The notes under the pieces: model-generated
The model's database searches: none
What the model was told of the DNA's origin: nothing
What the model saw: the letters and a program-made list of their open reading frames with translations, nothing else
Virus record (IMG/VR): IMGVR_UViG_3300009103_000007
Coordinates: 1 to 64,000 of that record
From: a virus
Length of the DNA: 64,000 nt
Reading direction: 5' to 3' (one strand)
Shown here: in pieces, positions 1 to 64,000 of the stretch
Layout: each line of letters opens with the position of its first letter
Numbering within the stretch: position 1 is the stretch's first letter
Program-made: the position numbers and the translations under genes

Positions 1-2
1 AA

Positions 3-149
3 ATAAATAAGTGGCGCCTTTATGATGATAGTGTTCTCTATGAATTCAAGTCAAGGAGGGATATCGAGTTTTGGTTGGAATCCAAATTATTACAAGAAGT
101 GGACGATGATCTGCAGGTGTTCTTTTCAGGACATAAAGAGTATATTTAG
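3..149 (+). CDS. Partial hypothetical protein (3' end only)
   Basis: Frame 3 is open from the window start (INKWRLYDDSVLYEF...GHKEYI) to TAG at 147-149. Not in the ORF track. Confidence 0.5.
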   Translation: MNKWRLYDDSVLYEFKSRRDIEFWLESKLLQEVDDDLQVFFSGHKEYI

Positions 150-160
150 TATTTGATGAT

Positions 161-168
161 ACTAGTTA
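161..168 (+). promoter_or_regulatory. Putative phage late-promoter motif ACTAGTTA
   Basis: WCTA-N-TTA motif 7 nt before ATG 176, no SD. The motif recurs before many starts. Confidence 0.5.
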
Positions 169-175
169 TTATACA

Positions 176-427
176 ATGATCAAAGACATAATCAAAATAC
201 AGACAACTCATGGATACACAATAGATGTGTCTGCCGAAATTTCTTCTGAATACGACTCGGCAGCTGGAGTGACACGTTCACGGGACGGTGAAGATATCCC
301 CGAAGTACCTACATCACAGCATTTTATTCCATTTCGATTGACTTTTTTGGGCCCACCAAATATCAGGGGCCAGCGGCCGGAACCCAATAGTAAATATTAT
401 ACTTTCGTGGGAATCACTAGGGGTTGA
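176..427 (+). CDS. Hypothetical protein
   Basis: 83-aa ORF preceded by the recurring motif. Confidence 0.6.
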   Translation: MIKDIIKIQTTHGYTIDVSAEISSEYDSAAGVTRSRDGEDIPEVPTSQHFIPFRLTFLGPPNIRGQRPEPNSKYYTFVGITRG

Positions 428-431
428 GCCT

Positions 432-1391
432 ATGATTGATCAAATTAAACCTCTGGCCAACAAATTAACAAAATTTTGCCAAAAAAAATTAGGATTTGAG
501 TCTCCGCCCAAACTCTTTCTAAAAAGTGATGAAGAGAATTCTAGGAATCCGCTAGGAAGAACCGCTCACTATAATCCAAATGAAAAGTCAGTAACCATTT
601 TTGTCACAGGCAGGCATATAAAAGATGTCTTAAGATCCCTTTCCCATGAACTTGTGCACCATCACCAAAATTTAAGAGGAGATCTGGCCCCAGAGAAATG
701 TGGAAATTTAAGTGCTGGATATGCACAAGATAATGAACATATGCGAAATATGGAAAAAGAAGCCTATTTATTAGGTAATATGAATTTTAGAGATTGGGAA
801 GACGGTTGCAAACTCAGCATAAAAGAGTCTAGATTATTAAAGGAGAACAAAATAATGAGTACCAATAAGTCAAAAGTTAAAATAAACAAAAGAATTCTTA
901 AAAAGTTGATCGAAAGAATTGTCGCCAAAAGATTAACATTAAAAGAGTTCGGAAGTGATCCTGCTTACAGTAGAGACGATGCCCTAGGGCCAGAAGAGGA
1001 ATTGGAATCAGATTCTTTTGTACCCGAAGATGAAGGAGAATGGCCAACAGATATGAAGCCGCCACCAGATTCTGATCTAGATTCAGGATATATAATGCCC
1101 GAAGACGAAGACGAAGAAGAATGGCCAGAGGCGGATCCAAATTGGGTACCCAATGACGAAGAAGAATGGCCTCCACCGGTCCAGCCGCCAGCGCTCCCAG
1201 GAGACGAAGAGCCGGTTCCATTTTTGCAAGGAGATGAAGAGGAGGATCCATTTTTACAAGAAGGTTCAACTGACTGTGATTGTACAGATTTAAACGGCAC
1301 TCCCGAAAGAGAGGGCAATTTATATGAAGCTAGGTTTGGTAACAGAAACTCAAAATTGTTTGAAAAATTAACCAAAAAGTGGACAAAATAA
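432..1391 (+). CDS. Zincin-like (HExxH) domain protein with acidic Pro-rich repeat region
   Basis: SHELVHHHQ followed by MEKEAY (possible third Zn ligand). C-terminal half has EEEWP and PFLQ repeats. Confidence 0.6.
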   Translation: MIDQIKPLANKLTKFCQKKLGFESPPKLFLKSDEENSRNPLGRTAHYNPNEKSVTIFVTGRHIKDVLRSLSHELVHHHQNLRGDLAPEKCGNLSAGYAQDNEHMRNMEKEAYLLGNMNFRDWEDGCKLSIKESRLLKENKIMSTNKSKVKINKRILKKLIERIVAKRLTLKEFGSDPAYSRDDALGPEEELESDSFVPEDEGEWPTDMKPPPDSDLDSGYIMPEDEDEEEWPEADPNWVPNDEEEWPPPVQPPALPGDEEPVPFLQGDEEEDPFLQEGSTDCDCTDLNGTPEREGNLYEARFGNRNSKLFEKLTKKWTK

Positions 1392-1397
1392 ATACAA

Positions 1398-1679
1398 GTG
1401 TCTTTTTACAATAAAACATATAACGAGTTAAATGATTTAACTAGAAGATTCCTCATGAATGAGGGAAATATAGAAATAAACACATATATACAGGCTGTCT
1501 CTGATATACTTGAATCTCTTAAGCCTAAAACTACTTCTGATAAAAACAGGGTGTTAACCGCAAAAAATCATTTACGTGAAATACGCAGATATGCCAAAAG
1601 ACTGAAGGAGCAAATAAATATTTTGGAAGAGAGAGTCCAAATTCTAGAGGAAGCAAATGAATCGGAAATTATTAAATGA
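1398..1679 (+). CDS. Hypothetical coiled-coil protein
   Basis: 93 aa, GTG start, heptad-like C-terminus (LKEQINILEERVQILEE). Confidence 0.6.
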   Translation: MSFYNKTYNELNDLTRRFLMNEGNIEINTYIQAVSDILESLKPKTTSDKNRVLTAKNHLREIRRYAKRLKEQINILEERVQILEEANESEIIK

Positions 1680-4119
1680 AGGTGGCTCCGGTGGGCATAT
1701 GTTCCATCCTTTTAATTTGCCATCCATCAATTCTGGCACTGATTTAATAGAGTTTTTCTATAAAGCAGCTGAATTTCTTGCAAGAAATCCTGAAAAAATA
1801 ACACCTAGCGATTCCAGTAGCCTTAAAGTCGACGGCGCCAATACCGCCTTCAAACTTGTGCGTGGACCCTCTGGATTAGAGTTTGCATTTGATCGAGGAT
1901 CGATGTTCCCTATAGATATAGAGGGAATCACCATTGATAAACTCACCGATCCGGATGGTAACAAAACTCACGGACGTTGGCCCGCGGGACATGGCATGAT
2001 CTCTATGGGTAGGATTATGTTGGGGGCCCTCAATCGCGCGCTTCCAAGAATTAAGCAGGAATTAATTGCTTTAGGACTAATGGACGAAAAAGGCAACCCA
2101 GATACTACTAAATTTATAAATTCCGAATTCTGTTGGAAGGAGACGAACGCAGTAAAATACAATGAAGATTTTGTAGCATTTCACGGAGTGAATCAATATT
2201 ACGAAAAAGATTACAGGGGTATACATCGACCGGGCGCCGTACGGCCATTAATCAAAGATGAGAAAACAGGGAAAATGATCCCGACCAAACAGACGGCTAC
2301 AGAGATATTGTATGACGAAAGTGCGATGGAGAGTTTTAAAAATAAGGTTTTGCCATATTTCCGAGAAGCAAAGGGCCCGAAAAATCCGGATGGGTTTAAT
2401 GTATATACTGTGATTCCAGTGTACTTAAAAGAAGCCGGCGACCTACCTTCCAAGATCGAAGAAATGCTAGCTAGTGAACTTACTATTCGATTTAGACGCG
2501 ACCAATTAAATGAATGGAAAGCGGACCCCTCCGGAACGGCGACGATGTCACTCAAAGGGTGGTTATCAGACAAGAGAACTGTAAACCCCAGAGCAGTATT
2601 TATTAATATGTCTGATGGTTCCAAAAAGGGAGCTATGAGCAAAGAGGTTTATGGCCGTATCCTGAGTGGAGAACCTGTTGAAGAAATGGTAAAAGATCCT
2701 GAAAGTTGGGATGTGGCCGCGGCAATTAATGGAGCTTTATTTTACTATGCAATAGAGAATGTTGGCGCAACTATTTTAAAGGATTTAACAAGTCCTTTGG
2801 GGGATATTGTGACTGATGAAATGGCCCATGAGGGCGTGGTCTTAAGAAACGAAGAACTCTTCGGTGTAAAAATGGTAAAAATTACAGGCAACTTTATAAC
2901 GTCAGGAAGTACCGGTAAATTCGCCTCTAACAGGCCGGAAGAGCAATTGCCACTATCCCCTTCGGAAAGAGAGGAACAGCCCGAGCAGGCTGATATAGAG
3001 GCCCCAGAAGAGGTTCTGGCGGCCGGCCGGCGGCCATTTCGTATAGGTATGTTGCCAGGGGCATTTAAGCCACCTCACCGCGGCCATCTGAATATGGCTA
3101 CTCGACTGGCTAAGGCTGCGAAACTGGATAAGGTCCTAATTTTAATTTCTAAACCTACTCAAAAACAAAGAGCTATGGCCTCAGGAAAAGTCTTAACTGC
3201 TGAGGATTCACAACTTATTTGGCAGCAATATATTGCTGGCTCCTCTATTCCGAATGCTGAAGCGCACCCTTCTCCGCATGCCTCGCCTGTACAGGTAGTT
3301 TATGATTATGTAATGAAAGATCCTGACCCTAATGATGATTTAATCGCTCCTCTTGGAGCGGAAATTTTCTTGGGTTGCGGTGACAAAGGAAGTGATGCAG
3401 ATCGTTATAGTGAAATCGCCGCGAAAGCAAGAAAGGATTTAAAAATTAAAATAGTAACGTGCCCACTTGATGTTCGACATACAGGTGAGTATATGGAGCT
3501 TTTGAATTCAGCTCCAGAGATCAAAAACAATATGCCCTCTGTAATAGACCCTGACGAAGATAAAGATCCTAGAGACTTTCATGGCTCTGACATGAGATAT
3601 CTCGCAGAATTCACTGAAAACAGTTCTGTAGCTCTAGAGTTGTTTAAAGATTTTGTACCAAAGGGAGATGCTTTGGCTGTCTTGGGAATACTAGGCATAA
3701 ACCCATCCAGCGCTGGCATCGAGCGAGATGAGCCATCCGCGCAAGCCCCTGGAGCTGTCATGGAAGTAGAGAATCTATTTGATTTGTTTGGTGAGATATT
3801 GCTGCAAGAGGATTTTCAAGATAAAATGAAGGCGCGTCTTTGTCGAGCACATGATTGGTTCTTAAATCAGGGGCGCCATGATTTAACAAAACATGGTGGC
3901 GGATTTCATCTAGATCCTCCAAAGTGTAAGTCAAATGCTTTCGTTGCAAAAGAATCAGTAAAATCAAAAATAAAACTTAAACTTTTAAAAGGATTCGCAG
4001 AAAAAGATATAGAAGAGGCATCATCAATGGGTGCGGGAATGGTTGCAATTTCCCCGGCTAAAATTGGTGTTGGTAAGAGGGAGAATGAAGAAGATGAAGA
4101 AGAGACTCTCATTAGATAA
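1657..4119 (+). CDS. Two-domain protein: ligase-like nucleotidyltransferase N-domain plus HIGH-type cytidylyltransferase-like C-domain
   Basis: PGAFKPPHRGH is a HIGH motif. N-half has KVDGAN, EGVVLR and VKIT, resembling ligase motifs I, IV and V. Confidence 0.6.
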   Translation: MNRKLLNEGGSGGHMFHPFNLPSINSGTDLIEFFYKAAEFLARNPEKITPSDSSSLKVDGANTAFKLVRGPSGLEFAFDRGSMFPIDIEGITIDKLTDPDGNKTHGRWPAGHGMISMGRIMLGALNRALPRIKQELIALGLMDEKGNPDTTKFINSEFCWKETNAVKYNEDFVAFHGVNQYYEKDYRGIHRPGAVRPLIKDEKTGKMIPTKQTATEILYDESAMESFKNKVLPYFREAKGPKNPDGFNVYTVIPVYLKEAGDLPSKIEEMLASELTIRFRRDQLNEWKADPSGTATMSLKGWLSDKRTVNPRAVFINMSDGSKKGAMSKEVYGRILSGEPVEEMVKDPESWDVAAAINGALFYYAIENVGATILKDLTSPLGDIVTDEMAHEGVVLRNEELFGVKMVKITGNFITSGSTGKFASNRPEEQLPLSPSEREEQPEQADIEAPEEVLAAGRRPFRIGMLPGAFKPPHRGHLNMATRLAKAAKLDKVLILISKPTQKQRAMASGKVLTAEDSQLIWQQYIAGSSIPNAEAHPSPHASPVQVVYDYVMKDPDPNDDLIAPLGAEIFLGCGDKGSDADRYSEIAAKARKDLKIKIVTCPLDVRHTGEYMELLNSAPEIKNNMPSVIDPDEDKDPRDFHGSDMRYLAEFTENSSVALELFKDFVPKGDALAVLGILGINPSSAGIERDEPSAQAPGAVMEVENLFDLFGEILLQEDFQDKMKARLCRAHDWFLNQGRHDLTKHGGGFHLDPPKCKSNAFVAKESVKSKIKLKLLKGFAEKDIEEASSMGAGMVAISPAKIGVGKRENEEDEEETLIR

Positions 4120-4156
4120 ATCCAATTTTAATGTTGAGATCTTTTGTTTTTTTGAA

Positions 4157-4164
4157 TCTATTTA
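4157..4164 (+). promoter_or_regulatory. Putative late-promoter motif TCTATTTA
   Basis: Intergenic, 18 nt before ATG 4183, with a GAGG SD in between. Confidence 0.5.
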
Positions 4165-4182
4165 TATTAACGAGGGCACCAC

Positions 4183-4965
4183 ATGACTACGACTACTCAA
4201 GAAAATAAAATCCGTAAGATCTTAAAATCAGCTATAAGATCTTTTTTCGAAAAAAAAATAAGGAACGATGAGAAGATAGTGAAATCACTATTGGAAGAGC
4301 ACACTCTTCGCATGCATATTAGGGATCTACTATTAGAATCAGCAGTGGAGGATCCGGATGCAGATGTGCATGATAATACCGGTATTAACACATTAAAAGA
4401 CTTGCTTAAAAACACAAACGTATTGTCTACCCTCAGGGGTGTCTACAAAACCTTAACAACAAGTGAAGCCCAGAGAACATCGTTCAGATCACACATAGTT
4501 CGGTGGATTCAAGATACATTGGCGCCAATACGGATCAATGATAAGGCGCCCCTCAAAGATCCGGAAGAGGCCCTATCCGAAGGAATTGAAGATGGAGATG
4601 TGGATATCGATGTCACTGGAATAGACGCTGGAAAATTTATAGATGCAAAAGACGGTGGCCCAGAGGCACCAAAAGAAGAAGAAAAAGAAACTAGTAACAT
4701 GGATCCAATCGAAGGGGAAGATACCACTGGTCGTAATAAAGCTGAAAGAGTTTACCCTACAATAGAAAAATCTATTATAGATTATTATGCCGAACTTGAT
4801 CACGAAGAAGATCAAGAGTTATTTTATGATTATCTCATTGCAAACATAAAGCTGTATTTTGATAAGTGGGAAGGGGAAATGACCCCAGATGTAGACGAGC
4901 CAACTAACGATGAATACCAATCTCACGCGCAGCCAGAGCCAGCCCCGTCGCCAATATCAGAATAA
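4183..4965 (+). CDS. Hypothetical acidic protein, possibly head-associated
   Basis: 260 aa. Basic N-terminus ending LLLE-S, acidic body. Confidence 0.6.
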   Translation: MTTTTQENKIRKILKSAIRSFFEKKIRNDEKIVKSLLEEHTLRMHIRDLLLESAVEDPDADVHDNTGINTLKDLLKNTNVLSTLRGVYKTLTTSEAQRTSFRSHIVRWIQDTLAPIRINDKAPLKDPEEALSEGIEDGDVDIDVTGIDAGKFIDAKDGGPEAPKEEEKETSNMDPIEGEDTTGRNKAERVYPTIEKSIIDYYAELDHEEDQELFYDYLIANIKLYFDKWEGEMTPDVDEPTNDEYQSHAQPEPAPSPISE

Positions 4966-4967
4966 GC

Positions 4968-4996
4968 TTGCATTTTAAAAGCAAATATGCTATTTT
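4968..4996 (+). promoter_or_regulatory. sigma70-like promoter
   Basis: TTGCAT-17 nt-TATTTT, with TG just upstream of the -10, before ORF 5027. Confidence 0.45.
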
Positions 4997-5026
4997 AGTT
5001 GAGGTGGTTGGGTTTGGCAGTTAAAG

Positions 5027-5395
5027 ATGGTATTTGATAATTCATTAAAGAAAAAACCTGAAAGGTTGAAAAGTTTAAATAAAGATTTCGACATATACTC
5101 TTCTCTAATTTCAGAAGAAAAGATAGATCGTAAGTTTTTCGAAAAATTAAAATTTCTAAAATTAGAGGAATTAATAGCTTTAAAACTTTCTTCAGCTTCA
5201 ATAGGAATTAAAGGAAAATTAATTAATTTTCCTTTAATTAAATTTATTTCAGATATCTCCAAGGAGGCCTGTGTTTTATTTGCTTTATCAAGTACTGACT
5301 CTAAAAGAGATGCGGCAATGATACTTGGAATTACGAAAAAAGAACTCAATCGCTTAATTAAAGTGTATGATATTGATTTAAAAAAGGAGAAATGA
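5027..5395 (+). CDS. Protein with C-terminal Fis-type helix-turn-helix
   Basis: KRDAAMILGITKKELNRLIKVYDI resembles the Fis/NtrC HTH consensus. GAGG SD upstream. Confidence 0.6.
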   Translation: MVFDNSLKKKPERLKSLNKDFDIYSSLISEEKIDRKFFEKLKFLKLEELIALKLSSASIGIKGKLINFPLIKFISDISKEACVLFALSSTDSKRDAAMILGITKKELNRLIKVYDIDLKKEK

Positions 5396-5490
5396 TGTTT
5401 ACTACAATAATAATAGGGTCTGCGATATTACTTCCACTAATTATATTACCAATGTTAGTGTTTAAGTTGGCTGAATTTGGAGATAGGTGA
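5392..5490 (+). CDS. 32-aa single-transmembrane microprotein
   Basis: MMFTTIIIGSAILLPLIILPMLVFKLAEFGDR*. ATGA overlap with the upstream stop, AAGGAG SD. Below the ORF-track cutoff. Confidence 0.6.
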   Translation: MMFTTIIIGSAILLPLIILPMLVFKLAEFGDR

Positions 5491-5505
5491 GGAGGAACAT
5501 GGAGC

Positions 5506-6132
5506 ATGGCTAAGATAAGGGGTCTGCAAGCTAAAAAAATTGCTCTTCACTTTAAAGGTGTTCTTGATGCTAAGAAATATGCTTTTTTTGAAAAAGGTGA
5601 TTATAATGTAAATATTATAGCGGTTAGAAACGGCTCAGGAAGAGCCGATATCTTTGATGACTTCATGAATGTTGTGTATAAAATAGATGGAGAGTGGGTT
5701 GTCGATTCTTATATAATAACAACTGAACCTGGACCTCGGATTTTACGTAGGCCACTGCAAAGCGTAGCTCACAAGGGCACTGCCATATTAGTGCCCGATC
5801 AATATCGTTCAACTTATCAAATCGGTCTTCATGGCGGAAAGCGAAAATATATTGCTATAGTTCAGAGAGGAGGCGAGGTGAAAGTCTGGAGAGACAACAA
5901 TCGAGATTCTAAGCCTGATTATGTGGGAGAAAAAGACGAAGGATGGTATGGTATAAATATCCACAGACATTGGGGTTCTGACGAAAAAGACTATACTGGA
6001 TCTGTGTCAGCCGGCTGCCAAGTGTTCCAGAGTAGTAAAGATTTTTACGAATTTATGGATACTTGCAATATTGCAGCCGAAAGGTGGAAAAATAGTTTTA
6101 CATATACACTCTTAGAAGAGAGGGACTTATAA
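5506..6132 (+). CDS. YkuD/L,D-transpeptidase-like cysteine enzyme, putative cell-wall hydrolase
   Basis: GINIH...SVSAGCQV matches the H-x(14-17)-S-x-G-C catalytic motif. Strong SD. Confidence 0.55.
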   Translation: MAKIRGLQAKKIALHFKGVLDAKKYAFFEKGDYNVNIIAVRNGSGRADIFDDFMNVVYKIDGEWVVDSYIITTEPGPRILRRPLQSVAHKGTAILVPDQYRSTYQIGLHGGKRKYIAIVQRGGEVKVWRDNNRDSKPDYVGEKDEGWYGINIHRHWGSDEKDYTGSVSAGCQVFQSSKDFYEFMDTCNIAAERWKNSFTYTLLEERDL

Positions 6133-6143
6133 AGGAGAAGAAA

Positions 6144-6560
6144 ATGCCTAAATTTTATAGACAAAACAGAAAAAATATCAATCCAAGATATTTTTTGAAT
6201 GAGACTGCACAAAGAGAGGACGAAGCTGACTTAGCACAATGTGCTCAACATTTATTGCAGGGAGAAAAATGTTCCGGTCACTTCACAGATTTGGAATCTT
6301 TAAATGACCGAGGCATAAAGATGTTAGCTAATTTTTTTGATGACATAAGTAATGAAACGAATTGTGTCCTCACTACTTGTGAGGTAAAGGCTCTGTATCA
6401 TAGAATAGTCCAGATTTATGGAAAAGAATATGCTAGGAGTATGGCGTTTAAGCCAGAAATTTTTCAACATGAGGTGGAGGATATCAAAAACAGATACAAA
6501 GAAATAGATCAGATGTTTGATAATTCAATTCCAAGAGGCCTCGACCGAGGGGGAGAATAG
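6144..6560 (+). CDS. Hypothetical protein with class-II leader (MPKFYRQNRKNINPRYFLNE)
   Basis: N-terminus shared with the next gene at DNA and protein level. AAGGAG SD. Confidence 0.7.
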   Translation: MPKFYRQNRKNINPRYFLNETAQREDEADLAQCAQHLLQGEKCSGHFTDLESLNDRGIKMLANFFDDISNETNCVLTTCEVKALYHRIVQIYGKEYARSMAFKPEIFQHEVEDIKNRYKEIDQMFDNSIPRGLDRGGE

Positions 6561-6564
6561 AGAT

Positions 6565-7023
6565 ATGCCAAAAGTATACAAAAATAAAAAGAAGTTTATT
6601 GATCCAAGATATTTTCTGAATGAGACTGTAAATAGGGATTTGGAAGAAGCAGTAGTGGATCCCGGCCTTACAAAAGGTGGCCAATGGCCAGGAGTTAACC
6701 CACAAAAGAGGGCTTCTGATTTAGCTCAACAAGCTATGGATAGACAGACCTCTGGCGAAATACCCCCTTGGGAGGGTGATGGAACTCCAGATGTTCAGCT
6801 AGATCTTTTGACGGGAGAAGATATTGCAGTTCTGGAAAGTATATTACATCATTTTCGCAGAAGTAAGTATAGCGGCGGCGGAGACCGAGGCGACCGATTT
6901 GCGGAAATAATGGCCAAACTCGGAATAAAATTGAGTGATCACGAAAATATGTCTGACTGGTCAGAGGAAGATAAAGAACATGCTCGAAGAGCGGAATTAC
7001 ATAGAAAAAACTGGAATAGATAA
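6565..7023 (+). CDS. Hypothetical protein with class-II leader (MPKVYKNKKKFIDPRYFLNE)
   Basis: Start moved from 6517 to ATG 6565 by homology with 6144. Bodies of the two proteins look unrelated. Confidence 0.7.
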   Translation: MPKVYKNKKKFIDPRYFLNETVNRDLEEAVVDPGLTKGGQWPGVNPQKRASDLAQQAMDRQTSGEIPPWEGDGTPDVQLDLLTGEDIAVLESILHHFRRSKYSGGGDRGDRFAEIMAKLGIKLSDHENMSDWSEEDKEHARRAELHRKNWNR

Positions 7024-7036
7024 AGGAGGAGGCACT

Positions 7037-7132
7037 ATGAAAGGGTTACTACATAGAATAGCAAATTTATTCAATGCAAAGCATTGCTGCTGCTGCTGTG
7101 GCTGTTGTTCATGCACTAGCGGCTGCTGTTAA
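7037..7132 (+). CDS. 31-aa cysteine-rich microprotein
   Basis: MKGLLHRIANLFNAKHCCCCCGCCSCTSGCC*, 10 Cys. Strong AGGAGGAGG SD before ATG 7037. Confidence 0.7.
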   Translation: MKGLLHRIANLFNAKHCCCCCGCCSCTSGCC

Positions 7133-7135
7133 ATC

Positions 7136-7531
7136 ATGAAATTGATAATGGAAAACTGGAAACGATTCTTAAAAGAAGCTGATTGGCCGCCGCGGCACCA
7201 TACAGATTCATTCGGCCATGCTGGCACCTCTGGTTTAGGTGAAGATGAAGACGCGTCAGAATTGGCTCGCAAATTAATGGTAGTTATACGTACTCCAACG
7301 GATTTTTGCCAAGAAACCCCAGAAGACGAAGATTGTTTTAGTGCTGACTTTTTGGTAAATTTGTTGAAGAACAGAAATACGCCCGGATTTGATTGGCCCG
7401 AAGACGTCGAAACACCGGAAGAGTTGGCGTTATATTTGTGTTCTCGCGAAGGTCGTAATAGTGAGTGGAGTTGGGTTGCGGAGGAGGCAGTTCAAAAATA
7501 TCTTCAACTAGGTGAAGAAGGGAAGCTTTAG
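7136..7531 (+). CDS. Hypothetical protein with class-I leader MKLIMENW
   Basis: MKLIMENWKRFLKE-A. The last base of its TAG stop is G1 of the tmRNA. Confidence 0.7.
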   Translation: MKLIMENWKRFLKEADWPPRHHTDSFGHAGTSGLGEDEDASELARKLMVVIRTPTDFCQETPEDEDCFSADFLVNLLKNRNTPGFDWPEDVETPEELALYLCSREGRNSEWSWVAEEAVQKYLQLGEEGKL

Positions 7532-7835
7532 GGGGTGTAAAGGTATCGACAGGGTAAGGACAATAATGCGTGCAAGGCTGTGTGAGTGAGGTCACAGTAA
7601 AAACACTCAAAACTATAAATGCCAACGATGATGTTGAAATTTTCGAGGACTTTGCGCTTGCCGCATAGTTCTTGAGGAGGTTTTCCAGATACCTTCTTAA
7701 CCGAACATCTGGAATTGATATATTTGATAATTTATTTGCTAATTAACGGCTGTCTAGGGCCAGATCTAGACTAACCTTGTGAACGACGTATTGTTTGAGA
7801 TGTTCTGGACAGGAGTTCAATTCTCCTCACCTCCA
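7531..7835 (+). ncRNA. ssrA: tmRNA
   Basis: 5' GGGGGTG pairs with CACCTCC-A and includes the G3.U alanine wobble. T-arm AGGAG-TTCAATT-CTCCT. 5' GGTATCGAC motif. Internal tag ORF ends LAA. CCA is not encoded. Confidence 0.95.
7621..7668 (+). other. tmRNA tag reading frame ANDDVEIFEDFALAA*
   Basis: Resume codon GCC after ATAAAT. AND start and ALAA end are typical of ssrA tags. Confidence 0.9.
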
Positions 7836-7845
7836 AATCCACCCA

Positions 7846-7893
7846 AAACTTTGGGCGTTTCCACTGATGGAGATGTCCAAAGTTTTTTATTTT
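7846..7893 (+). terminator. Intrinsic terminator-like hairpin after tmRNA
   Basis: 18-bp stem (7846-7863/7868-7885) with three G.U pairs, CTGA loop, then a T-rich tract. Confidence 0.6.
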
Positions 7894-7912
7894 GCGGAGC
7901 ATTTGATAAATG

Positions 7913-7965
7913 AAAATAAACAATCCTTTCCTAACAACAAAGCAAAATAAAGGATTGTTTATTTT
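7913..7965. repeat. Perfect 17-bp inverted repeat, 19-nt spacer
   Basis: AAAATAAACAATCCTTT (7913-7929) and AAAGGATTGTTTATTTT (7949-7965). Confidence 0.85.
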
Positions 7966-8006
7966 GGAACAAAAGGTTTACACTTAGAGCCAAGTGGAGT
8001 AAATTT

Positions 8007-8058
8007 GTGACTCTCGCCACCTCCACCAACTTTTCTTATTTTGGAAACTATTTAATAT
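8007..8058 (+). repeat. Cassette repeat R1: tmRNA 3'-end fragment, T-tract, ACTATTTA motif
   Basis: GTGACTCTCGCCACCTCCACCAACTTTTCTTATTTTGGAAACTATTTAATAT. Colinear with R4 and R5; differences are transitions only. Confidence 0.95.
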
Positions 8059-8979
8059 ATGAAACTTATAATGGAAAACTGGAGAAAGTATTTAATAAAA
8101 GAAGAATTGTCCACACAAATATTTCCGGATTCGCCACTCGTCGCCATAAATCGCCCGGAAAAAATTCTTGCTCACTTTCCAAATGATGACCCCGAAGAAA
8201 TCGAAATACAAATCCGACTCCAGAATTATTTTAATGACTACAACAATCGCTTAGCACCCAGCCGGCTCAATATGATTCAGGAACTCAGCGTGCTTTTCAA
8301 CCGCTTCTTCGATGCAAGAAAGGACGTCGATGCTTCTAAGCCGAACTACCCGGGCACATATTCGAGAGAGTACGGTGATCCCCAATTTGGTCGACCATGG
8401 GAAGGAACCTTGGATATACATCCGAACCCGGAAGAGCGACCCGAGTATCGCCGAACAAGACGCCTCTACGGTTCTGAAGTTTTATGGGAATTTAGAAAAA
8501 GAGTAGAACACATAATCAGAAATTACAGCACCGGCACCAAGAATACATGGACCAGAACGTTGAGCTCGGGAAATACAACATTCAATATCTGGAAAGAAGT
8601 GAACGAATACGTCAACGAAGCCGCCAGGATAGCCAATGCCTGGGGAGGAGATCTTAAGTCAGTGTACCACGGCCCGCGGAGGGATCGCCAAGCTTGGAGG
8701 CCGGCCGCCGAAGAATACACAAAAGAAAAGTTAGCTGAATGGCAATCAAAACTGGAGCAACTGAAGATTGAAATTTATGAAAATCTTCAGACCGGATATC
8801 AGAAGTTACAAACAGAATTGGGGCCACTTATAAGAAAAGCACTAGAAGGACGCGTCGCTATGGCTATACCCACACCAGGCCAAGGAGAGATATCAATTTC
8901 GGATGAAGTTGGCGGTCTATCATTTCCCGATGATGCAATCGGAGGAGGAGTAGATTTTCAATTCGATCCAAAGAAATAG
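8059..8979 (+). CDS. Cassette 1: hypothetical protein with class-I leader
   Basis: MKLIMENWRKYLIKE-E. ATG 4 nt after ACTATTTA, no SD. Confidence 0.75.
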   Translation: MKLIMENWRKYLIKEELSTQIFPDSPLVAINRPEKILAHFPNDDPEEIEIQIRLQNYFNDYNNRLAPSRLNMIQELSVLFNRFFDARKDVDASKPNYPGTYSREYGDPQFGRPWEGTLDIHPNPEERPEYRRTRRLYGSEVLWEFRKRVEHIIRNYSTGTKNTWTRTLSSGNTTFNIWKEVNEYVNEAARIANAWGGDLKSVYHGPRRDRQAWRPAAEEYTKEKLAEWQSKLEQLKIEIYENLQTGYQKLQTELGPLIRKALEGRVAMAIPTPGQGEISISDEVGGLSFPDDAIGGGVDFQFDPKK

Positions 8980-8998
8980 TTTATTTGGGACTTTGATT

Positions 8999-9037
8999 GC
9001 CACCTCCACCAACTTTTCTCTTATTTGGAACTAATTA
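8999..9037 (+). repeat. Cassette repeat R2 (5'-truncated)
   Basis: GCCACCTCCACCAACTTTTCTCTTATTTGGAACTAATTA. A second ACTATTTA lies at 9048-9055. Confidence 0.9.
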
Positions 9038-9086
9038 CAATAAGGAGACTATTTAAAATATGAGAGAAAAAGGAGAAAATCTTTAA

Positions 9087-9323
9087 ATGAAAGTTACAAA
9101 GCAGTATTTAAGAAAGTTAATTAAAGAAGAGGTTGCTAAATCTCTGAATGAATCCGACTTGGCAACACCGGAGGCCCAACTTCAATACGTCAAAAGAGAG
9201 TTAGGTCAAATGCTATTTAATAAGGGCGCGCCCGCTTGGAGTCGACTCCCAGACCTCTGGGTCAAACTTGAAGATATCGCCACGAAGATAGGTGTAGAAC
9301 TACGAGGAAATTCAGCGCGCTAA
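9087..9323 (+). CDS. Cassette 2: small protein with class-III leader (MKVTKQYLRKLIKEE)
   Basis: 78 aa, AAGGAG SD, leader ends SLNE-S. Stop abuts R3. Confidence 0.7.
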   Translation: MKVTKQYLRKLIKEEVAKSLNESDLATPEAQLQYVKRELGQMLFNKGAPAWSRLPDLWVKLEDIATKIGVELRGNSAR

Positions 9324-9357
9324 ATAACTCCCGCCACCTCCACCAACTTTTTACTTT
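9324..9357 (+). repeat. Cassette repeat R3 (no late-promoter motif)
   Basis: ATAACTCCCGCCACCTCCACCAACTTTTTACTTT, running into a sigma70-like promoter. Confidence 0.9.
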
Positions 9358-9383
9358 ACATTTAGATAAAATTGTTTTATACT
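9355..9383 (+). promoter_or_regulatory. sigma70-like promoter
   Basis: TTTACA-17 nt-TATACT upstream of ORF 9418, AGGAG SD. Confidence 0.6.
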
Positions 9384-9417
9384 GTTCCTAACATTAAAAA
9401 AAGATAGGAGTATATAA

Positions 9418-9966
9418 ATGTTAAAGAAAGTAATTTTAGTAGCAACAGTAATGTTCGCAACTTTGGCACTCGCTGGGTACCCACAAGCAGAAGCCCACCC
9501 AACAGATAAAGAGGGTGTCAAGAAATGGACAAAGAGGTCAGGTCTCAGATTAGGTTATGTTTATGCCAATAAGGCTGATGAACCTGACGCAGATGGCGAG
9601 GAGTCAAAACTTAACAGCCCTCATATGTTCACGATGGGATTCGAACTACAACAATGTATGCCAGGGGGAGATTGGCTGGACGTTTTGTTTATTCAGAATG
9701 TGAGTATTACTGGCCTTGACCAGAGTGTCGTGTCACCATCGGCTCGGGTACTAGTTGGGTTTGAAATTGACAAATCAGTTCAATTAGCAGTCGGTCCTCA
9801 GTTATCATTCCACGACCCATCAGGAGAAGACAAGTATGTTCATCTTACAGCTGCCATAGGCTACACGATGGATGCCGGTGTATTTAGTGTACCGGTTCAC
9901 TTGAGCTTTGTGCCTGACGTCAACAATTATTGGGCAACAGCCATCACTACCGGTGTAAACTGGTAA
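9418..9966 (+). CDS. Cassette 3: secreted, probable outer-membrane beta-barrel protein
   Basis: Signal peptide (MLKKVILVATVMFATLALA, A-E-A site), alternating amphipathic beta segments, C-terminal aromatic residue (TGVNW). Confidence 0.6.
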   Translation: MLKKVILVATVMFATLALAGYPQAEAHPTDKEGVKKWTKRSGLRLGYVYANKADEPDADGEESKLNSPHMFTMGFELQQCMPGGDWLDVLFIQNVSITGLDQSVVSPSARVLVGFEIDKSVQLAVGPQLSFHDPSGEDKYVHLTAAIGYTMDAGVFSVPVHLSFVPDVNNYWATAITTGVNW

Positions 9967-9970
9967 ACAA

Positions 9971-10022
9971 ATAACTCCCGCCACCTCCACCAACTTTTCT
10001 TACTTTGGAGACTACTTAATAT
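9971..10022 (+). repeat. Cassette repeat R4
   Basis: ATAACTCCCGCCACCTCCACCAACTTTTCTTACTTTGGAGACTACTTAATAT, 48/52 identical to R5. Confidence 0.95.
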
Positions 10023-10340
10023 ATGAAACATAAACTTATAATGGAAAACTGGAAGAAGTTTTTAACAGAGGAACACTCAGATCAGCAGAAATACGAACTT
10101 GGCCGCCGTTGGTCACAACAGGAGATGGAAGACCAACATGACATCGCACCTGATTGGCTAGATGATGCATACGAAGTGACGGTCGCCATGCAAAAATCTG
10201 GAGAAATAGCCTCCGGTACACCACCAGAAGAATTAGCAAAAAAGTATTCTTCCGGAAATTTAGAATTAGAAAAATTTCTGATTGTTAACATAATGCTTCA
10301 TCGCCTAAGAGGTAATCTTGGAGACAGGGGTTTAGCATAA
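10023..10340 (+). CDS. Cassette 4: small protein with class-I leader
   Basis: MKHKLIMENWKKFLTE-E. Its TAA stop is part of R5. Confidence 0.7.
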   Translation: MKHKLIMENWKKFLTEEHSDQQKYELGRRWSQQEMEDQHDIAPDWLDDAYEVTVAMQKSGEIASGTPPEELAKKYSSGNLELEKFLIVNIMLHRLRGNLGDRGLA

Positions 10341-10388
10341 CCCCCGCCACCTCCACCAATTTTTCTTATTTTGGAGACTATTTAATAT
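10337..10388 (+). repeat. Cassette repeat R5
   Basis: ATAACCCCCGCCACCTCCACCAATTTTTCTTATTTTGGAGACTATTTAATAT. Confidence 0.95.
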
Positions 10389-11435
10389 ATGAAACTTATA
10401 ATGGAAAATTGGCGCCAGTTCATAATTGAGTCTGATTACCGCTCGCGCGCTGTTTATATGAAGGCTCGTGATAATACTAAATATGCTTATATTTTCGGCA
10501 CTGTCTCAGGCAAGGTCCTTGAGGCAAAAAATGAAACAGACATGTACTATGGCGCATCAATGCCAAAGCCCATAATGGCTTTAGCTCACATGAAGAAGTT
10601 CCGAAATGCGGAAGAGGGATCCCTCAAAAAACTGACAGACGAGGAGCTGAAAGGTTTGTTGAATTATGTTGGATACGGCGCCCACGCAAGCAATGCAGTA
10701 AATAAGAGAATTATAGCAAAGGTTTCAGATAAGGAAGCTACAGATTTCATCGCGAGTACTGGAATAGCTTCGAACATTTCCAGTGAAGAACATCCGATGG
10801 GTCAGGACGCCCCGCGGGACAAGTCAGCCGCTTACGAAAAAGATGTAAAGAAGAAGGGCCGTTATATCACGAAACCAAAAAAAATGACGATTAAGCGCGG
10901 ATCCTTCCGGAACAAACAAACTCCACTGCAATTTTTCAATTTTTTAACATTTTTGTATAAAACTCGTAAAATGTTTTCAACTCAATCTCACGCGGATCCT
11001 CAAATTAATGAATTTAATAAAATTATGAGTATTATGAGGAGAGATTATTTTGGGGTAAATAAGCGCGACCGAGAAAATCAGGGGTTTGAGTTTATAAAGA
11101 AGTATTTAAACCACAAAGGCATAAAGGTATCTAAAGTGTATGGCAAAGGCGGCCGCGCCGCAGGTTCACTAAACTATGGCATCATAATAGATGATAAATG
11201 GATATTCTCAATATATACAGACTTTACAGCCGGCGCATGGAAACCTAAAAAAACCCACGAAAAAGATAAGTCGAAAAGAAGTCACTGGGCAACACACTCC
11301 GGACCAACAAGCCGAAGAAAACCCAGAAACAAATATGTCAAGATTATAAAAATAGGAGGAGAAAGATGGGAAGTGGGGGAAAGCAAGCTCCGATTGGTAG
11401 AGATTATAGCCAAAGTAATGAGTCGAAACACATGA
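10389..11435 (+). CDS. Serine beta-lactamase/PBP-fold protein with class-I leader
   Basis: SxxK (ASMPK), a SN motif near the SxN position (HASNAVN), KGG at the KTG position, NKQTP. Leader MKLIMENWRQFIIE-S. Confidence 0.6.
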   Translation: MKLIMENWRQFIIESDYRSRAVYMKARDNTKYAYIFGTVSGKVLEAKNETDMYYGASMPKPIMALAHMKKFRNAEEGSLKKLTDEELKGLLNYVGYGAHASNAVNKRIIAKVSDKEATDFIASTGIASNISSEEHPMGQDAPRDKSAAYEKDVKKKGRYITKPKKMTIKRGSFRNKQTPLQFFNFLTFLYKTRKMFSTQSHADPQINEFNKIMSIMRRDYFGVNKRDRENQGFEFIKKYLNHKGIKVSKVYGKGGRAAGSLNYGIIIDDKWIFSIYTDFTAGAWKPKKTHEKDKSKRSHWATHSGPTSRRKPRNKYVKIIKIGGERWEVGESKLRLVEIIAKVMSRNT

Positions 11436-12055
11436 AGGGTCCAACCATCAAAGAAGTGTCGGGCGGGTGGATTGGTTATTATATATGGAGAATACATAGA
11501 GACTATACAAAAATTGAGAAGTTAGCTGAAGAGAATTATAGCACGTCTCACTTACCTCAAAATGTGAGTAAAAGAAACCCCTCTGAACAAAGGGAATTCC
11601 GCGATATTATAGATTATAAAAGAGAAGCTTTCAGGCATATCTTGGCTGCAGCTTGGTTTGAATATCATTATTCACTATTACCCACTCGCGCCCTCGGCAT
11701 TGCAAAAGAGAAAGTAGACTTATTAAAGCAGAAAATTAAAGAATTTTTAGGAAAAAAATCAAACAGAAAAAGATTTAAACGCTTACAAGAGATGGATTTG
11801 GCAAATAATGAAGCTGGCCTTAGTCTGGCGAAAAGCATTCTCGATTTGGGCGCCAATCGTAGGACGTTTAGCTTGCCTGACGTGGCCCTCATGGTTCATG
11901 GTTTAATTGAGAAAGGTGAGTTCTATGTTGCAGGTGGTAAAATGAAATATAATGCTCTGGTCGCGTGGAGGGCCCAACAAAAGCGCATCAAAATGACAGT
12001 TAGCGGCGACAAAAACCCAAGAGAAACTGGAATTATAAAGAAAAAAAAGAATTAA
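11432..12055 (+). CDS. Hypothetical protein with AFRH...MDLxNNxxG motif (DUF6973-like)
   Basis: EAFRHIL and EMDLANNEAG. Start placed at the ATGA overlap with the upstream stop. Confidence 0.5.
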   Translation: MKGPTIKEVSGGWIGYYIWRIHRDYTKIEKLAEENYSTSHLPQNVSKRNPSEQREFRDIIDYKREAFRHILAAAWFEYHYSLLPTRALGIAKEKVDLLKQKIKEFLGKKSNRKRFKRLQEMDLANNEAGLSLAKSILDLGANRRTFSLPDVALMVHGLIEKGEFYVAGGKMKYNALVAWRAQQKRIKMTVSGDKNPRETGIIKKKKN

Positions 12056-12067
12056 TGGCTATAGATT

Positions 12068-13132
12068 ATGAGTAATGTTCAAGATATGAAAAGTGTTATG
12101 AAAGGCTGGAGAGGGTACTTGAATGAGGCTTTTTATACTGTTCGCCGCGGCGACAATCTGGCCAAGATAGTTAAGTTTATAAACTCTCAATTCGAAGATG
12201 AAAATCTTGATGTTGAGGGGCTACTAAAGCTCAACCCACAAATAAAAAACAAAAATAAAATATATCCCGGCCAGAAAATCAGAGTCACTCGAAAAGACGC
12301 AGCAGGGAAGTTGGGGAAATATGAAAAAGATGAAGCTTATCAAGATAAGTCTGCAGAACTGGCCCAACATTTGGACAACCATGTGGACGAAATCTGGAAC
12401 CGCTCAATATCAACAGCCATTCATTTAGTATCTAAATACGCCTCACCCAATATTTCTGCGTTAACAAAGTGGGTTTCAACTGCTAGAGCGTCAAATCAGA
12501 TACAAGTAGATTATGAGGCCGCATTACCTGCCGATCGTTATGGTGAATGGATTTCAGGAAACAGGATCGGGAAATATCAATTGAAAGGGGCCAGTGAGAC
12601 TAATCCTCGTATGAGGGTTAACAAACTTTACTTTACGGGGGTGGTTGAGAAGATAATTTGGGCCATTGCTAATAATAATATGTTTGTTGAAATAACAGAT
12701 GTGATTAAAAAAGGAATAATAGATTTTATAGTGAATACAGTGGGGTATATACTATCTTTTACAATTGTTCACGAACTGACACATGCTGTACATAACCTGA
12801 AGTTAATACTTTATCTTAATAAACTGTCGACTTCCAAACGTATTAGTACGCTTGAGGGTATGAAAACGCCATCATTCGTTGCGCGGATGGAACTCGATTG
12901 TATTAAAAATGAAAAAGTTTTTTTAAGAAAGGCAGAACGGTACCGCTTTCAAATTATTGAAGACCTAAAGAATTGGATTGGCAAGTCTGAGACTGTCGCG
13001 CTCACCACAAAGGATCCTAAAGCATTAGAAAAAATGATGGCAACTCTTGCGCAGGAAATCGAAAAAGAAATAAAAAATGTAATGAGCTATAAACACGAAC
13101 AATTAAGTATATTGAAAAAGGAAGAAATTTAA
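12068..13132 (+). CDS. LysM-domain protein with HExxH motif and leader
   Basis: YTVRRGDNL...LNPQI...IYPGQKI (LysM), VHELTH, leader MKSVMKGWRGYLNE-A. Confidence 0.75.
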   Translation: MSNVQDMKSVMKGWRGYLNEAFYTVRRGDNLAKIVKFINSQFEDENLDVEGLLKLNPQIKNKNKIYPGQKIRVTRKDAAGKLGKYEKDEAYQDKSAELAQHLDNHVDEIWNRSISTAIHLVSKYASPNISALTKWVSTARASNQIQVDYEAALPADRYGEWISGNRIGKYQLKGASETNPRMRVNKLYFTGVVEKIIWAIANNNMFVEITDVIKKGIIDFIVNTVGYILSFTIVHELTHAVHNLKLILYLNKLSTSKRISTLEGMKTPSFVARMELDCIKNEKVFLRKAERYRFQIIEDLKNWIGKSETVALTTKDPKALEKMMATLAQEIEKEIKNVMSYKHEQLSILKKEEI

Positions 13133-13530
13133 TGAAATTGGAAGAAAATTTTGAACTATCAGAGTTCACATGCAGAGATGGCACTAGTGTTCCAGAGGAA
13201 TATATGGACAACGTCCGCATATTAGCTAAAAATCTGCAAGTGCTGAGAGATTGCACCGGTAGGCCCGTTAGGGTAATAAGTGGATATCGTTCTCCAAAAT
13301 ATAATACCAGTATTGGCGGAGCTCGACGCAGCCAACATATGCTAGCAAAGGCCGCAGATATTAAAATATCTGGCTTATCGCCACAAGAAATCAAAGATAT
13401 TATAGAGTGTCTAATATGTGAAGGGAAGATGGATAAGGGTGGTGTAGGTTTGTATACTACATTTGTTCATTATGATATCCGCGGCCGCAATGCTCGTTGG
13501 TATGGGAAAGGTGTCAAGGATGATAAATAA
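13132..13530 (+). CDS. Peptidase M15A-family endolysin / D-Ala-D-Ala peptidase
   Basis: ENFELSEF, ISGYRS, SQHMLAKAADI, FVHYDIRG. Confidence 0.9.
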   Translation: MKLEENFELSEFTCRDGTSVPEEYMDNVRILAKNLQVLRDCTGRPVRVISGYRSPKYNTSIGGARRSQHMLAKAADIKISGLSPQEIKDIIECLICEGKMDKGGVGLYTTFVHYDIRGRNARWYGKGVKDDK

Positions 13531-13545
13531 AATCTAAAAATTTAC

Positions 13546-13573
13546 TTGCTTTATAGTAAAATGTGCTTATAGT
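13546..13573 (+). promoter_or_regulatory. sigma70-like promoter of dnaK
   Basis: TTGCTT-16 nt-TATAGT, GGAGGT SD before ATG 13593. Confidence 0.45.
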
Positions 13574-13592
13574 ATTACTATGGAGGTAAGAA

Positions 13593-15470
13593 ATGTCTAA
13601 AGTTATTGGAATTGACCTAGGAACTACCAATTCGGTCGTCACGGTCATGGACTCTGGAGAACCCAGTGTCCTAACAAACGAGGAGGGGACTCGGACAACC
13701 CCATCTGTGGTAGCATATACAAAGTCAGGTGAACGTTTGGTTGGAATCATGGCTCGCAGGCAAGCGGTCACGAATCCTGAAAACACAATTTATTCTATTA
13801 AACGTTTTATCGGGATGAAGCATTCTGAGGTGATTGAGGAATCCTCAAAGATGCCATACAAGATTCAAAAATCAAAAACAGGAATGTGTGAGGTGTTAGT
13901 GGGCGAAAAAGCCCTATCACCACCAGAAATTTCCGCCCAAATATTAATAAAATTAAAATCGGCGGCAGAAAATTTTCTTGGCGTTGAAGTGAAAGAAGCG
14001 GTAATCACGGTTCCTGCATATTTTAATGACTCTCAGCGACAAGCAACAAGAGACGCCGGCAAGATTGCAGGTCTAAATATCAAAAGAATTATTAACGAGC
14101 CCACTGCGGCAGCCTTGGCTTATGGGATGGACAAAGGCGAAGATAAGAAGATTCTCGTTTATGATCTTGGTGGTGGTACTTTTGATGTCTCTGTGTTGGA
14201 AATCGGCGATGGCGTAGTGGAAGTATTGAGTACTAACGGAGATACCCATTTAGGCGGAGATGATATCGATAATGTGTTAATATCTTGGCTGACTGATTGT
14301 TTTAGGGAGGAAACTGGTATAGATATAACTAAAGAGGCGATGGTTACTCAAAGATTGAGAGAGGCAGCTGAGCGCGCTAAGATAGAACTATCCAGTGCAC
14401 AACAGACAGAGGTAAATTTGCCGTTTTTAACTGCTGACTCTACAGGGCCAAAACACCTTCAGGTTACATTATCTAGATCACAATTTGAAAAGATGATTGA
14501 TAGTTTAGTCTCGAAGACAATAATTCCGATACGGCGCGCCCTCGAAGATGCTGACATTGCAAAAGAGAGTTTAGATGAAATACTTCTAGTGGGTGGGTCC
14601 ACTAGGATTCCATTGGTGAAAAAGACTGTCGAAAGTTTCTTTAAAAAATCAATAAATTCGTCGGTCAATCCAGATGAAGTTGTTGCCCTCGGCGCCGCCG
14701 TTCAGGGTGGAGTGTTTATGGGGGAGGTTAATGACATACTACTGCTGGATGTTACTCCGCTTTCTTTGGGACTGGAAACAATGGGCGGAGTCATGACGCG
14801 TCTTATTGAGAGGAATACAACGATTCCGTGTTCCAAATCACAGACATTCACAACAGCAGAAAACAACCAGCCGGCTGTAGATATAAAGGTATTACAAGGG
14901 GAAAGAGAATTTTCAAAAGACAATAAGAACTTGGGCACGTTCAAATTAGATGGTATACCACCGGCTCCACGTGGAACTCCCCAAATTGAAGTTACGTTTG
15001 ATATAGACGCAAATGGAATTGTTAGTGTTCGTGCATTAGATAAGGCCGCAAACAAGGAACAAAAAATTACAATACAGGGTAGCGGTACTTTATCTTCTGA
15101 TGAAGTAGACAGGATGGTTCGCGAAGCCAAAGAAAACGAAACCCAAGATAGAGAAAAAAGGGAAATGATTGATGCACAAAACTTGCTGGAATCAACGATC
15201 TTTCAAGCAGAGAAATTCTTAGAGGAGCATGAAGAGAAAATATCTTCGATTATTAAAGAAGATATCACGAAGACAATTGATTCATCAAAACATTTTTTGA
15301 AGTCAGAAAAAAGTATAGAAGTAATTCAATCTGAGGTTGTAAAACTCAACACTGCTCTGCATGCTGCAGCTAAGAGCCTGTATGAGAATACTGCAGACAC
15401 AAATCGACATCCAGACCAGTCGGAAAATCACGAAGAAGATATAATTGATGCTGAGTTTGAAGAAACTTAG
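13593..15470 (+). CDS. dnaK: Hsp70 chaperone DnaK
   Basis: [45 protein letters not shown]-terminal DAEFEE. Confidence 0.99.
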
Positions 15471-15495
15471 AAATTGGATTTTTCATAAATAAAAA

Positions 15496-15503
15496 ACTAT
15501 TTA
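15496..15503 (+). promoter_or_regulatory. Putative late-promoter motif ACTATTTA
   Basis: 6 nt before ATG 15510, no SD. Confidence 0.55.
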
Positions 15504-15509
15504 TGATAT

Positions 15510-16073
15510 ATGAAAAGTTTAATAAATTCATGGAACAGTTTTCTGGCTGAATCCTCCAAGGATCCAGAAAGCCATAAAAATACTATCCTCACCAAAAATA
15601 GCGAAAAGGAAAATATATACAACATCTATTTTTCCGGTCTTTCTCGAAAAGTTCCTGATACTCAGTCCCCCAAATATTTGATAAAAAAATATAAGAATAT
15701 TTTAGAGCAATGGGCTTACAATAATGGCAACCTAATATTGCTTTCTATGAGAGAGATAAATTTTGAAACTAATTTAGAGATAGCAAAAATAATAGGATTT
15801 TCTGCCGGCGCCCGAGCAGCCTTGAGATTTTCTGTAAAAAAACCTTCCGCAGAGCTAGTATTATTAGACCCGTGGATGCCTGCAGAGTCTGTTAGTATGG
15901 GCAGGTCTCCCGATAAGTTTTATGGACCGAGTTGCAGCCTAACGACTAATCACAAAAATGGCCTTAAAGTTCATGTTCCTCGATTAAAGAAACTTGGACT
16001 TTGGTCAGGCCAGTGTGAGGAAAAGAAACATATATCATATTTTTTAGATTATTTTCGAGGACATTTCATTTAA
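15510..16073 (+). CDS. Alpha/beta-hydrolase-like protein with leader
   Basis: GFSAG nucleophile elbow, LVLLDP, late His. Leader MKSLINSWNSFLAE-S. Confidence 0.5.
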   Translation: MKSLINSWNSFLAESSKDPESHKNTILTKNSEKENIYNIYFSGLSRKVPDTQSPKYLIKKYKNILEQWAYNNGNLILLSMREINFETNLEIAKIIGFSAGARAALRFSVKKPSAELVLLDPWMPAESVSMGRSPDKFYGPSCSLTTNHKNGLKVHVPRLKKLGLWSGQCEEKKHISYFLDYFRGHFI

Positions 16074-16157
16074 TGTTTAATATAAATACAATAATACAAA
16101 CTATATACCATAGGCATGCCCAAACAGATTTATTTAAAAAAGAAAAGAGTAAAATAA

Positions 16158-17567
16158 ATGAAGATTAAAGAACTTACGAAAAAATGGGATAAGTTTTTAT
16201 CAGAACAGGAAGAAGAATGGGTGACCATCAAAAATACTCCCACCCATAGGCCTGCACCCACACCTAAATCCGTTGATAAAACTAAATTAAGCAATTTGGG
16301 TTCGGCTGTAGTTGGGAACCTGCATGGCCATCCAATAAAAAAAGGAACCCCATATGGGCTTTTAATTAACGGCGTGGAATTGAAGCCAAATGATAGAATG
16401 ATTCTCGGGAAGAATATGCATGGTAACCAAAAAAGTAATAAATGGGGTACTGTAGAATTATTGCAAGTCATTAAAGCTGGAATAGATCAGGTCCATAAAA
16501 AAGAACAAGAAGATCCAGAATTTTATCACCGACTGAATTTTATGGATATCATGGGTCAGGATTATCCCTACCAAGGCGCCAGCACCACCGATCGGGATCC
16601 AAAAAATATTGAAGTTTTAAGGTTTCTGGGAGTAATACAGGACAAGACAGGTCCATTATATATAGAAGACCTAGCAGAGGCACCCTTTCATACTGGAAAG
16701 GATGGCACTACTTGGCATAGTGGAAAAAATCTTCCAAATCATGGATCACATCAGACTGGCCAAGACGCAGATCTGGGTCTTTATATGCGCCCCGGCGCTG
16801 AGATGAAAGCTAGTTTCCCTCGTAAAGTAACAACAAGAGTATTTAGATACCGCGGCAACAATCGAGCAGTTCATCAATCTAGATTTGCGATATTCAAACA
16901 TGACACTTTGGCTCAGTTATATAGGTCTTATACTGTCCTGCAGCAAGGCTCAAGTGCGATGAGGTCTCTTGGGATGGAGGTTGATCCCGCAATCGAAGAT
17001 GCTCACCGACAAAATGAATACACCAGATTAAAAAAGAAAATAAGAGGAAAGAAACAATTAATGGGAACAATGGATCCAGATAGAACTTGGCAGCTTTTGC
17101 TTGGAATGGTAAATACTGGCTTAGTGCAGGGCATAGTACTTGATCGGTCTCTTTGGCCTGACCTTGAGGCTGCCGCAATCCGCGCCGGCGAAAAAAGTCA
17201 GTGGCGAAGCGTTAGATCAAAGTTGTGGCACGACAAAAAAGGCAATCACAAAAACCACATTCATGTGAGGGTTTATGCGAAATCCTCGGTTGCAAGAGGG
17301 AAGGTCATGACCAAGGAGTTGAAGAAGGACTTTAAAAAGTACAAGAACACTCGGGCATGGGCTAAAGCCAATGCAATCCCAGCGCGCGCTTTTGTCACCA
17401 TGGTCGCCGGCATGCCATGGTTTCAATGGTACCATGGAACTGGAAAGTATGCACCCAAGCCCGCGGGACCTTTGCCAAGTATTTCTACTGGCGGGGAACA
17501 CGGTCCAAAAATTACACAACAAAGAAGCCCACAAAGAAAGAAGAAAATTAGGATTAAGAGCAAATAG
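16158..17567 (+). CDS. mepA: MepA-like (penicillin-insensitive) murein endopeptidase with leader
   Basis: WGTVEL, IEDLA, HGSHQTGQDAD and HKNHIHVR are M74-like Zn motifs. Leader MKIKELTKKWDKFLSE-Q. Confidence 0.75.
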   Translation: MKIKELTKKWDKFLSEQEEEWVTIKNTPTHRPAPTPKSVDKTKLSNLGSAVVGNLHGHPIKKGTPYGLLINGVELKPNDRMILGKNMHGNQKSNKWGTVELLQVIKAGIDQVHKKEQEDPEFYHRLNFMDIMGQDYPYQGASTTDRDPKNIEVLRFLGVIQDKTGPLYIEDLAEAPFHTGKDGTTWHSGKNLPNHGSHQTGQDADLGLYMRPGAEMKASFPRKVTTRVFRYRGNNRAVHQSRFAIFKHDTLAQLYRSYTVLQQGSSAMRSLGMEVDPAIEDAHRQNEYTRLKKKIRGKKQLMGTMDPDRTWQLLLGMVNTGLVQGIVLDRSLWPDLEAAAIRAGEKSQWRSVRSKLWHDKKGNHKNHIHVRVYAKSSVARGKVMTKELKKDFKKYKNTRAWAKANAIPARAFVTMVAGMPWFQWYHGTGKYAPKPAGPLPSISTGGEHGPKITQQRSPQRKKKIRIKSK

Positions 17568-17583
17568 GGAGAGCTGGAATATT

Positions 17584-20577
17584 ATGCTGATGGAAGAAGT
17601 ACTAAGAGTTTGGAGAAAACAGTTTTTATCGGAAGCTAACGAGCCCGGCTCAACACGCTTTTATATGACGCCCGAAGATCAAAATTCTGATTATCCAGCC
17701 GGCTCAACAAGATCTGGTGGCCCAAAGCACGCGCATGGAAAAATTAATTCGAAACAACATAAGAGTTTCTTATCTTTTAATAGTGACGCGTCTGATTATA
17801 AAATCGAAGGCGCCACACATGGAAAAATAAGCCACATGATAAAACATTTTTGGGAATTTGGAGGAGATAAAAAAGCCCGATATGTAGAGTCCGTTCTTCG
17901 ACTTCAAGCAGAAATACGGGATTATATAAAAAAAACTGATAGTGATTCTTCACTTCCAAAGCTTTATTACCACAATGGAAAAAGGGGCACAAGTCAGGTT
18001 TTATCCTACGAAGGTAATGAGTCTTTCGAAGGTGCAAGACACCCCGAAGCACCTTCAACAACTTCTGGTCCGATCATAAGCAACACATTAGACTATATTC
18101 AAGATAAATATCACCACCCTGCCAGTGGCCAACTACAACATAAAGAAGTAGATTGGCTAGAGGGATATGCCAAACCACTTACTGCAATGTATGATCAAAC
18201 TATTCAGGATTACATTAGTGGAGCAATAGTGCTTGCAGATTATTTGGATCCCAAAGATAAAAAGTTTATTGAAGGAGGCCGCGAAAGAATAAAAATGTTC
18301 TGGGAACAGGGCAAAACAATAAAATTTAAAAATTCTTTTCAGGGCCAGCCCACAACTAATTTTTTAAATAAAAAAAGTTGGCTTGTCGCGAATACAGCTC
18401 AAGGCGAAACAGCCACTTTTATGGTTCAGGCTACGAAATTTAAGGGAGATTCTAATGCATCCGCCCCGCCTAACGAAATGAAGCAGACAATCTGTGCGTA
18501 TCTTGCAGGGCCTCACGGCGCAACAGACTTGCACATAGAGACAAAAAGACTGATCTGCGCAATTGATTGTCCGGAAGTTACTGAACCAAGGATGGCTGAT
18601 GGTGTGCCCTTAGTTGGCCAAGATGGCAAGCCTAAATTCCCCGCGGGCAAGCGAGCAGCTTCTCTTGGGGTGGATACATATTGGGATTGTGATGACGACC
18701 CATGTGACCAAGAGGACGCTGAAGAGAGAGAAGCTTGCAAGAAAAAAAATAAGGAAAGGAGGGCCAACGCAGTAGCAAATGCCACCTCCGGCGCCAATTT
18801 GGCCGCAACAGGATCAGAAGAAACAGAACAAAGTACAGCCTCTGATCCTAATCGCCCCCGCGATTCAAAACCCATAGAGGCCAGAGACTCAATTCCCCCA
18901 AAGGAGGTAGCTAAGTGGGTCGCCGCAGGCAGCGCAATAGCTGTGAGTGCTATATATTCTCACAAGATAGTTTCCGCTCTACCGGTGATCGCCCGCCTTT
19001 CTAGGTTTGCGATGGGGGGAGTGGCTTCCTCCTTGGCATCAGTATTTAGATCTTTGGGGATATTATCTCACGTGAAAACAATTCCAGCCAGCCAGTTGGC
19101 TGCAGTTCGCGCCGCGGCAAAAGTGCCCCCAAATAACGTTGTAAGTCTTGCTGCCGCTCGTGCCGCCAAAGCGTCTCAAGCTAGCAAACAAGCCCAACGC
19201 GTCCTACGTGTTCCGGCTCCCAAACATGCTAAGATACTTATGGCTGCACTTGCCGTAGGGATATTTTTCTTTGCAGGAAGCGCCTCTGCAGCTGAAGATG
19301 CAGTTAGACGCACCTCACGCTCTAAACGAAAGAAAAAACAAACAACACCATGTTCGGGCCCGATGACCAAGTATGGCATTAGAAATTGTGGTAACTCAGG
19401 TAATCCCACAAAAGTTGCACAAGCGGTGCGACAATCTGTAATAGATGAACATTTTAAGCTATCATCTGTCTACTTGAATATAATAGAGGATTATGTAACC
19501 ACAGTTGGTTCCCAGTCCCGCGGCATCCACCGCGTTAAAATGGCAGAATCAAGAAACATTGCCGAGGATAAGTCAGGAAAAATAAAAGAAAAGCCAGCGG
19601 ATAGGGCATCCCGACGCCTTCGCAAGTCTACTCGAAAACTGGCTCAAGGAATATTAGATAAATCACTTCCTGGTACCCTATCTTATCCTCAGGGGCCCCC
19701 TGGAGAGTTTAATCCATTTTTTGACAAAGGTGGAAAGTGGGATAAATCCAAAGCTCTTAGGTTTTTTAAGCTTCATGAAAATAAATCACCGTATGTTTTA
19801 TGGGAATATATGATAGAACAAAAATTTATTGACCAAAGTCTGCTTATGAAGATTATAAACAAACTTCTACCATCTCACGGAAAAATAATGGCTGAAATAA
19901 AACCTCACTTATTAAAGATGGACTCTGAATACGGAGTATTGACAATAAAGGATATCCTAGCAGGATCTCAGAAACTTGCTTCTGATAAAAAATTCAAATA
20001 CCCAGAAACGCCCCAAATATTGGGGTTCTTTCAGTACCAATATATGATTTCTTTAAAGAAATCAAGGCACGTACTAGTTTCTAAGAACGTGGCCCTTAGT
20101 GCATTGAGGGCAATCAAGAATCTTAAAAATGTCCCACAGGAAATACAGGGGAGTAAATATGTGGAAATTTTTAGAGAAGCGGCTCAAAATGGTCTTGCTG
20201 AGGCTGACTCCGGAGCAATCGTGGCTTGGATCTGGGATTTGTCAAGAGCAATGGAAATTAAACAAAATATCCCCCCAGCTCAGCACGAGAAAATTCGCCT
20301 CCATGGTTTTAAGGCAGCTGTTCGGACTTTCTTTCATTCTCCCAAAAACATTGTTGAAAATGATAATATTGTGCCAAAAATCTTAAATTCAATAAACGAA
20401 AGAAACAGATACAAATTAGGATCCCCCGAGGCGAAAGAAGAGCTTCGAAGAAAAGCTGCAGCTCAAATGAAGCGCGCCAAAGCCGCGGCCGAAGCTGAAT
20501 CTCGAAAACCACGCGTCAACGAGGCTCTTTTTGAAAAAAAGATAAATTTGAAAATCAAAACACAAAACACTATTTAA
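17584..20577 (+). CDS. Large (~997 aa) protein with leader and hydrophobic Ala-rich segments
   Basis: Start moved to ATG 17584 (after the upstream stop, GGGAG SD). Leader MLMEEVLRVWRKQFLSE-A. Confidence 0.7.
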   Translation: MLMEEVLRVWRKQFLSEANEPGSTRFYMTPEDQNSDYPAGSTRSGGPKHAHGKINSKQHKSFLSFNSDASDYKIEGATHGKISHMIKHFWEFGGDKKARYVESVLRLQAEIRDYIKKTDSDSSLPKLYYHNGKRGTSQVLSYEGNESFEGARHPEAPSTTSGPIISNTLDYIQDKYHHPASGQLQHKEVDWLEGYAKPLTAMYDQTIQDYISGAIVLADYLDPKDKKFIEGGRERIKMFWEQGKTIKFKNSFQGQPTTNFLNKKSWLVANTAQGETATFMVQATKFKGDSNASAPPNEMKQTICAYLAGPHGATDLHIETKRLICAIDCPEVTEPRMADGVPLVGQDGKPKFPAGKRAASLGVDTYWDCDDDPCDQEDAEEREACKKKNKERRANAVANATSGANLAATGSEETEQSTASDPNRPRDSKPIEARDSIPPKEVAKWVAAGSAIAVSAIYSHKIVSALPVIARLSRFAMGGVASSLASVFRSLGILSHVKTIPASQLAAVRAAAKVPPNNVVSLAAARAAKASQASKQAQRVLRVPAPKHAKILMAALAVGIFFFAGSASAAEDAVRRTSRSKRKKKQTTPCSGPMTKYGIRNCGNSGNPTKVAQAVRQSVIDEHFKLSSVYLNIIEDYVTTVGSQSRGIHRVKMAESRNIAEDKSGKIKEKPADRASRRLRKSTRKLAQGILDKSLPGTLSYPQGPPGEFNPFFDKGGKWDKSKALRFFKLHENKSPYVLWEYMIEQKFIDQSLLMKIINKLLPSHGKIMAEIKPHLLKMDSEYGVLTIKDILAGSQKLASDKKFKYPETPQILGFFQYQYMISLKKSRHVLVSKNVALSALRAIKNLKNVPQEIQGSKYVEIFREAAQNGLAEADSGAIVAWIWDLSRAMEIKQNIPPAQHEKIRLHGFKAAVRTFFHSPKNIVENDNIVPKILNSINERNRYKLGSPEAKEELRRKAAAQMKRAKAAAEAESRKPRVNEALFEKKINLKIKTQNTI
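20569..20576 (+). promoter_or_regulatory. Putative late-promoter motif ACTATTTA
   Basis: 4 nt before ATG 20581. Confidence 0.5.
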
Positions 20578-20580
20578 AAT

Positions 20581-20745
20581 ATGAAAACATGCATGGTTTG
20601 TAATGGTCCGGCTAAATTTGTAATACAATGGGGCCCCCAACCAGATCAGAAAGAATATGTCTGCTCTCTGCATTTAGCAGAGGTGGTGGACAAAATGCCA
20701 GCAATTGAATTTTTTTGTGTAAAGATACAAAAAACAAATCCATAG
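20581..20745 (+). CDS. 54-aa putative zinc-binding microprotein
   Basis: MKTCMVC...YVCSLH... (CxxC plus CxxH). Not in the ORF track. Confidence 0.55.
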   Translation: MKTCMVCNGPAKFVIQWGPQPDQKEYVCSLHLAEVVDKMPAIEFFCVKIQKTNP

Positions 20746-20766
20746 ACTTGTCTTTGGGAATTTATA

Positions 20767-20795
20767 TTGACTTGCTAAAAGAAAGATGTTAATAT
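20767..20795 (+). promoter_or_regulatory. sigma70-like promoter
   Basis: TTGACT-17 nt-TAATAT with a TGn extension. Confidence 0.65.
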
Positions 20796-20819
20796 GTGTA
20801 TATAAAAAGAGGTTTGATA

Positions 20820-21002
20820 GTGTATAAATTTAATATTGCATTTTACAATCAAAAAGAAGATTCGTGGGTTACGAAAACTGTTTCAAAGCTCACTTTTGCT
20901 GAGGCTGCCCGCTCAGCCTACATGCTGCGCTCTAACATGGGATTTGATTGGGAGATACGTTCTGTTTCGTCTCTTGAGAAGACAAACGTTGAGATAAAAT
21001 GA
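20820..21002 (+). CDS. Hypothetical protein
   Basis: GTG start after an AGAGG SD, 60 aa. Confidence 0.55.
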   Translation: MYKFNIAFYNQKEDSWVTKTVSKLTFAEAARSAYMLRSNMGFDWEIRSVSSLEKTNVEIK

Positions 21003-21020
21003 TGATTGAGGGTCCCAAAC

Positions 21021-21623
21021 GTGCTGCATATAATTGGAAAAATACCGAAAAGGGTAACTGTCGCATGCTCCGGAGGCCTCGACTCTGTGGCCGTAGTAGA
21101 TTTTTTATTAAAGGGTAAGCGTAAGGTTGATTTATTATATTTTAATCACGATACTCTGCATGGCCGCAAGGCAGAAGAGTTTGTAAAAAAACTAGCCGGT
21201 ACCCGAGGCTTGACTCTACTTATTGGTAGAGTCCGAGGTACGCGAGGCTCAAGATCATTAGAAGAATTTTGGAGAGATGAAAGGTATGATTTCTTCGGTA
21301 CTGTCAGGAGTCCTTTTATTATCACTTGTCATCACTTGGATGATGCTGTAGAAACATGGCTGATGTCCTCGTTTAATGGGTCTCCAAAACTCATACCCTA
21401 CCATCGTCCTCCAAATATTTACCGGCCATTTCTATTGACAAAAAGATCACAACTGGAAGACTACGCCCATAGAAAGAATCTTGATTGGATAGACGATCCA
21501 TCAAATATTTCAACTGCTCACGCGAGAAATTATGTAAGACACCAGATCGTGCCCCACGTTTTAAAGATTAACCCAGGCATAAGAAAGACGATAAAAAAGA
21601 AACTGATTGAAATATATCGGTAA
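21021..21623 (+). CDS. tilS: Compact tRNA(Ile)-lysidine synthetase (PP-loop domain only)
   Basis: ACSGGLDS PP-loop, FNH, ERY, HHLDDAVET, DPSN, RNYVR. Adjacent to a CAU tRNA. Start (GTG 21021 or TTG 21006) uncertain. Confidence 0.85.
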   Translation: MLHIIGKIPKRVTVACSGGLDSVAVVDFLLKGKRKVDLLYFNHDTLHGRKAEEFVKKLAGTRGLTLLIGRVRGTRGSRSLEEFWRDERYDFFGTVRSPFIITCHHLDDAVETWLMSSFNGSPKLIPYHRPPNIYRPFLLTKRSQLEDYAHRKNLDWIDDPSNISTAHARNYVRHQIVPHVLKINPGIRKTIKKKLIEIYR

Positions 21624-21645
21624 ATTTGATATAGTATATTTATAC

Positions 21646-21719
21646 GGGCCCTTAGCTCAATAGGTCAGAGCATCCGGCTCATAACCGGCAGGTTCGCGGT
21701 TCAAGTCCGCGAGGGCCCA
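21646..21719 (+). tRNA. tRNA with CAT anticodon, most likely tRNA-Ile2
   Basis: Cloverleaf: GGGCCCT/AGGGCCC acceptor, GCTC/GAGC D-stem, CTCATAA loop, CGCGG-TTCAAGT-CCGCG T-arm. C4-G69 and C5-G68 present. U27.C43 mismatch. No encoded CCA. Confidence 0.9.
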
Positions 21720-21738
21720 CTAAAATAAAGGAGTAGAT

Positions 21739-22368
21739 ATGAGAGATTGTTTTTGGGGCAATAAAGAAGATGGTGGCCCCATCACCATACACGAAGCAGC
21801 AAGTGAGACTCAGGGCCCTCCCATGGAGGACAACAATGTTGTGGAGGTGGTTAACAACAGAATTTATTTTTATTCTGGCGTAACACGACCAAAAATTTTG
21901 AAATTAAACAAGGGCATCTATAGTTTGAATGCCAACATGTTAGGAAAGTCAATGGCACTGGAATATGAACCGCCCCCGATTAAACTTCACATCAACAGTT
22001 ATGGCGGATCCGTCTTCGCTGGCCTTTCTGCAGTTGACTATATTAAAAATTCCAGAATCCCTGTACATTCTTGCATCGACGGTTGCGCTGCCTCGGCCGC
22101 AACTTTGATGTCCGTCGTGGCTGAAAGAAGGTTTATGCACCGGAATGCCTGCATGTTGGTGCACCAATTATCTGGGATGATGTGGGGAAAGTTCCAAGAA
22201 ATGCAGGATGATATGCAAAACTCAGAAATGCTCATGGAAAAAATAAAGAATATTTACAAACAGCACACAAAAATACCTAAACGCGAGATGGATAAGATTT
22301 TGAAGCATGATATATGGTGGGAAGCCGAAAAATGTTTAGAATATGGCCTAGTGGACGAATTAATTTAG
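21739..22368 (+). CDS. clpP: ClpP-like protease
   Basis: INSYGGSV, AASAA (Ser), LVHQ (His), HDIWW (Asp). Confidence 0.85.
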   Translation: MRDCFWGNKEDGGPITIHEAASETQGPPMEDNNVVEVVNNRIYFYSGVTRPKILKLNKGIYSLNANMLGKSMALEYEPPPIKLHINSYGGSVFAGLSAVDYIKNSRIPVHSCIDGCAASAATLMSVVAERRFMHRNACMLVHQLSGMMWGKFQEMQDDMQNSEMLMEKIKNIYKQHTKIPKREMDKILKHDIWWEAEKCLEYGLVDELI

Positions 22369-22378
22369 GGTTTTAATT

Positions 22379-22669
22379 ATGGCACGCAGGAAAAGTAAAG
22401 AATTAACACTTGATGAGTCGAAAGAAATTATAGCAAAACATGCATCCGGCGACGAGATGCTAGATTATAGAAATCACAGAAAATACCACTCAAAACCAAA
22501 TGTATTTAGGTTTACGGTTAGTGTTTTGTCTCTTGATTTTATTATTTCCCTAATGGAGGAAGAAGCAATTAAAAATGTTTATTGGACAGCATCAGTGCCC
22601 CCGCCGGGCGGTTCGGTAGACAGTATATCATTAAGATATAAGATATTTGTAGAGCACTATTTGGTTTGA
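22379..22669 (+). CDS. Hypothetical protein
   Basis: 96-aa ORF, convergent with the next gene. Confidence 0.55.
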   Translation: MARRKSKELTLDESKEIIAKHASGDEMLDYRNHRKYHSKPNVFRFTVSVLSLDFIISLMEEEAIKNVYWTASVPPPGGSVDSISLRYKIFVEHYLV

Positions 22670-23400
22670 TTATTTTTTAAGATCTTTTTCGCAACATTTA
22701 AAAAATCTTTGGTGATTTCGTGATTTGTTATAAGTGTCACGTTGGGAAAATGCATATGTACAGCAAATATGACACCCACTATTTGGTACTTTAAATTTAA
22801 TACTGGGCCCCCACTTGATCCCGGGGAAGAAGGAACAGTAACTATGGATGTGGTAACATCCTTATTGCCAGAAAACACACCTTTAAAAATAGGCACGGTC
22901 GGCGGATGATAAACACCGTATGGAGATGACATAGCTATAACATCGTCTCCAATTTTTGGCGCCGACCTTGAAAAGGCGATTTTTGGAACATTTAAAGATT
23001 TGGATTCTAAAATACATAGGTCTGCAGTTGTGCCGGTATGGAGTGTGTAGAGCACAATATCAGCTTTATGTTCGGAGTTGTTGTAATCTAAAATAGAGAT
23101 CTCCATTTCTATTTTCTTGATATTATCAGGTACGTTTTTTAAGTTAGAGTCACATATATGTCCCGCAGTTAATATAGTGTTATGTTGCCTCGTCAGCTGT
23201 ACAGCTAGGCCGCTGGCAGTCCATCGCAATTCTTCTTGGGTGCATTTTTTTGTTTTTTCTGAGCATTTTAAAATTTTTATAAGTTTGGTTATTTTTACAA
23301 AAGATTTTGTTGGGATTTCTGCTCTCCCTCTTGAACAGCAGGTAAGTGGCGGCGCCATAAAGACAGTTATAAGTAAGAAATTTAAAAAAAGTTTCTTCAT
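22657..23400 (-). CDS. Trypsin-like (S1) serine protease with N-terminal signal/anchor
   Basis: LTAGH, DLCIL, GSSGGPV triad motifs. Only credible minus-strand gene. Confidence 0.85.
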   Translation of the reverse strand: MKKLFLNFLLITVFMAPPLTCCSRGRAEIPTKSFVKITKLIKILKCSEKTKKCTQEELRWTASGLAVQLTRQHNTILTAGHICDSNLKNVPDNIKKIEMEISILDYNNSEHKADIVLYTLHTGTTADLCILESKSLNVPKIAFSRSAPKIGDDVIAMSSPYGVYHPPTVPIFKGVFSGNKDVTTSIVTVPSSPGSSGGPVLNLKYQIVGVIFAVHMHFPNVTLITNHEITKDFLNVAKKILKNNQTK

Positions 23401-23432
23401 CTAAAGTAACTATATACTAAGGAATACTTTTT

Positions 23433-23461
23433 TTGAAAGAAGAAGTAAAATGTGGTAAAAT
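23433..23461 (+). promoter_or_regulatory. sigma70-like promoter
   Basis: TTGAAA-17 nt-TAAAAT with a TGn extension, before phoH. Confidence 0.55.
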
Positions 23462-23481
23462 GATAAAAAAGAGAGGTATTC

Positions 23482-24792
23482 TTGGCTAAAAAAATATATG
23501 TTTTAGATACAAGTGTTTATTTAACAGACTCAAACTGTATTGCTGCATTTGGTAATAATGATATAGTTGTGCCACTTAAGGTGCTTGATGAGATTGACAA
23601 ACACAAAAAGAGGCAGGATACTGTCGGCAGCCATTCACGTAAAATAATAAGAAAATTAGACACTCTTAGGTCGAAAGGGAACTTATCTCAAGGGGTGAGA
23701 ATAGAAAAGGGCAAAGGGATTTTGACAGTCAAGAGTTACAATCCTTTCGCCTGTCCAGATGATTTGGATTTAGAAGATTCTGATAATCAAATTATTGCGA
23801 CTGCACTTTCCGAAAGAGAATCTTCAGATCGAAAGGTAATAGTTGTCTCTCGCGACATAAACATGAGAGTCAAATGTGACTCTTTGGGATTGATGACAGA
23901 AGATTACAATTTTGAACAAGTTGTTGCGGAAGCGGATGGGCTATATAATGGATTAACTGGGCACCTCGTCGACGATCAAATAATCGATAATTTTTATGAA
24001 AATGGTTCATTTCAAGTAAGCAAGGAAGAGCTTAAATTATTCCCTAATCAATACATTATGCTGATATCGAACTCTAATGAAAAAAAGACAGCTTTGGGGA
24101 AATTTAAAGATTATAATTTTCCAATTTTAAAATTTTCAGCAAAGAATGAAAAGATTTGGGGCCTCAGGCCAAGAAACAAAGAACAAGCATTTGGTCTAGA
24201 CCTGCTAATGAATCCAGATATCCCCATTGTCACTCTTGTTGGAAAGGCAGGCTCGGGGAAAACACTCCTTGCCCTCGCCGCCGGCTTAGAGCAGACTTTC
24301 GGTCCCTCCCCGCGCTATAAGAAAATCGTAGTTACGAAACCAGTAGAGCCCGTCGGGAAGGATATAGGTTTCTTGCCAGGTACTTTGCAAGAAAAAATGT
24401 TGCCATGGCTAGCTCCCATCCAAGATAATTTACAATACCTGATGGGAAACGATAAGATGACCCTTGATATGTATATAGAGGAGGGGAAAATAGAGGTCGA
24501 GGCCATGACCTATATACGCGGCCGCTCGATATCTAACGCGTTTATAGTAATTGACGAAGTACAGAACATGACTCAACATGAGATAAAGACTGTTTTGACT
24601 AGAGTGGGTGAAGGAACAAAGATAGTTTTGACTGGCGATATAGAGCAGATTGATAATGTTTATATTGATGAAACCAACAACGGATTGACATATGTTGTAG
24701 AGAAACTTAAAGAAGAAAACCTAACGGGACACATAACACTAATGAAGGGAGAAAGATCGGCCGTAGCAACCATGGCCGCATTAAAATTATAG
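23482..24792 (+). CDS. phoH: PIN-PhoH (PhoH2/YlaK-like) protein
   Basis: VLDTSV PIN start, GKAGSGKT Walker A, IGFLPG, YIRGRS, IDEVQN, GDIEQID. Confidence 0.92.
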   Translation: MAKKIYVLDTSVYLTDSNCIAAFGNNDIVVPLKVLDEIDKHKKRQDTVGSHSRKIIRKLDTLRSKGNLSQGVRIEKGKGILTVKSYNPFACPDDLDLEDSDNQIIATALSERESSDRKVIVVSRDINMRVKCDSLGLMTEDYNFEQVVAEADGLYNGLTGHLVDDQIIDNFYENGSFQVSKEELKLFPNQYIMLISNSNEKKTALGKFKDYNFPILKFSAKNEKIWGLRPRNKEQAFGLDLLMNPDIPIVTLVGKAGSGKTLLALAAGLEQTFGPSPRYKKIVVTKPVEPVGKDIGFLPGTLQEKMLPWLAPIQDNLQYLMGNDKMTLDMYIEEGKIEVEAMTYIRGRSISNAFIVIDEVQNMTQHEIKTVLTRVGEGTKIVLTGDIEQIDNVYIDETNNGLTYVVEKLKEENLTGHITLMKGERSAVATMAALKL

Positions 24793-24794
24793 AT

Positions 24795-25094
24795 ATGAAT
24801 ATGATAAAGCAAAACGAAGAAGCTAAAAAGGTATTAACACTGGGAGACTCTAAATTGAAAGATTTGATAGTAGACTATGTGGGTGAAAAGACTAATCCAG
24901 AAAATGATGAGGTCACTGTAGAGAGAGTAATCGAGGTAATCGCCGATGAGTTTCCGGAATTTTTACTTGTTGTGGCAGAAGAGAACTGGATTAGTGGCTA
25001 CACGCAGGCGCTAAGCGATGTAGAGTTTGTTAGCGCACGAAGAGTGGAGGACCAAGACGATGCCATCAACGATGATCAATCGGATGAGAAATAA
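24795..25094 (+). CDS. Hypothetical protein
   Basis: 99-aa acidic ORF in operon context. Confidence 0.6.
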   Translation: MNMIKQNEEAKKVLTLGDSKLKDLIVDYVGEKTNPENDEVTVERVIEVIADEFPEFLLVVAEENWISGYTQALSDVEFVSARRVEDQDDAINDDQSDEK

Positions 25095-25722
25095 AACTTC
25101 ACACCACTTTGTTTGGAACGGAGTAGAGGTTGTTGTAAAAGATCCTCCACCTGAAGACGTGAATGTGAAGGAGGTATTATCTTTGGTCGGACGTCTTATA
25201 CCTGCAAGATTTATAGAAACAATAGATTCAATATATGTTGGCATCTGGCCAGACTTGGAAGACAGAGATTTGCAAGCTCTGTATAAAGACGGCGCCATAT
25301 TTGTTACAAACGAACAAAGTAGTGAATCTGATATGGCGGATGACATTGTTCACGAGTTAGCACATGCAGTTGAAGAAAACTATACAGCTGAAATATATGG
25401 TGATGGCAAACTAGAGAGAGAGTTTCTTTCAAAAAGACAAAAAATGTGGATTCTTTTAAAAGATGAATTTGCAGGGGTGCCAGATTTACATACTTTTATG
25501 AATGTCGAATATGATAAGGGATTTGATTCTTATCTGTATAATGATGTTGGATATTCAATACTGAATGTATTGACGTCTAATATATTCTTTTCATCATACG
25601 GGGCCACATCTTTAAGAGAATATTTCGCAAATGGTTTTGAGGCCTATTATTTCCATAGAGATATTAAAAAAATAAAAGAATTAAGTCCGATTTTGTTTGA
25701 CAAAATAAATAATTTATTGTAA
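25060..25722 (+). CDS. Zinc metallopeptidase-like protein (HExxH plus downstream E; ATLF-like)
   Basis: VHELAHAV...LREYFANGFEAYY. Start uncertain (25060 has a GGAGG SD). Confidence 0.55.
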   Translation: MPSTMINRMRNKTSHHFVWNGVEVVVKDPPPEDVNVKEVLSLVGRLIPARFIETIDSIYVGIWPDLEDRDLQALYKDGAIFVTNEQSSESDMADDIVHELAHAVEENYTAEIYGDGKLEREFLSKRQKMWILLKDEFAGVPDLHTFMNVEYDKGFDSYLYNDVGYSILNVLTSNIFFSSYGATSLREYFANGFEAYYFHRDIKKIKELSPILFDKINNLL

Positions 25723-25737
25723 ACTTAGGAGTAAGAT

Positions 25738-26103
25738 ATGAAGTTTGATATAAAAAAGCAACTGGATGGAGATTGTCTGTGTGTAGATGTCAGCCTTTCA
25801 TTAAGAAGGTTTCTTACAGAAAAGAAAGAATTTTTAAATACAGATTTTTTGATTAAAGCATTGGAGTTGGAAGGCTACAAGATTAAGGAAATTAAATCGG
25901 AACCCCAACGACCATTGGCTAATACTAAATCGGCCGGCTATAAACAACTTGGATCGTGGGTTTTTCTTTTGGAGCCGCAAAAAAAACCAGTACCCGCAAA
26001 AAAAACCAGTACCCGCAAAAAGAAGGCTACGACAAGTCGTAAGCCCGCAAGCATAAAAACAAGAATGAGCAACGTTGCTCAAAAAAAGAAAGAAATGGAA
26101 TGA
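25738..26103 (+). CDS. Hypothetical protein with Lys-rich tail
   Basis: C-terminal KKPVPAKKTSTRKKKATTSRKPASIK. Confidence 0.6.
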   Translation: MKFDIKKQLDGDCLCVDVSLSLRRFLTEKKEFLNTDFLIKALELEGYKIKEIKSEPQRPLANTKSAGYKQLGSWVFLLEPQKKPVPAKKTSTRKKKATTSRKPASIKTRMSNVAQKKKEME

Positions 26104-26106
26104 TTA

Positions 26107-26901
26107 ATGTCGACAAGGCAAGATGATGGCGATAGGATAAGCTTTTCGGAGCTAAAAATTTGGAACGAATGTTCCTACAAGCACAAATTAATATACAAGG
26201 ATAATTTGCCCCATTTTAAGGGTAATGAATATACAGCCTTTGGGACGGCTATGCACTTAATGTGTGAGCGAAATATCATGAATAGTGATATAGATACTCT
26301 ACAGGTTTTCGAGAAGGCCTTCGCGGAAGAATTATCTTCTTTAAAAAATGACGGCGCGATACTAGATGATAATTTGATCACAGCTATGAGATCTCAAGCA
26401 GGACCCCTTTGCGAACAGGCAATTCCAGCACTTAAAAAATATTTTGGGGAATATGAAGTAATATCAGTTGAAGAAAAATTACTTGAACAAATAGAAGAAT
26501 TTGACGCCTCCGGTAAGAAGTTTAAAGGGTACATTGATGTTGTTCTTAAGACTTCGGATGGCAAATATCATATTATTGATTGGAAAACATGTTCTTGGGG
26601 TTGGAACTTGGACCGCAGAACGGATCCTATGACAACTTATCAGCTTACATATTACAAAAATTATTTTTGTAAAAAGCACAATATTGATCCAAAAACGGTG
26701 GAAACATATTTTGGACTATTAAAGAGAACAGCAACTAAAAATAATATTGAGATCTTTAGAGTGACCAGTGGTCCGAAGAAAACCAGTAATTCCTTAAATC
26801 TTTTGCGAAAAGCTGTTATAAATATCAACAAAGACAATTATATTAAGAACAGGCTTGCCTGTAGAAATTGCGCTTTCTATAAAACTTCACACTGTAGGTA
26901 A
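26107..26901 (+). CDS. PD-(D/E)XK nuclease (RecB/Cas4-like fold)
   Basis: SFSE..C, GTAMH, GYIDV, IIDWKT, QLTYY, terminal CxxC..C cluster. Confidence 0.85.
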   Translation: MSTRQDDGDRISFSELKIWNECSYKHKLIYKDNLPHFKGNEYTAFGTAMHLMCERNIMNSDIDTLQVFEKAFAEELSSLKNDGAILDDNLITAMRSQAGPLCEQAIPALKKYFGEYEVISVEEKLLEQIEEFDASGKKFKGYIDVVLKTSDGKYHIIDWKTCSWGWNLDRRTDPMTTYQLTYYKNYFCKKHNIDPKTVETYFGLLKRTATKNNIEIFRVTSGPKKTSNSLNLLRKAVININKDNYIKNRLACRNCAFYKTSHCR

Positions 26902-26903
26902 AG

Positions 26904-28160
26904 ATGAATACCCCTAAAAAAATAAAAGTATTAGTTATTTCCGATAATCCACTTGCACCTTCCGGAGTCGGTACCCAAACACGCTATATGATCGAGTCCC
27001 TTTTGCGCACAAGGGAATTCTCTTTTGTTTGTCTCGCCGGCGCAATAAAACACAACAGCTATCAGCCCATCCGGATGGAGGAATATGGAGATGACTTTAT
27101 TATCTATCCTGTTGACGGATATGGGAGCCCTGAAATCATTCGGAATTTTCTTCACAATCAGAAGCCAGATATTGTTTGGTTTATGACGGATCCTCGATTC
27201 TGGGTTTGGTTATGGGAGATAGAAAACGAAATCAGGCCGCACGCCCCGATGGTATATTATCACGTGTGGGACAATTATCCATATCCAAATTTCAATTCAG
27301 ATTTCTACAAATCAAACGACTATGTGTGCACTATAAGTAAATTAACGGATGATATTGTTCGCACAGTTGCACCTGAAGTAAAGTGTGTTCACATACCCCA
27401 CACAGTAGATACCAATGTTTTTTGTCGCATGGAAGAGGGTGAATATGAAGATTTGCTTGAAAAGGTCGACTACAAGGGTAAGTTCGTTTGTTTTTGGAAT
27501 AATCGAAACGCGCGCCGCAAACAATCTGGAACTTTAATTTGGTGGTTTAAAGAGTTCCTCGATGAAGTTGGCCATGACAACGCAACATTAATTATGCACA
27601 CAGAACCAGATGACCCGAATGGACAGGATCTAGTGGCGATTTTGGAGGAATTAGATATAGTTGACGGACAAGTTCAAATATCCACTGTCAAGATGCCTCC
27701 CCGCGATTTGGCAAAATTGTACAATATAGCTTCTTGTACAATTAATATTTCTGACGCTGAGGGTTTCGGCCTGTCAACATTAGAATCATTGGCTTGCGAA
27801 ACTCCAATTATCGTCAATATGACAGGTGGGCTACAGGAGCAAGTCACAGATGGTGAACAATATTTTGGAGTGGCTATTGAGCCCACTTCTAAAGCAGTTA
27901 TAGGCTCTCAATCTGTTCCGTACATATATGAAGATAGGATTTCAAAGGAAGATTTTTTGGAATCCCTTAGAAAGTTATATAATATGCCTCCCGACGAGCG
28001 CGCCAAATTGGGAAAGAAGGGGAGGAAGCATGTGATGAACAACTACAGTATGGCTAAATATGCTGGCTTATGGTATTCAACAATGAAGGAAATTCATGAA
28101 AACTTGGGTTCGTGGTCCGAAAGAAGGGGCTACAAAACATTCACGCTAGAGGAGATATAA
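26904..28160 (+). CDS. Glycosyltransferase (GT-B, GT4-like)
   Basis: SGVGTQ, NRNARRK, EGFGLSTLESLACETPII. Confidence 0.9.
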   Translation: MNTPKKIKVLVISDNPLAPSGVGTQTRYMIESLLRTREFSFVCLAGAIKHNSYQPIRMEEYGDDFIIYPVDGYGSPEIIRNFLHNQKPDIVWFMTDPRFWVWLWEIENEIRPHAPMVYYHVWDNYPYPNFNSDFYKSNDYVCTISKLTDDIVRTVAPEVKCVHIPHTVDTNVFCRMEEGEYEDLLEKVDYKGKFVCFWNNRNARRKQSGTLIWWFKEFLDEVGHDNATLIMHTEPDDPNGQDLVAILEELDIVDGQVQISTVKMPPRDLAKLYNIASCTINISDAEGFGLSTLESLACETPIIVNMTGGLQEQVTDGEQYFGVAIEPTSKAVIGSQSVPYIYEDRISKEDFLESLRKLYNMPPDERAKLGKKGRKHVMNNYSMAKYAGLWYSTMKEIHENLGSWSERRGYKTFTLEEI

Positions 28161-28161
28161 T

Positions 28162-30189
28162 ATGTTGAAAGTGTTGATGAAGGCTCCCGCTCTCAGTATG
28201 TCTGGCTATGGTGAACAGGCTAGGTTTCTATTGAGGAGTATAAGGCACAGAGACGATATCGATCTTTATTTGGTGGACATCCCATGGGGCAAAAGTAATC
28301 AAATCTGCAAAAATACTGATGAATTTCAGTGGATAAGGGAGATGGCAATAAAAACAGGCCTTGCTCACTCCAATAACCCAGACATGACGTACGATGTATC
28401 CCTGCAGGTTACAATACCTAACGAGTGGGAAAACATTGCACCGGTAAATATAGGGTATACAGCAGGGATTGAATGTGACCGCGTTTCTCCGCTATGGATA
28501 CAAAAAGCTAATCAGATGTCAAAGATACTTACAATTTCAGAACATTCAAAGCTGGTATTTACGTCTACCAAATACGAGATCCTCAATCAGGATGAGGAGG
28601 TGGTGGATGTGTTGGAGCTCAAGACACCAATTGAAAGCGTTAACTATTCAATAAGGAACACCATACCTTCAGAAGAATTTGAACTAGAGTTAGATACTAA
28701 GTTTAATTTTTTGACAATGGCGCAATTTGGACCCAGAAAGAATTTAAAACTTCTAATAGACTCGTTTGTGAAACAATTTCATGACAATTCAGATGTTGGG
28801 TTAGTGGTCAAGACACATATATTGAATCCGAGTATTTGTGACAAATCTCGTACAAAAAATATGTTAAATAGTATCTTGTCGAAGTACCCCAAGAGAGAGT
28901 GCAAAATATACCTTCTACACGGAGAGATGACGGAAAATGAGTTAGCGTCGCTATATCAACATAAGGATATAGGCGCCTTTGTATCAACAACGCATGGGGA
29001 AGGCTTTGGCCTTCCGTTGTTTGAGTCGGTTTGCAACGGGTTACCTGTTATTGTACCGGGATGGAGTGGTCATATGGATTTTCTTCAAATACCGAGCCGC
29101 GGCAACAAAGTTTTTTTTCGGAATATACCTTTCCAATTAGCCGAGGTGGGCGAAGATGCAATATGGGAATCTGTGATAGAGAAAGGGTCGCTGTGGGCCC
29201 ACGTAAAAGAATCAGATGTGATGACCGCCATGAGGGATGTTTATAGGAACCATAAATCATATAAGCGGTTAGCCCGTGATCTAAAAGAGCATGTGCTAGG
29301 TAACTTTAAAGAAGACAGTATTTTCGAAAAAATTAATAATTTTATTTTTGATGATGAGCTGATGCCAACTCATGAGATTGATTTAGAATCTTTGAAGGAG
29401 GAAATATTATCTATTGAGTGTCCAAAGCAGCGCGCCAAAGCGTTGAGAAAATCCTTGCAATCGGTGCCGTCCCAAAAAGATAAACTATCCTTATTGAAGG
29501 GTTCTTTTGAGGGGGAGAAATGCTATGTCCTATCATGTGGTCCATCATTGCTTGAAAACGACCAAGAAAGATTAAAAAAAGCAACAGAAAATAATCTCAC
29601 CATTACAATAAAGCAAGCATATGATTTATTTTCGGAAACATCTGATTTGCATGTATATAATTGTGCAAATTTTAAAAAATATTCCTACACAGAACAGCCT
29701 CCGATAGTTGTAGAAGCATCCTCAACTCCTTATAAGTTGGCAGAGTGTGATATAAAGTTTTTCATACAGGAGAGAGACTTCAACAAGTCGATATCAGTTA
29801 CCAACCAGCTGGAAGAGTGGACCTATGAGAAACAGCCTCTTTTACGGCCGTATGGTCCTGGTATAATGTATGAGGCAGTGTTTTATTTGCTAGAGCATTT
29901 GGGAGTTGCAGAAGTGGTAACCGTTGGGTGGGACAACAAACTTTCAAAGGGCAGCATGGCCGAACAACATTTTTATGACAAAAAAGGTTCGAAATATGAT
30001 AAATCTGACTTTATTCACAGCAATGAGGTCGCAGAGAATATAACAAGGTCATCATTGGATCATGAAATAAAAATAACTTCAGAATGTATAGGCAAATGGC
30101 ACTCTTGGCTGAAGAATAAAGGCTGCAATTTGATGATATGTTCGCCAGTTAACCCTGCACCCGCTTTTGTAGAGAGAGTTACTATATGA
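28162..30189 (+). CDS. GT4-like glycosyltransferase fused to a Maf/DUF115-like domain
   Basis: SGYGEQ, RKN, EGFGLPLFES; C-terminal YVLSCGPSL...VGWD. Confidence 0.8.
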   Translation: MLKVLMKAPALSMSGYGEQARFLLRSIRHRDDIDLYLVDIPWGKSNQICKNTDEFQWIREMAIKTGLAHSNNPDMTYDVSLQVTIPNEWENIAPVNIGYTAGIECDRVSPLWIQKANQMSKILTISEHSKLVFTSTKYEILNQDEEVVDVLELKTPIESVNYSIRNTIPSEEFELELDTKFNFLTMAQFGPRKNLKLLIDSFVKQFHDNSDVGLVVKTHILNPSICDKSRTKNMLNSILSKYPKRECKIYLLHGEMTENELASLYQHKDIGAFVSTTHGEGFGLPLFESVCNGLPVIVPGWSGHMDFLQIPSRGNKVFFRNIPFQLAEVGEDAIWESVIEKGSLWAHVKESDVMTAMRDVYRNHKSYKRLARDLKEHVLGNFKEDSIFEKINNFIFDDELMPTHEIDLESLKEEILSIECPKQRAKALRKSLQSVPSQKDKLSLLKGSFEGEKCYVLSCGPSLLENDQERLKKATENNLTITIKQAYDLFSETSDLHVYNCANFKKYSYTEQPPIVVEASSTPYKLAECDIKFFIQERDFNKSISVTNQLEEWTYEKQPLLRPYGPGIMYEAVFYLLEHLGVAEVVTVGWDNKLSKGSMAEQHFYDKKGSKYDKSDFIHSNEVAENITRSSLDHEIKITSECIGKWHSWLKNKGCNLMICSPVNPAPAFVERVTI

Positions 30190-31160
30190 GGTACATGATT
30201 ACGGGCGGCACAGGCTCACTTGGGCGCGCCCTTGTTAGAAAAATCCTTTCCGGAAAGAAAAACGAAGTGGTTGTCTATTCTAGAGATGAAGGGAAGCATG
30301 CATTGTATTTCTCAAAAAATCCTCGCGTAAAGACGGTAATTGGTGATATTAGAGATTTTGATCATTTAAATCTTGCAGTTAAAAGGTATGGTCCTGACTT
30401 TATTATACATGCCGCGGCCCTGAAGAGAATAGAGAATATGGAACTCCAACCAGAAGAGTCTATCAAGACAAACGTTATTGGGTCTGAAAACGTTGCGCGC
30501 GCCGCACTTTTCAATGATGTAAAAAAATGTATTTTCATATCGACAGACAAAGCATGCCACCCAGTCAATGTATATGGTTCCTCTAAGTTTATTGCGGAGA
30601 GAATTTTTACAAATTATGACTTTCACTCTAGAGAGACAATCTTCTCTTCTGTTCGTTATGGTAACGTGATCGCAAGTAGGGGCTCCTTTATACCGCTTTG
30701 GACAGAGTTATTATCGAAAGGGGAAAGCATACAGGTGACCTCCTTGGAGATGACTAGGTTTATGTTCACGTTGGGCGAGGCAGTAAATACAGTCCTCGCA
30801 GCTCTGGATAATAGCGAAGGAGGAGAAGTGTTTGTACCTCAAATAAAGTCTTACGGAATGAGGAACATTTTGAAAGCTATAGAGATATTGCAAGAAAGAG
30901 AGATTAGTTATGACATCATCGGGCTCCGGCCCGGCGAAAAATTACATGAAGATATGCTTGCCCCAACAGAGCTGCCATATACATATGTGGTACCGAATTC
31001 CGAATTGCTCGCTGTAAGACCACAATACACAAAAAGGATTCACAATGCGTCGTGGGGCAAGTATAACAGGGGAAGCTTCAACTCCCTGTTATGTGAGGAC
31101 GATGACGTATACGGGTTGGTCAATTTGATTAGACGAGGGACAAAGGAAGCAAATGAATAA
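30186..31160 (+). CDS. UDP-GlcNAc 4,6-dehydratase family (PseB/FnlA/CapD-like)
   Basis: GGTGSLG, HAAALK, STDKA, YGSSK, RYGNV, MTRF, RPGEKLHE. Confidence 0.9.
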   Translation: MRYMITGGTGSLGRALVRKILSGKKNEVVVYSRDEGKHALYFSKNPRVKTVIGDIRDFDHLNLAVKRYGPDFIIHAAALKRIENMELQPEESIKTNVIGSENVARAALFNDVKKCIFISTDKACHPVNVYGSSKFIAERIFTNYDFHSRETIFSSVRYGNVIASRGSFIPLWTELLSKGESIQVTSLEMTRFMFTLGEAVNTVLAALDNSEGGEVFVPQIKSYGMRNILKAIEILQEREISYDIIGLRPGEKLHEDMLAPTELPYTYVVPNSELLAVRPQYTKRIHNASWGKYNRGSFNSLLCEDDDVYGLVNLIRRGTKEANE

Positions 31161-31911
31161 AGACACATTAATTACTGGTGGTTCTGGAATGTTGGGTGGC
31201 AGCCTCTCCCTTCTCTTTCCTGAGGCGGAAATCCTCCACGGAAAACGAGAAAGAGACTTATCATCCCTAGAAGACGCTGAAAATTGGATTAGTACTAGAA
31301 AATACAAAACAATAATTCATGCCGCGGCCCTCACCGATCTGAACACACGCCCGGAAAAGTTTGAAGAAATAATGAATCTACACAGCAATATTGTGCCGAT
31401 TTTGTCTAAAAAGTGTGAGCACTTCATTTATATATCGACAGTTCCGGTCTGGCAAAAAGGCTCCACAACTTTAAAAGATTATTATGTATCCAAGCGTTTC
31501 GGCGAAGAAGAGACATTGAGGGCCCCAAACGGAACTGTATTAAGGACTAATATATTTGGGAATTCTAATTTAATTGACTGGGCCCACCGCTCTCTTATTT
31601 GTGGGGAAAGAATAAACGGATTTACAAACAGTTACTTTAATCCGGTTCACACATTGCAATTATCTGAAATTATAAAAGAACTTTCTGATATTGGCACCTC
31701 TTCAAAGCGCATTTTAACAATTGGTGGAGATGCGATACTTAGTAAATACGATTTTTTGATTAAGGTGGCAAATAGATTATCTTTGGACACCAACCTAATC
31801 ACACCACACGAAAGAGAGGAAAGTGAAGATTTGACATTGACGAATCCAGATATAATATTCCCACTCGACCGAGGCTTGGAGATATTAAGTGAACAATATA
31901 ATAATAAATAA
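31153..31911 (+). CDS. RmlD-like NAD(P)-dependent sugar reductase
   Basis: GGSGMLG, HAAALT, YIST, YxxxK (YYVSK). Confidence 0.75.
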   Translation: MNKDTLITGGSGMLGGSLSLLFPEAEILHGKRERDLSSLEDAENWISTRKYKTIIHAAALTDLNTRPEKFEEIMNLHSNIVPILSKKCEHFIYISTVPVWQKGSTTLKDYYVSKRFGEEETLRAPNGTVLRTNIFGNSNLIDWAHRSLICGERINGFTNSYFNPVHTLQLSEIIKELSDIGTSSKRILTIGGDAILSKYDFLIKVANRLSLDTNLITPHEREESEDLTLTNPDIIFPLDRGLEILSEQYNNK

Positions 31912-32950
31912 TGCGTCTATTGGTCAAGGTTGTGCGACATATTTCATAGCAGATTTGGCAGCGAATCATGACGGAGATATAGATAGAGCTAAGAAATTGA
32001 TAAGTTTAGCTAAGGCCTCAGGAGCAGACGCCGTAAAATTTCAACATTTTCAGGCAAATTCTTTCATAAGTGCTGCAGGGTTTGATTCCCTCGACGGCCG
32101 TAAATCTCATCAAGACACATGGAAAAAGAGTGTATACAAGGTGTACGAGGACGCCTCAATACCCCTTACGTGGACTGAGGAGTTGATAACTTACTGCAGT
32201 GAAATTGATATTACATTTTTTTCTTCTCCATACGGCTTGGACATGGTGAAACACTTGAGCCAGCATGTGCCCGCTTGGAAAATTGGCAGTGGAGATATAA
32301 ACTTCCATGCCCAACTAGAAAAGGTTGCGCGCACACAAAAGCCAGTCATGCTTGCCACTGGCGCCTCAACCTTAGAGGAGGTTATTGAATCTGTAGAGTT
32401 ACTGAAGAAACACACAGATAAGATAGTGCTTATGCAATGTAATACAAATTATACTGCTGGCGAAGAAAATTTTGATCACATAAACCTAAACGTTCTTAAC
32501 ACTTATGGCACCTTATTCCCTGATGTTATATTGGGGCTGAGTGACCATACGCTTGGTCACGAAACAGTCCTTGGCTCCATCGCTCTTGGAGCTCGGGTGA
32601 TAGAAAAACACTTTACAGATGATAATACTCGCATCGGCCCCGACCATGCATTCAGCATGAACCCGGACACTTGGTCTCAGATGGTCAGAAGTAGTCGTAT
32701 CTTGGAGCGCTCTCTTGGATCCCCAATTAAGAAAGTGTGCGAAAATGAAAAAGAAACTGTCATACTACAAAGAAGGGCCCTTTATGCGACAGAAGATATT
32801 CCCGCTGGCACTTATTTAAAAAACAGCATGTTTGAACCAAAGCGCCCATCTCTAGGGGGGTGCGTGAACATTAATTCTTTTTTAGGCGAGAGGAAAACAA
32901 GAAAGCCGATTAAGAGTGGGAGTTGTTTAAGGGAAGACCACTTGGAATGA
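31889..32950 (+). CDS. neuB: NeuB/PseI-family nonulosonate synthase 1 (with SAF-like tail)
   Basis: ANHDGD, GADAVKFQ, KIGSG, GLSDHT, EKHFT. Confidence 0.92.
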   Translation: MNNIIINNASIGQGCATYFIADLAANHDGDIDRAKKLISLAKASGADAVKFQHFQANSFISAAGFDSLDGRKSHQDTWKKSVYKVYEDASIPLTWTEELITYCSEIDITFFSSPYGLDMVKHLSQHVPAWKIGSGDINFHAQLEKVARTQKPVMLATGASTLEEVIESVELLKKHTDKIVLMQCNTNYTAGEENFDHINLNVLNTYGTLFPDVILGLSDHTLGHETVLGSIALGARVIEKHFTDDNTRIGPDHAFSMNPDTWSQMVRSSRILERSLGSPIKKVCENEKETVILQRRALYATEDIPAGTYLKNSMFEPKRPSLGGCVNINSFLGERKTRKPIKSGSCLREDHLE

Positions 32951-33468
32951 CATCGCTGACACTCAGTCCCATCGAGCGCTCCGATTTAGCCTTGATTCAA
33001 AGTTGGAGAAACTCCAAAAAAGTGTTACCTTATGTGAGAGAATATCGCCTCTTATCTTTAGAGCATGTGGAAAAGTGGTTCGAGGACATGATATTGGATG
33101 ATAAATTCCAGATGTTTATGATGCACCACCAGTCAATTCCGATTGGAATTTGTGGCCTGACATACATAAATTGGCAAAACCGGCATGCCGATCTACACTT
33201 TGCAATCTACAAAGATGACAAGTGGATAGATGACAGATACGCTCCAGAGTTTTATAAAATAATTGCTGATTATGCATTTGGGGACCTTAATTTGAATAAA
33301 ATGTATGTTGAGGTCTATGAAAATGATCACAAAAAAATATCCTTTTTCGAAAGTCAACATTTTAAACTAGATGGCAGAAATAGACAGCATTATTATCACA
33401 AAGGCGAATATTTGGATTCACTCATTTACAGCATTCTGAAGGTCGAATATTTAGGAGAGAATTTATGA
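32947..33468 (+). CDS. GNAT N-acetyltransferase (PseH-like)
   Basis: IQSWRN, IGICGL, YAFGDLNLNK. Start at the ATGA overlap. Confidence 0.75.
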   Translation: MTSLTLSPIERSDLALIQSWRNSKKVLPYVREYRLLSLEHVEKWFEDMILDDKFQMFMMHHQSIPIGICGLTYINWQNRHADLHFAIYKDDKWIDDRYAPEFYKIIADYAFGDLNLNKMYVEVYENDHKKISFFESQHFKLDGRNRQHYYHKGEYLDSLIYSILKVEYLGENL

Positions 33469-34340
33469 AACTATTCATCCTTGGTCCTGGTTCGTCACTA
33501 AATCACCATATAGAGGAAATAAAAAAAGCATCAATTACTGAAAAGTTACTGGCCTTTCAAAATGTTTTTCCAAATTGCGTAGATCATTTTGATGTGGTGC
33601 CAGATTACTGGGTTTCAGGGGATCCGAACGCCTATATGCAGGGGTTTAGATATTTGATGAACACCACGGACAAGAGGTTTCTGAAGATGCAAATATTGAT
33701 ACCCGACATCTTTACTAAAGGAATTATTGAATATAGAAGGTACTGTGGGACGACTCCGCTTATAAGAGCTGCTGGTGCATGGCAAGAGTTTGAATACCTG
33801 TTGAAAGAAGTGAGAAAGAGATATAATACAAGGGTGGTGAAATGCACAACAACTAAATTTATTAAAGATCCCTCGCATCAATCGGCAGCTTTAAAAGAAA
33901 ATGATATTTTTGGTGAAAATGCTTTTTATCGATTTATGCATCATGTGCCAATTTTTGGCACTGTTGAGTTTGACAGTGAATCTGTCATAGGGGACAGATA
34001 TAAGTGGGGGCTGGAAAACAAGCTAAGTAGTATAGTTTTTCCAATAGCATATTATTTAAGAGCAAAGCAGGTATATATAGCCGGCTTCGACTTTCAAGGT
34101 CCAAGATTCTATAGCGACGACGAAAGGCATCCGTGGTCTGATGAGTCTCAAGCCAATTCTGTGGTAGAATTTCCTTTAAGAATTATCAAAAAATGGTTAC
34201 AATGGAGTAGATTCCATGGAATGGAACTATTCAGTATAGTTGATGAAAAGTGGTCACTGTTGAACAAGGTGATACCACATAAAAAAATTACAGACGTTTA
34301 TAAGGAGAAACAATGTTTAACCCATACAAAGACACGCTAA
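33465..34340 (+). CDS. Maf/DUF115-like putative ulosonate transferase
   Basis: FILGPGSSL...YIAGFDF motif pair. Confidence 0.5.
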   Translation: MKLFILGPGSSLNHHIEEIKKASITEKLLAFQNVFPNCVDHFDVVPDYWVSGDPNAYMQGFRYLMNTTDKRFLKMQILIPDIFTKGIIEYRRYCGTTPLIRAAGAWQEFEYLLKEVRKRYNTRVVKCTTTKFIKDPSHQSAALKENDIFGENAFYRFMHHVPIFGTVEFDSESVIGDRYKWGLENKLSSIVFPIAYYLRAKQVYIAGFDFQGPRFYSDDERHPWSDESQANSVVEFPLRIIKKWLQWSRFHGMELFSIVDEKWSLLNKVIPHKKITDVYKEKQCLTHTKTR

Positions 34341-35179
34341 ATTTGCCATTTGTGATTGCTGAAATTGGCATTAATCACAATGGGGACATTGAGCTTGCAA
34401 AGAAATTAATTGATTTAGCGGTTGACTCAGGGTGTCAAGCCGTAAAATTTCAAAAAAGAGATATAGATGTGGTATACACACAAGAATATCTAGATTCAGC
34501 CCGTCAATCACCGTGGGGCACTACCCAAAGAGAACAGAAGCTTGGATTGGAATTTGGCAAGAAAGAGTATGATATTATAGATGATTATTGCAAACAGAAG
34601 GGAATTTTATGGTCTGCTTCCGCTTGGGACCTAGAGAGTCAAATCTTTTTGAGACAATATGATCTCCCTTTCAACAAGGTGGCTTCTGCTATGTTGACTC
34701 ACAAAGAGCTTCTTAAAGAAATTGCAAATGAGGGCCGCCACACTTTTATTTCTACTGGTATGAGCACCTTTGGAGACATTGACGATGCAATAGGAATTTT
34801 TGAAGCAGCAGGTTGTCCAATTACGTTATTTCATTGTGTGTCCACGTATCCGTGTAAAGACGAGGATTGTAATATAAATCTTATCAAGACATTGAAGGAA
34901 AGATATGGGGTTCCTGTGGGATATAGCGGCCACGAAGAGGGGATCCTTCCTTCAATACTGGCTGTTTCTGTTGGGGCTGTGGCCTTAGAGAGACACATTA
35001 CACTAGATAAGAATATGTATGGTTCTGATCAATCTGCGTCGATTGAGAGGGAGGATTTGGTGAGACTCGTGGAGGAGACTAGAAAGGTGACTAACACGAT
35101 GGGTACTGGTCAGAAATTCTTTCTACAACATGAGCGTCCTGTCGCGACCAAATTACGATATTTTGAAGTTGTGGGGTAG
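34313..35179 (+). CDS. neuB: NeuB-family synthase 2 (short, no SAF tail)
   Basis: IAEIGINHNGD, AVKFQKR, KVASA, GYSGHE, ERHIT. Confidence 0.92.
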   Translation: MFNPYKDTLNLPFVIAEIGINHNGDIELAKKLIDLAVDSGCQAVKFQKRDIDVVYTQEYLDSARQSPWGTTQREQKLGLEFGKKEYDIIDDYCKQKGILWSASAWDLESQIFLRQYDLPFNKVASAMLTHKELLKEIANEGRHTFISTGMSTFGDIDDAIGIFEAAGCPITLFHCVSTYPCKDEDCNINLIKTLKERYGVPVGYSGHEEGILPSILAVSVGAVALERHITLDKNMYGSDQSASIEREDLVRLVEETRKVTNTMGTGQKFFLQHERPVATKLRYFEVVG

Positions 35180-35192
35180 CGTGGCCGGTAAT

Positions 35193-35534
35193 ATGAAATT
35201 TGTTCCCAAGGGATGGGGATTTGAGAAGTGGATAGTGAACAAAGAGCAATATTGTGGCAAGTTGTTGTATTTTGTGAAAGACAAGAGGTGCTCGTGGCAT
35301 TATCATAAGATTAAAGATGAAGTGTTTTATATACAATCTGGCAAAATACTCGTTAAATATTCTGATCAAGATGATATAACCCTTGCTGAGGAAAAGATCT
35401 TAACAAAAGGTGATAATTTTCACGTATATGTTGGCTTGAGACATCAGATGGTAGCTTTAGAAGATACAGAATTATTCGAATTCTCGACTCAGCACTTTGA
35501 TGAAGACAGTTATAGGATTGTGAAAGGTGATTAA
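35193..35534 (+). CDS. Cupin (sugar isomerase/epimerase-like)
   Basis: KGWGFE, SWHYH...E...H...EFST. Confidence 0.8.
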   Translation: MKFVPKGWGFEKWIVNKEQYCGKLLYFVKDKRCSWHYHKIKDEVFYIQSGKILVKYSDQDDITLAEEKILTKGDNFHVYVGLRHQMVALEDTELFEFSTQHFDEDSYRIVKGD

Positions 35535-36231
35535 GAATATTGACGAAATAGCTGTACTTGTCCAGGCAAGAATGTCGTCAGAAAGGTGTCCTGGTAAAAT
35601 GTTGAGACCCTTTGCTGAATCCAACCTTGTTGATATAACACTAAAAAAACTCAAAACTTCAAAAGTTTTCCCCAAAGAGAATATAGTGTTTGCAGCTGCA
35701 GAGCAAGAGTTATTGTCTGTTGCGATAGAAAATGGCGTGAATTGCTTTGTTAGGTCACACGAATCTTCGATGTGGGATGGCGGCCCCAATGCACATTTGA
35801 CTGGAATGTACGAGTGGTGGGATAAAATACCATTCAAATATGTAGTTCTTGTCAATGCTTGTACTCCGCTTTTGGCAATAGAGACTATAGACAATTTTGT
35901 AGAAGAGTATGTTAAATGTGAATCTAATGGCGCTTTTGGCGTGATAGATAAAATGAATTATTTTTGGGATGAAAATTTTAATCTACTAACCCCATTAAGA
36001 GATGCTGCCATGAATACAAAAAATGTTCAAAAAACCTACGAAGCAGCCCATTGCCTATATGCTAGTGCACTGGGGAGCATCGGGGAGAACATATGGATGG
36101 GCGACTTTAATGTTCCGGGAGAAATCGAACTTATTCCGATTAATGAAGAGGAATGTTACGACATAGATTATGAGTGGCAGTTTCCCATTGTGGAAGCAAT
36201 TTATAAATTAGAGTTTGATAATGATCGTTAA
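35527..36231 (+). CDS. neuA: CMP-nonulosonate synthetase (NeuA/PseF-like)
   Basis: QARMSSERCPGKM, terminal DID..WQF. Confidence 0.8.
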   Translation: MIKNIDEIAVLVQARMSSERCPGKMLRPFAESNLVDITLKKLKTSKVFPKENIVFAAAEQELLSVAIENGVNCFVRSHESSMWDGGPNAHLTGMYEWWDKIPFKYVVLVNACTPLLAIETIDNFVEEYVKCESNGAFGVIDKMNYFWDENFNLLTPLRDAAMNTKNVQKTYEAAHCLYASALGSIGENIWMGDFNVPGEIELIPINEEECYDIDYEWQFPIVEAIYKLEFDNDR

Positions 36232-37162
36232 TGGGTGTAAATTGGTTGCGGTTTCTGGAGAAATTATAGACAGCGACCCTTCTATTCAGCGCGCTTTCGA
36301 TGAATATGTTAGTGCGATCGGACACACCCCAAGGGACACTGTTTGGTATGATATCGAAGATTCTGTTTGTTTTGGATCTGATATGAATTATCTGAACTCC
36401 CCTAGACACGAAACGTGCTACCTAACAGATAGGGAATTTTTCATCAAAGATCCTCGCTATGGGTTGCCTTACTTTGATATTTATCGTGGCAGCGGTTATA
36501 AACTAAACGAACTGTATGTTGATAACGATATAATAGTCGAAAAGAATGTAAAAACTGAAAGGTACAGGGATTCGACAGTTTTAATCGTCGGCGCAGGCCC
36601 ATCTTTTAAAATGGCAAACATTCAGGAGGAGGAGTATGATCACCTCTGGATATGTAATGACGGGCACTCAACTAAGATGCCAGCTTCTTTATTTTATATG
36701 TCTAATACTTCTCAGACCCTTGGCACATCAAAAGAATATATGGAACTCAATAGAAATACCATAGGGTGTTTTGATATTAATGTGGTGAGAGATATAGGTT
36801 TAATGAAAGAATATCAGTCGAAGTTTGGCGAGAGAATGTTTTTGTTTAGCACTAGAGTTTTCACATCAATTGGTACGGTTCCTCGTTTAATAAATCTTGC
36901 TTCTCATCTGGGTGCCTCTAAGGTTAAATTTGTGGGCATGGATGGGCACTCTAAGGAGCATTTCAGTTCTGGGAAATCTTTCTCTTCATTCGAATTAACA
37001 TTAAAGGATATACCAAAGGGTCAAAACTACAGTAACCAGAGACGAGAATATTTATTATTCTGGGAATATATGAAAAAGAAATACCCTTCGGTTGAATTTG
37101 ATAATCTTGGAAAAGTGTACGAACATAATGTAACATCTAGGATCTTGGGATTTTTACCATGA
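36221..37162 (+). CDS. Maf/DUF115-like protein
   Basis: LIVGAGPS...FVGMDG motif pair. Confidence 0.5.
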   Translation: MIVNGCKLVAVSGEIIDSDPSIQRAFDEYVSAIGHTPRDTVWYDIEDSVCFGSDMNYLNSPRHETCYLTDREFFIKDPRYGLPYFDIYRGSGYKLNELYVDNDIIVEKNVKTERYRDSTVLIVGAGPSFKMANIQEEEYDHLWICNDGHSTKMPASLFYMSNTSQTLGTSKEYMELNRNTIGCFDINVVRDIGLMKEYQSKFGERMFLFSTRVFTSIGTVPRLINLASHLGASKVKFVGMDGHSKEHFSSGKSFSSFELTLKDIPKGQNYSNQRREYLLFWEYMKKKYPSVEFDNLGKVYEHNVTSRILGFLP

Positions 37163-37872
37163 AGTGTATTATTTGTTCTTGTGATAGTGATGTCAAAGCA
37201 GAGGATGTTTACCAATGCACATCTTGTGGTCACATATACCGGCACTTTCGAGGTGACTTGGAAGAATTTCATAGAGATAGGTATCGTACAGACCCACAAC
37301 GCCAACATAAACTTAAAGATGCCCCTGTGCGCAGAATGTTTGCTTCCAATATAGTGAGTACCATTAGTGAGCACATACCAAAGTCACCCTCATCAAGGAT
37401 ATTTGAAGTTGGATGTGGGTCAGGGTTTCTTTTAGAACAGATATCAAAAGACACAGAAGCTCAGTTAGTTGGCTGCGAATTAGACGAGGGGGTGTTAAGG
37501 ACAGCGCTAGCTTTGAATCCGGAAACATATATTATCAATGATAATTTCATGAATATAGAAAACATTGATCAAGTTGATCTTATAGTTGCCGTGGATGTTT
37601 TGGAGCATATTTTGCACGTCCGAGAGTTTTTAAGAAAGTGCCACAAGATGTTATCCGAAAAGGCATGTTTGGTTTTGCAAGTTCCAATTGACCGCCCCTC
37701 CATGTTCCGTCCCCCAAATCCTAATTTCGACGGGCATGTTCATTACTTTAATGAAGGGTCTATCAGGAAACTCCTCAGTGAGTTGTTTTTCACGGTGGAA
37801 AAAGTGATAAAGACTCAGAGAGGGCACACAGCACATGGCACAGAAATGATAATAATAGGAAAGAAAAAATGA
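37159..37872 (+). CDS. Class I SAM-dependent methyltransferase with N-terminal Zn ribbon
   Basis: CxxC...CxxC, FEVGCGSG, DVLEH. Confidence 0.85.
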   Translation: MKCIICSCDSDVKAEDVYQCTSCGHIYRHFRGDLEEFHRDRYRTDPQRQHKLKDAPVRRMFASNIVSTISEHIPKSPSSRIFEVGCGSGFLLEQISKDTEAQLVGCELDEGVLRTALALNPETYIINDNFMNIENIDQVDLIVAVDVLEHILHVREFLRKCHKMLSEKACLVLQVPIDRPSMFRPPNPNFDGHVHYFNEGSIRKLLSELFFTVEKVIKTQRGHTAHGTEMIIIGKKK

Positions 37873-38180
37873 TCATATATATAGACATTGATGAAACAAT
37901 CTGCGTTACTTCGACAGATAGAAATTATAAAAATTCCAAACCCCTTTATCCTCGCATAAAGGAAATAAATGATTTATACGAACAAGGCAATAAGATAGTT
38001 TACTGGACTGCCCGCGGCAGCACAACCGGTATAGATTGGACCGATTTAACCCGATCTCAACTTGATGAGTGGGGTGCAAAATTTCACGATGTGAAACTCG
38101 GAAAGCCTCATTTTGATTTATATATATGTGATAAATCAATAAATTCAGAAGAATATTTCAACACAAAGGAGAAAAAATGA
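37869..38180 (+). CDS. Small HAD-family phosphatase
   Basis: DIDET, WTARG, GKP..D..ICDK. Confidence 0.8.
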   Translation: MIIYIDIDETICVTSTDRNYKNSKPLYPRIKEINDLYEQGNKIVYWTARGSTTGIDWTDLTRSQLDEWGAKFHDVKLGKPHFDLYICDKSINSEEYFNTKEKK

Positions 38181-38389
38181 AATTATCAAACCAAGCATTA
38201 GGCGCCATTATGATGGCACTGCAAAAATCTTTAATGGAGCAGGAGGATATTGTTCCCATGCTAAACGAATTCAATTTTCGAATTGATTCAAATGAGATGT
38301 TGGTGGTAGAAAACCCTCCCTCATTTCAGGTATCTGAGTCGCAATTCAACGCCGATTGCGACACCAAAGCAACTACTGGCAGCGATTAG
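38177..38389 (+). CDS. Hypothetical protein
   Basis: 70 aa, AAGGAG SD, coupled start. Confidence 0.6.
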   Translation: MKLSNQALGAIMMALQKSLMEQEDIVPMLNEFNFRIDSNEMLVVENPPSFQVSESQFNADCDTKATTGSD

Positions 38390-38390
38390 G

Positions 38391-38642
38391 ATGCCATTTT
38401 ACATATATCGCTGCGAGGCCTGCAGAGAGGAGTTTGAAATAAGGCATGGTATGTTTTATGTGCAGGAGAAATGCATCAAGTGTAATGGATCCGATTGCCT
38501 GTTTAAAGTGCCTTCTTTTAGTACTTCGAAGAAAGAGGAAGAGCTTGCAAGAAAGCCCGGCGAATTGATTGAGGAATATATGAAAGACGCAAAAGAAGAA
38601 ATAAAGAAAGAAAAAAAGAAATTAAAATCTGAGGAATTTTGA
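38391..38642 (+). CDS. FmdB-family zinc-ribbon protein
   Basis: MPFYIYRCEAC...CIKC. Confidence 0.75.
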   Translation: MPFYIYRCEACREEFEIRHGMFYVQEKCIKCNGSDCLFKVPSFSTSKKEEELARKPGELIEEYMKDAKEEIKKEKKKLKSEEF

Positions 38643-38643
38643 G

Positions 38644-38949
38644 ATGTGGTTTACGTTGTTCGTGGTAAGTTTGGTGATTAATGTATTTGGCATCATGTAT
38701 GTGAGGTGGCTCTTGAAAACGCTGTCAAGTATAGGGGAGGACTTAGATGCTTTGAAGATGGCCATGAGTGAATACGTCGGCCATGTCAAATCAGTATATG
38801 AGCTAGAGATGTTCTATGGAGATCAGACGCTGAAATCTTTGATGGACCATGGTCGCGACCTAATTGGCAAGATAGAAGATGTGGATTTTGTTTTAAATTT
38901 AGAGGAGGAAATAGAGGTAGATGGCGAGAAAGAAACGGAAGAAGAATAA
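38644..38949 (+). CDS. Hypothetical membrane-anchored protein
   Basis: N-terminal hydrophobic helix, acidic tail. Confidence 0.6.
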   Translation: MWFTLFVVSLVINVFGIMYVRWLLKTLSSIGEDLDALKMAMSEYVGHVKSVYELEMFYGDQTLKSLMDHGRDLIGKIEDVDFVLNLEEEIEVDGEKETEEE

Positions 38950-39613
38950 TTATTTCACAAAAGTTCATGAAGACGCAATTGTAAGGTATTCAAAGACGGT
39001 TTGCCTGAAAGAGCGGACAGAATTGTATGTCTCTTTTATAGAGCCAGCGTTGTCGGAAATGGTAAATAAGATTATTTTTACTTACAAATTTAACACATTA
39101 CCAAATATAGATTCGTTGCGTGAAGATTGTAAAATTTGGCTGACAACCATATTAGACAAATATGATCAATCTAAGGGCTCGAAAGCATTTTCTTATTTTT
39201 CAGTTGTAACTAAAAATTGGTTTATTCACAAAGTTAAGAAAAATTCTAAAAAAGTAAAAAAAGAAGTCTCATACGAGAATCTCGTTGAGAACGGCGGAGC
39301 GCATATTCTTGGCACATCTGACGATAAAATAGTGCCATATACAGAACAAAGAATTGAAAATGAGTTTTGGAACTCTTTATTAACGCATCTTGACAGGTGG
39401 GATACGGGTAATCTTAAGCAAAATGAAAAAAATGTTTTACAAGGTGTGAAAATATTGCTACACAACGTTGATGATATAGATATTTTTAATAAAAAGGCGG
39501 TGTACTTGTATCTTAGAGAATTAACTGGCTTGAACACTAAGCAGGTAGTAAACAATTTAAACAAACTACGTGAAAAATATAGAATATTCAAGACAAGGTG
39601 GGATAGGGAATAA
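38921..39613 (+). CDS. Phage sigma-factor-like protein (candidate late sigma)
   Basis: KYDQSKGSKAFSYF resembles sigma region 2.3 and gp55-like proteins. Sits at the head of the structural module. Confidence 0.6.
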   Translation: MARKKRKKNNYFTKVHEDAIVRYSKTVCLKERTELYVSFIEPALSEMVNKIIFTYKFNTLPNIDSLREDCKIWLTTILDKYDQSKGSKAFSYFSVVTKNWFIHKVKKNSKKVKKEVSYENLVENGGAHILGTSDDKIVPYTEQRIENEFWNSLLTHLDRWDTGNLKQNEKNVLQGVKILLHNVDDIDIFNKKAVYLYLRELTGLNTKQVVNNLNKLREKYRIFKTRWDRE

Positions 39614-39625
39614 AACTGCATGGAC

Positions 39626-39633
39626 TCTATTTA
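39626..39633 (+). promoter_or_regulatory. Putative late-promoter motif TCTATTTA
   Basis: 4 nt before ATG 39638, no SD. Confidence 0.55.
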
Positions 39634-39637
39634 ATGT

Positions 39638-39931
39638 ATGACAAAGAAAAAATTAAATAATTTTATTGAAACAGCGACTCAGAATATAACAGAGGACAGG
39701 GCAGCGACCAAAACTTTATTAATGAACTTGATGAAATATATGCAAGTTTCAGACGATCGTCACAAAGAAGTCGGTTTGGTGGCTGCGAAATATCTAGAGA
39801 CTCTACAGAGATCTAATGAGCAATTGGTTAAGCTGGCTACTCTACTACAAAGGGGTCAAAAATCTCCTGGCTCGATGACTGACGAAGATAAAGAGGAATT
39901 GTTTGATTTGATAAAAGGAGAAGAAGAATGA
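39638..39931 (+). CDS. Hypothetical helical protein
   Basis: 97 aa. Confidence 0.65.
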   Translation: MTKKKLNNFIETATQNITEDRAATKTLLMNLMKYMQVSDDRHKEVGLVAAKYLETLQRSNEQLVKLATLLQRGQKSPGSMTDEDKEELFDLIKGEEE

Positions 39932-40575
39932 GCTGGGAAAGAATGTATGATCCGTGGCGAATCGGGCTCAAGCTAGATAGGGCAGCACCAACTATAGGCG
40001 CGCTCCAGTCCAGCGATCCAAATATGGATAAAGTCACCAAGCTGATCAACACCATGAAACAAGCCGGCAAATATGAGGCTTTCACGCACGACCACTTGAC
40101 GAATACCGGCTTGCTGGGCTTAATATTGCATACTGAAAAAACAACTGTGAATGAGGTTAAATTTATGCTCGGCGCCCATGCCGCGACCTATAAAAATTTA
40201 AAGATGGACAGCAAGACTATAATCAAGAAAGCATACGTTTTCATTCCGGAGATTTCCACCGTGTTGCCTCCTATAACTTCGTTGGGAACACCGCGCGATG
40301 GCCCTTTTAAGAAGTTTATGGACCTTGCCCGCCTCAAAGGTGAGGCAGCGACGAAGCCGAAGGAGGACAATAATAAACAGAAGTGGGAGAAGGCTGAATG
40401 TGATTACTGGAGGGCTCTTAAGGAAATAAAGAGATACCCGATAGCTTACCCTGTCGAATCCGCCGAGAGCGCGCAGAACACCATCGCGGCTGGCCGCTTT
40501 TGTATATGTCTTTTTCCCGACCCCACCAATATGTCGTTGGTAATGATCAAAGCGTCTACACAAGAATGGACCTAA
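39928..40575 (+). CDS. Hypothetical protein
   Basis: 215 aa, ATGA-coupled to the upstream gene. Confidence 0.6.
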   Translation: MSWERMYDPWRIGLKLDRAAPTIGALQSSDPNMDKVTKLINTMKQAGKYEAFTHDHLTNTGLLGLILHTEKTTVNEVKFMLGAHAATYKNLKMDSKTIIKKAYVFIPEISTVLPPITSLGTPRDGPFKKFMDLARLKGEAATKPKEDNNKQKWEKAECDYWRALKEIKRYPIAYPVESAESAQNTIAAGRFCICLFPDPTNMSLVMIKASTQEWT

Positions 40576-40595
40576 TATAATGATAGGGATTTAGA

Positions 40596-42065
40596 ATGTC
40601 AAAAACAAAATTAAAAACATCAGTAACTAAGAGAAAAGACGGGAAATATTCAAGTACAGTTACGGTTGTTGACGAAACCGGTGCGGTATTATCAACTCAC
40701 GAATCAACCGGTGCAACACAAGAAGAGGCCGCCCAATCAGCAATCCAAGAAACAAGAGATTCTTACAAAGATTTAGATCCAGAAACCGGCTATGATATTG
40801 GTACTGCGCCCGTTGAGTATGTGCCCCCAAAGGGCGGCAAACGACGACCTAAACCACCACCAGCACCACCTAAAGATTCGGACGGAGATGGCATACCGGA
40901 TACAATGGACCGACAGAATGATCCGAACTATGAGGAGAGGGAAGTTACGAAAGGACGCAACCATACTTTGTGGAGGGGATTAGATGATAAGCCTCGCAAG
41001 ACTTCTGATCCCGGACATAAGTACGATGGCAAATACGGGTACCCCGTTAGAGAAGAGGTGCCGGGATACAAAGGCCTGCCAGGCGACGCCATATTGAATC
41101 CGAGTAATTTTGGCTCAGCTGTTGATAACAATACTCGCATAGTTCTTGGCCGCTCCCGCGATTTTCACTCTCATATGGCCGCAGGTTCTATAGATATTGT
41201 TGCTGGGCGAATGGCACCATTTCCTTTAGCATCCTGGGCCGGCCCGGGCGTAGATCCCATGAACCCTGACTCTGAGCGAACCAACGCACTTCGACTTGCA
41301 CCAATCTTTAAGCCAATGAAGTTTAATCAAAATTATGAACCCAAGTCGGCCGGCCAAATAATCGACGCAGAGGGTAATCCTGCAAAGCATCCTGGGGTTG
41401 TCATGGATGCTGCACGTGTTTACGTTAGTCAGATGACTGATGTAGATTCGCTCTTTGGTTTCGTATTGAATCCGAAGGAATCTCCTAACCCTACCATAGG
41501 AAAAGCAAATCCAGAGTACAACAAAAGGTATGAGACCCCACCTGCGCAAAAGATACCCACTTCGGCCGTCGCCGCTTCTGCTGATAAAGTGAGGCTCTAT
41601 GCGCGCCAAGATATTAAAATAATTACTGGAGGGAAAGAGGCTCAGTACAATTCTCAAGGTGTCCCGCTTAGATTTATAGGGGGAATTCACCTTATAGCTG
41701 GAAATGGAGACCCGTCCGCGGCCTCTTCAGAACCTATCCCAAAGGGAGTTAAATTAGCTGAGGCACTAGATAAACTAACAGATATAGTAGATAAAACAGT
41801 GGACCTTCTGGATGCTGGAATACAGGCCCAGATGGAGTTTAATACCGCTATGATGAACCATTTTCACCAATCTCCACTTCTTGGGATTCCAACCACCCCA
41901 TCTATAGTGGCTCAGGCTGCTGGGGTAAAGGTTCTCATTGATCACCTTTCCCGTGTTAAGGTTGGTGTTGCTTTTATAAAATCAAATATGGCTAGGTTTA
42001 AACTAAATAGACTTAACATCAGTGGGGATAATTATATCAATAGTAGATATAATACTACAAACTAG
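40596..42065 (+). CDS. Probable baseplate hub/spike-related structural protein
   Basis: GDAIL...RIVLGR, SIDIVAGR, AARVYVSQ, ADKVRLYAR short beta-strand repeats. Upstream of the baseplate genes. Weak family assignment. Confidence 0.4.
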   Translation: MSKTKLKTSVTKRKDGKYSSTVTVVDETGAVLSTHESTGATQEEAAQSAIQETRDSYKDLDPETGYDIGTAPVEYVPPKGGKRRPKPPPAPPKDSDGDGIPDTMDRQNDPNYEEREVTKGRNHTLWRGLDDKPRKTSDPGHKYDGKYGYPVREEVPGYKGLPGDAILNPSNFGSAVDNNTRIVLGRSRDFHSHMAAGSIDIVAGRMAPFPLASWAGPGVDPMNPDSERTNALRLAPIFKPMKFNQNYEPKSAGQIIDAEGNPAKHPGVVMDAARVYVSQMTDVDSLFGFVLNPKESPNPTIGKANPEYNKRYETPPAQKIPTSAVAASADKVRLYARQDIKIITGGKEAQYNSQGVPLRFIGGIHLIAGNGDPSAASSEPIPKGVKLAEALDKLTDIVDKTVDLLDAGIQAQMEFNTAMMNHFHQSPLLGIPTTPSIVAQAAGVKVLIDHLSRVKVGVAFIKSNMARFKLNRLNISGDNYINSRYNTTN

Positions 42066-42068
42066 TTA
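42061..42068 (+). promoter_or_regulatory. Putative late-promoter motif ACTAGTTA
   Basis: 5 nt before ATG 42074. Confidence 0.5.
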
Positions 42069-42073
42069 AAGAA

Positions 42074-45000
42074 ATGGCAGTTATAAAGCGAAAATATTTT
42101 GAAATAAGTCATAATAATGAAGCGATCTCTTTTGGCCCTCGCGGACTGGGAGATCTCGGCAGAGATATTTTAGCCGTCAAGGCAGCACTGGGAGAGATAG
42201 TGCCCGCTCAGGAAGTTGGCCAAGATGCTTCTGAAATGTCTGACAGCGGCTGGTTTGACTGTTCTACTGGTAATCCTCTAAACCCATCTGAAGGGGCAAC
42301 ATTCGATAAAAGAATGCAAAGGTCCCTGATGAAGTTCCAACTAGAAAACCAATACTACATATTAGAATATTTATTTCAGAAGTACTCTGTAAATAGAATA
42401 TTGGATGCTGTTGCTGAGGTGCAGAAAGGGGAGACTGATTATTGGTTCGAAGAAGCCGGCCCAGGCACTGAGACAACAGATAAGATGGCTGAAGCTATCA
42501 ATATGGCCAAAGAAGTACAGGCCATCATATCTCTTTTTGAATCAGAGTTTGGCTACTTGGGAGAAGCAACACTTAGTGTGCTAAATGGTTGGCTGCCCAT
42601 AACGAGCAATACTACATCGCCAGAGGGCACTTTTGATGTTGTAAGGGATGAGGCCACCGGTAGCCAACATTTATGGTATCTGACTCCCATAAACCTATGG
42701 AGTATGCTAAAAGATAAAACTATTGGCCCTGACTGGCAAGCATCGAGCACAATATTTAATTTACATACAATACAAGAAATTATTGATCACTCCTCATACT
42801 CTTATGAAGAGATTTATAGGGACTTGAGAGAGTCTTTTTTTCCACGGTCTGGCTTATCACCAGACTGGTTCAAGCTTATCCTCAGCCCTACAGGCCAGCG
42901 GTCCCAATTCGAGCGTTCTGGCCTCCCAGATTACGGATTTGTTCAGTTTGCTCGAAGACCGGAGGATTATCAGAGCCCCTTGAACACCGCGGTCCGTTTA
43001 ATTACAGAAAGTTTTCCAATACCCGCAGATCATCCCGAGTTGGAAACTCTATCCGCAGAAGCTCAGGCAGAGATGCTTATGAGGGCTTTTGAACCGGAAA
43101 TAAAAAATAATCCAGACCCCTATGAAGTTGGGTTGACTAAGATTAAATTCTTTTTGAAAACGGACTATACTTTTGAAAATCTGCCCCCTTCTCCGAATAC
43201 AGAAGAGTATGATGCATCTTTACGCGAAATGGCAGACGAGGCGCTACACCAAGTATTACAACACTATGAGCGCCCTGATGTGTGGTATATTAGCGAGGCA
43301 AGCGGAAAAGTGATTACACAGTATTTCTCTCGCCCGTGGCCACCTGAAGAAGACTCAGACAGGGCCCGACCGGAGGTCGGAGCCGGCCGGCATGATGGAA
43401 GCCTAACAGATAGCGAGACTTGGGTATTGACGCTGCAAAAACTAATAGATAATGGAACTGTCTCTTCAGACGCAGCAAAACACTTTTCATATATTGAGGG
43501 GTTCAATAACAAGGCGCCTTTAATAAAATTTGTAGAATTTAGAACACCGTCTCTTCGACCGGGCGACACCTATAGAGCTGAATTTGTCATCAACAAGAAC
43601 AAATTTGATTTAATTGAGAAAGGCATGCGCACTTCTGGCGATTACTCCGCTTCCGAAGGGTCTGTGGATTTAGGTGCTCGTCTTGATGAGGTGGAGGAGG
43701 ATCTCGCGAAGTTCTCTTGTGCAGAGAATGCAATGTCAGACGAAGAGCAGCGAAGGCGATATGCTGAGTTTAGGTCTATAGCTTCTAAGAAAAAGAAAGA
43801 AATTGTTAGAAATTTAAGAGCAATGGTTTTGGAAAGACAGGAAACTGCAGGCCGCCAACACGAAATAAGCATTCAGGGGAATCTGGGCCCTTTCGGAGAA
43901 TTAGACGTTACCAATAAGAACTTTAATGCTTTAGATGTTGCAGGGCTGGTCGGCCCCGCAGTACTCTCAAATAGTGAATCGGCCCATAACTCACTTACGG
44001 AAGATCTTCTTGGTAAGGCGAATATAGCCCAAAGCCGCAAGCAAGGTTCCCCTGTGCTGCTAGAGTGGAATACAATAAAGGTTGGTATACCAAAAGTTTC
44101 CAAAGCATTGCGCGATGCAGCTTCTGATGTATCATCTGAGGAATGGGTCGATACTAAGGGTAACCCTCTTAACCCGCCAATCGATATGGCGACAGAAGCA
44201 TCAAAATACGATGCAATTATGGACGAATTGGATCAACTATTTAAAATTATTGGCAACAAATCTATCGCTCGTCGAAATGATCAAGTTCAATTTTTGTTAG
44301 GGGGGTTTAAATCAAATTCGTTAATTCACATGGAGGACGATTTTAAATTTGACTTTACCGATGTCAAATCTGAAGACCAAACCATCATCCTCGGCCGCAA
44401 ACTTACTAAAATAGAATATGTGTCCTATCTGCGGCCGCAGTTCACATGTGCAATCGGCCCAGAGGAACTGGACTTGCACACAAAAGAGATGAACTCATTA
44501 TCCAGTCCAAGAACAATGGGATACTTTGAACAACACGAAGCCATGGCCGGCATGGGCATAGGGTCTATGGCTGACCCATTGAAGAGCACGTGCGCCGATG
44601 TCTTTTATTCAAAGCCGGGTGTTGCTTTTGCCATGCGCTATACTTATCCGAAATTGGAACCAAAGCCAAAAAAGCCCGGGCCCGACCCCGTAGAAGAGTG
44701 GGCTCGAACACAATTTATGGATCCCTTTGAAGATTGGGTTGCAACTTCCGCGGAGGGCCTCGGTGACCGATCTTGGAAAACCGGTTTCCTAGAGGATGAA
44801 AACAAATCATATAACTCCGCAGAAATATTGCCAATGATCGGGGAAGCTTGTACGCTAGAGCAACTATATGGAGAATTTTTAGATAAATATAATCTTTTTT
44901 CACTTTTGTGTGATTGGTTGAAATGTCTTCGGTTACCGGGATTTAGCTTGCAAATGCCAAATTTCCATATTCCACCTATCCCCGAGTTGCCTACATTTGG

Positions 45001-48000
45001 GTGGATGTCATTTCTTAGGGGGATGACTGAAGACATAATTATGCAAATTATCCGAAGAGCCTTGTGTACTCTAGTTCGCGGCCTGATGGATATTCTAACA
45101 TTTCCATTTTGTTCTGATGATTTACACAATGATATGTTCGGCGCAGCGGGCATTCCTGATATAGCCCAAAAGGCTCTTGCAGACGCCCTGACTGATTTAG
45201 GCCTACCAAGAGGAGAAATGCAGGCAGCCGGCGAGATGGTTTCTGACGCTAGTAATTTTCTGACTCCTCGCGAGCTGTGCCATCTGTTGCAAGGTAAACC
45301 AATGCCTTCGGATGTATATGATGTGGTGATAAACCTAATAGAATCCAGAGGTTATGGAACAGACGGAAATTTATCAAACAGTTTAAACACGGAAGATAAG
45401 GTTAAGTATTTCTTTGAAAGTTTGGGAGTGTTTGTAGATTCTGATCTTTGTAGTTCTCTAGAGCAGTATAACCATGTCCTAGGTGAATATACTTGCAAAA
45501 ACGCTTCAGATATGCTCAAACAAATTAGAGATCGCTTAAAAAGGGGCGGCGTCCCTGAAGGCAAGATAGAGGAGGCTTTAGATTTAGCGCAGAAGAACAT
45601 GATGGACAAATCAAAGGCCATGGAACTGATGGCTAGCAGTGCAGATATGTCCGCCATATTACCACCCGTGTTTAAGCCGGGCGACCCAGCTGCAGTAATT
45701 AGCGAGTTGCCACATGCTCTGAAGTATTCAGCCATGGAAGCAGCAAAGGGTATATTTGATCCAGCCAAGATGGCATACATTGGTTCTTTGAAGAACTATG
45801 TTCCAGCAATGACTATTTCTGTTCCTGGGGTGGTTGAAAAGTGTGATGACAATTATGATGCTGAATCAACAATTGTAGTTGAAAGGAATCTTGAGCGCTT
45901 AAGAATTTTTGCAAAACTTACCGAACAATCACCACTTGCCGTAGAGGATTTGGATGCCCATCATCCAAGATATGTCACTCCAAATCCTCGCGCTCGCATT
46001 GCAACGTGGTATGATTTGATAAATGTATTATATTTAGATTTCGAAACAAGATATGAACTTTGCGGCCCTCGACGCGTTAAAGTTCACAGTAAAAGGACAG
46101 AAACCGGTGCGGCGAACGAATTCACTTCTCGCTTGGATGGGGTGATTCCTTACCCGTCGATGAATCTTCGGCTGGGAGCTCCTGTGGATTCTCGTAGCCT
46201 GTCAGCATGGCGTAGTCAAACTAATACAGAATTTACGTATTATGAATATGACCAAAGGGACATTCAGATGGGTACCAACACGCCACAGGAGGCGAGGTTC
46301 CCATTCCAGAGAGTGACGGCCGACTCTTTTCTATCTTTCGGGTCGTTGGATCTTTCTATGGCTATAGACGTTGGCCGCAAAAGGACCAGAAAGGATCCCG
46401 GCGACGACGATAAGCGCGAAGTCTATATAAAAGCAAACGAATCTGAGCCGCTTTCGAAGATCTCTACCTATAAACAATTGATTCGATGTATGGAATCCAT
46501 CGATGTATGGAGGAGACTATCTCGAAATTCTGCATTAAGTCAGCGCAGCAAAAATCGAGATCTAGCCGCGGCCCAACTTAAAATATTAAAGTTGGCATTT
46601 TTACAAAAAATAGGCGACCGGATGATGGAGCTCCAAAAGGAAGTAGCTGATAATATTGAAAAGGTGACAAGTGTTGCCCAAAAGGCAGAACTCTTTGGGG
46701 TACTGAGGGGTTTATATGACCAATCCTTAGAAAACGCGAGAGAACAAAACCCCACTGCAGCCGGAGAGATGACATCATTCGCCGGCACAGGCGATGGTCA
46801 ACCCGGCGTATATGACACTTTTACAATCAAAATGCCAAATGAACTGTCAAACAGTACACCTTACGTGAAAATAAAAGAATTTCCAGGATATTATGATAAG
46901 GATCCGTATGTTATAGAAGTCGGAAATTCTCTTCATTTTAATGGGGTACCTCAAAGGTTTCAATATTGTGACCCGGTCGACCCGAGACACACAGACGAAT
47001 TAACTGAACGGTTTAAGGGCCCCGAAAAACAGTTTACTAAAAGAGCGGTCTTTTCTACTATGTGGACACAGGCAATTCAGGACACTCTTGCACGAGCCGG
47101 CGAGAATCAGAGATTATCTGACTATACAAATGTAAATTTATCTGATTGGTCTGCTGGGATTGAAATTGAGGGCGCCCCCTATTATCAGAGATCAATAGAA
47201 GGAATATTCGAGCAGAATCTTGGCTCTGTTTATCGTTCACGTATATTTGAAAATGATTATGTTGCTGAACTTGAACGACGCGTCTCTGGTCTATCTTTCT
47301 TTGATCCCATCGGCGGTCAGTGCGTGAAGAATAAATATAATTTGTCTCATTATGGGCTGCTGTCATTTGATGACTTGATATTTAAGGAATTTCCAGACGA
47401 GTTATCCAAAGAACTAGCTAGGCCGGAAAACGCACCAGAGATGACAGATTACACCAAACCTGGCCCTACAGAGAAAGCAATTCAAAATGTTGCATTACGC
47501 GGCTTTATTCGTGTTTGTTTGATTGAAATGTTGCTTAAGGGCGGCTTGGTATATCCTGTTTGGGATATGGAGCCGGTTATTTCTGATCCGTTTTTTATAG
47601 ATTATTTAACTAGAGTGGTCAAATTTCAAATAGAAAATAATCAGATGTTTTCTAAAAACGAGGAGGAGTTACTGAGTTGCCTCAGGAGGTTGGCCGCAGA
47701 CCGTAATGCCGAAAAGACTGATCTTATAAGGCACATTGTTAATATTGAGGCAATGCGTATGCCGGACTTGTCTAAGAGAGTGTTCGATAATCGAAATAAT
47801 ATTGATTACAGCAACTATTTTCTATCTGGAATTCCACATTATGATGTATCTGGTGAAATTGGCTGGTCTGGCCAAATCCTATGGAATAGGAGAAATAAGC
47901 TGTTAGAGTATAATGATCCATATTTGATAATGGAATCTTATGTACGTTTAACAGCTAGAAATCCAGAAGATCCTCATCTGGCAGACCTAAGTTCATTAAT

Positions 48001-51000
48001 AGGTTTCGGGGGAGCACAAATTGCTGATGTTCTGAGATCCTCGGGCGTATACAGAACATTCGATAACATAACGAGAGGCCTACAGATGCCTAGTTTGGCT
48101 TCTTACGATTTTGATATTTTGGATTATGGCGGCTTCTCTAATCAAGACAGAGACGACATCCGGCAAACCGAAATGGTCAACATAAATGAGTTACATAGAG
48201 TCATAAGATCTGTTGTCATACCTTCGGGAGACTACAAGAGATTTATAGACGACTTGAAGGGGTACTTTTATTATGAAGAGGGCCGCGACTATTCTCAATC
48301 TGATGCTGTTGTCATTACACTCCATCCTCTTGACGGCGCCCCCATCGCAATTGAAAATCAACCGGGACGATTCATCAGAAGAAAGAGGAGAAAATTTAAA
48401 ATAGCCCAACAAATATTTGATCCAGAATCCACCACGGGATCTAACGTTTTATTAAAGAGTGATTTAATTTCAGAGTTTCAATCTGGAATATTTCCAAGTC
48501 CAATGCCAGAAGGAGATGAGGAATCTTTTCAATCTTATATTGACGTAGCTTTTTCTCAAATCGTCGACAGCCCGGGCTGGGCAGAGAATAGCCCTTATAA
48601 ATATTACGTTGTTCCGGTCGACGGCGCTTTGCTGATAGAAAAGCCATCAAGAGGATTTAAGGGAAATCCTTATTCAGATGATGCGAATCTTGGCGATGGA
48701 ACTTTCGATTATAATTATAAGATTTTTCGACAAGGAGCAGAGCAGTCTATGCGCCTAGAAGGCGAGGTTTATGATTATGTATATGAGCAATATTCTTCGA
48801 TATATGGCCATGAATATGGGCCTCAAAAATATGACATACACAACAATGCCGGCCATAGGCAGGTGATGGACCCTGGAGTCAAAATGGGTCCAGTCCTTTT
48901 GCGCCAGCGCCGCTGGGATGAGGATAGGAGAGAGACGGTAACCACTATTGATGAGGAAAGCAGCTTGCCATTAGATCCAGATGCTCCGTGGTTTAATAGC
49001 CAGCGCGCTAGAGATAGAATAACGTTCACTGGCCGCGGCAACTTATTTATGAATAATTATGGAGAAATGGATCGCGCACAATGGGAGGCTATTTCCGGCA
49101 ACGAGAACCGAAATCATAAACGCGAGGATTGGGTTGAGACCGTGGTTGATTTTACTGGCACGCGCAGTATAATATATAAGATGCCAGGGGAAACTTTTGA
49201 CCCTCTTTTAGTATCAGGTGTAACAGGGGCATCTCTTCCAACTACACCGAACACCGCCGTCGGTCAGCTTGAAAGCCTCACAAACTCGCCAAATGTTCTT
49301 TTGCCAGCAACCTTGGAGGAGCAGTATTCATTCCAATGCGGCGACGAATTCCAAGCAAATGGCCACATTGTTTCGCCTGAATATAGAGAAACATTTAAGA
49401 GGCTTACAAAATATTTATCAACTCATGAATTGATATCAATGATACTGCCATATAGGGGTGATTTTGGTTGTTTTCACGGACCACACAATCATGTTTCCCA
49501 CGGCTTGTACGATGCTGGGGACGCTGTTCTATCACCCGTACCTTCACGCCCCATGGGATTTGTGCTGGATATATCAGCTAAGCGAGGCTATCTTTCCGGT
49601 CGAGCCACTTTAGAGGAAGAACCTACCTTTAGGAACAACCCAGTTCACCCTCAGGGAAGAGCTATGTTTGTTTGGGATAGGGTCAAAAACAACACTTCGA
49701 AGGAGCTTGGCTACAATGAATATCGCATACCCACAAGGTTGCTGATTACACAAATAAAAAGAGCCGCCCGTTCTGTGGTTGATACAAGTTATATGAAATT
49801 TGTTCTACCTCGTAGTATTACATTCGACTTTTATACTGAACAGTCAGCACCGGGCGACCCTCGTCGATCTCCAACTGATAAAGCTCGACTAGCCGAGGGT
49901 GGCTGGGGCTTATCTGAACGTTATCAGCTGATGCAGCGCGCCCTAGTTAGGATTTTCAATCAATACATGGAAGATGTTGACGCCGCTTACTTCAAGATAG
50001 CTTCACATAGAAATGACCAATCCGTCATAGACGAGATAGGGGAAGATATAATCAGGGCAGATAATTGGACGTTCAATGAGGAGCTTGCTGCCGATCCCAA
50101 ATGGCGCATGCGCGTGGTTCGTAAATATTGCCCAGATTTTCCTGTGTTTGTTAGGCAGGAGAATATGGAAAGATTTAACTATAGTGACTACAGTGAAATT
50201 CGAGGACAGGAATCGAAGAATTCCCGGATTTTAGAAAACGAGATAGTCACTGCGGCCAATGACCGATCATACGATGCTTCTTGGGATCTAGGGTCAGATT
50301 ATTATGACACTGCTAACGGGCGCTGGCTAGAGATGAAAGACAGAATTGTCGACCAAGACGCGGGCCATGAAAATGTAGAATTTCATGGTTGGCGCGATGC
50401 AGAAAAAGAAATATATAACTGCATGCACGAGTATAATGATTTACGTCCAGCTTATTGCTCTATTGCTAAAATATATAGTACTATGTGTGATATCGAGGCG
50501 GAAGAGGGGATAGGAAATTTTGATGACACCCTGCTAGATCGAATGTTCGGTCAGGACCCGGGTTTTCTCATCAAGAGGGATAATCTTGGTGAAAATATAG
50601 ATTATGCCTCCATTGTAGACCAAGCAAATCCAGATAATGCAAACAACATTGGTAATCGTTTCGCCCGCGGCGCCCAAACCGGTGACAACGTAGAGGGTGT
50701 TGAGACCGGATCCGATGTTGCTACTGGTTTGTTTGTTGGTAAATGGGATGCAATACTGTCAAACACCACGGGTTTATATCAGTGGGATCTACATTCTGAA
50801 ATTAATCAACATTCGGTTTTATCTATTTCAAATTTAATTTTATGGTTCAAACAGAGGAGAAGGGAGGGCTTCTGGGGGCGCACCTTTGATTTCAAGAAGT
50901 ATGCAAAACAAAAAATTGGACTGATGGTTTCTTACAGTAGGGGCGGAAAGATTGACGGGTTTGCCCTCACTAATCGATATATTGGGGGCACAGATAGTGC

Positions 51001-54000
51001 TATGCCCGATTTGAACTACAACCCCGATGAATATGCTGCAGATTCTCCGGAAAATTCACAAGAGAAGTTTTCAGGTACCAAGCTTTTTGGCACGATTGGC
51101 GATGCCACCACTCCCTATTCTTTTCACCTACAATCTTACGCGCCCAAGCTCGGGGGTTATATACAATATATTCCAGTGCAGGCAGATATACCAAATCCGG
51201 GTATTCTATGTGGTGCCTCACCAATTTTGGCCGACGGCCGCTGCAGTCTACCTGAGTTATATCGCGCGATAGAATCAGTTATGAAAACTGCGGTCGAAGA
51301 GAAAACGCTACTGGGCAAAACACGTTCTATGATACAAAGAGAGTCAACAGACGGTGTGGATTCCCTAACTATGGGCGAAAAAAGGTCGATCATGCAAGAT
51401 GGTCAGGGGATAATGTTTAGGGCATTAGTTGAGCTTGGTCTAGGTCCGCGCACTGCAGACTTGAAGGCGTCGAATGGGGGATATGACATGGCCCATACAT
51501 TCGGCTTACCTCAGCGCGTTACGCAGGCTAGGCCAGATATGAAGATGATTGACTTTATGACGGAGGTTATGTGGAAATATTTTAGATATCTTCCAATTCG
51601 AACTCAAAAACAGCATGACTTCACGGGCCGAGATCAATTACAAATTCCCGGTCTTGACAAATTTTACTACACGTATGCAAATGACTTGTTCAGTGCACAT
51701 GATTCTTGGGCCATGAACAATTCTTATGATGAAGCCGTCACGGAGACGTCTAGTGAAGAAAGGACAGTTCCAATCTTTGAAATGGTGTATGTTCTAAAGC
51801 ACTCACATCGCAATCGCCAACCCGGCTCTGGCGGATATGGCACTGACGAAACCCACGAATGGCGCGCCGTAAAAGTTCGCGACGAAGTGGTCACCATCAC
51901 GAACACTACAGCAACATTCAGGAGCCTGAAGGAGGGTGCTCTTCCGTATAGTCAGCCTCCATTGGAGTTATCCAATCTGGCAATCCGCGCCTTTAAAGAC
52001 CAAGCCAATCGGGAAATTTCAACAAGAGGTATGCTTAGGTACTGGATTCCTGATGTGAGATATGAACGTTATAAGCATGAAGACACAATAACGAGCACAA
52101 GGAGCTTTAACTTAGGCCTCGGCTCGGCTCTTGAGCAAACCATAGACACCGATACTACAACTGCAATATTCGAGATCGATTCCCGCATTGCAAATATGAC
52201 AAATTTTTATAGATTAGCTAAATATACTTATGCCAAAAACCACTGTTATGACCCGAAGCTCACGCTGATGGGTCAATCTTGGATTTCTAGGGGTTCGGAT
52301 CAATTTAGTACGCTATCGGAAAGTGTGCCTACTGTGGTTCACAATCGTTTTCAAAATTGGTCATCTTTTGTTTTTGATGATCTACTTAAAACGACATCGT
52401 GGCAATCATATTGCTATATGAAATATGGCGCTATGAGTTATGATAGGGCTGCAGCTGCTACTGTCCAGAATGAGGGCGATGACCTTTCAGTCTGGCGCGA
52501 CCATGAAGTCAGCAGAGACGCCGCGGTGGCTGCCGGCATTGCGCACGTCGAAGCGACCATCTCCGCCGAGCGCGATAGTAATCCTGGTCGCCTAGATCAA
52601 ATATTAGTAGAAGGCGACGGCGGATTTAGTTGGACTATCTCAGCGCCCCCGGTTGACGAATTTGGTGAAGCGCAAGAAGTGTCCGTAGGATTATCGGATC
52701 AACAGCTAGAAACACTACTAGAGGCAGATCCAGATTATTTGCGGTACCTTTTTGCAAATGATTTTTCAGAATCTAAAAATCTAGATTCAGCTGTGCAAAG
52801 CCTACTGGGTCACCCCTTTAGATGGGATAACTCTAGATGGAAAACATATGCTCTTGGTACTGGCAGGAATAATCGCTCTTCTCTACTAATACCTGATGGT
52901 GGATTTGCGTCTGAAAGGTCGCCTATATTTAGTAGGGGAACTAAACTTGTAACCCTCCCCTTTTCTACATATAGATTCATGGAAGACTTATACGGAAATT
53001 ATACTGATTCTACTGGCGGCAAAAACCTTTATCGGTTTTCATCACCAATGGACGCTAAAAGGCTTTTTAATGTCGGCAGCCACTCCGGCGAGAATCTAGA
53101 GGACGAAATTATGAAGTCTTCTCACGGTTCGATATCTACAACAAATCAGCCAATCCGGGATGGAGGAAATGACCCCTTTGGCTTGGAATATGTCGCCTTT
53201 GAGGGGGAAGAGACAGTGGTACCATTGGGGGTATATATACAACCAGGATCTGTTACTTACACAGCTGGTCTCCCTTCAGCTATGGTAGATTTGCTGCCTG
53301 GCTGGACGTCGATGACTAGATCGAGAGATGAAAACGCGATATTGGATACCGGCTCGCGTCGCATGGTGACATCCGGCCCTAGCTTGGACGAGAGGTTAAT
53401 GTTCTCTATGCACGAGAATTTAGATAAATATGATTTTGGAAGCAGAAAAACGGCTGAATATCCTCGCTGGTCTCAACTAAATTGTATTTCTAATGCCATG
53501 ATTCGTGAATGGGGTCCGAATCTAAGAGTAAGGTGGGATCAGGTATTGTCTGATTTGGGAATAACAAGTGCATTGAACACCGCACACACTGAATATAAAG
53601 ATTTACAATCAGGACGCATTCGCAATGTTTATGATAACACGGAAGTAAGGATGGGAATTCGACTGAATCATGTAACACCGCTAAATTCCCGATTCAGTGA
53701 AAGTGATCCTAGTGATCATGTGAAAGAATTTTTTCGTCAAATAAATCTTCGAGAAGAAGATGCTGGTGTAGTTGACTTGATTTCTCCAGAAAACGAAACA
53801 ATAATGTCAGCGTTTAGTCTCCCAATGGTGCATTACGAAGAGGAGATTATTTTAGAGGGCTGTCTTGATTTAATGAAAATAAAGGACCGGTTCAACGAAT
53901 CTAGAGAGTATATGAAGTGGAAACTGCAACAAGAAGAGGATTTTAAAACGATGGTGGATTATGTTTTCCCACTTAAGCGTTATATGTCGGCAATGACAGT

Positions 54001-54973
54001 GTTTAGTACAGATGTTTTAAGTATGTATGGGGATATGCCATCAGTCATGAGTTCGCCTAAATCTGCACTATCTGTAATCTTTTCTACGATGGCGAACAGG
54101 AACGACTTCAACAAGAACAATGCTTTGGAAAATATTGATGCTCAGAATTTAATAAATTCAGAACTCTTCAATCAGCAAATGCAGAATATGTCGGCACAGG
54201 GCCCAGGCCTTGAATGTTTTGATATTCCTGGCCTGCCAAAAGATTTCTGGAAAATGATATGGGAACAAATAAAACAATTTCTTAAGTATTTTCCGTCAAT
54301 GATTTTGAGAGGTATAGCGGATAATATAGATCCAGCTTATAAGGAAATGAAGCATCATTGGTTTGAGTGCGATATGGATTCATTTTCCTTTTGGGACGGT
54401 GGGGTGTTTAGACTCATAACTGATGGTACTTTTACGGGCGACAAGCATAAGGTTTTGAGACTGGGGATGGACGAGGACTGGGAAGACAAGACAGCTAATT
54501 ACGTGCCGGTAAATTTTGCATTCCCAATAGATCTCATTAGTTCTATTTGGGCTCTGTTTCCTCGCTTAATCGGCGGCGAAGATGATCGGGCAAAGTCACT
54601 GGGCCGCACGCTTGATAAGTTCATAACTTACATATATAGTGGTAACTTGCCTATGCTAGATCCAAATTTCGCTTTTGCTATACCGTGTATTGACGCGAGT
54701 GTCGCGACAGATTGGGGAAAGTTTGAGTTTGGTAAGCATGGTCGCTATGGGCATTCGATGACGCCCTTCACACTTATGGCAATGATGACACCAAATCTGC
54801 CTGGAGATAAAAACCAAAGAAAAGCCCTGTGTCAAGTGCGTGATGAAGAAGACGGCTCTCGCGAGGCATGCCCCGAGGAGTCACCTACTGTGCGCGATCG
54901 TAAACAATATGCTGGCCAAATTGAACGCACCAACAGAAAAACAGCCGGCCCCATGGGCCCAGTGAATTATTAA
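42074..54973 (+). CDS. Giant 4299-aa protein, probably virion structural, possible N-terminal peptidoglycan-binding-like domain
   Basis: Uninterrupted 12.9 kb ORF. GDLGRDILAVKAAL...FD..M..SLMKFQ resembles PG_binding_1. Directly upstream of the gp25-like gene. Confidence 0.6.
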   Translation: MAVIKRKYFEISHNNEAISFGPRGLGDLGRDILAVKAALGEIVPAQEVGQDASEMSDSGWFDCSTGNPLNPSEGATFDKRMQRSLMKFQLENQYYILEYLFQKYSVNRILDAVAEVQKGETDYWFEEAGPGTETTDKMAEAINMAKEVQAIISLFESEFGYLGEATLSVLNGWLPITSNTTSPEGTFDVVRDEATGSQHLWYLTPINLWSMLKDKTIGPDWQASSTIFNLHTIQEIIDHSSYSYEEIYRDLRESFFPRSGLSPDWFKLILSPTGQRSQFERSGLPDYGFVQFARRPEDYQSPLNTAVRLITESFPIPADHPELETLSAEAQAEMLMRAFEPEIKNNPDPYEVGLTKIKFFLKTDYTFENLPPSPNTEEYDASLREMADEALHQVLQHYERPDVWYISEASGKVITQYFSRPWPPEEDSDRARPEVGAGRHDGSLTDSETWVLTLQKLIDNGTVSSDAAKHFSYIEGFNNKAPLIKFVEFRTPSLRPGDTYRAEFVINKNKFDLIEKGMRTSGDYSASEGSVDLGARLDEVEEDLAKFSCAENAMSDEEQRRRYAEFRSIASKKKKEIVRNLRAMVLERQETAGRQHEISIQGNLGPFGELDVTNKNFNALDVAGLVGPAVLSNSESAHNSLTEDLLGKANIAQSRKQGSPVLLEWNTIKVGIPKVSKALRDAASDVSSEEWVDTKGNPLNPPIDMATEASKYDAIMDELDQLFKIIGNKSIARRNDQVQFLLGGFKSNSLIHMEDDFKFDFTDVKSEDQTIILGRKLTKIEYVSYLRPQFTCAIGPEELDLHTKEMNSLSSPRTMGYFEQHEAMAGMGIGSMADPLKSTCADVFYSKPGVAFAMRYTYPKLEPKPKKPGPDPVEEWARTQFMDPFEDWVATSAEGLGDRSWKTGFLEDENKSYNSAEILPMIGEACTLEQLYGEFLDKYNLFSLLCDWLKCLRLPGFSLQMPNFHIPPIPELPTFGWMSFLRGMTEDIIMQIIRRALCTLVRGLMDILTFPFCSDDLHNDMFGAAGIPDIAQKALADALTDLGLPRGEMQAAGEMVSDASNFLTPRELCHLLQGKPMPSDVYDVVINLIESRGYGTDGNLSNSLNTEDKVKYFFESLGVFVDSDLCSSLEQYNHVLGEYTCKNASDMLKQIRDRLKRGGVPEGKIEEALDLAQKNMMDKSKAMELMASSADMSAILPPVFKPGDPAAVISELPHALKYSAMEAAKGIFDPAKMAYIGSLKNYVPAMTISVPGVVEKCDDNYDAESTIVVERNLERLRIFAKLTEQSPLAVEDLDAHHPRYVTPNPRARIATWYDLINVLYLDFETRYELCGPRRVKVHSKRTETGAANEFTSRLDGVIPYPSMNLRLGAPVDSRSLSAWRSQTNTEFTYYEYDQRDIQMGTNTPQEARFPFQRVTADSFLSFGSLDLSMAIDVGRKRTRKDPGDDDKREVYIKANESEPLSKISTYKQLIRCMESIDVWRRLSRNSALSQRSKNRDLAAAQLKILKLAFLQKIGDRMMELQKEVADNIEKVTSVAQKAELFGVLRGLYDQSLENAREQNPTAAGEMTSFAGTGDGQPGVYDTFTIKMPNELSNSTPYVKIKEFPGYYDKDPYVIEVGNSLHFNGVPQRFQYCDPVDPRHTDELTERFKGPEKQFTKRAVFSTMWTQAIQDTLARAGENQRLSDYTNVNLSDWSAGIEIEGAPYYQRSIEGIFEQNLGSVYRSRIFENDYVAELERRVSGLSFFDPIGGQCVKNKYNLSHYGLLSFDDLIFKEFPDELSKELARPENAPEMTDYTKPGPTEKAIQNVALRGFIRVCLIEMLLKGGLVYPVWDMEPVISDPFFIDYLTRVVKFQIENNQMFSKNEEELLSCLRRLAADRNAEKTDLIRHIVNIEAMRMPDLSKRVFDNRNNIDYSNYFLSGIPHYDVSGEIGWSGQILWNRRNKLLEYNDPYLIMESYVRLTARNPEDPHLADLSSLIGFGGAQIADVLRSSGVYRTFDNITRGLQMPSLASYDFDILDYGGFSNQDRDDIRQTEMVNINELHRVIRSVVIPSGDYKRFIDDLKGYFYYEEGRDYSQSDAVVITLHPLDGAPIAIENQPGRFIRRKRRKFKIAQQIFDPESTTGSNVLLKSDLISEFQSGIFPSPMPEGDEESFQSYIDVAFSQIVDSPGWAENSPYKYYVVPVDGALLIEKPSRGFKGNPYSDDANLGDGTFDYNYKIFRQGAEQSMRLEGEVYDYVYEQYSSIYGHEYGPQKYDIHNNAGHRQVMDPGVKMGPVLLRQRRWDEDRRETVTTIDEESSLPLDPDAPWFNSQRARDRITFTGRGNLFMNNYGEMDRAQWEAISGNENRNHKREDWVETVVDFTGTRSIIYKMPGETFDPLLVSGVTGASLPTTPNTAVGQLESLTNSPNVLLPATLEEQYSFQCGDEFQANGHIVSPEYRETFKRLTKYLSTHELISMILPYRGDFGCFHGPHNHVSHGLYDAGDAVLSPVPSRPMGFVLDISAKRGYLSGRATLEEEPTFRNNPVHPQGRAMFVWDRVKNNTSKELGYNEYRIPTRLLITQIKRAARSVVDTSYMKFVLPRSITFDFYTEQSAPGDPRRSPTDKARLAEGGWGLSERYQLMQRALVRIFNQYMEDVDAAYFKIASHRNDQSVIDEIGEDIIRADNWTFNEELAADPKWRMRVVRKYCPDFPVFVRQENMERFNYSDYSEIRGQESKNSRILENEIVTAANDRSYDASWDLGSDYYDTANGRWLEMKDRIVDQDAGHENVEFHGWRDAEKEIYNCMHEYNDLRPAYCSIAKIYSTMCDIEAEEGIGNFDDTLLDRMFGQDPGFLIKRDNLGENIDYASIVDQANPDNANNIGNRFARGAQTGDNVEGVETGSDVATGLFVGKWDAILSNTTGLYQWDLHSEINQHSVLSISNLILWFKQRRREGFWGRTFDFKKYAKQKIGLMVSYSRGGKIDGFALTNRYIGGTDSAMPDLNYNPDEYAADSPENSQEKFSGTKLFGTIGDATTPYSFHLQSYAPKLGGYIQYIPVQADIPNPGILCGASPILADGRCSLPELYRAIESVMKTAVEEKTLLGKTRSMIQRESTDGVDSLTMGEKRSIMQDGQGIMFRALVELGLGPRTADLKASNGGYDMAHTFGLPQRVTQARPDMKMIDFMTEVMWKYFRYLPIRTQKQHDFTGRDQLQIPGLDKFYYTYANDLFSAHDSWAMNNSYDEAVTETSSEERTVPIFEMVYVLKHSHRNRQPGSGGYGTDETHEWRAVKVRDEVVTITNTTATFRSLKEGALPYSQPPLELSNLAIRAFKDQANREISTRGMLRYWIPDVRYERYKHEDTITSTRSFNLGLGSALEQTIDTDTTTAIFEIDSRIANMTNFYRLAKYTYAKNHCYDPKLTLMGQSWISRGSDQFSTLSESVPTVVHNRFQNWSSFVFDDLLKTTSWQSYCYMKYGAMSYDRAAAATVQNEGDDLSVWRDHEVSRDAAVAAGIAHVEATISAERDSNPGRLDQILVEGDGGFSWTISAPPVDEFGEAQEVSVGLSDQQLETLLEADPDYLRYLFANDFSESKNLDSAVQSLLGHPFRWDNSRWKTYALGTGRNNRSSLLIPDGGFASERSPIFSRGTKLVTLPFSTYRFMEDLYGNYTDSTGGKNLYRFSSPMDAKRLFNVGSHSGENLEDEIMKSSHGSISTTNQPIRDGGNDPFGLEYVAFEGEETVVPLGVYIQPGSVTYTAGLPSAMVDLLPGWTSMTRSRDENAILDTGSRRMVTSGPSLDERLMFSMHENLDKYDFGSRKTAEYPRWSQLNCISNAMIREWGPNLRVRWDQVLSDLGITSALNTAHTEYKDLQSGRIRNVYDNTEVRMGIRLNHVTPLNSRFSESDPSDHVKEFFRQINLREEDAGVVDLISPENETIMSAFSLPMVHYEEEIILEGCLDLMKIKDRFNESREYMKWKLQQEEDFKTMVDYVFPLKRYMSAMTVFSTDVLSMYGDMPSVMSSPKSALSVIFSTMANRNDFNKNNALENIDAQNLINSELFNQQMQNMSAQGPGLECFDIPGLPKDFWKMIWEQIKQFLKYFPSMILRGIADNIDPAYKEMKHHWFECDMDSFSFWDGGVFRLITDGTFTGDKHKVLRLGMDEDWEDKTANYVPVNFAFPIDLISSIWALFPRLIGGEDDRAKSLGRTLDKFITYIYSGNLPMLDPNFAFAIPCIDASVATDWGKFEFGKHGRYGHSMTPFTLMAMMTPNLPGDKNQRKALCQVRDEEDGSREACPEESPTVRDRKQYAGQIERTNRKTAGPMGPVNY

Positions 54974-55032
54974 ACTCGTAAGAGAAGTGATATTTTGTGG
55001 TCCGGAGCATAATTATATAGAGAGGTATCAAA

Positions 55033-55434
55033 ATGTATCAGCCGGAATTTCCACTAAAGATGTCTAGTCGCGACGGACCATATAAAAACATAGACCAATT
55101 GCAACACTCTGTTAAGCAAAATGTCCTGTTTTTATTAAACACATCTCCCGGCGAGTGGCCAGCTAAGCCAGACCTCGGCGTGGGTGTAAGAGCGTTCTTG
55201 TTTGAAAATCCTGGCTCATCTTCATGGGAAAGGTTACATCAGAGGATAAAGGAACAGTTTACTAGATATATGCCATTTTTGAATGTTGAAAGCGAGATGG
55301 TAACACATGATACACTGGGTAACAGCTTGGTGGATGAAAGCACCCTCAAGCTTGTGCTTAGGTATACAATAATTCCACTTTCAATAAATGAGGTGGTCAT
55401 GCTGGGGTTGAATACATCTCCGGATGAACAATAA
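55033..55434 (+). CDS. Baseplate wedge gp25-like protein
   Basis: LLNTSPGEW...PDLGVG...LFE, I..Q..RYMPF; gene position. Confidence 0.85.
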   Translation: MYQPEFPLKMSSRDGPYKNIDQLQHSVKQNVLFLLNTSPGEWPAKPDLGVGVRAFLFENPGSSSWERLHQRIKEQFTRYMPFLNVESEMVTHDTLGNSLVDESTLKLVLRYTIIPLSINEVVMLGLNTSPDEQ

Positions 55435-55457
55435 AGGGAGCATAAAATGGTTGTAAA

Positions 55458-55465
55458 ACTATTTA
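55458..55465 (+). promoter_or_regulatory. Putative late-promoter motif ACTATTTA
   Basis: 25 nt before ATG 55491, GAGGAG SD in between. Confidence 0.5.
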
Positions 55466-55490
55466 TTTTAAAATTTGAGGAGCTGTTTTA

Positions 55491-57302
55491 ATGGTCAAAA
55501 AAGTAATGCCCATAGATTATACTAGTAGGGATTTCGACTCAATACGCCAAGACTTGGTGAGTTATGTAAAAAGGTATTATCCAAACACCTACAAAGACTT
55601 TAATGAGGCCTCTTTCGGGGCCCTTATGTTGGATGTCGTTTCATTAATTGGAGATAATTTATCATTTTATCTTGATTACAACTCAAATGAGTCATTTATG
55701 CAAACTAGTTTGGAATATGAAAATGTTTTGATGCACGCAAAACAACTAGGATATAAATATGTACCAGCTAGGAGTTCCGTCGGAGAAGTGGACATTTATA
55801 TACCAGTACCTGCAGATTCAGTTACAGTGAAGCCTGATATAAAGTATTTGCCAAAATTATTAAAAGGAACTACTTTCTCTACCCCTGGTGGAAAAGTGTT
55901 TACGTTGAATGAGAATGTGGATTTTTATTCGGAAAATATAGAAGTTGTCGGAGATCAAGTATCTTCGGAACAGGCAGATAGAATCGAGTGGTATATTTTG
56001 AAAGTTACTGCGCGCGTTGTCTCCGGCGAAGAGAGCGAGGCAGTTGTAGAGATTGGGGACTTTCAAAGATTCTTAAAAGTGGAGGTACCGAGCCTTACTG
56101 TGGGAGAAATCGTTAGAGTTGTCGATTACGACAACAATGAATATTATGAGGTTGATTATTTGACACAAAATGTGGTAACTAGATTAATACAAAGTTCTGA
56201 AGAGAAGCCAAACGAGCAGGTGAACTCTATATTAAAAAAGTACCCCGTTGCGCGCCGCTTTGTAGTTGAAAGGGACGGAAACAGGACCTTTTTGGTGTTC
56301 GGCTATGGATCAGAAAAGGATTTAAAAACGAACAAAATTGCAGACCCAAGCGAAGTGGCAATGAAAATAAGTGGAAAGAATTACGTTTCAGATGCAACTT
56401 TTGATCCGACCATGATGGTATCTTCTGACAAATTTGGTGTATCTCCCGTAAATACAACTCTGACAATTAGATACAGATATAACACACATGACAATGCTAA
56501 TACTGCGGTTGGAACCATAACTGATGTAAGAGACGCGTTAATAGAATTTAGAAATAGGCAAAATTTAGAAGACTCAAAAGTGCAATACATAACAAACAAT
56601 ATACAAGTTTACAACGAACTGCCTGTTAACGGGGATATAACAGTGCCAACAACGGAAGAAATTAAACAAAGATCTGCAGCATATTTTGCAACTCAAGGAA
56701 GAGCAGTCACAAAACAGGATTATATCAGTGCTGCTTACGCTATGCCATCCCAGCTTGGGTCGGTTAAGCGTTGTACAATCTCTAGAGATAAAGATGATTT
56801 TAGAAGAAATTTAAATTTACACATGATATCAGAAGGGTCCGATGGAGATTTGGAAAGAGCTAGTGATGCCTTAAAGAAAAATCTTCGTACGTGGCTTAAT
56901 TCTGTGCGGATGGTATCTGATAGTATAGATATTTACGATGCTGTATTGGTTAACTTGGCTATTGAATTTGATGTCATAGCTCAAGATAACGTAAACAAAA
57001 ATCAAGTATTTTCACGCGCGCGCCAAGCAATCTTTGAAAAACTAACAGAAACAATGCCGGAATTGGGCGAGCCATTTTATATATCAGAGGTGTTTAAGAT
57101 ATTGAAAGATGTGGAGGAAGTCCTTGATGTGATAAATGTAAAGGTCGTTTCTATTGATCCGACTGGCAATACAAATTATAGATCAGATATATTATATGAT
57201 ATTGAGAACAACATATCTCCCGAAGGGCGCGCCATATATTTTCCACACAATTATATATGGGAAATTAAGTATGTAGGCGACGTGAGAGGCACCGTTAGAT
57301 AA
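55491..57302 (+). CDS. Baseplate wedge protein (T4 gp6 / baseplate J-like)
   Basis: DYTSRDFDSIR, YKDFNEASFG, QGRAVTKQDY. Confidence 0.88.
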   Translation: MVKKVMPIDYTSRDFDSIRQDLVSYVKRYYPNTYKDFNEASFGALMLDVVSLIGDNLSFYLDYNSNESFMQTSLEYENVLMHAKQLGYKYVPARSSVGEVDIYIPVPADSVTVKPDIKYLPKLLKGTTFSTPGGKVFTLNENVDFYSENIEVVGDQVSSEQADRIEWYILKVTARVVSGEESEAVVEIGDFQRFLKVEVPSLTVGEIVRVVDYDNNEYYEVDYLTQNVVTRLIQSSEEKPNEQVNSILKKYPVARRFVVERDGNRTFLVFGYGSEKDLKTNKIADPSEVAMKISGKNYVSDATFDPTMMVSSDKFGVSPVNTTLTIRYRYNTHDNANTAVGTITDVRDALIEFRNRQNLEDSKVQYITNNIQVYNELPVNGDITVPTTEEIKQRSAAYFATQGRAVTKQDYISAAYAMPSQLGSVKRCTISRDKDDFRRNLNLHMISEGSDGDLERASDALKKNLRTWLNSVRMVSDSIDIYDAVLVNLAIEFDVIAQDNVNKNQVFSRARQAIFEKLTETMPELGEPFYISEVFKILKDVEEVLDVINVKVVSIDPTGNTNYRSDILYDIENNISPEGRAIYFPHNYIWEIKYVGDVRGTVR

Positions 57303-59965
57303 TGGCCGTAAAAAGATATACTGCAAGCAAAGACAATACTGTTACGAATTCCTATAAATTTAATTTAACTTCGAGGGCTTATAGCTCGAATATGGGGAGT
57401 TCTGATATAATGGAGATATATTCCATATTTGGGCAGGCCAACTCTTCTTCATTGGAAAAAACACGTATTTTGGTAGACTTCCCCATAGAAGAGATACACA
57501 AAGATCGCTTAGCCTCCACAATACCGCGTTCCGGATCGGTTAAGTTTTACATGGTGTTGACGAATGCTGAACATGGCCAAAGCACACCAGAAAAATATAC
57601 AATTTCAGCAATTCCGATTTTAAGAGAGTGGGATGAGGGATACGGCCTTGACATGGAGTCTTTTTTAGATGAGGGAGCAAGCAACTGGCTTTCAGCTAGT
57701 GACGGCAATCTGTGGCACACACAGGGGGGAGACTACAGAGACTACCATATTAATCCATACACAGCAGTGCCAAACGAATATACGCAGTATTTAAAATCCG
57801 GTATCGAAAATATAGAGATGGATGTAACCCACATAGTGGAAGAATGGATCTCTGGGCAAGCAAATGATATGCCAAGTGCTACATCAAAAATTGTTTTTAC
57901 TAATGATATCAGTAGGTTCTCTGGATCAACGTTAACACTTTATTCTCACGAAGGCCAGCAGGGTATCTTTAAATTTACTCGCGGAAATGGCGGAACTACC
58001 GTTTCAGCTGGCGAGCCTACCGGCTCATCAGGAAATACTCACTATGTCCCCACAGGATCTAACGTTTCGGAATTAATAACGAACTTATATGATTCTGTGG
58101 TATCAGCTTTTTCTAGTAAAATATACGGACAAGTAGAGACAGGAAACAGATCGATGGAACTCACACAATCTTCAGGTGGGTTTTTTGGAAACACTGTCAT
58201 AACTGCATCCGTTCATCAAACTAGCTCAATTACAATTTCAGCTGGCAATATAGCGGATGGTGATAGGTTTGAAATAAGATTTGCCGGCTTGAACCTTACT
58301 AGTAAGTTTTATTCATTTACAGCTTCTGGCGACGCCGGCACATACAATTTTGATAAAGGCGCCTCAAACGTGGCCGCAGCAACAAATCTATATACGAAGA
58401 TAAAGAGCACCGCAGAAGTTGCTAACTATATGGAGCCATCCAACCCATCGAACGGTGTAGTGGTGTTAAAAATGTTTAAACCAGGCCCAGTTTACGGATC
58501 CGGTAGCGTATCATTTAGGTTGAGATCCGGTGGCACAATCCCTGCCTCGCGCGTAGAGATAAACGGAATTAGTAATGAGGTCGATTCAAATATTAATCAG
58601 ATCAATTTTAATCCACCGAGTATATATCAAAGTCTGCCGCCGGTATTTACTGGTGGTGAATCAGCGCCATCTAATGGACTTCTTTTAAAGCTATCTGGAT
58701 CTTATGAAGCGGGGTCGCTAAAGAGATCTTTTTATACGAAGAAATTTTTTGCAAGAGGTTCTCAGTATTTCTTTCACAGGCCTAGACTTGAAGCGCGCTG
58801 GGATTCGTCCATGAAAGATGATAGGGGTTCTGTGTATAAATCAAGCAGTCTGGCAGAAGAAGCTGATAATTTGAATTCGATTTTCCTGTATAATAGACAA
58901 AGGGGTGGTTTGACTGACCTTCCAAATACTTCCTCTTATCTGCTTGCGCAATTGGTAACATCTTCTACGGGAGGCACTCCTGAAACTCTCAGTAAAGGAG
59001 GAGGAGTTTCTCCTGGCGCTTTAACATATATAACTGCAAGCAGGATGGATAAGGGTGTATATCGAGCACAGTTTGCATATCCTGGGAATTCAGCGACGTT
59101 ATATGATATGTGGTACCGCGGCGAAAAGAAAACAAAAGCAACAGCAACACTTTCTGTGACAGAGTCTCCAACGGCCGGGAACACAATAACCATAATAGAC
59201 AACAGCGAAACACCAGTAAGTAAAACATATATTGCCCATCAGGATGGCAGCCTTTCTGATCTTCATTTTGATGTTGATGGCAGCCAGCAGACTGTAGCTT
59301 TGGCGATTAAAGCAGCGATCGAATCTTCGGGAGGCCACAACGGCACAATACTTGTTTCAGATCCCGTCAACACAACGGGTAATACTTGGGCAATTACTCT
59401 AACTCAGAATGTCGAGGGCCCTACCGGAAATACAACAATTACAAGCAACGTGACAAATCTTGATGCCGGCTCAGGAGTCGCAAAGAACGGCGAATTTTCT
59501 GGGGGAGCGGTTCCGATAACTGCACTTGGGATAACTGGATCTCCGTTTACCATAAGAAAAATGGAGCACGATTTTTACCACCATACACCCTCATACTTGA
59601 CAAAGATAATAAACCTCAAACCGTCTTACAACAGCAACGAGAGGGTAACTTTTAGAGTTTTTACGAGAGATAAAAATTGGGCACCCAACGTTTACAGCAA
59701 AGCAACAAACAAAGTCCCAATTTCCAATATTAGAGACGGGTATTATAAACTTAAGAGAGTGGCTGATGACTTGACAGTAATACCATACTCTACGGGAAGT
59801 GTGCCTAGTTATTCTTCCATGTCTTATGATTTGAGTGGTAGTTATTTTGATTTAGATATGTCTTTATTGGAGTCTGGATATCTTTACGAAATTAGTTTCC
59901 TTTACAGGTTCGGTGGAGATTATGTTGAACAAAAGGAAAAATTTAAGTTCAGAGTAGAAGCATGA
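57302..59965 (+). CDS. Baseplate/tail-associated structural protein
   Basis: 887 aa, S/T/G-rich beta segments, coupled to the gp6-like gene. Confidence 0.6.
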   Translation: MAVKRYTASKDNTVTNSYKFNLTSRAYSSNMGSSDIMEIYSIFGQANSSSLEKTRILVDFPIEEIHKDRLASTIPRSGSVKFYMVLTNAEHGQSTPEKYTISAIPILREWDEGYGLDMESFLDEGASNWLSASDGNLWHTQGGDYRDYHINPYTAVPNEYTQYLKSGIENIEMDVTHIVEEWISGQANDMPSATSKIVFTNDISRFSGSTLTLYSHEGQQGIFKFTRGNGGTTVSAGEPTGSSGNTHYVPTGSNVSELITNLYDSVVSAFSSKIYGQVETGNRSMELTQSSGGFFGNTVITASVHQTSSITISAGNIADGDRFEIRFAGLNLTSKFYSFTASGDAGTYNFDKGASNVAAATNLYTKIKSTAEVANYMEPSNPSNGVVVLKMFKPGPVYGSGSVSFRLRSGGTIPASRVEINGISNEVDSNINQINFNPPSIYQSLPPVFTGGESAPSNGLLLKLSGSYEAGSLKRSFYTKKFFARGSQYFFHRPRLEARWDSSMKDDRGSVYKSSSLAEEADNLNSIFLYNRQRGGLTDLPNTSSYLLAQLVTSSTGGTPETLSKGGGVSPGALTYITASRMDKGVYRAQFAYPGNSATLYDMWYRGEKKTKATATLSVTESPTAGNTITIIDNSETPVSKTYIAHQDGSLSDLHFDVDGSQQTVALAIKAAIESSGGHNGTILVSDPVNTTGNTWAITLTQNVEGPTGNTTITSNVTNLDAGSGVAKNGEFSGGAVPITALGITGSPFTIRKMEHDFYHHTPSYLTKIINLKPSYNSNERVTFRVFTRDKNWAPNVYSKATNKVPISNIRDGYYKLKRVADDLTVIPYSTGSVPSYSSMSYDLSGSYFDLDMSLLESGYLYEISFLYRFGGDYVEQKEKFKFRVEA

Positions 59966-62900
59966 CAAATTATAGAGATAAATATCGGAATCGCCCATCC
60001 CGCAAACTTACTGAATTTGATTCAACCGAAAGGAAGAATATTTTTTTCAATAAGCGAGGAGAAAACATACTCGCCAATAAAGATATTGATGATATAACAC
60101 CACTGGATGCTGAATCTGAAAGATTTATAAGAGCGTTCATTAAGAAAAAGACAAGATATGTTCCAGAAATGGATCATAACGATCCATCGACGTTTGCTTT
60201 TTATGGCTCGGCCGAAAAATATTATGAAGACTCAATTTCTCGCATATATGATACATATCCATATGATGGGTCCAAAGCAGAACGTTTAGAATGGTTCTTA
60301 AGCTCTTCTTATTTAGACATTTATATGTTTGAGCACGAGTACCCAAAGAGTACCGGATATGTTAAACTTTCTCCTGAAGGTTGGGGGTTGAAGGAGGCGT
60401 CTGATAGTAAGTATGGAAAGCCTGCTAATCTGCAATATATATATTTTAACGGCGGCCCACACAAAAACAACATATATAATGCTGCTAAAAATAGAGAAAG
60501 TAATTTAAAAATTGATGGAGCAAAAGGAAACACTGTAGAATTTTGGCTAAAAAAGAAAGCGTACGTATCTTCCACATTGACAACGCGGGAAGTGTTGTTC
60601 GATGTGCACGCCAGTAGAATTACCGCCTCTACTGACAATGATTATGCACGCTTTAGAGTAGAGCTTGATCAATCTGTTACTTCGGGTAGTCCTTTTCGGG
60701 TTACTTATTTGTCTGGAGCAGTAGGGTTCGATTCGGAACTTATTGGCAAGAATATCACCAAGGCCTCGGTGGCTGATGATTCTTGGCACCACTATGCTAT
60801 AACGGTCAAGCACTCTGGATCTTCTGGCCTGTGCGCCAAGCTTTATGTCGACGGCGCGCTCGAAGATGTGAAAAAGCAAGAAATAACTTCTTTTGGATCC
60901 GTGGATCGCCATCTTGTGGGCACCGTTGGTGCTTTGGTTGCTGAAGATGGCACCGCCGGCGGCCTTGGATGGGGGAAGTTATCCGGATCACTAGACGAAT
61001 TTAGGTATTGGAAAGAAGAAAGGTCCTCGAAACAGATAGGCAGATATTGGTATAGCCCCGTAGCTGGAGGAACAGACAAAGATCACTCCAACGCTTCCTT
61101 GGGTTTATACTATAAGTTCAACGAAGGTCTTACATCACCTATCCGCGACAGGACAATATTAGATTATTCCGGCCGGATTTCTAATGGTAAGTTTGTTGGC
61201 TATACTTCGTCTTGCAGATCCACATCTTCAGCAATAACTGAAGCTTCAGTTATATCCGAATCTGGCTTTGTGGAAAAGGGCGACCCAATCGTTAACAAAG
61301 AAAACACACAAGTTATAGCACTGCAAGAGAATTACTCTAAAAAAGGCAGTTCACATGATAGATCAAACCTCTCTTCGATGCAGAATACTATACCCGCCTA
61401 CATTACTGAATCCGGCGGTCCATTGTTCCAGGAATTGCTGCAGGTTGTATCCTCTGCTTTTGACGATATTTATATAAAAATAAAACTTTTACCAAAAATA
61501 AAAGATTACACTTATCATGACTTTTTTAACAAAAAGGGCACATCTAAGGTATTAAGGGACAACAACTTTTTACTTGGATGTGAATCTTCTGAGGATTTCG
61601 AATTTGTTGGCAGCCATATAAAACCATGGATAAGCTACATCTTGGAACATTTTGGGCTTGTTTCTAGAAATGTTTTTGCAAATGTTGAAGTATTTGAACA
61701 TTTTTCTAATAGAGCCGAGAAAGTCACTTACGAGCAGCAGCTTCATGAAGTAAAGAATGTAATTTTATCCAACATACACAGAAACCTCCCACTCTTGTAT
61801 AAAACAAAAGGAACGGAACAATCCTTCAGGAACTTGATAAGGTGCTTTGGTGTGGATGATGAGTTGGTGCGACTTAATGTTTACGCTAATAACGAAGAGT
61901 ACAAAATAAGTAACAATGCTACGTATTCTATTTTGAAACCCAAGAGTGTCGACTTCACAGATAAGGATTACTTGGGTACCATTTATCCTATTGCTGCCGC
62001 AAGTGACGAGAGAAGCTATATAACTGCCTCCTCTGGACAGATTCCAATCACCGTGGAGGGTAATTTTATTTTTCAAGAAGGCAAAGACGAAACTCAAAGC
62101 TTTGAAAAGACCTCCCTATTTGGAATGTATTCGGTAGAAGGAAAACAAACATCCAGCGATTTATCTTGGGCCAGCCCATCGTCTGGCTCATTTCAGGTAT
62201 ATGCAAGCAAATATAAAAAGCACGGAAACCGCGCTCAATTTGTTCTAGAGAGCGCTTCAGATTTATTTGAAACGGTAACTTCTTCATATTTTCCAGATGT
62301 TTATGATGGTAGTCATTGGAATATCTCTGTTAGGATGGGGAAATACTCCGATTTAAAATATGATGTTGCTGCTAGTTCATCGGTAGGTACACACGCTGTT
62401 GAATTTGCGGGATACAATTACGATCTAGACGTTCTTAAACATAGTTTTTACGTTACAAAAAGCATTGCAGCAACAGATTATGAGGCTTTCTGCAAAAGCA
62501 ACATGGCGCCATATCTTGGAGCCCAGAGAACAAACTTTTCTGGATCGAGTATCACCCCGGCTGATTCCCGTGCCCTCTCGTTTAATGTTTGGCACGACAA
62601 GCTGTCGGAACTTGAACTGAAGGAGCATGCGAAAAATCCACTGTCTTATGGCCGACAGGACCCACAGTTCGTTTCTAATTTTGATGTTGGTAAGAACCTC
62701 TCAGGTCAAGATTCTTTAGTCCTTAGGTGGCAATTTTCAGACATTACAGCATCTTCTGGCAATGGTGAATTATCTGTGGTGGATTATACCAGCGGGTCAT
62801 TATATAGATCGACAAGTGCCGGGTATAAATATCCTGGTAAGGGATTTGGTTTTGCATCCACGACAGGCTCCATAAGACAAGAATTCCTTCCAGTAACAAA

Positions 62901-64000
62901 ATATGCAGGAATAGATAACGTCTACACTAGCGATAGGGTTAAAATAAGAACTATTGATTCTACTGCTTACGAGGCAGACTCTAGACCAATTACTTATTAT
63001 TTTACATTTGAGAAGAGCATGTATCAGGCGATATCAGAGGAGATGATGAATTTCTTTTCTGGAGTTAAGGGTCTGAACAATTTGTTGGGCGACCCTATCA
63101 ACAAATATAGGGAAAACTACAAACTTCTTGGAAAGCTTAGGCAAAGATTTTTTGAAAAAGTTGAATCGGATATTGAGTTTGAAAGATATATTCAATATTA
63201 CAGATGGATAGATGATTCTTTATCAAATTTCTTAAATCAGCTTACACCATTATCGTCCGAGTTTTCGGACAGAATAAGAGATATTGTAGAGAGTCATGTT
63301 CTGGAGAGAAACAAATACCAACACAAATTTCCAACCTTAGAACCAAAAGATGGAGATTTAGAAGCTCATGTTATGGGTATCAACGAACTATTATATGATT
63401 GGGAATTCGGACATGCACCCCCAGTAGATACCGATAAGGTTATAACACACAGACCGCTCATAAAAGCTGTTTATTTTCCGGGGGGATTCAATGCCAACCC
63501 AGGCGGCGATGATGAATTAATAATTGATAAAATTAGCAAATCACTATCTTTTAATAATGCCCCGATAGCTCGCAACAGCCCAAGTACAATATCTAGTTAT
63601 TCACTAGCGGGCACAGAATTTATAGTAGGCAATAGCCCGTCCGGAGACTGGTCAGGCCAAGCTGGAAAGCTAGCAACTTGGGATGCAGAAAATTCTGAAT
63701 GGGATTTTTCCGTGAACCCATATGGTGAGAATCCTGGATACAACGCGTTCACTATAAGTGCGTGGATAAATATTTCTTCATATCATGGAAACAACGCATC
63801 CGACAAGAGGATAATATTAGAGAAGAGTTACGAATATAAATTAGCAATGGATTACAAGCTTTCCAGCGGCAATAATGTTCCGGACAAGTTGCAATTTTTC
63901 ATATACGACCAGGGCACAAATGGTTACAGCAGCACCAATCGTATGCAGTTGCTATCATCGACTGCAGCTGCCACAATGACTGATCATGAATTTCATCATG
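59962..64000 (+). CDS. Large LamG/concanavalin-domain structural protein (3'-truncated by the window edge)
   Basis: ATG 59962 overlaps the upstream TGA. Frame reads as coding wherever checked, through to the end (WHHYAIT, LYVDG, SLDEFRYW, final HEFHH). Absent from the track because no stop lies in the window. Confidence 0.75.
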   Translation, partial: MTNYRDKYRNRPSRKLTEFDSTERKNIFFNKRGENILANKDIDDITPLDAESERFIRAFIKKKTRYVPEMDHNDPSTFAFYGSAEKYYEDSISRIYDTYPYDGSKAERLEWFLSSSYLDIYMFEHEYPKSTGYVKLSPEGWGLKEASDSKYGKPANLQYIYFNGGPHKNNIYNAAKNRESNLKIDGAKGNTVEFWLKKKAYVSSTLTTREVLFDVHASRITASTDNDYARFRVELDQSVTSGSPFRVTYLSGAVGFDSELIGKNITKASVADDSWHHYAITVKHSGSSGLCAKLYVDGALEDVKKQEITSFGSVDRHLVGTVGALVAEDGTAGGLGWGKLSGSLDEFRYWKEERSSKQIGRYWYSPVAGGTDKDHSNASLGLYYKFNEGLTSPIRDRTILDYSGRISNGKFVGYTSSCRSTSSAITEASVISESGFVEKGDPIVNKENTQVIALQENYSKKGSSHDRSNLSSMQNTIPAYITESGGPLFQELLQVVSSAFDDIYIKIKLLPKIKDYTYHDFFNKKGTSKVLRDNNFLLGCESSEDFEFVGSHIKPWISYILEHFGLVSRNVFANVEVFEHFSNRAEKVTYEQQLHEVKNVILSNIHRNLPLLYKTKGTEQSFRNLIRCFGVDDELVRLNVYANNEEYKISNNATYSILKPKSVDFTDKDYLGTIYPIAAASDERSYITASSGQIPITVEGNFIFQEGKDETQSFEKTSLFGMYSVEGKQTSSDLSWASPSSGSFQVYASKYKKHGNRAQFVLESASDLFETVTSSYFPDVYDGSHWNISVRMGKYSDLKYDVAASSSVGTHAVEFAGYNYDLDVLKHSFYVTKSIAATDYEAFCKSNMAPYLGAQRTNFSGSSITPADSRALSFNVWHDKLSELELKEHAKNPLSYGRQDPQFVSNFDVGKNLSGQDSLVLRWQFSDITASSGNGELSVVDYTSGSLYRSTSAGYKYPGKGFGFASTTGSIRQEFLPVTKYAGIDNVYTSDRVKIRTIDSTAYEADSRPITYYFTFEKSMYQAISEEMMNFFSGVKGLNNLLGDPINKYRENYKLLGKLRQRFFEKVESDIEFERYIQYYRWIDDSLSNFLNQLTPLSSEFSDRIRDIVESHVLERNKYQHKFPTLEPKDGDLEAHVMGINELLYDWEFGHAPPVDTDKVITHRPLIKAVYFPGGFNANPGGDDELIIDKISKSLSFNNAPIARNSPSTISSYSLAGTEFIVGNSPSGDWSGQAGKLATWDAENSEWDFSVNPYGENPGYNAFTISAWINISSYHGNNASDKRIILEKSYEYKLAMDYKLSSGNNVPDKLQFFIYDQGTNGYSSTNRMQLLSSTAAATMTDHEFHH

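Follow-up and report, generated by a model that had tools for sequence, protein, structure and literature searches.

The analysis of a 64,000-nucleotide stretch of DNA from an uncultured marine phage (hereafter the window; it covers the first 64 kb of an IMG/VR record with a length of 121 kb and a completeness of about 67%) reveals a protein-coding gene, ORF 7136, and a tmRNA gene that overlap by exactly one base, since the G that closes the TAG stop codon of the former, G7531, is also G1 of the latter. Given the likely co-transcription of both genes, loss of the stop codon upon RNase P cleavage is likely to be the physical outcome of tmRNA maturation. We consider it probable that this loss is a tolerated side effect of compaction with co-transcription and not a regulatory coupling that has been selected for. 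The features on which this reading is built are compiled in Table 1.

Table 1. Positions of the genes and signals around the junction of ORF 7136 and the tmRNA in the window.
Feature	Coordinates	Strand	Source
Candidate operon promoter, TTGGCA-16-GATAAT (10/12), in the nearest real intergenic gap upstream	5014..5041	+	Promoter scan; assignment inferred
Gene of a 31-aa Cys-rich peptide, strong SD, stop 3 nt before ATG 7136	7037..7132	+	Sequence, ORF list
ORF 7136, gene of a 131-aa acidic protein with MKLIMENW leader, three conserved Cys and conserved C-terminus EGK[L/V/I]	7136..7531	+	ORF list, homologues
TAG stop whose G is tmRNA G1	7529..7531	+	Sequence; 5' end at 7531 by ARAGORN and Infernal
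One-piece tmRNA	7531..7835	+	ARAGORN + Infernal RF00023
Tag reading frame, GCC resume codon to TAG, encoding ANDDVEIFEDFALAA	7621..7668	+	ARAGORN (91-138 of gene), codons from sequence
Intrinsic-terminator-like hairpin (19 pairs) with U tract, beginning 9 nt past the tmRNA	7845..7894	+	Scan, fold

The shared base and the tmRNA

The letters at the junction read GAA GGG AAG CTT TAG, followed directly by GGGGTGTAAAGG. A preliminary description of this DNA had ended ORF 7136 at T7529, A7530 and G7531 and had used the G3.U pair of the acceptor stem to place G1 at 7531; the sequence and the ORF list agree with the first placement, and the second is upheld by the alignment of the acceptor stem and by two independent programs, ARAGORN and Infernal with Rfam RF00023, which set the same register. 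The layout is therefore that of a coding sequence whose stop lies at or inside a mature RNA encoded downstream on the same strand, as in the smpB-ssrA pair of Carsonella. A spacing of -1 is the limit for such an arrangement, because tighter packing would cost either the stop or G1.

The tmRNA matches the full RF00023 model (positions 1-374) over 7531-7836 with 107 bits and an E value of 7.9e-41, the gathering score being 47. ARAGORN calls the gene at 7531-7835. In the Rfam alignment, bases 7531-7537 (GGGGGUG) pair with 7828-7834 (CACCUCC) in a 7-bp acceptor stem that includes the G3.U alanine identity pair, and A7835 is the discriminator. The T-arm, which adjoins this stem, is regular (AGGAG/CUCCU, loop UUCAAUU). 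The predicted tag, ANDDVEIFEDFALAA, has the hydrophobic ...LAA proteolysis signal followed by a stop codon, and it is kept with small changes in eight related loci (L027, L029, L032, L044 and L188-L191). The hairpin that follows the gene (7845-7886) folds with -25.5 kcal/mol (z = -5.1), and none of 200 shuffled sequences was as stable.

The CCA end is not encoded in the window, where A7835 is followed by AATCC. The tmRNA of L027 also lacks it (..CCTCCA-AATCC, window 7835-7840), while it is encoded in the close relatives L043 (first copy, L043:1200-1204) and L021, which indicates that the route of 3' maturation differs within the clade. This tmRNA is the only one in the whole 121-kb record, and a SmpB gene was not found in the same 67% complete record. 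A search for the host by means of the tmRNA 5' end gave zero matches among 185,579 species genomes. The 3' strand of the acceptor stem, CACCTCCA, recurs in five more copies downstream (window 8018-8025, 9001-9008, 9335-9342, 9982-9989 and 10348-10355), with seven matches in the window against 1.25 expected; these downstream copies are repeats of the tmRNA tail.

The upstream gene and its transcription

ORF 7136 is, to judge from its pattern of substitutions, a real and selected gene. It has full-length homologues with 97% (L043), 67-69% (P0002/L042) and 53% (L044) identity, in addition to P0004 and P0005, and these proteins, which we call family A, all end in EGK plus L, V or I, the window protein ending in GEEGKL. 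Between divergent pairs of the family pN is 0.18-0.31 while pS is saturated (about 0.8), and dN/dS is about 0.12 for L042 against L044; a pN so far below a saturated pS, together with the full-length homologues, argues that the gene is real. The synonymous sites of the last 40 codons show the same saturation as those before them (pS 0.58-0.90), so that an additional nucleotide constraint or a hidden conserved element is absent there. Reading the TAG as a recoded codon was set aside, because table 11 leaves long ORFs open, with lengths of up to 4299 aa.

Searches of Pfam and PHROG gave no family for the protein, a profile search of 1.84 billion proteins returned only about six members plus leader-only or marginal matches, and a search of viral contigs with the ORF peptide matched the N-terminal leader only; the informative relative loci come from one metagenome scan. 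An AF2 model from four sequences is helical and poor (pLDDT 57), too poor for a fold search. A role as a phage SmpB or tmRNA partner was rejected, since the protein is acidic and helical and does not match SmpB, and since a SmpB gene was not found in the 67% complete record. The leader is exchangeable within the family, being MKLIMENW... in the window and L043 and MPKFY...PRYFL.ET in L042, L044 and P0005, and ORF 7136 is one among many interchangeable leader-bearing “cassette” genes. Both leaders (window 7136-7180; L042:5001-5060; L044:180-240) end in an L-x-E motif, as MKLIMENW..FL.E and MPKFY..PRYFL.ET, which we presume to resemble the capsid-targeting sequences of T4.

The gene lies at the end of a tightly packed series. 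From position 5506 to the tmRNA, the genes are separated by 11, 4, 13, 3 and -1 nt. ORF 7136 lacks an SD, and its start codon follows the stop codon of the gene for the 31-aa peptide at a distance of 3 nt, which suggests that its translation is probably coupled to that of the peptide. Homologues of the peptide stand directly before the tmRNA in L060, L071, L021 and L018 (at 0, +1, 15 and 34 bases, respectively); from these arrangements, ORF 7136 looks as if it had been inserted between the peptide gene and the tmRNA in the window.

Every tmRNA of the clade was scored for its best sigma-70-type match within 90 nt upstream of G1, a scan to which phage-specific promoters of the middle and late types would be invisible. 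In the window, this interval holds no sigma-70-type promoter above background, and the best match reaches 7/12 (in L043, whose sequence in this interval is nearly identical to that of the window). The clade tmRNAs that are abutted by an ORF, L043 included, have best matches of 6-8/12 at scattered positions, compared with a median of 7 in random 90-nt windows of the same loci. The stand-alone tmRNAs (L029 and, in L019 and L054, the second copy) reach 9-10/12 with TTGAAT-17-TATAAT or TTGATC-17-TATATT, whose -10 element ends at a distance of precisely 11 nt from G1, and L024 has this promoter as well. The scan found a strong terminator after the tmRNA and no convincing one before it. These results sustain the earlier remark that a separate promoter is not evident between the two genes, and they make it likely, as judged from the sequence, that ORF 7136 and the tmRNA are co-transcribed.

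It would follow from a promoter in the 3' part of ORF 7136, either of the host sigma-70 or of a phage-specific type, that the tmRNA is transcribed on its own and that the overlap is inconsequential beyond a short leader trimmed by RNase P, a reading that we regard as improbable; its corollary, that the message of the ORF mostly ends elsewhere or reads through, seems to us equally doubtful. The candidates are TCGAAA-18-TATATT (9/12) at 7407-7436 and a weak TTGCnn-17-TATyTT (7-8/12) that all four homologues have at 28-31 nt from G1 and that may act as a weak promoter, and the promoter types of this phage group may not fit a sigma-70-type scan. Nevertheless, neither match rises above the background of random 90-nt windows from these loci, and both fall on conserved amino-acid codons (the second coincides with W-V-A and Y codons) in a region whose last 40 codons are saturated at synonymous sites. 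Moreover, a motif at a constant distance is not shared by the unrelated ORFs in front of this same tmRNA, while the stand-alone copies have an obvious promoter at 11 nt, and read-through from upstream would persist in any case, a terminator before the tmRNA being absent. An embedded promoter was rejected on these grounds, with nothing above background before G1 and no excess of synonymous conservation.

With co-transcription likely, because of the missing promoter before G1 and the terminator after the tmRNA, RNase P should leave a message that ends in ...CUU-UA. This end had been predicted in the preliminary description, and the letters at the junction agree with it. In the sequence of events that we favor, the tmRNA would be the last element of a polycistronic transcript, probably an early one, and the polymerase, having started at a promoter further upstream that is probably an early one, would pass ORF 7136 and the tmRNA and stop at the hairpin at 7845-7886. 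The first ribosomes, trailing the polymerase, would terminate normally at the UAG, because the acceptor stem needs about 300 nt more of transcription to form. By analogy with secG-leuU, the terminator would be removed first and the cut 5' of G7531 made second; once the acceptor stem has formed, cleavage by the host RNase P would produce an upstream polycistronic RNA ending in ...CUU-UA-3'OH. Both the cleavage and the co-transcription are steps that we infer from the sequence.

Ribosomes left on the last cistron would then run to the cut end, stall and need rescue. Tagging by tmRNA-SmpB would give ...GEEGKL-A-ANDDVEIFEDFALAA or the equivalent with the host tag, while factors of the ArfA/ArfB type would release the complete 131-aa protein; the cut message would decay fast from its unprotected 3' end. 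In trans-translation, the alanine carried by the tmRNA is added before the encoded tag, as established for the AANDENYALAA of E. coli. The fusion expected earlier, in which the tag directly followed ...GEEGKL, had the right tag and lacked this alanine.

Spacing and conservation among relatives

To describe the spacing, we use d, the number of bases between the upstream stop codon and G1 of the tmRNA. In the tmRNA clade, a d of -1 occurs with three unrelated ORF bodies (family A and the ORFs of L189 and L190, the latter two also leader-bearing), d = 0 in L188, L191, L066 and L060, and d = +1 in L044, L050 and L071. About nine junctions have a d of 5-9, and the remaining ones have a d of 15-34 or a promoter of their own, the range in the clade being from -1 to more than 20 nt. 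The junctions between an ORF and the next leader gene likewise pile up at -1, 0 and +1. A d of 1 or less is found in 11 of the 26 tmRNA junctions (42%) and in 14 of the 55 leader-gene junctions (25%; Fisher p = 0.20), and a d of -1 in 4/26 and 5/55, respectively (p = 0.46), both samples being small and phylogenetically non-independent. A statistical enrichment of the overlap is not supported by these counts: the tmRNA stands as close to its neighbor as the other genes of the operon do to theirs, and its tight spacing is not demonstrably special.

The tRNA genes of the same phage loci have comparable junctions, 11 of the 40 with a long upstream ORF lying at -3 to +1; in one of these loci, the TAG of a 440-codon ORF shares G1 of a tRNA-Ser. 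In a separate phage lineage, the TAG of an HTH gene shares G1 of a 77-nt TLD-only RNA, an overlap that is kept across 51% protein identity. Such “mini-tmRNAs” (77 nt, 70-75 bits, CCA encoded) were observed at L015:1480-1556, L034, L039, L097 and L148:182-258(-), wedged between the HTH gene, which is terminase-small-subunit-like, and a next gene whose SD begins a few bases past the CCA. Mycobacteriophage DS6A is the published precedent of a TLD-only phage tmRNA (PMC4131195). A further single-base overlap was seen at L176:15-1605, where the TAG of a gene for a 416-aa DUF1501 protein (430 bits) shares G1 of a 341-nt tmRNA; this contig is possibly host DNA on a provirus contig, and the overlap would then lie outside the phage cassette regions. 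Three unrelated overlapping ORFs (L189:3511-3516, L190:3770-3775 and L176:1260-1265) end in GCT-TA/G, an alanine codon and the stop, which may be due to chance or to a preference of RNase P in the leader.

Within family A, the four loci with known context adjoin the 5' end of a tmRNA directly, and they differ in what the junction holds. L043 has the same TAG/G junction and a complete, though unusual, tmRNA of 454 nt. L042 keeps the TAG/G, but only the first 46 nt of the tmRNA follow before another gene, and the stretch is 98% identical to L019, whose complete tmRNA with its own promoter sits 1.2 kb further; since L042 has a remnant only, no RNase P site is expected there and the stop would stay intact. 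L044, whose ORF is 53% identical, has a TAA, a spacer C and then G1 of a complete tmRNA (133 bits). The overlap together with an intact tmRNA is consequently found only in the lineage of the window and L043 among three independent lineages, and the stop-less state, as far as the sequences indicate, is not a conserved requirement. Conservation in relatives, which had been proposed as a check, holds for L043 and breaks down at the L044 spacer and the L042 remnant; likewise, a spacer in relatives, which was to count against the coupling of the two genes, occurs in L044 while the other three family-A loci of known context have TAG/G1.

The surroundings of these loci hold several further tmRNA forms. 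At L043:899-2098, two tmRNA genes flank the family-A ORF, and the second of them (454 nt, 85 bits) carries an SD and a 61-codon ORF (MSNKESGYG...) in place of the pseudoknots, along with an altered T-loop; L024:117-565 shares this long form (449 nt, 114 bits). Fragments of 30-46 nt from the tmRNA 5' end mark the right-hand border of cassette genes that precede a complete tmRNA (L019:1546-1591, L042:5414-5459, L190:3304-3333 and L061:1058-). From these fragments, it looks as if cassettes were inserted at G1 by recombination with the tmRNA 5' end as homology arm, which mirrors the repeats of the tmRNA 3' tail downstream.

The preliminary description had gone further, proposing that the overlap couples the level of the protein to tmRNA processing. 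In its purposeful, arfA-like version, each maturation of a tmRNA would yield one stop-less message for the cassette protein, and we find this unlikely; also unlikely, in our estimation, is the more detailed form in which the protein is tagged and degraded during active trans-translation and accumulates, through release of the ArfA/ArfB type, once rescue is exhausted. The physical prerequisites look satisfied, with the overlap, the missing promoter before G1 and the terminator all in place, and the coding sequence of the complete protein would still be present in the stop-less message. The TAG/G1 junction recurs with the three unrelated ORFs of the clade and in the separate HTH lineage, and four of the four family-A loci of known context stand directly on the tmRNA 5' end. 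That such logic exists is proven by arfA (PMC10107115), and Hudson et al. (PMC4131195) proposed the same feedback for the smpB of Carsonella.

Against this stand the intact TAA and spacer base of L044 and the junction of L042, which has no functional tmRNA behind it. In the clade, junctions with a d of 0 and of +1 occur as often as those with a d of -1, and the spacing is not significantly tighter than at ordinary gene junctions. Retention of the overlap is expected even if it has no function, because TA is part of a stop codon that uncut transcripts cannot do without and G1 is under the constraint of the tmRNA, which leaves only a rare indel, as in L044, to separate them; its conservation was therefore set aside as uninformative about function. 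Exonucleolytic decay also yields stop-less messages after the RNase P cut irrespective of a spacer. In secG-leuU it proceeds into the coding region despite the spacer, which implies that such messages arise whatever the spacing and that the shared base adds little. With L044, L042, the ordinary spacing and the decay of secG taken together, the claim that the overlap couples the protein level to tmRNA processing is left unsupported. We accordingly retain compaction as the explanation, with the reservation that the numerically tighter tmRNA junctions and the recurrence of TAG/G1 with unrelated ORFs and in a second lineage could reflect undetected selection.

A broader version would extend the coupling to the marine T4-like phages of the whole clade, making the site 5' of G1 a cassette slot whose occupant is deliberately rendered stop-less by RNase P as an arfA-like read-out of rescue capacity; we give it little credence. 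If it were true, each tmRNA made would be matched by one stop-less message and, more broadly, these phages might have a tmRNA on account of the stop-less messages that the punctuation of their own RNA generates. Highly improbable, finally, is a repair in the manner of mitochondria, in which the host poly(A) polymerase extends ...UA to UAA and restores normal termination: the UA of the cut end is the same as in incomplete mitochondrial stops and the secG fragment that RNase P sets free is a substrate of the PAP I of E. coli (PMC2241853), but the presence of PAP I here rests on a host for which no genome matched among 185,579, such polyadenylation in E. coli favors decay and has no known part in supporting translation (PMC2241853), and the relatives with d = 0 and d = +1 have no need of an added A.

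Comparison with known systems

The value of this locus, in which compaction remains our preferred reading, is that of a clean natural test case, since a single base is shared, the complete protein is encoded and relatives provide the variants with 0 and +1 nt. If RNase P cuts here, the phage routinely makes a message that its own or the host tmRNA must clear, and a real cut would supply one definite substrate for the tmRNAs that phages encode, the role of which still awaits an explanation.

In mitochondria, the excision of tRNA-like elements leaves messages that end in U or UA, and polyadenylation completes the stop codon; this tRNA punctuation with incomplete stop codons was reportedly described for animal mitochondria by Ojala, Montoya and Attardi in 1981. 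The DNA there lacks a complete stop, whereas the phage DNA encodes a complete TAG by sharing G1.

A further parallel is the secG-leuU transcript of E. coli (Mohanty and Kushner 2007/2008, PMC2241853), in which RNase P separates the mRNA from the tRNA and the terminator delays the cut. The phage locus has the same layout of a protein gene, a tRNA-like gene and a Rho-independent terminator on what would be one transcript, with neither promoter nor terminator detected in between, and the RNase P cut and decay from the 3' end would be alike. After the cut, the half-life of the secG mRNA is below 30 s, and of its mapped 3' ends about 80% fall within the coding sequence, in spite of a 14-nt spacer (PMC2241853). 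That spacer leaves the stop of secG intact, whereas the cut in the phage would remove the last base of the stop.

In E. coli, RNase III produces the stop-less message of arfA, and trans-translation represses it (PMC10107115; Garza-Sanchez et al. 2011, cited in PMC4131195). Common to both, for the phage as a proposal, are the removal of the stop by an endonuclease and the tagging of the product by tmRNA unless rescue is limiting. They differ in that the cleavage hairpin of arfA is conserved and required; in the phage the enzyme would be RNase P, and the feature that removes the stop is not conserved among homologues, as L044 (TAA, C, G1) and L042 (46-nt remnant) demonstrate.

The idea of a stop-less message with feedback was published by Hudson et al. 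in 2014 (PMC4131195) for the smpB-ssrA pair of Carsonella and for t(m)RNA overlaps in general, with 250 overlaps by an upstream CDS among 115,660 bacterial t(m)RNA genes. As in Carsonella, a coding sequence on the same strand ends at or inside the tmRNA gene and maturation is expected to leave a stop-less message; unlike there, the tmRNA belongs to a phage, a cassette protein takes the place of SmpB as the product of the upstream gene, and the two genes share just one base. Overlaps account for 4 of the 26 junctions in this phage clade, compared with roughly 0.2% in bacteria. With the concept already in print (PMC4131195), the layout is the expected extreme of phage gene packing, and the locus is a further phage case of the published kind of CDS-t(m)RNA overlap, most likely an incidental one, which is distinguished by its minimal overlap of 1 nt, by a stop-less message that would retain the coding sequence of the complete protein and by its natural variants with 0 and +1 nt.

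Follow-up and report, generated by a model that had tools for sequence, protein, structure and literature searches.

The DNA analysed here is a window of 64,000 nt, covering positions 1 to 64,000 of the 121,041-bp IMG/VR record IMGVR_UViG_3300009103_000007 (G000). The record carries genes for a portal, protease, head, and sheath of T4 type, and its source is a lytic marine T4-like phage; related marine T4-like phages have genomes of ~190 kb. The locus of interest is a hyperplastic region downstream of the tmRNA gene, in which modules bearing a copy of the tmRNA 3′-end (the tail) alternate with single genes. Its features are as follows:

7136..7531, + strand: leader-bearing gene (MKLIMENWKRFLKE...), upstream of the tmRNA, without tail repeat
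7531..7835, + strand: resident one-piece tmRNA (ARAGORN; Rfam 107 bits), tag ANDDVEIFEDFALAA
7836..8009, + strand: inserted hairpin element after the discriminator A of the tmRNA, starting AATCCAC
8010..8082, + strand: module R1; tail ACTCTCGCCACCTCCACCA (8010-8028), T-rich spacer, ACTATTTA (8047-8054), ATG plus 8 leader codons (8059-8082)
8059..8979, + strand: cassette gene 1; 306 aa, MKLIMENW leader, no family match
8999..9058, + strand: module R2; tail cut at its 5′-end and starting GCCACC, two ACTAnTTA copies (9030, 9048)
9087..9323, + strand: cassette gene 2; 78 aa, second leader type (MKVTKQYLRKLIKEE)
9327..9383, + strand: module R3; tail (9327-9345), sigma70-like promoter TTTACA-17-TATACT (9355-9383) in place of ACTAnTTA
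9418..9966, + strand: cassette gene 3; 182 aa, signal peptide
9974..10046, + strand: module R4; tail (9974-9992), spacer, ACTACTTA (10011), ATG plus leader MKHKLIMENW
10023..10340, + strand: cassette gene 4; 105 aa, leader-bearing, 92% identical to its orthologue in the relative G001
10340..10412, + strand: module R5; tail ACCCCCGCCACCTCCACCA (10340-10358), spacer, ACTATTTA (10377), ATG plus leader
10389..11435, + strand: cassette gene 5; 348 aa, leader-bearing
12068..13132, + strand: LysM protein gene with a divergent leader (MKSVMKGWRGYLNE), without tail

The TAG stop codon of the gene at 7136..7531 overlaps the first base of the tmRNA. The resident tmRNA lacks an encoded CCA and ends in CACCTCCA (a ‘type 2’ end), and its T arm is AGGAG/CTCCT, whereas that of the lineage is GCGGG/CCCGC. 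In the hairpin element that follows it, a 19-bp stem at 7845-7886 resembles a terminator, and positions 7913-7965 hold a perfect inverted repeat of 17 nt. Pieces homologous to this element split tail fragments in G001.

Downstream of the tmRNA, GCCACCTCCACCAA occurs in five exact + strand copies, at 8016, 8999, 9333, 9980, and 10346, and there are no others in the whole record. Shuffled sequences contained a mean of 0.22 copies, and none of 100 shuffles reached five. R1, R4, and R5 are colinear over ~50 nt and differ at four positions, all of which are transitions. The stop codons finish 5–20 nt ahead of each repeat core, and an 8-codon upstream ORF lies at 9061-9087, 3′ of module R2. In these details the first-pass annotation of the window was accurate, as it was in taking the repeats for fragments of a tmRNA 3′-end. 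R3 and R4 read AACTCCCGCCACCTCCACCA, compared with AuUCCCgCCacCUCCACCA at the 3′-end of the Rfam tmRNA consensus, and the tmRNA-derived part comprises a T-loop remnant, the 3′ strand of the T stem, and the 3′ strand of the acceptor, up to ACCA. The repeated homology is not confined to an att core: it runs ~65 nt past this tmRNA-derived part, into the spacer and leader. It takes in the promoter-like motif and fusion leader that the annotation had also described: ACTAnTTA is found at 8047, 9030, 9048, 10011, and 10377, and the MKLIMENW leader begins three of the five array genes. R3 alone has a sigma70-type match, with none in R1, R2, R4, or R5. No stable stem-loop was detected in the five units (fold z-scores −1.7 to +0.9), nor any inverted repeat or significant fold resembling an attC hairpin; the modules contain no terminator-like site, and the tail fragments have no Rfam match.

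The position and strand bias of ACTAnTTA suggest that it is probably a late promoter of the phage. G000 contains 39 + strand and 11 − strand copies of [AT]CTAnTTA, and among the genes that have the motif in front of them are baseplate wedge, tail sheath, and adaptor-like ones. The window has 10 matches to the late-promoter motif against 4.5 expected, a number reached by one of 100 shuffles. A late-sigma-like protein is encoded at 38921-39613. The motif lies 4–7 nt before the ATG, so close that the mRNA would be leaderless or nearly so.

Where the repeat came from is indicated by the relatives. The first-pass annotation had assigned it to another ssrA allele, from a donor or host. In six relatives, however, the phage's own tmRNA genuinely ends in the repeat pattern, and in related ~190-kb phages the T-rich spacer, ACTAnTTA, and MKLIMENW leader come after this true end just as they do in the repeat. 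These comparisons show an origin in the tmRNA locus of the lineage itself; the repeat is the usual tmRNA end of the lineage, and it is the resident tmRNA of the window that is the odd one. All fetched viral and metagenome contigs together contain 49 true tmRNA ends, plus 101 displaced fragments that match the terminal ~20 nt; these counts are biased towards intact tails because the contigs were collected with the tail pattern. ACTAnTTA lies downstream of 39 of the 49 true ends and 78 of the 101 fragments, and sigma70-type contexts are also found behind both. There are one to seven copies per genome, and one complete relative has seven tail fragments and no tmRNA.

The leader is the other widely distributed part of the module. 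Besides the array genes, it is found without a tail outside 8007-11435, at 7136 and, in divergent forms, at 12068 and 15510; the LysM protein is thus a member of the leader family located outside the repeat array. Similarity between leader proteins ends after 13–25 residues, beyond which the bodies are unrelated, and the leaders of these otherwise unrelated proteins finish in FLKE, YLIKE, FLTE, FIIE, or YLNE, all of the (L/I)-x-E type. Synonymous sites in the leaders of 107 distinct genes are strongly skewed (ATA 94% vs. 44% genome-wide, CTT 69% vs. 23%, GAA 98% vs. 61%), a pattern compatible with exchange, or with constraint, acting on the DNA itself. The phage encodes a T4 gp21-type prohead protease (PF03420, 106 bits; phrog_207, E 2e-55), and its major head protein has ...ELLRE/AS... 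at the position corresponding to the cut in T4 gp23, which is cleaved after L-T-E. By analogy with T4, whose internal proteins are diverse and have only their capsid-targeting sequence in common (PMC3012670), the leader probably acts as a signal of the same kind.

Alignment of relatives across the ssrA locus, which the first-pass annotation had proposed as a check, bore out the predicted gain, loss, and reordering of small cassettes with breakpoints in the repeat, but not a crossover fixed at the T loop. The gene order after the repeats is 78aa-OMP-105aa-348aa in the window and OMP-97aa-220aa-105aa-342aa in G001; in G009, the OMP-like gene is followed by yet another gene. Blocks of homology between the window and G001 begin and end inside modules (9322-10002 and 9986-10412), the second stopping exactly at 10412, right after the R5 leader. 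Three contig pairs that are 91–99% identical over their aligned flanks differ by 726, 467, and 2268 bp (E1–E3), and each indel consists of whole cassettes flanked by modules with 45–69 nt of overlapping homology. The crossover window of E1 is CTTTTCT, just 3′ of the tail, so that a T-loop crossover is excluded for this event; that of E2 lies further 5′, inside TTCGA..CCACCA, and does not overlap it, while that of E3 is GCCACC..CTT. Since the windows differ, there is no single crossover site. For E2 and E3, an assembly artefact is a residual possibility because their flanking modules share 22–23 nt of identity; the corresponding identity in E1 is only 7 nt, and the long form of E1 is present in several samples. 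Taken together, these comparisons show that cassettes have been gained, lost, and reordered at the modules.

The best reading of these end products is shuffling by homologous recombination of the phage at the modules, similar to that described for the PeSL cassettes discussed below. A RecA/UvsX-type recombinase is present in G001 (125 bits) and G005 (121 bits). The portable unit would be a module of ~60–90 bp, copied from the tmRNA locus of the lineage itself and composed of three parts: the terminal ~20 nt of the tmRNA gene (T loop to CCA); the spacer of ~40 nt usually found 3′ of the tmRNA, T-rich and with ACTAnTTA as the probable late promoter; and, in most copies, the first 8 codons of the conserved N-terminal leader. 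Genes between two modules could then be excised, inserted, swapped, and reordered, both inside one genome and among co-infecting relatives. Because the module begins with the tmRNA tail, exchange with the true tmRNA end would restore an intact tmRNA. A gene landing behind a module would acquire late expression, and a crossover at the leader would add an N-terminal peptide ending in (L/I)-x-E, which probably works like the capsid-targeting sequence of T4 internal proteins and would be removed by the gp21-type prohead protease. We consider this explanation as a whole, including the tmRNA-derived module, homologous shuffling, late promoter, and targeting leader, to be probably correct.

The first-pass annotation had instead envisaged integron-like units, or accretion of islands, with a site-specific recombinase that inserts and excises them at the tmRNA T loop and leaves displaced 3′ fragments behind. 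The fragments are exactly those displaced by integration at a t(m)RNA gene, from T loop to CCA. Their 5′ edges mostly fall within the T loop, and the stop codon of the preceding gene often coincides with the CGA position; in 29 of 76 fragments this stop ends exactly 5 nt ahead of GCCACC. A T-loop-specific recombinase would leave such a regularity, which we tentatively ascribe to common descent and genome compaction. However, our search of phage genomes for tyrosine and serine recombinases (Phage_integrase/Resolvase) found none in G000, in the relatives G001, G002, and G005 (each 100% complete), or in the relative G004 (96%). The phages are lytic and T4-like, and their single-gene units of 330–980 bp carry no recombination genes. 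A T-loop recombinase would also sit poorly with the length of the homology, with crossover windows that vary by event, with breakpoints that in some cases fall at the leader end, and with 5′ edges that vary from GGTTCGACT.. to GCCACC... The complete genome G001 has tail fragments but no tmRNA to serve as a target. This integron-like or island-accretion reading is, in our view, very unlikely. Plain tandem duplication of one gene and its upstream region, followed by divergence, would make the units paralogues, and three of the five genes do have their first 8–14 residues and the 50 nt upstream in common. The unrelated protein bodies argue against this, as does the presence of other kinds of gene in two units (the signal-peptide protein and the 78-aa protein with another leader). 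In relatives, the same bodies are found in other orders and beside other neighbours, and whole cassettes come and go between contigs that are 91–99% identical, which makes duplication very improbable.

A different possibility is that the tail is retained as a signal, either an RNA processing or 3′-end site (with cleavage near CCA/ACUUUU between cistrons) or a C-rich termination or insulator element. The repeats would then be regulatory punctuation, and shuffling a by-product. No other part of the module is as constant as the tail, which is paired with differing downstream elements (a late-type promoter, a sigma70-type promoter, or none); upstream stop codons abut it as if marking the edge of constrained sequence, and G001 keeps intact fragments with no tmRNA to copy from. 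The tail may therefore have a function of its own. On the other hand, the fragments have neither conserved secondary structure nor an Rfam match, and only the 3′ strands of tRNA-like helices are present, leaving nothing for structure-specific tRNA/tmRNA enzymes to recognise. Of 79 late-promoter-plus-leader modules (23 of them true tmRNA ends), 12 are without a recognisable tail and 12 have a 5′-eroded one, from which we conclude that the tail is dispensable. Regulatory punctuation as the reason for the repeats is unlikely.

Homologous shuffling at modules has a precedent in the promoter-early stem-loop (PeSL) elements, mobile regulatory cassettes of T4-type phages (Arbiol et al., 2010, PMC2839356; Comeau et al., 2014, PMC4122927). 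In T4-type coliphages, these promoter–terminator modules mediate cassette exchange by homologous recombination (PMC2839356; PMC4122927). Like the tmRNA-tail modules, PeSLs are short repeated intergenic modules that are concentrated in the hyperplastic regions of T4-like genomes, span from an upstream stop codon to the next start codon, and flank small genes of unknown function; indels and replacements among close relatives break in them, with no dedicated recombinase. Unlike the tmRNA-tail modules, PeSLs consist of a sigma70 early promoter and a terminator stem-loop. The tmRNA-tail module has no stem-loop and mostly a probable late promoter motif, starts from a copied tmRNA 3′-end, reaches into a coding leader, and is anchored at the tmRNA locus. 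Mini-circles have been demonstrated for PeSLs.

The leader finds its closest comparison in the T4 genes for IPI–III and Alt, whose products carry a capsid-targeting sequence and which lie in hypervariable loci of T-even phages (PMC3012670). In both cases, unrelated proteins have a common short N-terminal peptide ending in the prohead-protease motif (L/I)-x-E, a gp21-type protease is encoded, and the location is a variable region with small-RNA genes and lysis-type enzymes nearby. The phage leader differs in its sequence, MKLIMENWRxFLxE, and in being found on many more genes (107 distinct in the sampled contigs). To our knowledge, the link between leader and tmRNA-tail repeat has no T4 counterpart.

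PeSL modules and the T4 internal-protein locus are better comparisons than an integron. Integrons likewise have single-gene cassettes in one orientation, a recurring separating site, and a fixed anchor adjoining. The phage array, in contrast, has no folded attC and no IntI integrase (no match to IntI/PF00589 in G000, G001, G002, G004, and G005), each cassette has its own promoter rather than one shared Pc, and exchange is probably by homologous recombination. Tandem genomic islands at ssrA and tRNA genes, such as the Dehalococcoides ssrA islands (PMC3146451) and those catalogued in Islander (PMC4383910), resemble the array in having, downstream of the tmRNA gene, a series of direct repeats of its final ~20 nt, as well as a highly variable region and fragment edges in the T loop. 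They are, however, kilobases long, reside in bacterial chromosomes, and encode integrases (the serine recombinase DsiB in Dehalococcoides), whereas the phage units are single-gene insertions in a lytic phage, with no integrase found, variable crossovers, and a repeat that reaches promoter and leader. Arrays of t(m)RNA 3′ fragments alone are therefore no proof of integrase activity.

For accessory-gene turnover in abundant uncultured ocean phages, the array offers a sharply defined unit of exchange, with natural gain and loss variants visible in metagenomes. It would extend the PeSL idea to a module derived from the end of a structural-RNA gene, with late instead of early expression and a coding leader, such that recombination would give a gene its regulation and, probably, its virion destination. 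Should the leader indeed target proteins to the capsid, the more than 100 genes that carry it would form a catalogue of candidate injected effectors, and the module would offer a natural means of loading phage heads with proteins. More speculatively, the tmRNA locus could be a dedicated, integrase-free gene-capture platform that in one step places a gene behind a late promoter, gives it a leaderless start, and tags its product with a cleavable capsid-targeting peptide. In that case, the array would serve as a rapidly exchanged arsenal of head-packed proteins co-injected with the DNA (e.g., cell-wall enzymes and counter-defence factors), and the tail as a landing pad that also repairs the tmRNA after each exchange. 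We offer this larger picture tentatively and consider it rather doubtful.

Two of the array genes provide leads to function. The product of cassette gene 5 resembles a serine hydrolase of the class A beta-lactamase or DD-peptidase type, with an SMPK motif, and that of cassette gene 3 is probably an outer-membrane beta-barrel-like protein; both are leads only. In other phage lineages, cassette gene 3 is found directly after a tRNA gene.

The array 3′ of the window tmRNA is a real, lineage-wide cassette system and is not an integron. The five copies of GCCACCTCCACCAA reported by the first-pass annotation are present as described, and the locus has these features:

7531–7835, one-piece tmRNA (found by both ARAGORN and Rfam)
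7836–8009, 174-nt element with two hairpins
8016, 8999, 9333, 9980 and 10346, plus strand, copies of GCCACCTCCACCAA, the cores of repeat modules R1 to R5

Shuffled sequences contain GCCACCTCCACCAA 0.22 times on average and none of 100 shuffles reached five copies; no further copy occurs in the whole 121,041-bp record containing the window, which is of the linear class and ~67% complete. The colinearity of R1, R4, and R5 holds over about 50 nt with four differences, all transitions, and, again in line with the first description, each upstream stop codon ends 5–20 nt 5′ of the next core. The proposed likeness to a tmRNA 3′ end is strong, with R3 and R4 reading AACTCCCGCCACCTCCACCA and the Rfam tmRNA consensus ending in AuUCCCgCCacCUCCACCA. 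Because this tail (the last ~20 nt of the gene) is the general bacterial tmRNA consensus, it cannot point to the host. Even at a permissive threshold no fragment matched Rfam, in which the tmRNA itself was the sole match, and BLASTN of 7000–13000 against 50,697 GenBank phage records returned no match. The five cassette proteins matched no family in Pfam or PHROGs.

The window phage, a T4-like myovirus, comes from marine samples. All genes of its record lie on one strand, and they include those for a T4 gp20-type portal, a gp21-type prohead protease, the major head protein, large terminase, tail sheath, and baseplate wedge, together with one whose product weakly matches a late sigma factor. Melnitz, a marine phage in culture, was ruled out as a close model, its tmRNA being two-piece and of another type (PMC9004378).

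A search of IMG/VR for the repeat together with its T-tract returned 14 loci, spread over 11 records that include several of ~190 kb. In six related phage records (G003–G006, G008, and G010) the phage’s own tmRNA has this pattern as its true 3′ end and reads ...GGACGCGGGTTCGACTCCCGCCACCTCCACCA; next come ACTTTTCTTATTTTGGAGACTAYTTA..ATG and, often, an 8-codon MKLIMENW leader. Since true ends in relatives carry the same spacer and leader, the repeat is a copy of three joined parts, which the sequences identify as the lineage’s own tmRNA tail, its usual 3′ spacer, and the start of the next gene. The repeat had been assigned to another ssrA allele; it is instead the lineage’s own tmRNA end, neither foreign nor a host allele, and the deviant tmRNA is the one resident in the window. 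The T arm of the latter has compensating changes (AGGAG/CTCCT), and its end, CACCTCCA followed by AATCCAC.., lacks CCA and leads into the 174-nt element. This “type 2” end is found in other contigs too, at true ends as well as in fragments.

The hairpin element lies directly 3′ of the tmRNA discriminator A, at the junction of CACCTCCA and AATCCAC. In the related complete genome G001, a shortened homologue splits a tail fragment between two TCCA tetramers (sites at about 8619–8680 and at 6594 of L021, the reverse complement of G001 155500–168500), and contig L059 has an insertion of 6 nt only (AATCCA). The element looks like a separate small insertion targeting the CCA position. Another relative, G002, has a tmRNA of ~454 nt (L023 3967–4420, G002:80966–81419) compared with ~305 nt in other relatives. 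Its T loop is aberrant (GCGGG AGTCGGAG CCCGC); the gene, found by Rfam (96.7 bits) and missed by ARAGORN, may carry an insertion.

The predicted cassette behaviour of the units was supported, as gene order varies between relatives at the repeats and whole units are gained or lost. Window and G001 DNA are homologous in blocks whose starts and stops lie inside modules. G001 (IMGVR_UViG_3300038301_000548, a complete genome of 190,698 bp) is the closest relative for cassette genes, with protein identities of 96% and 92%.

Gene order and shared blocks at the array (R, repeat module)
Window: R1, 306 aa, R2, 78 aa, R3, OMP-like, R4, 105 aa, R5, 348 aa
G001: R, OMP-like, R, 97 aa, R, 220 aa, split tail, 105 aa, R, 342 aa
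G009: OMP-like gene, R, different leader gene
Window/G001 block 9322–10002: R3, OMP-like gene, R4
Window/G001 block 9986–10412: part of R4, 105-aa gene, R5, leader; stops exactly after the leader codons

The order and neighbours of IscU- and IscA-like genes around tails likewise vary among G003, G005, G006, G008, and G010. The most direct evidence comes from three contig pairs with aligned flanks 91–99% identical that differ by whole module-flanked units.

Module-flanked indels between near-identical contigs
E1: long form L126, short form G002; 726 bp extra (two leader genes); 69 nt overlapping homology
E2: long form L167, short form L100; 467 bp extra; 48 nt overlapping homology
E3: long form L066, short form G010; 2268 bp extra; 45 nt overlapping homology

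The long form of E1 is present in contigs of several samples (L017, L018, and L031). Three more indels between near-identical contigs (E4–E6) are not module-flanked; E4 has a truncated tail at its start, with microhomology, and E5 and E6 bear no relation to tails.

To place the crossovers, the one module of each short form was set against both modules of the long form. The short form of E1 combines the whole left tail with the right spacer, and the exchange therefore took place in CTTTTCT directly 3′ of the tail; the right tail being a distinct variant, the T loop is excluded as the crossover site here. The E2 exchange maps to TTCGA..CCACCA, upstream of the E1 window, and that of E3 to GCCACC..CTT. 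Two non-overlapping windows, together with breakpoints at the leader end, argue against a single fixed crossover site. The first-pass annotation had envisaged an integrase acting at the T loop, a reading supported neither by the varying crossover position nor by the search for a recombinase, as no tyrosine or serine recombinase was found in the window’s record, G001, G002, G005 (100% complete), or G004 (96%). A site-specific origin of the fragments still fits one point, namely that the 5′ edge lies in the T loop for most fragments and that the upstream stop ends exactly 5 nt before GCCACC in 29 of 76 (T[AG]A|CTCCC); there are exceptions at both extremes, with GGTTCGACT.. kept in some copies and others starting only at GCCACC. 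We attribute the regularity to descent from a few founder fragments and to phage genome compaction.

T4-type phages recombine short homologies efficiently, and G001 and G005 encode a RecA/UvsX-type recombinase. With varied crossovers and no tyrosine or serine recombinase in the genomes searched, this leads us to infer shuffling like that of the promoter-early stem-loop (PeSL) cassettes of T4-type phages, in which genes would be exchanged between modules by the phage’s own homologous recombination. The PeSL model was itself built on short-homology recombination of T4-type phages (PMC2839356, PMC4122927). The array works as PeSL modules do, but the sigma70 early promoter and the stem-loop, both defining features of PeSLs, are not features of the array; bacterial tandem ssrA islands resemble it in their fragments only. 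The literature searched contained no description of tmRNA-tail modules in lytic phages, and to our knowledge none exists.

One metagenome scan added 113 stretches, marine without exception. Across all fetched DNA we counted 150 distinct, fully flanked copies, of which 49 are true tmRNA ends and 101 are fragments; these counts are biased to intact tails because the tail was the bait for contigs. Genomes carry 1–7 copies. ACTAnTTA follows 39 of the 49 true ends and 78 of the 101 fragments, a leader gene follows 25 and 44, and four and six have a consensus sigma70 promoter downstream, in most cases ahead of an IscA-like gene, so each downstream context of true ends recurs after fragments. In G001, neither Rfam nor ARAGORN found a tmRNA gene, yet seven tail fragments are present (five type-1 and two type-2), and the tmRNA is therefore dispensable in the lineage.

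The tail, too, is dispensable in a fraction of modules. Among 79 modules collected by promoter and leader (23 of them true tmRNA ends), it is absent in 12 and eroded from the 5′ side in another 12. That it serves as a cleavage or termination signal for RNA, taken over from tmRNA maturation, is unlikely, given its absence from some modules and its lack of structure: folds of the units gave no significant structure, and the tail holds only the 3′ strands of tRNA-like helices. An anti-Shine-Dalgarno-like hairpin was dropped, as the CUCCA/UGGAG pairing with GGAG in the spacer spans just 5 bp and is lost in R1 and several relatives. The tail may be no more than homology, with the added effect of restoring the tmRNA upon exchange with a true end.

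In the record, [AT]CTAnTTA occurs 39 times on the plus strand vs 11 on the minus strand, and the stricter ACTA[CT]TTA 19 vs 2 times; the excess in the window alone is modest (10 observed, 4.5 expected). Sites are mostly intergenic, lie 4–7 nt 5′ of ATG in several genes without a Shine-Dalgarno, and are found upstream of baseplate wedge, tail sheath, and adaptor-like genes. We regard the motif as a candidate late promoter, from which mRNAs would be leaderless. For the spacer, a sigma70 promoter was ruled out, there being no −35 and a TATAAT within the leader codons that would start transcripts after the ATG; in a MotA-box-like reading of TTTTCTTAT, the conserved G of the motif is missing. R3 differs in that its tail goes with a promoter of sigma70 type and a protein that has a signal peptide and no leader.

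Similarity among the leader proteins of the window ends after 13–25 residues, and 107 distinct genes among the contigs sampled start with MKLIME.W. The leader’s synonymous sites are much more conserved than genome codon usage would give (ATA 94% vs 44%, CTT 69% vs 23%, GAA 98% vs 61%), and the leader mostly ends in (L/I)-x-E. The head protein of the phage contains ELLRE/AS at the position where T4 gp23 is cleaved, on the C-terminal side of L-T-E. T4 internal proteins are diverse, with a capsid-targeting sequence as their sole common part (PMC3012670). By this analogy, and with a gp21-type protease and ELLRE/AS present, it is plausible that the leader acts as a capsid-targeting and cleavage signal.

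A second N-terminal family, MPKFYRQNKKxIDPRYFLNE, which ends in L-N-E, heads otherwise different proteins at 6144–6560 and 6565–7023 and also occurs in L022, L023, L025, and L028; the E6 indel adds one such gene just 5′ of the tmRNA. The 229-aa ORF at 11366–12055, which shares 70 nt with the end of the 348-aa gene, lacks a leader, whereas its G005 homologue (L022 8594–9241) begins MKLIMENWRNYL, so one gene body occurs both with and without a leader.

The 348-aa cassette protein (10389–11435) resembles class A beta-lactamase/DD-peptidase serine hydrolases, with an SMPK motif and structural likeness (Atlas feature score 0.94, TM 0.5–0.57). Other leader or neighbouring genes encode LysM (12068), M15 peptidase (13132), and endolysin-like (5506) proteins, and the locus is rich in cell-wall enzymes. 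Homologues of the OMP-like gene (9418–9966), with 74–80% identity, lie directly 3′ of a tRNA gene end, without a tmRNA tail, in marine phage contigs of other lineages (L043–L048). Just upstream of the first leader gene, the ORF at 7038–7132 has a strong Shine-Dalgarno (AAGGAGGAGG) and encodes a 31-aa peptide with a run of cysteines at its end (..HCCCCCGCCSCTSGCC). The TAG stop of gene 7136–7531 (7529–7531) ends on base 1 of the tmRNA, and the two are probably co-transcribed.
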